In this document: one piece after another, positions 1 through 34,248 of the stretch
How positions within the stretch are numbered: the first letter of the stretch is position 1
Layout: each line of letters opens with the position of its first letter
Source of the DNA: Rickettsiales bacterium
GTDB lineage: Bacteria; Pseudomonadota; Alphaproteobacteria; Rickettsiales; UBA1997
Assembly: GCA_028688645.1 (NCBI GenBank)
Contig: JAQTXT010000002.1
Coordinates: 1 to 34,248 of the forward strand
Length of the DNA stretch: 34,248 bases
Reading direction: 5' to 3'
Translations under genes and position numbers: made by a program
Notes under the pieces: generated by a model
What the model was told of the DNA's origin: nothing
Databases searched by the model: none
Seen by the model: the letters and a program-made list of their open reading frames with translations, nothing else

Positions 1-8999: not shown

Positions 9000-9602
9000 A
9001 TGACTTGGTACATTTTTAGACATTGTGAAACATTAAGTAATAAGCTTAAAGCTAGGTTTTGTGGGGAAACTGAAACATTATTGACACTTAAAGGTATAGA
9101 TCAAGCAAAATCAATAGGACATAGGCTTTTAAATACAAAAGAAGATTTTTCAAAATTTGAATTTATATCAAGCCCGTTAGCAAGAACTAGACACACTATG
9201 CAAATTGTTTTAGAAACTTTAAAGCTTGAAAATAAAGATATAATAGAAGAACTTTTACTAAAAACAAAATACAGAGGACTTCTTGAAGGAATGTTAAGAG
9301 AAGAAGGAAAAGCTAAATACTATAAAGAATTTGAGGAAAAAGAAAAAAACTATTGGAATTGGTGTCCTCCAGGTAACGGTGAAAGTTATGCTTCGGAATA
9401 TCAAAGAGTACTAAAATTTGTTGAAAAATATAAAGATAAAGAGAATTTGTTGATATGCGGACATCAAGGTACAATTTCTGTTTTAGTTAAAGTATTAGAT
9501 GGTTGGAACGAAGAACAAATTAGAGAAAATAGAAAAAGTTTAAAAACTGATCAAAATTATTTTTATTCCTATGATAAAAAAAATGGGGTTATAAATTTAT
9601 AG
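9000..9602 (+). CDS. histidine phosphatase family (phosphoglycerate mutase-like) protein
   Basis: N-terminal FRHCET (RHG-type motif with Cys in place of Gly), a second R/H pair (SPLARTRHT), and a late GHQGT motif. Confidence 0.75.
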   Translation: MTWYIFRHCETLSNKLKARFCGETETLLTLKGIDQAKSIGHRLLNTKEDFSKFEFISSPLARTRHTMQIVLETLKLENKDIIEELLLKTKYRGLLEGMLREEGKAKYYKEFEEKEKNYWNWCPPGNGESYASEYQRVLKFVEKYKDKENLLICGHQGTISVLVKVLDGWNEEQIRENRKSLKTDQNYFYSYDKKNGVINL

Positions 9603-9657
9603 TCTTCCATAAAAAGTTTTTTAAATAATCATAAAATAAGTTCTTTTAAGGGAATTT

Positions 9658-10500
9658 ATGAAAACTATTGCAGATGATTTAAAAACCAATTTTGAGCGAA
9701 ATACTACAAATATTATAAAGTGTTGGAAAATAACTCTAAAAGATGATATGGTTATTGGTTTTACAACAAATAATGAAAATTTTACTTACAACGAAATAAT
9801 ATATAATTCATTCTCCAGCAACGATATTACTAATATAAAAACCAATTTAGATATTGAAGAAGATAGTTTTGAATTTTCTAATATAATTTCAAGTAGTTTA
9901 ATATCAGCAAATGATATTTTAGCGGGTAAATATGATAATGCTTTAATAGAAATTTTTCTTTTAGATATAAAAAATCAGATTAATGGAAAAGTAATTTTAT
10001 TAACTGGGACAGTATCAGACATGGAATGCAAAGGTGATATATTCACAGCCAAAGTAAAAGGATTAAAAGATAAAATAAACAAAACAATTGGCGAAGTCTA
10101 TTCACCTTTATGTAGATGTAGTTTTTGTGATACAAAATGTGGATTAGATAAAACCAATCTTACATTTTCAGCAACAATCACTAATGTTTTAGATGATGTT
10201 TCATTCATAACGAATAATGAAACAATTTTAAATCAAAGTAGCGGATATTTTGACAATGGAATAATCGAATTTACTAGCGGAAATAATGACGGGCAGAAGA
10301 TAGAAATCAAACAATATGCCAATGGAACTTTTATTTTATCACTTAATTTACCGAATGAGTTAATGGCTGGAGATGATTTTAATGTTATTACTGGCTGTAA
10401 TAAACAATTTACCACATGCTGCAACAAATTTAGCAATGCTATAAATTTCAGAGGTGAACCACATTTACCCGGTATGAAAATTTTATTAAAGGTTATGTAA
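9658..10500 (+). CDS. DUF2163 / phage BR0599-type protein, homologue of the GTA distal tail gene (RcGTA g13-like)
   Basis: IKCWKITLKDDMVIGFTTNNENFTYNEIIY fits the DUF2163 start. The C-terminus CRCSFCDTKCGLDK...GDDFNVITGCNKQFTTCCNKFSNAINFRGEPHLPG fits the BR0599 signature. Confidence 0.8.
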   Translation: MKTIADDLKTNFERNTTNIIKCWKITLKDDMVIGFTTNNENFTYNEIIYNSFSSNDITNIKTNLDIEEDSFEFSNIISSSLISANDILAGKYDNALIEIFLLDIKNQINGKVILLTGTVSDMECKGDIFTAKVKGLKDKINKTIGEVYSPLCRCSFCDTKCGLDKTNLTFSATITNVLDDVSFITNNETILNQSSGYFDNGIIEFTSGNNDGQKIEIKQYANGTFILSLNLPNELMAGDDFNVITGCNKQFTTCCNKFSNAINFRGEPHLPGMKILLKVM

Positions 10501-10501
10501 T

Positions 10502-10933
10502 ATGTTTACAAGACAAGAAATCGTAGAACAAGCTAGAACTTGGGTGGGAACTAAATTTAGATATCAAGGAAGAATTAAACAAAATCAAAATAATAAAGGC
10601 GGCGTTGACTGCCTCGGTTTTATTATTGGGTTATGTAATGAAATAGGATATAAACAAAATAATAATTCAATCAGTTATTATGACACAATAATCTATTCAA
10701 AAAAACCAGATTATAATATATTATGGGAAAAATTTGCAGAAATTTTTTATTTGAAAGACATAAAAAATATTGATATTGGTGATATAGTTTTAAAAAAAAT
10801 TAGCAACAATCAATATCACTTAATGTTATATACTGGCAAAACATTAATACATGCTTCAGCAGCAACAAGAACAGTGGTAGAACATAGTGTAGATGGATTA
10901 CATAATTGCATAATATATTCAATGTTTCCTTAA
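10502..10933 (+). CDS. NlpC/P60 family phage-type cell wall peptidase (RcGTA g14-like)
   Basis: Catalytic Cys context GGVDCLGFI and His context YHLMLYTG...LIHAS. The start lies 1 nt after the stop of the preceding gene (TAATATG), matching the conserved g13-g14 order. Confidence 0.8.
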   Translation: MFTRQEIVEQARTWVGTKFRYQGRIKQNQNNKGGVDCLGFIIGLCNEIGYKQNNNSISYYDTIIYSKKPDYNILWEKFAEIFYLKDIKNIDIGDIVLKKISNNQYHLMLYTGKTLIHASAATRTVVEHSVDGLHNCIIYSMFP

Positions 10934-10940
10934 ACAAAAA

Positions 10941-11783
10941 CTAATCCAGAACTGAGAAAAAATTATTTAATATTTCTGAAAAAATATTGCCGTAGAATAC
11001 TATAGTTTCGTCATCAAATCTTTCTATTTTTAATTCTTTTAAATCGCATCTATTTTTGATAGTATCACATAATTGACTATTTCCAAATCTTACTTTTAGT
11101 GGATGATTATAAAAATTTTGCTTTTTTTCAAAAGTATTCTCTTTAAATAAATCTATAGCTTGTTTAGAATTTTTACATATTAATTTATTTGCTTCTTTTG
11201 ATGATATCGTTGAAATTACACCATTTGTACATTCTTTTACAACAGTGGTAATTGCATTATTATGTTGTTTTTGTTCATTACAACCAGCTTTATCACCACT
11301 TATAAAAATAACTGGAGCACCTTTTTCTTCAGCTAATAAATTAATTATATCCACTTCTCCGATAGGTTTATCATTATATTTAATTGATTTTATATAACAT
11401 GGTAAATACCAAGAATGTGAAAGAATTCCATCAATTGTATTGACTTTAGAATGCATACCTACAATAAAAATTGCATCAAAACTTTTTGAAAAAAATTCTG
11501 GAAGCATTAAGTTTAAACCATTTACAAGACTAACCTTTTTGTTTAATTTGTTAGAAATAATATTATTAGAAAACCAGTGAAGATCATTTAGGAAAATATT
11601 AGAAACTCCACTTTTTAAAACCCCTTTAACACATGAATTTATTTCATCCATCATTAAAGCTTGTCCTTTATGGTAATTTGGACATCCTGGATCTACCTCA
11701 TCCCACGAAGTTATATTATTTACACCTTCCATGTCTAAATAAATCCAAACACTACACTCTTTTTTTTTCTTAAAGAATAACAT
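10941..11783 (-). CDS. M55 family D-aminopeptidase (DppA-like)
   Basis: IYLDMEGVNNITSWDEV, NYHKGQALMMDEIN, FLNDLHW, GMHSK...GILSHS and APVIFISGDKA parallel the B. subtilis DppA motifs (VDMEGISG, VNDSH, GYHA..SHS, VPVLMVAGD). Confidence 0.8.
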   Translation of the reverse strand: MLFFKKKKECSVWIYLDMEGVNNITSWDEVDPGCPNYHKGQALMMDEINSCVKGVLKSGVSNIFLNDLHWFSNNIISNKLNKKVSLVNGLNLMLPEFFSKSFDAIFIVGMHSKVNTIDGILSHSWYLPCYIKSIKYNDKPIGEVDIINLLAEEKGAPVIFISGDKAGCNEQKQHNNAITTVVKECTNGVISTISSKEANKLICKNSKQAIDLFKENTFEKKQNFYNHPLKVRFGNSQLCDTIKNRCDLKELKIERFDDETIVFYGNIFSEILNNFFSVLD

Positions 11784-11810
11784 ATTATAAAAGTATTTTA
11801 ATTAATTTAA

Positions 11811-11837
11811 TAGGAGGAGAATAACATTCTCCTCCTA
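11811..11837 (-). terminator. strong hairpin terminator downstream of cspA
   Basis: TAGGAGGAGAAT, a 3 nt loop, then ATTCTCCTCCTA (12 bp perfect stem), 38 nt after the cspA stop and followed on the minus strand by an A/T-rich tail. Confidence 0.6.
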
Positions 11838-11874
11838 TATAGAATAAAGCAGTCAACAACTGCAATAAACCAAA

Positions 11875-12078
11875 CTAAATCTTTCTCAAATTTACGGCAG
11901 AAATTTTGCCTTTGTTTGTAACGGTTTCAAAAGAAACTTTATCCCCGTCTTTCAAAGATCCAACACCTGATTCTTCAACTGCTGAAATATGAACGAAAAC
12001 GTCTTTACTATTATCAGAAGGAGTTATAAAACCATAACCTTTTGCAGCATTAAACCACTTAACTACACCATTTAACAT
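11875..12078 (-). CDS. cspA: cold-shock protein, CspA family
   Basis: 67 aa with RNP1 KGYGFI and RNP2 VFVHIS motifs. Confidence 0.95.
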
Positions 12079-12170
12079 AACTATACTTAAAACTTTATTA
12101 TTAAAAAAACATTAGAGATCTTTAGGATTGGATTTTGATTTCGCAAAGAAGAAGACGACTAACTATAACT

Positions 12171-12199
12171 ATCATACAATCTACTATTATAATAAGCAA
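12171..12199 (-). promoter_or_regulatory. candidate sigma70 promoter for cspA (TTGCTT-17-TATGAT on the minus strand)
   Basis: Hexamers read from the reverse complement. It would give a leader of roughly 85 nt, in line with the long 5' UTRs usual for csp genes. Hexamer matches are cheap in AT-rich DNA. Confidence 0.3.
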
Positions 12200-12471
12200 C
12201 TTTTATTTTTAACCCATATATAAATACATGACATTTAAGGAAAATTTGTTAAAATATATAACAAATGAATCTTAATTTTATTATTTAAAATAATAGTTTT
12301 ATTATTAATGAAATTTTCTTAGAAGTTTATGCTATAAGAACTGCTAAAATAAAAAAATATATAATATTGTGGATTATATAAAGCTCTTGATTTATTAAGT
12401 CCTATTTAATACTATAAAAAGCTAATGGGTGGAAATATATAATTAATTCTTATTAAACAATAATTTTTATT

Positions 12472-13617
12472 ATGCAAAATTTATCAATTTATATTCACTA
12501 TCCATTTTGTAAATCAAAGTGTCCTTACTGTGATTTTAATTCATATTGTAATATTAAAATTGACGAAGAAAAATTATTACAGGCTTATTTGAACGAAATT
12601 GAATTTTATAAAGAAACTATTAAAGATAGAAACATTAACACAATATATTTTGGTGGTGGAACACCATCTTTGATGGGCGAAAATTTATTGTCAAAAATCT
12701 TTGAGAAAATTAATAAAATAGGAAAAATTAACAAAAATTGTGAAATAAGTTTAGAAGCTAATCCAAATAGTATTACTTATGATAAGCTAAAAAATTTTAA
12801 AAATATCGGAATAAATAGACTGTCTATTGGGGTACAATCTTTATATGATGAAGATTTGAAAAAACTTGGTAGAATACACAATAGACAAAATGCCTTGGAC
12901 GCTATAAAATCTGCTCAAGAAATTTTTGGTAATAGATACTCTGTTGATTTGATTTATGCTAGACCAAATCAGACTAAGGAAGCTTGGAAAAATGAACTTG
13001 AAGAAGCTATAAAGTTATCGCCATTTCATATTTCTTTATATCAATTAATTATAGAAAAAGGAACTCTTTTTTATAAAAATAAAATTCAAGTTCCAAATGA
13101 CGATGTAGGTATTGATTTATATAATACAACCAATGAAATTTTGGAAAAAAATAATATAAAATTTTACGAAATATCTAATTATGCAAAAAATGGTTATGAG
13201 TGTAAACATAATTTAGTTTATTGGCAAAATGGTAATTGGCTTGGAATAGGCGCTGGTGCTCATTCAAGATTAGATTTGAATGGCAAAAGATATGCAATAG
13301 AAAATATAAGAGATCCAGAAAAATGGGTGGATAGTTGTTTAATTAAAAGCTGTGGAAAAAGTAAAAAATATTATCTGTCCACTAAGGAAATAATAGAAGA
13401 ATTTATTCTAATGGGTTTAAGAATAAAAGATGGAATAGATATAACAAATTTGCAAAAAAATATAAAATGTGAAAGTTTTTATGATATTCTTGATAAGAAA
13501 AATGTAGATTTTCTTGTTAAAAATCATTTTATAAAAGCAAATGATAATAAAATAAAAATTAATAAAAATAGTTTTATTCTTTTAAATTCGATTATTGAAA
13601 AAGTATTGTTATTTTAA
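12472..13617 (+). CDS. hemW: radical SAM heme chaperone HemW (HemN-like, oxygen-independent coproporphyrinogen oxidase family)
   Basis: 381 aa with YIHYPFCKSKCPYCDF (CxxxCxxC), GGGTPS, and a HemN C-terminal-like domain. The size fits HemW rather than HemN. Confidence 0.9.
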   Translation: MQNLSIYIHYPFCKSKCPYCDFNSYCNIKIDEEKLLQAYLNEIEFYKETIKDRNINTIYFGGGTPSLMGENLLSKIFEKINKIGKINKNCEISLEANPNSITYDKLKNFKNIGINRLSIGVQSLYDEDLKKLGRIHNRQNALDAIKSAQEIFGNRYSVDLIYARPNQTKEAWKNELEEAIKLSPFHISLYQLIIEKGTLFYKNKIQVPNDDVGIDLYNTTNEILEKNNIKFYEISNYAKNGYECKHNLVYWQNGNWLGIGAGAHSRLDLNGKRYAIENIRDPEKWVDSCLIKSCGKSKKYYLSTKEIIEEFILMGLRIKDGIDITNLQKNIKCESFYDILDKKNVDFLVKNHFIKANDNKIKINKNSFILLNSIIEKVLLF

Positions 13618-13708
13618 TCAACTATAAAACTAAATAACTATAAAATTATTTTTCTTGTTTTTTTCATTATTGTTTATAGATTTAAGGTTGATTAACTTTA
13701 AATAAAAA

Positions 13709-14593
13709 ATGAAGAAAAAATATACTGGTTTCACTCTTCTTGAATTATCTATTGTTTTAATAATATCTAGTATGCTTTTAACAATTACTTTTAATAGTGG
13801 AAAGTATTTTCTGGAACAAAATCATATAAGAGCTACACATGTAAAATTAGATACGATTCAAAATGCTTTGGATATTTATTTAATTCAAAATAGAAAATTG
13901 CCTTGTCCTGCGGGATTAACTATTGCAAGTGGTGAAGAATTATCTTCTTGTATAACATCCAGTTCTTCAAACGGACTATTTGTTAATAATGGAGTTGCTA
14001 GAGGTTGGGTTCCTTATGAAGAATTAAATTTAACTTCTGATGTTGCTTACGATTCTTGGGGTGATAAGATAACTTATAGTGTTAGTATTGATGCTGTCGG
14101 TAATTTTACAGAAATGGAAGACGGTTTTCAAGGAATAACTATTTATGATAATACAACTTCAAAACTTATAACAAATAAAGCCGTTTATTCTCTTAATTCG
14201 CATGGCAAAAATAAATTAGGTGCTTATAATAAAGATGGTTCCGCTATTACTACTACAGGCATTTCTAGTGCTGAAAATGTAAATGTTCCCTCATTAAGCA
14301 CTTCTAGTAATTTATTTGTTTATTTTAGTGATTATAAAACTTATGACGATATAGGAAAATATAAGACTAGAATGCAAATAATCATAGACGGAAATATTGA
14401 AGATATAAGTTGTTATATAACATCAACTATTGTTTCTGATTTAATAACTAATGCAGGTATAACTGATAGTCCAACTTTTACCGTTCCGACTGATAATTTT
14501 TTGAAATATGGTAATAATATAGTCAGTATAGATAGCGAATATAAAATAAAATGTTTTAAGTATGGCAGACTTGGCATATCAAAGAATGAATAG
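13709..14593 (+). CDS. prepilin-type N-terminal cleavage/methylation domain protein (type IV pilin / pseudopilin-like)
   Basis: MKKKYTG|FTLLELSIVLIISSML has a short basic leader, Gly at -1, Phe at +1, Glu at +5 and a hydrophobic helix. It is paralogous to the N-terminal ~230 aa of the next gene. Confidence 0.8.
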   Translation: MKKKYTGFTLLELSIVLIISSMLLTITFNSGKYFLEQNHIRATHVKLDTIQNALDIYLIQNRKLPCPAGLTIASGEELSSCITSSSSNGLFVNNGVARGWVPYEELNLTSDVAYDSWGDKITYSVSIDAVGNFTEMEDGFQGITIYDNTTSKLITNKAVYSLNSHGKNKLGAYNKDGSAITTTGISSAENVNVPSLSTSSNLFVYFSDYKTYDDIGKYKTRMQIIIDGNIEDISCYITSTIVSDLITNAGITDSPTFTVPTDNFLKYGNNIVSIDSEYKIKCFKYGRLGISKNE

Positions 14594-14618
14594 CTTAAAA
14601 TTATAATTTTTATTAATT

Positions 14619-16976
14619 TTGTATATATTTATGATTAATTTTTTTTCAAAATTGTTATTTAAATTGCGCAATGTTTTAGCTTTTAAAAAAAATATTGTGA
14701 GTCGCTTTTTTCTAAAGAGAAAATTGTTGTGTGAAAAAAGATTCAAAATGGCATTTACACTGCTTGAGATGAGTGTAACTATACTGATACTTAGTATAAT
14801 TTTGATTGGTTCTATAAATTTTCAAATTTTTACTGATAAAAAATCCAAAGAAAACATAACGATTGATAAAATAAAAAGAATTGAACAGTCTATTAGAGAA
14901 TATTTTCTTGAGAATGAAAAATTACCTTGTCCTTCCGATCTTACTTTGTTAAAAACAAATGCTACTTATGGCGAAGAATTGAGGGTTGGCGGTATTTGTG
15001 AGGCTGCAAGTTCGGAGTTTCGTAAAGTTGATCTGATTTATGGTGGTGTTCCAACAAAAACTTTGGGATTAACTGATGATTATGCAGTAGATCCTTGGAA
15101 TAATAGAATTGCATATATAATAGAAAAAGGTTATGGCGATAATAAAATTTATTTAGTAGGAGATAGTGAAACTTTAATCATTAACAATACTTCTGGTAAT
15201 CAGATAACCAATAAGGCTGTTTATGTATTGGTTAGTGGCGGACAAAATAAAAATGGTGTTTTTAAAGACGGAACTCAATTACCAATTAATACGACATTGG
15301 CTGATAATGAAAACCTTTTTTCAACCAGTTTTGATAATATTTTTATAAAAGATATTAATACAAATTCTTTTGATGATATAGTAGCATTTAAGGATAAGGA
15401 AAATCTTATATTTAAAGATGATATGGAATCCTTGCCATGTACTTTAAAAGATTTAAGTGAATTAGATTCTGATTGGAATTATACTTCTTATGATTCTTGT
15501 GATAGTAGTGGAATTTGTGAACAAGGTACCGTTGTCGTATCTTTAAATGAGTGTCCAAGTGGTAAAATTTCAAAAAATCCTGACAATTCAAGTGTTTCTG
15601 GGGTTTCTTATAGACCAGTTAGAAAATGTTTAAAATACGGTCAATGGAGCGATATTATATTCCCTTGTATCGATGGGTGCGGTGAATCCAATATTGCAAG
15701 TATAGTAACTAACATGTTGCCAACTAGCGGTGAATTAGCAAGCTGTATCGATTTGAATTATTTAAAAAGGTGTAAACTTGGGGAAGAAATTGTATTAGAA
15801 TGCATTGGTGAAAACAGAATTGGTTATATAACATTAAAATGTCAGTCACCTGATGGCTTATGGGAGCATGTTAATGGTGATTGTTATGAAAAAGAACAAA
15901 CTAGTACTAATGTATGTCAAAATTCAGAATTAAATTCAAATATTAACAATTTCACTTTTTTAACTACCGTAGGAACCACACCAGCTTCTGGAGTGGTTTA
16001 TGGAGATTGTAGTACTGGCTATGAAGTGCAAAGTGGTGGAAGCCCTACAATAATGGCAAGTTGTCAAGCTGATGAAACTTGGAGTTTTAGTGGCGGTCCT
16101 TGTGTACTTCCTGGCGGAATTTGTAGTAATTCTATTATAGATAACAATACTGTGAATTTTATATTTCCTAATATTGCAAGTGGAACTACTGCAAATGGAA
16201 GCTCTCAGTGGGGTGGACAATGTAAAACGGGATATGGTGTTCCTCAAGGTGGAGATTGGAACTTAATGGCAACTTGCATTAATGGACTTTGGAATTATTA
16301 TGGTGGTCCTTGTGCTATACAATGTCAAAATAGTACTTTAAATGACAATACATATCATTTTTATTATACTACTTTAACTGGTTTGACATCTCAAGGTTTT
16401 ACACAAGGCGCAGATTCTTGTGCAACTGGTTATAATATAGATGGTGGTGTTTGGAATATGGTTGCAACTTGTTCTAGCGGTGGTATTTGGAGTTATACTG
16501 GTGGTCCTTGTGTGCAAAGTTGCCTTAATTCCGAGCTAGTTAATAATACCCTTAATTATGCCTTTACATATTCAACCACATATACAAATTCTGGAGCTAC
16601 TCTATGGGGTGATTGTGCTGATGGATATACACATACATCAGGTACTTGGACATATACTGCATCTTGTAGTCAAGGAGTGTGGACATATAGTGGAGGCGTT
16701 TGCAGCCTAACTGGTTGCGAAATATCCACTATAGGAACAGATTTATCCAATAGTAATTATGATAATGTTATATGGAAGGAATGTCGGAATCAAAATTGTC
16801 ATACCAATCAATTAATAGATATCACAAGTAATGCCGTCGATACTAATAAATATATACTACAAAATAGTTGTAAAGATGGTTATACTCCAAGCAGTGGAAC
16901 GAATGTTAAATTATATTGTAATTCAAGTAAAAATTGGCAATATGTTAGTGGAACTTCACAATGTTTACCGCAATAA
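14619..16976 (+). CDS. pilin-like protein with a C-terminal array of Sushi/CCP-like four-cysteine modules
   Basis: It carries AFTLLEMSVTILILSIILIG (prepilin motif plus helix). It shares LPCP, DPWNNRIAYI and NKAVYVLVSGGQNKNG blocks with 13709..14593, followed by tandem Cys-rich modules. The true start is probably TTG at 14724/14727 (after AAAGAGA) or ATG at 14748, not 14619. Confidence 0.75.
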   Translation: MYIFMINFFSKLLFKLRNVLAFKKNIVSRFFLKRKLLCEKRFKMAFTLLEMSVTILILSIILIGSINFQIFTDKKSKENITIDKIKRIEQSIREYFLENEKLPCPSDLTLLKTNATYGEELRVGGICEAASSEFRKVDLIYGGVPTKTLGLTDDYAVDPWNNRIAYIIEKGYGDNKIYLVGDSETLIINNTSGNQITNKAVYVLVSGGQNKNGVFKDGTQLPINTTLADNENLFSTSFDNIFIKDINTNSFDDIVAFKDKENLIFKDDMESLPCTLKDLSELDSDWNYTSYDSCDSSGICEQGTVVVSLNECPSGKISKNPDNSSVSGVSYRPVRKCLKYGQWSDIIFPCIDGCGESNIASIVTNMLPTSGELASCIDLNYLKRCKLGEEIVLECIGENRIGYITLKCQSPDGLWEHVNGDCYEKEQTSTNVCQNSELNSNINNFTFLTTVGTTPASGVVYGDCSTGYEVQSGGSPTIMASCQADETWSFSGGPCVLPGGICSNSIIDNNTVNFIFPNIASGTTANGSSQWGGQCKTGYGVPQGGDWNLMATCINGLWNYYGGPCAIQCQNSTLNDNTYHFYYTTLTGLTSQGFTQGADSCATGYNIDGGVWNMVATCSSGGIWSYTGGPCVQSCLNSELVNNTLNYAFTYSTTYTNSGATLWGDCADGYTHTSGTWTYTASCSQGVWTYSGGVCSLTGCEISTIGTDLSNSNYDNVIWKECRNQNCHTNQLIDITSNAVDTNKYILQNSCKDGYTPSSGTNVKLYCNSSKNWQYVSGTSQCLPQ
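15915..16715 (+). repeat. four tandem in-frame coding repeats of 65-69 codons (15915-16121, 16122-16322, 16323-16520, 16521-16715)
   Basis: Each unit reads C-x(30-32)-C-x2-GY-x(12-13)-C-x(4-5)-W-x6-C with 3-6 aa linkers. The units are diverged at the DNA level. Degenerate related modules flank the array. Confidence 0.85.
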
Positions 16977-17101
16977 ATTTAGCATAGGATAATTTTATAT
17001 TAAATTTTTTGTGGAAAATATTATAAAACTTCCCATACTCAGATGTCTTTTTTCCATTGAAAAATTTCAAATTATTTATGCAACAGGTCTATTATCTAAA
17101 A

Positions 17102-17776
17102 TTAATTAACTATAAATTCTAAAAAATAACTTTCTCTACCTTCTTTTATTGCTTTTTGTTGGTATTTTGTTCGAACCCACCAATCAGGTTCTTTTTTACA
17201 TTCTTCTAAATTAGTAAATAATGGTTTGAATTTTCCTTTTGTAAAATTACATGTCCATTTAATATAATCTAAAATATCACTAGCAAAAAATAAAATACCG
17301 TCCTTTTTTAATTTGGATTGAATCAATTGTACGAATTCTTCGCTAATAATTCTTTTTTTATTTTGTCTGTTTTTTGGCCAAGGATCTGGAAATAATATAA
17401 ATATTTTATCTATTGAATTATTTGGCAATTTTTCTAGTAGTAATCTTGCATCACCATTAAAAATTCTAATATTTTCAATTTCTTCTATTTCAATTTTGTC
17501 TAGTAACGACAAAACGCCATTTATATATGTTTCGCACCCAACAATATTATAATCTTTGTTTAATAAAGCTTGATGTGCCGTATGCTCACCATACCCAAAT
17601 CCAATTTCAAAAAATAGCTTTTGATTATTATTTGGAAAATTTATTAAGTTATTGTTGTCAATTTCAATTTTGAATTTTGGAAAAAAATTTTCCATTTTTT
17701 TCAGTTTTATATCACCTAGTTTTCTGTTTTTTATTCTTCCGAATGTTCTAATTTTAAATTTTTCCATTTCCGCCAA
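17102..17776 (-). CDS. trmB: tRNA (guanine-N7)-methyltransferase TrmB
   Basis: EIGFGYGEH (SAM-binding motif) and FPDPWPKNRQNKKR signature. The track start at 17776 is TTG; ATG at 17767 is an equally plausible start. Confidence 0.9.
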   Translation of the reverse strand: MAEMEKFKIRTFGRIKNRKLGDIKLKKMENFFPKFKIEIDNNNLINFPNNNQKLFFEIGFGYGEHTAHQALLNKDYNIVGCETYINGVLSLLDKIEIEEIENIRIFNGDARLLLEKLPNNSIDKIFILFPDPWPKNRQNKKRIISEEFVQLIQSKLKKDGILFFASDILDYIKWTCNFTKGKFKPLFTNLEECKKEPDWWVRTKYQQKAIKEGRESYFLEFIVN

Positions 17777-17803
17777 TCAATTTGTTTTAATTACAATATA
17801 ACT

Positions 17804-17911
17804 TTTTAATCTACTATATTTAATTGAAATATTAAATATCATATCTGAATAATTTGCAATATTAAATTTTATCTTATATTTGCAAAATTATTATTTTAAT
17901 CTACTATATTT
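17804..17911. repeat. 18 bp perfect direct repeat TTTTAATCTACTATATTT (17804-17821 and 17894-17911)
   Basis: Read directly from the sequence. Both copies lie in the divergent trmB / yggT-like intergenic region. The core AATCTACTAT also occurs at 12178-12187 in the cspA promoter region. Confidence 0.9.
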
Positions 17912-17935
17912 TCATTATAACTAATTTTAAAAATA

Positions 17936-18226
17936 ATGAATATTAATCCATTAATTATTTTAATAGCTCAAGTAATTTCCTTATATAACTTCGTTTTAAT
18001 AGTGTATTGCATTGCTGGATGGTTAATTAATTTTAATGTCTTAAATAAAGATAATAAGTTTGTGTCTAAAATAATGTTTATATTTGGTAAGATTGTTGAA
18101 CCAGCTTTAAATTTGGTTAGAAAATTTTTACCAGATTTAGGTGGCATTGACATTTCGCCAGTTGTTGTATTTTTACTACTTAGCTTTTTAAGAAATGTTT
18201 TGTTTACATATTTTTATGTAAAATAA
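17936..18226 (+). CDS. YggT family small membrane protein
   Basis: 96 aa with two hydrophobic segments. The central VEPALNLVRKFLPDLGGIDISPVV matches the YggT pattern (P..R...P..GG.D.SP). Confidence 0.8.
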   Translation: MNINPLIILIAQVISLYNFVLIVYCIAGWLINFNVLNKDNKFVSKIMFIFGKIVEPALNLVRKFLPDLGGIDISPVVVFLLLSFLRNVLFTYFYVK

Positions 18227-18244
18227 TTTATTTTTTAGAAAATT

Positions 18245-18694
18245 ATGAAAGATATTAATTTTATAATTAGGGATATTATAAAGCCAATAACAAAGAATTT
18301 TTCTCCAGTTTTATTAATTTTAATTAGAAATTGGAAAAATATAATTGGAGAAAAATATTATGAATTTTGCGAAGTTAAGAGTATTTCATTTCCAAAAGGT
18401 AAAAAAAATGGAGGAACAATATATATTAACGCCTTTAATAATGTAATTTCTTTTTATATTGAAAATAATAAATATTATATTTTGGAAAAAATAAATTCAA
18501 TATTTGGCTATGGTTTAATCTCTGATATTAAAATTAAACAATTACCGAAAGTAGTTCAACGGTATAAGGCTAATATTATAAAATTAAGCGATAACGACAC
18601 AAAAATTATTGATAATTTAACTTCTGATGTTAGTAATAGTGAGTTAAAAAAATCGCTTAAAAATTTAGGTGAGGAACTTTTTGATAAAAAATAG
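18245..18694 (+). CDS. DUF721 (DciA-like) domain protein
   Basis: NWKNIIGEKYYEFCEVKSISFP...GGTIYINAFNNVISFYIENNKYYILEKINSIFG fits the DUF721 pattern (W..ivG, a strand with GG.L.v, then an N..G segment). Confidence 0.6.
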   Translation: MKDINFIIRDIIKPITKNFSPVLLILIRNWKNIIGEKYYEFCEVKSISFPKGKKNGGTIYINAFNNVISFYIENNKYYILEKINSIFGYGLISDIKIKQLPKVVQRYKANIIKLSDNDTKIIDNLTSDVSNSELKKSLKNLGEELFDKK

Positions 18695-18707
18695 ACATTT
18701 AAAAAAA

Positions 18708-20714
18708 TTATAATTCTTGGACAGACTCTTGAATAAGTTCTTGAGAAAAATGTCTATAAAATTGTTTTTCAGCACTTTTTGGTTCAATATGTACAGAGCA
18801 ATTATGCTCTTTTAACTTATCAATTTCTCTATCTCTTATTAAGGCTATTATAGAAATTGCAGTCTCTGGCTTTTTTATTTCAATAGTTATACTAATATCT
18901 TCCTCTGAAGCTCCTATTGTATTGCCTTTAATTAATAATTTTAATTCTATCGTATTCTCATCTTTCATTTTTTCTCTTACTATACATGGACAATTAACAT
19001 GTTCTCTACCATTTGGAAATTTTTCAGATTCTGGCAATTCAGTGATTTGAGAACTCAAATATAATTCTCTTCTTTTTTGATCTTCTATTTCCCAAACTCT
19101 ATTTTGTGCAATCAATAAATTTTCTTCATCTGAATATCTTTTTCCTCTTCTGTCTTCTAAATTTTTAAGTATCGCGACATTTAAGATTCTATTTTTTGCA
19201 ATTTTAAAATCCTTTTCATGTTTTTTTAGACTACTGTTTAATTGAGACAGAATTGTAGAACTATTTTGCTTTATTTCTTCTATATTTTCACCTTTTATTC
19301 CTTCTCTTACTATTGTTGTAATAAGTATTTTAATATTAGCAGTTTTGCTAGTTTCCTCTTCCTCTTCTTTTGTTTCCACAATTTCTTCTTCTTTTTCTTT
19401 TTTAACATCTTTTTCTTCAAGATATTTTGAAATCAAATCTTTTATTATTTCACTTAATTCTTCAAATGCAACTGCATCCAATATTCTATATTTACCATTT
19501 TTTCCTCTTTTTTCTAAAACTTCATTTTTTACCTGTTGTTTTAATAAAAATTGGATAAGCAAGAAATAATTCTTTTTCTTTTTTTCGCACTCCAATAGCC
19601 TTTTTATTTTATGAATTTCCTTTCTTAGTTCTTTTTTACTCTTTATTAATGGCAATATTTTAAAATTATTTTCCTTTGCAAATGCATTGTATATCACAAT
19701 TTTTTGTTTTAGTATTTCAAATTTCTCTCCTTTTGAATCTTCAAAAGAAACAGAATGAGTGTTTATTGCTTTTTCTACTTCTTCAAGTAATTCGATTGCG
19801 GAATTTTGTAATTTGATTAATTTTTCATTAATAATGATATTTTTTATATCAATTATTTTTGCAATATCTTCTTGTGCAATTTTTAAAATATTTTCTAAAT
19901 TCATTGCAAGAAAATCACTTTCCAGTTCTTGAATCTCGTTTATTGTTTCTGTTTTATTTTTTAGTAATTCTTTGTAATTTGGATTGTTTATTATTTCATT
20001 AAAAATTTCAAATGCTTCATCTAAAGATTGTATTAATTGTGAATATTGTTGCCAGTCAAAAAATAAACTTTGTAAAATTTCTGGAGTATTTAAAAGCTTT
20101 AATGTTATTTTTATTTTTTTTATGTGTTTATCTAATTCTGTTGCGAAAATTTTATCAATACTATCAATATTTTTTGATTCTAATAATTTTTTTAATTCAA
20201 CAACAAGTAATTTTGTTCTAAGAGGTTCCTGAAAAACTAATGACAAGTATGCATTGGGAGCAATTTCTGAAGACATTTTATCTAAGGAAACTTTAATTGG
20301 AGAAATTAAAGATATTATTGAAACAAAATACGGAGTAATATCTTCCTCAGCCTCCATTCTTTCATATAAAAAATCAAAAAATTGTGTAGGTGCCACTATA
20401 ATATGTATTCCAAATTTTGAGTTTATAAAAATTTTAATACATTCTTCAATTTCTTTTCTTGAGAACTTTTTATTCTTCAAAAATTGTGTCAATTTATTAT
20501 AATCTTTTAAAAAGTAATATTTTTCAGTTTTACCTTCTTCTATATAACTAGTAAAAATATCCCCATCATCCAACACTCTACTATCAAGTAATTTTCTTTT
20601 TAATGCTTGCTGAACTATATGTAATTGTTTTGAAAAAATTTTAACCATTCTATGTACAAAATCTGAAGGCGTCAATACTGACGTTTCTGTTAAAAGAAGC
20701 TCTTCATTATACAT
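18708..20714 (-). CDS. large hypothetical protein (668 aa, Lys/Glu-rich, predicted largely helical)
   Basis: Uninterrupted ORF with an ATG start. It has long heptad-like K/E/I/L-rich stretches and an acidic run (KEKEEEIVETKEEEEETSK). No catalytic motif recognised. Confidence 0.65.
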   Translation of the reverse strand: MYNEELLLTETSVLTPSDFVHRMVKIFSKQLHIVQQALKRKLLDSRVLDDGDIFTSYIEEGKTEKYYFLKDYNKLTQFLKNKKFSRKEIEECIKIFINSKFGIHIIVAPTQFFDFLYERMEAEEDITPYFVSIISLISPIKVSLDKMSSEIAPNAYLSLVFQEPLRTKLLVVELKKLLESKNIDSIDKIFATELDKHIKKIKITLKLLNTPEILQSLFFDWQQYSQLIQSLDEAFEIFNEIINNPNYKELLKNKTETINEIQELESDFLAMNLENILKIAQEDIAKIIDIKNIIINEKLIKLQNSAIELLEEVEKAINTHSVSFEDSKGEKFEILKQKIVIYNAFAKENNFKILPLIKSKKELRKEIHKIKRLLECEKKKKNYFLLIQFLLKQQVKNEVLEKRGKNGKYRILDAVAFEELSEIIKDLISKYLEEKDVKKEKEEEIVETKEEEEETSKTANIKILITTIVREGIKGENIEEIKQNSSTILSQLNSSLKKHEKDFKIAKNRILNVAILKNLEDRRGKRYSDEENLLIAQNRVWEIEDQKRRELYLSSQITELPESEKFPNGREHVNCPCIVREKMKDENTIELKLLIKGNTIGASEEDISITIEIKKPETAISIIALIRDREIDKLKEHNCSVHIEPKSAEKQFYRHFSQELIQESVQEL

Positions 20715-20773
20715 AATGTATACCCTAAATAAAAATTATACTTCTGTCCATTATACAGAAAATAACTTCACTT

Positions 20774-21265
20774 TCAAGAGTTATTAAATTTTTCTTTAAT
20801 TTTTTCTTTTACATTGTTAGAAACGAACTTTCCTACATCACCACCTAATCTTGAAATTTGTCTAATTAAGTTTGAAGATATGAACTGTGTTGATTCTATA
20901 GCTGGTAAAAAAATCGTTTCTATATCATTATATAATTTTTTATTCATTGAAGCCATTGTAAATTCATTTTCAAAATCTGATATTGTTCTCAGTCCTCTAA
21001 CTATAAAATCAGCACTTTGTAGTTTTAGAAAATCTACCAACAAACCACAAAAAGGAATAACTTTTACATTTACCAATTTTAAATCATTAACATCTGCTTC
21101 GACTAATTCCACTCTTTCTTTTTGTGTAAAAATTGGATTTTTTCCTGTATCTTGCGCTACAGCAACTATTAGTGTTCCAACAATTTTTGATGCTCTTTTA
21201 ATTATATCTAGGTGCCCATTAGTAATAGGATCAAAAGTTCCAGGATAAATCGCTATTGTTTTCAT
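20774..21265 (-). CDS. coaD: phosphopantetheine adenylyltransferase
   Basis: AIYPGTFDPITNGHLDII (T/HxGH nucleotidyltransferase motif), 163 aa, and a late ISSNLIR (ISST-type) motif. Confidence 0.95.
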   Translation of the reverse strand: MKTIAIYPGTFDPITNGHLDIIKRASKIVGTLIVAVAQDTGKNPIFTQKERVELVEADVNDLKLVNVKVIPFCGLLVDFLKLQSADFIVRGLRTISDFENEFTMASMNKKLYNDIETIFLPAIESTQFISSNLIRQISRLGGDVGKFVSNNVKEKIKEKFNNS

Positions 21266-21281
21266 AAAAACCTCAAATAAA

Positions 21282-21557
21282 TTAAATATCTAAATTGTCT
21301 TCTGAATCTTCAGAATTAAAATCTACCGCAACAACTTCTTTAATTTCTGGAACATATTCTTTTAAAACACCAAAAACTGCATTTTTTAATGTGATTCCTG
21401 CCATTGGACAACCATTACAATGTCCTAATAACTTTACTTTTAGTATTCCATTATCATAATCAACAAATTCTATATTTCCACCGTCCATAATCAATGCAGG
21501 TCTAATTTTTTCTACAATTTGCTTCTTTATTTCGTTAATAATTTCTTCTTTATTCAT
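21282..21557 (-). CDS. NifU-like (Nfu C-terminal domain) Fe-S cluster protein
   Basis: RPALIMDGGNIEFVD and GHCNGCPMAGITLK (CxxC) motifs. ATG at 21555-21557 (MNKEEIINEIK) is preferred over the upstream TTG at 21611 in the track. Confidence 0.8.
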   Translation of the reverse strand: MNKEEIINEIKKQIVEKIRPALIMDGGNIEFVDYDNGILKVKLLGHCNGCPMAGITLKNAVFGVLKEYVPEIKEVVAVDFNSEDSEDNLDI

Positions 21558-21684
21558 AGTTGTATTTTTATCGAATAGAGAGAGTTTAAAAAGATTTTTT
21601 CTATATTTCAAGAAAAAACTTTAATATTATTTTTTTTGATGTAAAATATTAATCCGTGGTAATTATTAATAAAAAAATTAAAAT

Positions 21685-24285
21685 ATGGTAAGTATTGTAA
21701 ATTCAATTGAAAGTCTTGATGCTCTTATGAAAAAAGTTAAAGAAGCACAACGAAAGTTCGCTACTTATACTCAGGAGCAAGTCGATGCAATCTTCAAAAG
21801 AACAGCTCTTCTTGCAAATACAGAGAGAATTAGACTTGCAAAGATGGCTGTTGAAGAAACAGGAATGGGTGTTGTGGAAGATAAGGTTATCAAAAATCAC
21901 TTCGCCGCAGAGTATATATATAACAATTACAAGGATACAAAAACTTGTGGAGTTGTTGAAAAAGATTTAACTCATGGTATGGTTAAAATTGCTGAACCTA
22001 TTGGTATTATTGCTGGTGTTATACCTACAACAAATCCAACTTCAACTGCGATTTTTAAATGCTTAATAGCATTAAAAACAAGAAATGCAATAGTATTTTC
22101 TCCTCATCCAAAAGCTAAAAAATGTACTATTGAAGCATTGAAAGTTGTTGTTGCTGCAGCAAAAGCCGCAGGCGCTCCAGACAATTTAATTGGTTGGATT
22201 GATGAACCAACAATAGAGTTATCTAATGCTTTAATGAATCATCCAGACATTGATTTGGTTTTAGCAACTGGCGGACCAGGAATGGTTAAAGCTGCATATA
22301 GCTGTGGAAAACCAGCGCTTGGTGTTGGTGCAGGAAACTCTCCTGCAGTAATTGATGAAACTGCAAATATTGAAATGGCTGTATCTTCAATTATTTTAAG
22401 TAAGACTTTTGATAACGGTATGATTTGTGCTTCTGAGCAAGCAGTTGTTGTTGTTGCTGATAAATACGATGAAGTTAAAAAAGAGTTTGAAGTAAGAGGA
22501 TGTTATTTCTTAAAACCAGCTGAAAAGACTAAAATGGAAGCATTTATGTTCCCAGGTGGAAAATTAAATGCTGGAATGGTTGGACAATCTGCTTGCAAAA
22601 TTGCAGAATTAGCAGGAATAAAAGTTCCAGCTCTCACAAAAATTCTGATTGGCGAAGCAAAAGATATTTCAGAAGCAGAAGGTTTTGCTAAAGAAAAATT
22701 ATCTCCAATTTTAGGATTTTATAAAGCTGATAATTTTGAAGATGCCGTTAAAAAAGCTCACGACCTAGTAAATTTAGGCGGTGCAGGACATACTTCTATT
22801 TTATACACTAATCAACAAGTTCAAGATAGAATTGATTATTTTAGTAATATGATGAATACAGGAAGAATTTTAATCAATACTCCTTCTTCATTTGGTGGTA
22901 TTGGTGATGTATTCAATTTTACATTGACTCCATCTTTAACACTTGGTTGCGGTTCTTGGGGAAAGAACTCAGTAAGTGAAAATGTAGGTGTAAAGCATTT
23001 ATTAAATATGAAGACAGTTGCTATGAGAGAAGAAAATATGTTATGGTTCAAAGTTCCACCAAAGGTTTATTTCAAAAAAGGTGCGACTAGATTGGCGTTA
23101 GCTGAATTAAAAGGCAAGAAAAAAGCCGTTATCATCACTGATAAAATATTATTCCAATTAGGTATAACTAAAAAAGTTACTGACGAATTGGATAAAATTG
23201 GTGTAAAATACACAATTTTCTCTGATGTCGAACCAGATCCAAATTTATCAATGGTTAACAAAGCTATAGTTGTTGTTAGAAATTTTGAACCAGATTTAAT
23301 CATCGCAATGGGTGGTGGTTCACCAATCGATGCTGCAAAAATCGTATGGTTAATGTACGAACAACCACAGCTATCTTTCGCTGATGTTGCAATGAGATTT
23401 ATGGATATTAGAAAGAGAATTTTTACATTGCCTGATTTAGGTGAGAAAGCAGACTTAGTTTGTATTCCTACAACATCTGGAACAGGTTCTGAAGTTACTC
23501 CATTTGCGGTTATTACTGATGACTCAACAGGTGTTAAATATCCTTTAGCTGACTACGCATTCATGCCAACAATGGCAATCGTAGATCCTGATTTCGTTAT
23601 GACTATGCCAAAAGGATTAGCTGCTGCATCTGGTATTGATGCCGTTAGCCATGCCGTTGAAGCTTATGCTTCAATTATGGCAAGTCCATTTAGTGACGGT
23701 TTAGCATTAGAAGCCTTAAAATTATTATTCAGACATTTAGCTAAATCAGTTAATGAAGGAGCTGAATTTGACAGAGAGCAAATCCACTATGCAGCAACAA
23801 TCGCTGGTATGGCATTTGCCAATGCATTCTTGGGTATTTCTCACTCAATGGCTCACAAATTAGGTGCTCACTTCCATGTACCACATGGTATTGCGAACGC
23901 TTATGTTTTGTGCCAAATCATGAGATTCAATGCATCTGAAAAACCTACAAAACAAGCTGCATTTTCTCAATACAAATATCCTAATACAAAACACAGATAT
24001 GCTGAAATAGCTGATGCTTTGGAATTGGGTGGTAAGAACGATGATGAGAAATTAAACAACTTAATCAAAGCAATTCAAAACTTAAAAACTTCTGTTGGTA
24101 TTAAACTTTCTATGAAAGAAGCGGGTATCAAAAAAGAAGATTTAACGAAAGAATTGGCTAACGGTTTAGCAGAAGAAGCATTTGACGATCAATGTACAGG
24201 AGCTAATCCTAGATATCCTTTAATTTCTGAGCTTGAACAATTATATTGGAAAGCTTTTGAAGGCGAAACTGATTTTGATTTATAA
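21685..24285 (+). CDS. adhE: bifunctional acetaldehyde-CoA / alcohol dehydrogenase AdhE
   Basis: 866 aa. The N-terminal ALDH domain has the catalytic Cys context FDNGMICASEQ. The C-terminal Fe-ADH domain has GGGSPIDAAK and HSMAHKLGAHFHVPHG. Confidence 0.95.
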   Translation: MVSIVNSIESLDALMKKVKEAQRKFATYTQEQVDAIFKRTALLANTERIRLAKMAVEETGMGVVEDKVIKNHFAAEYIYNNYKDTKTCGVVEKDLTHGMVKIAEPIGIIAGVIPTTNPTSTAIFKCLIALKTRNAIVFSPHPKAKKCTIEALKVVVAAAKAAGAPDNLIGWIDEPTIELSNALMNHPDIDLVLATGGPGMVKAAYSCGKPALGVGAGNSPAVIDETANIEMAVSSIILSKTFDNGMICASEQAVVVVADKYDEVKKEFEVRGCYFLKPAEKTKMEAFMFPGGKLNAGMVGQSACKIAELAGIKVPALTKILIGEAKDISEAEGFAKEKLSPILGFYKADNFEDAVKKAHDLVNLGGAGHTSILYTNQQVQDRIDYFSNMMNTGRILINTPSSFGGIGDVFNFTLTPSLTLGCGSWGKNSVSENVGVKHLLNMKTVAMREENMLWFKVPPKVYFKKGATRLALAELKGKKKAVIITDKILFQLGITKKVTDELDKIGVKYTIFSDVEPDPNLSMVNKAIVVVRNFEPDLIIAMGGGSPIDAAKIVWLMYEQPQLSFADVAMRFMDIRKRIFTLPDLGEKADLVCIPTTSGTGSEVTPFAVITDDSTGVKYPLADYAFMPTMAIVDPDFVMTMPKGLAAASGIDAVSHAVEAYASIMASPFSDGLALEALKLLFRHLAKSVNEGAEFDREQIHYAATIAGMAFANAFLGISHSMAHKLGAHFHVPHGIANAYVLCQIMRFNASEKPTKQAAFSQYKYPNTKHRYAEIADALELGGKNDDEKLNNLIKAIQNLKTSVGIKLSMKEAGIKKEDLTKELANGLAEEAFDDQCTGANPRYPLISELEQLYWKAFEGETDFDL

Positions 24286-24304
24286 TTTTGAATTAGTTTT
24301 ATTT

Positions 24305-24335
24305 AAAGAGGTTCTCGAAAGAGAACCTCTTTTGT
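24305..24335 (+). terminator. rho-independent terminator of adhE
   Basis: AAAGAGGTTCTC-GAAA-GAGAACCTCTTT (12 bp stem, GNRA loop) followed by a T run, 20 nt after the stop codon. Confidence 0.75.
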
Positions 24336-24495
24336 AATAATTAATGCAGGAATGGTTTTATAAATTCTTCCTCAATCTTACAAATAATTTGTCTTAATAA
24401 TTATTTATGTTTTGTAATTACCTTATTCTGAACTATAGGGAATGAATTACAAAACCATTTCCGCAAAAGAACCGATATATACTCCGAAAAAATAT

Positions 24496-24524
24496 TTGAC
24501 AAATAAACCGGAACATTTAATAAT
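24496..24524 (+). promoter_or_regulatory. candidate sigma70 promoter (TTGACA, 16-17 nt spacer, TAATAAT)
   Basis: Perfect -35 hexamer at 24496-24501 and an A/T -10 around 24518-24524. It is placed just upstream of the structured segment. Confidence 0.4.
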
Positions 24525-24528
24525 TAAA

Positions 24529-24728
24529 TTGCCTACGGGCAAGAGTGATGGCTTCAAAAACCAAAAACTGTTTTACTATTGATATCGTTAGGCCTTTGTT
24601 GTATTTACTACAATAAATATAGCGGAGGCTTACGGTTATAATAGGCTATTTTATAGCTTAAAAGGCTGTAAGGGCTGAACAGTTCAGTTTTTTGAACCTC
24701 CGCACTTTTTTTAAGTGCGATTTTTATT
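24529..24728 (+). ncRNA. candidate structured RNA or cis-regulatory leader of unknown family (~190-200 nt)
   Basis: 5' hairpin TTGCC-UACG-GGCAA (UNCG loop, 24529-24542). A Y-shaped element is closed by GCGGAGG (24622-24628) / CCTCCGC (24697-24703), with the inner stem CTTACGG/CTGTAAG and the side hairpin CTGAAC/GTTCAG. It ends in an intrinsic terminator. Locally less AT-rich than the surrounding spacers. Confidence 0.4.
24701..24728 (+). terminator. rho-independent terminator ending the structured RNA / leader
   Basis: CGCACTT-TTTTT-AAGTGCG followed by ATTTTTATT. Its first 3 nt are shared with the 3' strand of the closing stem CCTCCGC. Confidence 0.65.
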
Positions 24729-24749
24729 AATTAAAAAAAGAGGTAAGAA

Positions 24750-25076
24750 ATGATGACTGAAAAATTAAAAGAACTAAACAATCTTTTAAATGAAAAAATC
24801 GATAATAGTAGTAGGAGGAAAATTGAAAATACTTATTCTATTGTCAAAGATGAAATAAGCGATATTGAAAGGAAGATTTTAGAAGAAAAACTTTTTCAAA
24901 TTGAAAAGAAGGCCTTTCAATATGCAACAAATAATAACTTTCGCATTAAGCAAGATTTAGCAACTTTACGAATGTTGTTAAGATTTATAGACAGAACTCA
25001 CCAAGGAAGAAAACCAGCAGAAACTATGATTAGAAGAGTTGAGAATTTGTTGGAAAGTGTAGTGAAGAAGAGTTAG
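24750..25076 (+). CDS. hypothetical protein (108 aa, helical, charged)
   Basis: ATG preceded by AAAGAGG at 24737-24743 (6 nt spacing). No family recognised. Confidence 0.6.
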   Translation: MMTEKLKELNNLLNEKIDNSSRRKIENTYSIVKDEISDIERKILEEKLFQIEKKAFQYATNNNFRIKQDLATLRMLLRFIDRTHQGRKPAETMIRRVENLLESVVKKS

Positions 25077-25376
25077 TATCTCGTATGATATCAGATCTCC
25101 GAATCCGACACCCAATGGTATCAAAATTTGTTTAATTCTCTGTGGTATTGGATTTTCTGTTAGCTTGTGTAGTGTTGAGTATTCACCCTAGCTATCTAAT
25201 AATATCAAAATTCAAATTACCACCGCTCAGAATGAAGTTTGAGGTAGTCTTGAGCATAAGAACAAGACCCAACACTGCAAGAGAGAAATAAAAATTACCT
25301 CATTTTATATAAGATACCTCTTGAAAATTCAAATATTTTGAATAAACTAACCCTAGAGAAAAACTACAAAAAATAT

Positions 25377-34248: not shown

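What the first reader, a model, noticed from the sequence alone, without database searches (positions are those of the whole stretch)
14619..16976. Pilin-type N-terminus fused to a tandem array of Sushi/CCP-like modules
- **Pilin end:** the protein starts like a type IV pilin or pseudopilin, with the AFTLLEMS methylation motif followed by a hydrophobic helix.
- **Modules:** its C-terminal half is built of four consecutive 65-69 aa modules (nt 15915-16715). Degenerate copies lie before them (for example CKLGEEIVLECIGENRIGYITLKCQSPDGLWEHVNGDC) and after them (16716-16973).
- **Signature:** every module reads C-x(30-32)-C-x2-GY-x(12-13)-C-x(4-5)-W-x6-C, with 3-6 residue linkers. Four Cys, GY after Cys2, an invariant Trp between Cys3 and Cys4, this spacing and these short linkers together are the textbook signature of the eukaryotic Sushi/CCP/SCR module found in complement regulators and selectins.
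- **Why it matters:** I know of no described architecture that displays a CCP-like array on a pilin stalk. In a probable host-associated alphaproteobacterium it would be an obvious candidate adhesin or host-mimicry device.
Basis: partly seen in the sequence, partly recalled or inferred. Interest (0 to 1): 0.85.

Follow-up and report, generated by a model that had tools for sequence, protein, structure and literature searches.

The report
Pilin carrying a Sushi-like module array
An uncultured Rickettsiales-like bacterium encodes a type IV pilin whose tail is a rod of about seven cysteine-knotted modules related to the animal Sushi/complement-control domain, most likely a pilus-displayed adhesin, and this combination was absent from the published catalogue of modular pilins.

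Summary
ORF 14619-16976 (+) has an A|FTLLEM class III signal peptide. Four tandem 61-64 aa four-Cys modules start at nt 15915, 16122, 16323 and 16521; 0 of 20,000 shuffles reproduce the signature.

- **Sushi identity:** the window protein itself misses Pfam Sushi (14.1 bits against a 20.7 cut-off). Six of seven orthologues pass it (up to 80.5 bits).
- **Profile searches:** a 42-module profile retrieves almost only CCP proteins from the PDB (E 6.7e-6). Beyond the family, it retrieves mostly animal-looking CCP arrays from 1.84 billion proteins.
- **Fold:** AF2 models match factor H, FXIII-B, β2-GPI and DAF (Foldseek E to 2.7e-11).
- **Pilin end:** the N-terminal profile hits only solved type IV pilins and pseudopilins.

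The gene forms a conserved two-gene cassette with a 294-aa paralogous pilin. The ~250-aa pilin "carrier" occurs in at least 413 proteins, alone or fused to other cargo modules.

I read it as a modular minor pilin that displays a CCP rod as an adhesin. Processing, assembly, ligand and disulfide topology are untested, and no pilus machinery lies in the window.

Modular pilins are a known kind, but no Sushi architecture appears among the 264 catalogued in 2021. This is therefore a new variant of moderate interest.

The parts
13709..14593 (+). Partner pilin gene (294 aa). It is a paralogue of the pilin domain of the Sushi-pilin, with a short 7-aa leader (MKKKYTG|FTLLELS) and no module array.
   Evidence: Pfam N_methyl scores 24.5 bits, above the 21.2 cut-off. 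It aligns with the carrier family. A 294-310 aa pilin lies directly upstream of the Sushi-pilin, in several loci overlapping it, in L003, L004, L006, L008 and a JGI contig.
14619..16976 (+). Sushi-pilin ORF as listed mechanically (785 aa from TTG, stop codon included). The probable start is ATG 14631; the gene caller used TTG 14724.
14631..14753 (+). Probable leader peptide (41 aa, basic, ending ...KRFKMA). Its start MINFFSKLLFKLRN is conserved in orthologues.
   Evidence: The first 14 residues are identical to P0003 and differ by one residue from P0004. Leaders of orthologues are 10-39 aa and end in G or A.
14754..14831 (+). Mature N-terminus: F(+1)TLLE(+5)M followed by the hydrophobic alpha1-N helix.
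   Evidence: Read directly from the sequence. The profile aligns here with the alpha1 helix of solved pilins.
14754..15437 (+). Carrier pilin domain (~228 aa). Conserved motifs are LPCP...C, GxVPTKxLxL, DxWxxxIxY, AxYxLxSxGxNxxG and FDDI.
   Evidence: Alignment A3. PDB hits are pilins only. At least 413 homologues at E<=1e-8, many of them stand-alone pilins. The AF2 model is unreliable here, with pLDDT below 50.
15438..15668 (+). Pre-module A (Cys-rich, ends ...RKCLKYGQWSDIIFPC). A possible very divergent CCP-like module.
   Evidence: It carries a CCP-like C-terminal motif, C-x3-G-x-W-S-x5-P-C. It scores only E 1.9 against the module HMM. AF2 pLDDT is 50-75. The assignment is tentative.
15678..15884 (+). 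Pre-module B (CGESN...GYITLKCQSPDGLWEHVNGDC). A degenerate four-Cys module with two extra Cys in the window protein.
   Evidence: The four-Cys regex matches in the orthologues. The module HMM matches the C-terminal 18 residues, with E 1.7 here and 1.7e-5 to 7.5e-5 in P0006 and P0007.
15915..16103 (+). CCP/Sushi-like module 1 (type 1; this type is expanded to 2-5 copies in orthologues).
   Evidence: Signature match. Pfam Sushi 14.1 bits, E 0.063. AF2 pLDDT 91.4, all-beta. Foldseek ranking dominated by CCP modules, TMq 0.45-0.57.
16122..16313 (+). CCP/Sushi-like module 2.
   Evidence: (70.6 bits against the module HMM).
16323..16511 (+). CCP/Sushi-like module 3.
   Evidence: (76.1 bits).
16521..16703 (+). 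CCP/Sushi-like module 4. It is the terminal module in most full-length orthologues.
   Evidence: (65.2 bits).
16716..16973 (+). Extra C-terminal region: a short Cys-bounded segment plus a divergent fifth module (CHTNQ...CKDGY...C...W...C).
   Evidence: 29.3 bits, E 1.6e-9 against the module HMM, whose seed alignment includes this module. P0002, P0003 and P0004 end 2-3 residues, and P0006 one residue, after their type-4 module, while P0007 and P0008 end on other module types. AF2 pLDDT is below 50 over much of this region.

Best explanation
The gene encodes a modular type 4 pilin.

**What the sequence shows**
- **Signal:** a class III signal peptide, with a long basic leader ending in Ala, then F-T-L-L-E and a hydrophobic helix.
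- **Carrier:** a ~230-aa pilin 'carrier' domain.
- **Cargo:** a ~500-aa string of about seven four-cysteine beta-modules: two degenerate ones, four canonical ones and one divergent terminal one. The modules are homologous to, or at least share the fold of, the Sushi/CCP/SCR module.

**Inferred mechanism**
- The prepilin is inserted in the inner membrane.
- It is cleaved and N-methylated by a prepilin peptidase encoded elsewhere in the genome.
- The modules are disulfide-bonded in the periplasm.
- The alpha1 helix then incorporates the protein as a low-abundance (minor) subunit of a type 4 filament. The most likely position is at or near the tip, together with the co-transcribed 294-aa paralogous pilin.
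- The slender CCP rod, roughly 25 nm if the modules are extended like animal CCPs, projects from the filament and binds a surface ligand on a eukaryotic host, prey or substrate.
- Variation in module number among orthologues (about 5 to 11) tunes the reach or the specificity.

**Shown versus inferred**
- Shown: the architecture, the family relationships, the conserved gene pair, and the modular nature of the carrier.
- Inferred: cleavage, filament incorporation, tip position, the pairing with the paralogue, disulfide topology, and the adhesive function.
For: **Motif and modules.** Both are present and far beyond chance.

**Pilin identity**
- The N-terminal profile hits only solved pilins and pseudopilins.
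- N_methyl is found at E<=0.1 in 12 of 13 carrier homologues; T2SSG is weakly matched in 6 of 13.
- JGI names orthologue P0006 'prepilin-type N-terminal cleavage/methylation domain-containing protein'.
- Shahin et al. 2023 state that a leader ending in Gly or Ala is the norm for class 3 signal peptides (PMC9934059).

**CCP identity**
- Pfam Sushi is above the cut-off in 6 of 7 orthologues.
- PDB profile search: 79 hits, all but one of the 60 listed CCP proteins, best E 6.7e-6.
- Search of 1.84 billion representatives: 415 hits. Directly after the family come proteins that look like animal multi-CCP arrays, such as P0031, which has 26 Pfam Sushi repeats.
- hhalign against true CCPs: probability 95.4%.
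- Foldseek: 63 hits at E<=1e-3, and the top 50 are all CCP arrays. Two-module matches to factor H CCP19-20 give TMt 0.51-0.62.

**Modular-carrier logic**
- The same carrier domain is found alone.
- It is also fused to NHL/SGL propellers, FG-GAP, glycine-rich domains, Hint, and another Cys repeat.

**Conserved cassette.** The pair with the paralogous pilin recurs in at least six loci whose flanks differ. The two genes are 37 nt apart here and overlap in three other loci.

**Precedent**
- S. sanguinis PilB (vWA module) and PilC (lectin module, stabilised by the small pilin PilA) are tip-located modular pilin adhesins (PMC8179133; PMC9934059).
- Some Rickettsiales lineages encode T4P (PMC9352585).
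Against: - The window protein itself is below the Pfam cut-offs for both N_methyl (11.7-13.5 bits against 21.2) and Sushi.
- No prepilin peptidase, assembly ATPase, platform or secretin gene lies in the 34-kb window. None lies within 10 kb in any of the related loci examined. The presence of a filament machine in this organism is therefore unverified.
- The one apparent PilM neighbour is in fact FtsA.
- The leader, at up to 41 aa, is much longer than in T4a pilins.
- The pilin head could not be modelled: pLDDT is below 50 across most of the first 236 residues.
- Both pilins keep Glu5, so nothing in the sequence marks either one as the tip-most subunit.
- The first third of each module does not align with canonical CCPs.
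- No ligand or host is known. Related sequences come from soil, gut and other metagenomes.
Confidence: 0.6

Rival explanations
1. The protein is a pilin-like anchored or secreted protein that is not a filament subunit. The class III signal peptide serves only for membrane insertion and cleavage. The CCP array then stays tethered to the inner membrane in the periplasm, or is released. This would resemble the archaeal class III-signal-peptide binding proteins, or the many orphan N_methyl proteins of other bacteria.
For: - No pilus machinery lies near this gene or near any relative; carrier-family genes are orphans among housekeeping genes.
- The leader is atypically long.
- The protein is very bulky for a pilin.
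Against: - The alpha1 helix with Glu5 is conserved across at least 413 carrier homologues, and it matches the assembly helix of solved filament subunits.
- The conserved pairing with a second pilin fits a filament sub-complex.
- A 25-nm adhesion-type rod has no obvious role in a periplasm that is about as wide as the rod is long.
- Bulky modular pilins have been shown experimentally to be presented by pili (PMC8179133).
Confidence: 0.2
2. The protein is a minor pseudopilin of a type II secretion system or another non-T4P type 4 filament. The modules would then act at the pseudopilus tip, for example in substrate or secretin contact, rather than as an external adhesin.
For: - GspG is among the best PDB matches, at 5e-6.
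- Pfam T2SSG is weakly matched in 6 of 13 carrier homologues.
- NCBI and JGI name some carrier homologues 'type II secretion system protein' or 'pseudopilin PulG'.
Against: - Those matches cover only the shared alpha1 helix, and automatic names follow it.
- No gsp genes lie nearby in any locus.
- Known T2SS minor pseudopilins do not carry long repeat arrays.
- The cargo on the same carrier (propellers, FG-GAP, CCP) consists of typical extracellular binding modules.
Confidence: 0.12
3. The repeats are a bacterial cysteine-rich beta-module that only converges on the CCP pattern. They would not be homologous to Sushi and would not share its disulfide topology.
For: - Individual window modules are below the Pfam threshold.
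- Only 33 of 62 columns align with true CCPs.
- The N-terminal 'C-NS-LN-N...F-F' part has no CCP counterpart.
- The single-module Foldseek E-values are all above 0.09.
Against: - Three independent profile tests point only to CCPs, and hhalign gives 95% probability.
- Foldseek aligns 46-58 of the 63 residues of a module to CCPs, which extends into the N-terminal part.
- The multi-module Foldseek E-values reach 1e-11, and the top 50 hits are exclusively CCP arrays.
- Cys2, Cys3, Cys4, the GY and the Trp all align with their CCP equivalents.
Confidence: 0.08
4. The array is a mimic of host complement regulators. It would bind C3b/C4b or recruit host factors to evade immunity, having been acquired from an animal host by gene transfer.
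For: - The closest non-family matches look like animal CCP arrays and complement regulators.
- The window encodes a RickCE-like domain typical of host-manipulating Rickettsiales.
Against: - The modules are highly diverged from any animal CCP, at 13-25% identity. Their N-terminal part is bacterial-specific.
- Relatives come from soil, gut and other metagenomes rather than from vertebrate pathogens.
- CCP modules are generic protein and glycan binders.
- There is no evidence of recent transfer: there is no DNA-level repeat, and the higher GC of the module-encoding stretch goes with a Gly/Thr/Ser-rich composition.
Confidence: 0.04

Closest known systems
Modular type IV pilins, as defined by Raynaud et al. 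2021 (S. sanguinis PilB with a vWA module; PilC with a lectin module, stabilised by the small pilin PilA)
   Same: - An N-terminal class III signal peptide and pilin module carry a grafted module that is not specific to pilus biology and is typical of adhesion.
- The modular pilin is accompanied by a smaller pilin partner.
- The predicted role is a tip-displayed adhesin.
   Different: - The cargo here is a tandem array of about seven CCP/Sushi-like modules. This architecture is absent from the 264 catalogued.
- The carrier is a distinct ~250-aa proteobacterial pilin family.
- The leader is long (10-41 aa).
- The organism is a diderm, uncultured Rickettsiales-like alphaproteobacterium.
- Nothing has been tested experimentally.
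Eukaryotic Sushi/CCP/SCR modules (Pfam PF00084; factor H, DAF/CD55, CD46, beta2-glycoprotein I, factor XIII B)
   Same: - Module size of about 60 aa with four invariant Cys.
- G-Y after Cys2 and an invariant Trp between Cys3 and Cys4.
- Short 3-6 residue linkers giving beads-on-a-string arrays.
- An all-beta predicted fold whose best matches are these proteins.
   Different: - The first third of the module is 'C-x-N-S-x-L-N-x-N...F-x-F' instead of 'C-P-x-P-x-x-x-N-G'.
- Composition is very rich in Gly, Thr, Ser and Asn.
- Single modules fall below the Pfam cut-off.
- The array is attached to a bacterial pilin.
- Disulfide pairing is not verified.
ETEC CofB and T2SS GspK (large minor pilins with extra structural domains at filament tips)
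   Same: Each is a minor (pseudo)pilin with additional domains, proposed to sit at the filament tip (PMC8179133).
   Different: - CofB carries a beta-repeat and a beta-sandwich domain and forms trimers.
- GspK has an alpha-domain inserted within the pilin fold.
- Neither carries CCP-like repeats.
- No sequence similarity was detected beyond the alpha1 helix.
PilY1/PilC tip adhesins of T4aP
   Same: The functional analogy is a variable adhesive module presented at the pilus tip.
   Different: PilY1 is not a pilin. It docks through a beta-propeller onto a minor-pilin complex, whereas here the adhesive array is covalently part of a pilin.

Membership tests
Type 4 pilin (class III signal peptide; Pfam N_methyl PF07963 / IPR012902) | Hydrophilic leader ending in Gly or Ala, then a hydrophobic +1 residue (Phe), Glu at +5, and about 20 hydrophobic residues | tested here: met
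   The sequence reads ...KRFKMA|FTLLEMSVTILILSIILIGSINF. Orthologues end in A or G at -1. The Gly/Ala rule is taken from PMC9934059.
Type 4 pilin (class III signal peptide; Pfam N_methyl PF07963 / IPR012902) | Pfam N_methyl score at or above the gathering score (21.2 bits) | tested here: inconclusive
   - The window protein scores 11.7-13.5 bits and fails.
- Orthologues P0005 (22.5), P0008 (22.3) and P0006 (21.4) pass. P0002-P0004 score about 19 and fail narrowly.
- The upstream paralogue scores 24.5 and passes.
Type 4 pilin (class III signal peptide; Pfam N_methyl PF07963 / IPR012902) | Sequence relationship to structurally solved pilins | tested here: met
   The carrier profile gives 21 PDB hits, all pilins or pseudopilins, with best E 6.5e-8. 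The alignments cover alpha1, and up to 111 positions for PilA5.
Type 4 pilin (class III signal peptide; Pfam N_methyl PF07963 / IPR012902) | Lollipop fold: an alpha1 helix packed on a globular beta-sheet head | tested here: inconclusive
   AF2 with 8 sequences predicts helices at residues 14-28 and 39-64, but pLDDT is below 50 across most of residues 1-236.
Type 4 pilin (class III signal peptide; Pfam N_methyl PF07963 / IPR012902) | Prepilin peptidase and filament assembly machinery in the same genome; cleavage, N-methylation and polymerisation | not testable with these tools
   Only this 34-kb contig is available. It carries no such genes, and the related loci do not either.
Sushi / CCP / SCR module (Pfam PF00084) | A ~60-aa module with four consensus Cys, G-[YF] after Cys2, an invariant Trp between Cys3 and Cys4, and short linkers | tested here: met
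   In 42 modules the invariant columns are C1, C32, C50, W56 and C63.
Sushi / CCP / SCR module (Pfam PF00084) | Pfam Sushi score at or above the gathering score (20.7 bits) | tested here: inconclusive
   - Window: no whole-protein hit at E<=1. Module 1 alone scores 14.1 bits and fails.
- Orthologues score 26.9-80.5 bits and pass in 6 of 7. P0005 scores 19.2.
Sushi / CCP / SCR module (Pfam PF00084) | Reciprocal profile similarity to bona fide CCP modules | tested here: met
   - PDB: 79 hits; all but one of the 60 listed are CCP proteins.
- Representative library: animal-looking CCP arrays follow directly after the family.
- hhalign: 95.4% probability, E 1.7e-8, but only over the Cys2-Trp half.
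Sushi / CCP / SCR module (Pfam PF00084) | CCP beta-sandwich fold | tested here: met
   - Single module: pLDDT 91.4. Foldseek ranking is dominated by CCPs, TMq 0.45-0.57, though E is 0.1 or higher.
- Full-length model: 63 hits at E<=1e-3, the top 50 all CCP arrays, best 2.7e-11.
- These are predictions, not experiment.
Sushi / CCP / SCR module (Pfam PF00084) | Disulfides Cys1-Cys3 and Cys2-Cys4 | not testable with these tools
   Model coordinates are not exposed. The pairing is inferred only from the alignment of Cys2, Cys3 and Cys4 with their CCP equivalents.
Sushi / CCP / SCR module (Pfam PF00084) | Canonical N-terminal segment (C-P-x-P...N-G, hypervariable loop) | tested here: not met
   The module consensus starts CxNSxLNxN...FxF. 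hhalign leaves the first 23 columns unaligned.
Modular pilins (Raynaud et al. 2021) | An N-terminal pilin module plus at least one extra domain not specific to type 4 filament biology | tested here: met
   The definition is quoted from PMC8179133.

The most novel reading that the evidence does not exclude
Sushi/CCP-like arrays may be a recurrent, previously unrecognised 'display cargo' of bacterial pilus subunits in uncultured, probably eukaryote-associated bacteria.

**Carriers on which they occur**
- At least three unrelated type IV pilin carriers: this family, P0158 and P0174.
- The partner-pilin lineage (P0093).
- TrbC/VirB2-type type IV secretion pilins: P0073, P0106, P0127 and P0151.
- In several of these proteins they occur together with an ALK/LTK-like glycine-rich domain.

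**What would follow if true**
- There would be a shared toolkit of eukaryote-like adhesion modules shuffled between two non-homologous filament systems.
- It would bear on whether the CCP fold originated in bacteria or was captured from hosts.
Probability: 0.3. Interest if true: 0.75.

Novelty: new variant of a known kind. Interest (0 to 1): 0.58.

Why it matters
- **Extends a known principle.** Modular pilins explain how simple filaments gain new functions. This adds a module class, beads-on-a-string CCP arrays, known chiefly from animal complement regulators and selectins and also reported from apicomplexan surface proteins.
- **Gives a concrete candidate.** It places that module class in a lineage labelled Rickettsiales, where surface adhesins and host-contact devices are poorly known outside the classical pathogens. 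It is a testable candidate for how environmental relatives of Rickettsiales attach to hosts or prey.
- **Adds comparative material.** The family documents bacterial CCP-like domains with a distinctive N-terminal half, which is useful for tracing the origin of the fold.
- **Limits.** It does not overturn anything. The proteins are rare (singleton clusters from metagenomes), and every functional step is inferred.

Tried and rejected
- **PilM neighbour.** The gene upstream of the cassette in L003, flagged PilM_2, is FtsA (84.6 bits against 46.1). It is no evidence for pilus linkage.
- **Glycosylation sequons.** N-x-S/T sequons are not enriched in the modules: 5 observed against 5.6 +/- 2.0 expected.
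- **DNA-level repeats.** Tandem Repeats Finder finds nothing across the modules. This argues against recent slippage or assembly artefacts.
- **Promoter and terminator scan.** It is uninformative in this AT-rich DNA: 30 promoter-like sites against 21.9 +/- 5.0 expected, and no terminators.
- **Full-length AF2.** With only 8 sequences it gave no usable model of the pilin head.
- **Disulfide geometry.** It could not be measured, because models are not written to /data.
- **Collection scans.**
  - The genome-contig scan found only two related loci.
  - The metagenome-contig scan re-found only one known contig.
- **Cluster look-up.** It gave no names or accessions.
- **Literature.** Searches for Sushi with pilin, and for PF00084 in bacteria, found nothing relevant.
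- **Opposite-strand ORF.** ORF 15960-16247 (-) lies inside the module region and is treated as spurious, given the conserved protein on the + strand.
- **Machinery near carrier homologues.** Contexts of stand-alone carrier pilins on long contigs show no pilus machinery.

Full report
**1. The observation**

ORF 14619-16976 on the + strand encodes 785 aa from the first TTG. Residues 43-52 read KMA|FTLLEMS and are followed by a hydrophobic tract.

The protein has 37 Cys. The strict signature C-x(28-34)-C-x2-GY-x(10-15)-C-x(4-5)-W-x6-C occurs four times. The start positions are nt 15915, 16122, 16323 and 16521. It occurs nowhere else in the six frames of the window, and in 0 of 20,000 shuffles of the protein.

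A divergent fifth module closes the protein, scoring 29.3 bits against an HMM of the canonical modules (that HMM's seed alignment includes this module). The stretch before the array carries a degenerate copy that matches only over its last 18 residues.

The modules are 39-42% identical to module 1 (the terminal copy 19%), and no tandem repeat is visible in the DNA. These are old duplications, not an assembly artefact.

Two refinements are needed:
- The real start is probably ATG 14631. The peptide MINFFSKLLFKLRN that follows it is identical to the N-terminus called for orthologue P0003 and differs by one residue from P0004. This makes the leader 41 aa.
- The residue at -1 is Ala. A leader ending in Gly or Ala is the stated rule for class 3 signal peptides (PMC9934059).

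**2. Relatives**

A search of 5.8 billion proteins found seven full-length orthologues (P0002-P0008). They are 34-70% identical over 79-99% of the query. All come from metagenomes or MAGs. All are singleton or near-singleton clusters, and none carries an informative name.

Two lie in species-representative genomes labelled 'Rickettsiales bacterium' and 'uncultured Rhizobiaceae bacterium'. The window's BipA is 80-88% identical to proteins of MAGs labelled 'Rickettsiales bacterium'.

The window has about 25-30% GC. It carries housekeeping genes, GTA-like genes and a RickCE-like domain gene. The organism is an uncultured, AT-rich alphaproteobacterium of the kind labelled Rickettsiales. Host association is plausible but not shown.

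**3. Are the modules Sushi/CCP?**

On its own, the window protein fails the Pfam Sushi model. There is no whole-protein hit at E<=1, and module 1 alone scores 14.1 bits against a cut-off of 20.7.

At family level the evidence is consistent:
- **Pfam on orthologues:** six of seven pass the cut-off, with P0003 at 80.5 bits, E 1e-22, in five stretches.
- **PDB profile search:** a profile of 42 modules (A1) gave 79 hits. All but one of the 60 listed are CCP proteins, including MASP-1 6.7e-6, DAF 2e-5, C1r, FXIII-B, C4BP and factor H. Cys2, G-Y, Cys3, Trp and Cys4 align with their CCP equivalents.
- **Whole protein universe:** the same profile run over 1.84 billion representative proteins gave only 415 hits at E<=1e-3. 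After the family itself, most of the best look like animal multi-CCP proteins. P0031, for example, has 26 Pfam Sushi repeats.
- **Profile-profile comparison:** hhalign against 26 such true CCP modules gives 95.4% probability, E 1.7e-8. It aligns only the Cys2-to-Trp half.
- **Single-module structure:** AF2 on module 1 with the 42-module alignment gives pLDDT 91.4 and an all-beta fold. Foldseek ranks CCP modules first (C2b, DAF, CD46, C1s, IL-15Rα sushi; TMq 0.45-0.57). E-values are not significant for so short a query.
- **Full-length structure:** this model is reliable only in the module region, where pLDDT is 75-90. It gives 63 PDB hits at E<=1e-3. The top 50 are all CCP arrays: factor H 2.7e-11, FXIII-B 6.4e-11, β2-glycoprotein I 3.6e-9 and DAF 4e-7. 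Two-module superpositions on factor H CCP19-20 give TMt 0.51-0.62.

I conclude that the modules belong to the Sushi/CCP superfamily, or at the least share its fold, as a divergent bacterial subtype. Its first third (C-x-N-S-x-L-N-x-N...F-x-F) departs from the canonical C-P-x-P...N-G.

**4. Is the N-terminus a pilin?**

The window protein scores below the N_methyl cut-off. Three orthologues and the upstream paralogue pass it.

A 13-sequence profile of the first ~250 residues (A3) hits 21 PDB sequences. All are type IV pilins or pseudopilins: geopilin, S. sanguinis PilE1, GspG, Thermus PilA5, PilA, MshA, PilE and TcpA.

The same profile finds at least 413 proteins at E<=1e-8. Most are stand-alone 250-320 aa proteins that sources call prepilin-type or type II secretion proteins. 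Others are fused to NHL/SGL β-propellers, FG-GAP/VCBS, DUF2341, Hint, glycine-rich domains, or another four-Cys repeat.

The N-terminal part is thus a widespread pilin 'carrier' onto which diverse extracellular binding modules have been grafted. This matches the definition of modular pilins (PMC8179133).

**5. Context**

A 294-aa paralogous pilin with a 7-aa leader lies 37 nt upstream of ATG 14631, at 13709-14593. The same pair, with genes overlapping in three loci, recurs in at least six loci whose flanks otherwise differ. This is a conserved two-gene cassette.

No prepilin peptidase, ATPase, platform or secretin gene lies in the window or within 10 kb in any related locus. The apparent PilM neighbour in L003 is FtsA.

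Close orthologues keep the module order 1(n)-2-3(n)-4 with variable copy numbers, giving 5 to 11 canonical modules per complete protein. The window protein has a fifth, divergent terminal module, whereas P0002-P0004 and P0006 end within three residues of their type-4 module.

**6. Most likely mechanism**

*Shown:* the architecture, the homology, the cassette and the modularity.

*Inferred:*
- The prepilin is cleaved and methylated by a prepilin peptidase encoded elsewhere.
- Its modules are oxidised in the periplasm.
- Its α1 helix incorporates it as a minor subunit of a type 4 filament, probably at the tip and together with the paralogous pilin. This would parallel the tip-located PilA-PilC and PilB adhesins of S. 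sanguinis (PMC8179133; PMC9934059).
- The thin CCP rod then acts as an adhesin or spacer that reaches a ligand on a host, prey or surface.

I give this reading about 0.6.

Rivals are:
- a class III-anchored protein that never enters a filament (0.2);
- a pseudopilin of a T2SS or other type 4 filament (0.12);
- convergence rather than homology with CCP (0.08);
- complement-regulator mimicry (0.04).

**7. Novelty**

Modular pilins are established, with 1,219 proteins in 264 architectures in InterPro in 2021. The published list contains TSP1, C-type lectin and ALK/LTK glycine-rich cargo, but no Sushi (IPR000436 or PF00084). No paper in the held library links Sushi with pilins.

This is therefore a new variant of a known kind. 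A specialist would find it interesting rather than shocking.

The most novel reading left open concerns how widely the cargo recurs. The module profile also found CCP arrays in several other settings:
- on other type IV pilin carriers (P0158, P0174);
- on a homologue of the partner pilin (P0093);
- on four TrbC/VirB2-type pilin proteins (P0073, P0106, P0127, P0151).

In several of these they are accompanied by the same glycine-rich domain. If this holds up, CCP arrays would be a shared display cargo of two unrelated pilus systems.

Noticed in passing
Not in the window. Proteins P0073, P0106 (locus L009:2655-4889), P0127 and P0151.: Four proteins combine an N-terminal TrbC/VirB2 (type IV secretion pilin) domain with Sushi arrays. 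TrbC scores 26.9-30.0 bits against a cut-off of 27.9. Sushi reaches 330 bits in 11 repeats. Two of them also carry an ALK/LTK-type glycine-rich domain. P0106 lies beside three ankyrin-repeat genes. The same cargo therefore appears on a second, unrelated pilus subunit type.
   Followed up: partly
Not in the window. P0093 (L010:304-4314, gut metagenome), compared with window 13709-14593.: A 1336-aa protein has an N-terminal 300 aa homologous to the window's upstream partner pilin. It carries Sushi-like modules (27.4 bits) and two ALK/LTK glycine-rich domains. In another lineage, then, the partner pilin is itself the cargo carrier.
   Followed up: partly
Not in the window. P0158 and P0174 (L007:10001-12976).: Two further pilin-N-terminus proteins from different pilin families were retrieved by the module profile. 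P0174 scores 88.8 bits on Pfam Sushi; P0158 has no Pfam Sushi hit at E<=0.01. This suggests independent pilin-CCP fusions. No pilus genes lie near P0174.
   Followed up: partly
Not in the window. P0013 (889 aa).: The same carrier pilin domain is followed by roughly a dozen copies of a different ~55-aa cysteine-bounded repeat (C..NWT.G.N.C...TC.NG...SG..C). The repeat is unassigned.
   Followed up: no
Window 14631-14753.: The leader peptide is unusually long (41 aa; 39 aa in P0003 and P0004). Its N-terminus MINFFSKLLFKL is conserved. Other orthologues have 10-20 aa leaders and the partner pilin has 7 aa. The significance is unknown.
   Followed up: partly
L005:2350-5120 and L008:8561-9577; L003:9033-9797.: In two orthologous loci the Sushi-pilin gene is followed by sugar-modification genes. 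L005 has an epimerase/dehydratase, a DegT-type aminotransferase and a PglD-like acetyltransferase, resembling a bacillosamine-type sugar pathway. L008 shows the epimerase before the contig ends. L003 has a GT2 glycosyltransferase downstream. This may hint at pilin glycosylation. It is not seen in the window.
   Followed up: no
Window 7733-8665 (-).: A 310-aa protein has a RickCE-like catalytic domain (31.5 bits against a cut-off of 27), which is a family of Rickettsia deubiquitinase-type effectors. The syntenic gene in L004 also shows a weak YopJ-type acetyltransferase hit. This points to manipulation of a eukaryotic host.
   Followed up: no
Window 9658-10933 (+).: A baseplate-hub-like gene (Phage_phiJL001_Gp84_N plus BR0599) is followed by an NlpC/P60 gene. 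This resembles the distal genes of alphaproteobacterial gene transfer agents, and no other phage genes lie around them. The pair is conserved in L004.
   Followed up: no
Window 21685-24285 (+).: A bifunctional AdhE-type aldehyde/alcohol dehydrogenase (866 aa) lies in a stretch of higher GC (0.35-0.36, against about 0.25 in the flanks). It hints at fermentative metabolism, or at acquired DNA, in a Rickettsiales-like genome.
   Followed up: no
Window 18708-20714 (-).: A 668-aa ORF, rich in Glu and Lys, has no Pfam match. It is a possible lineage-specific or effector protein.
   Followed up: no
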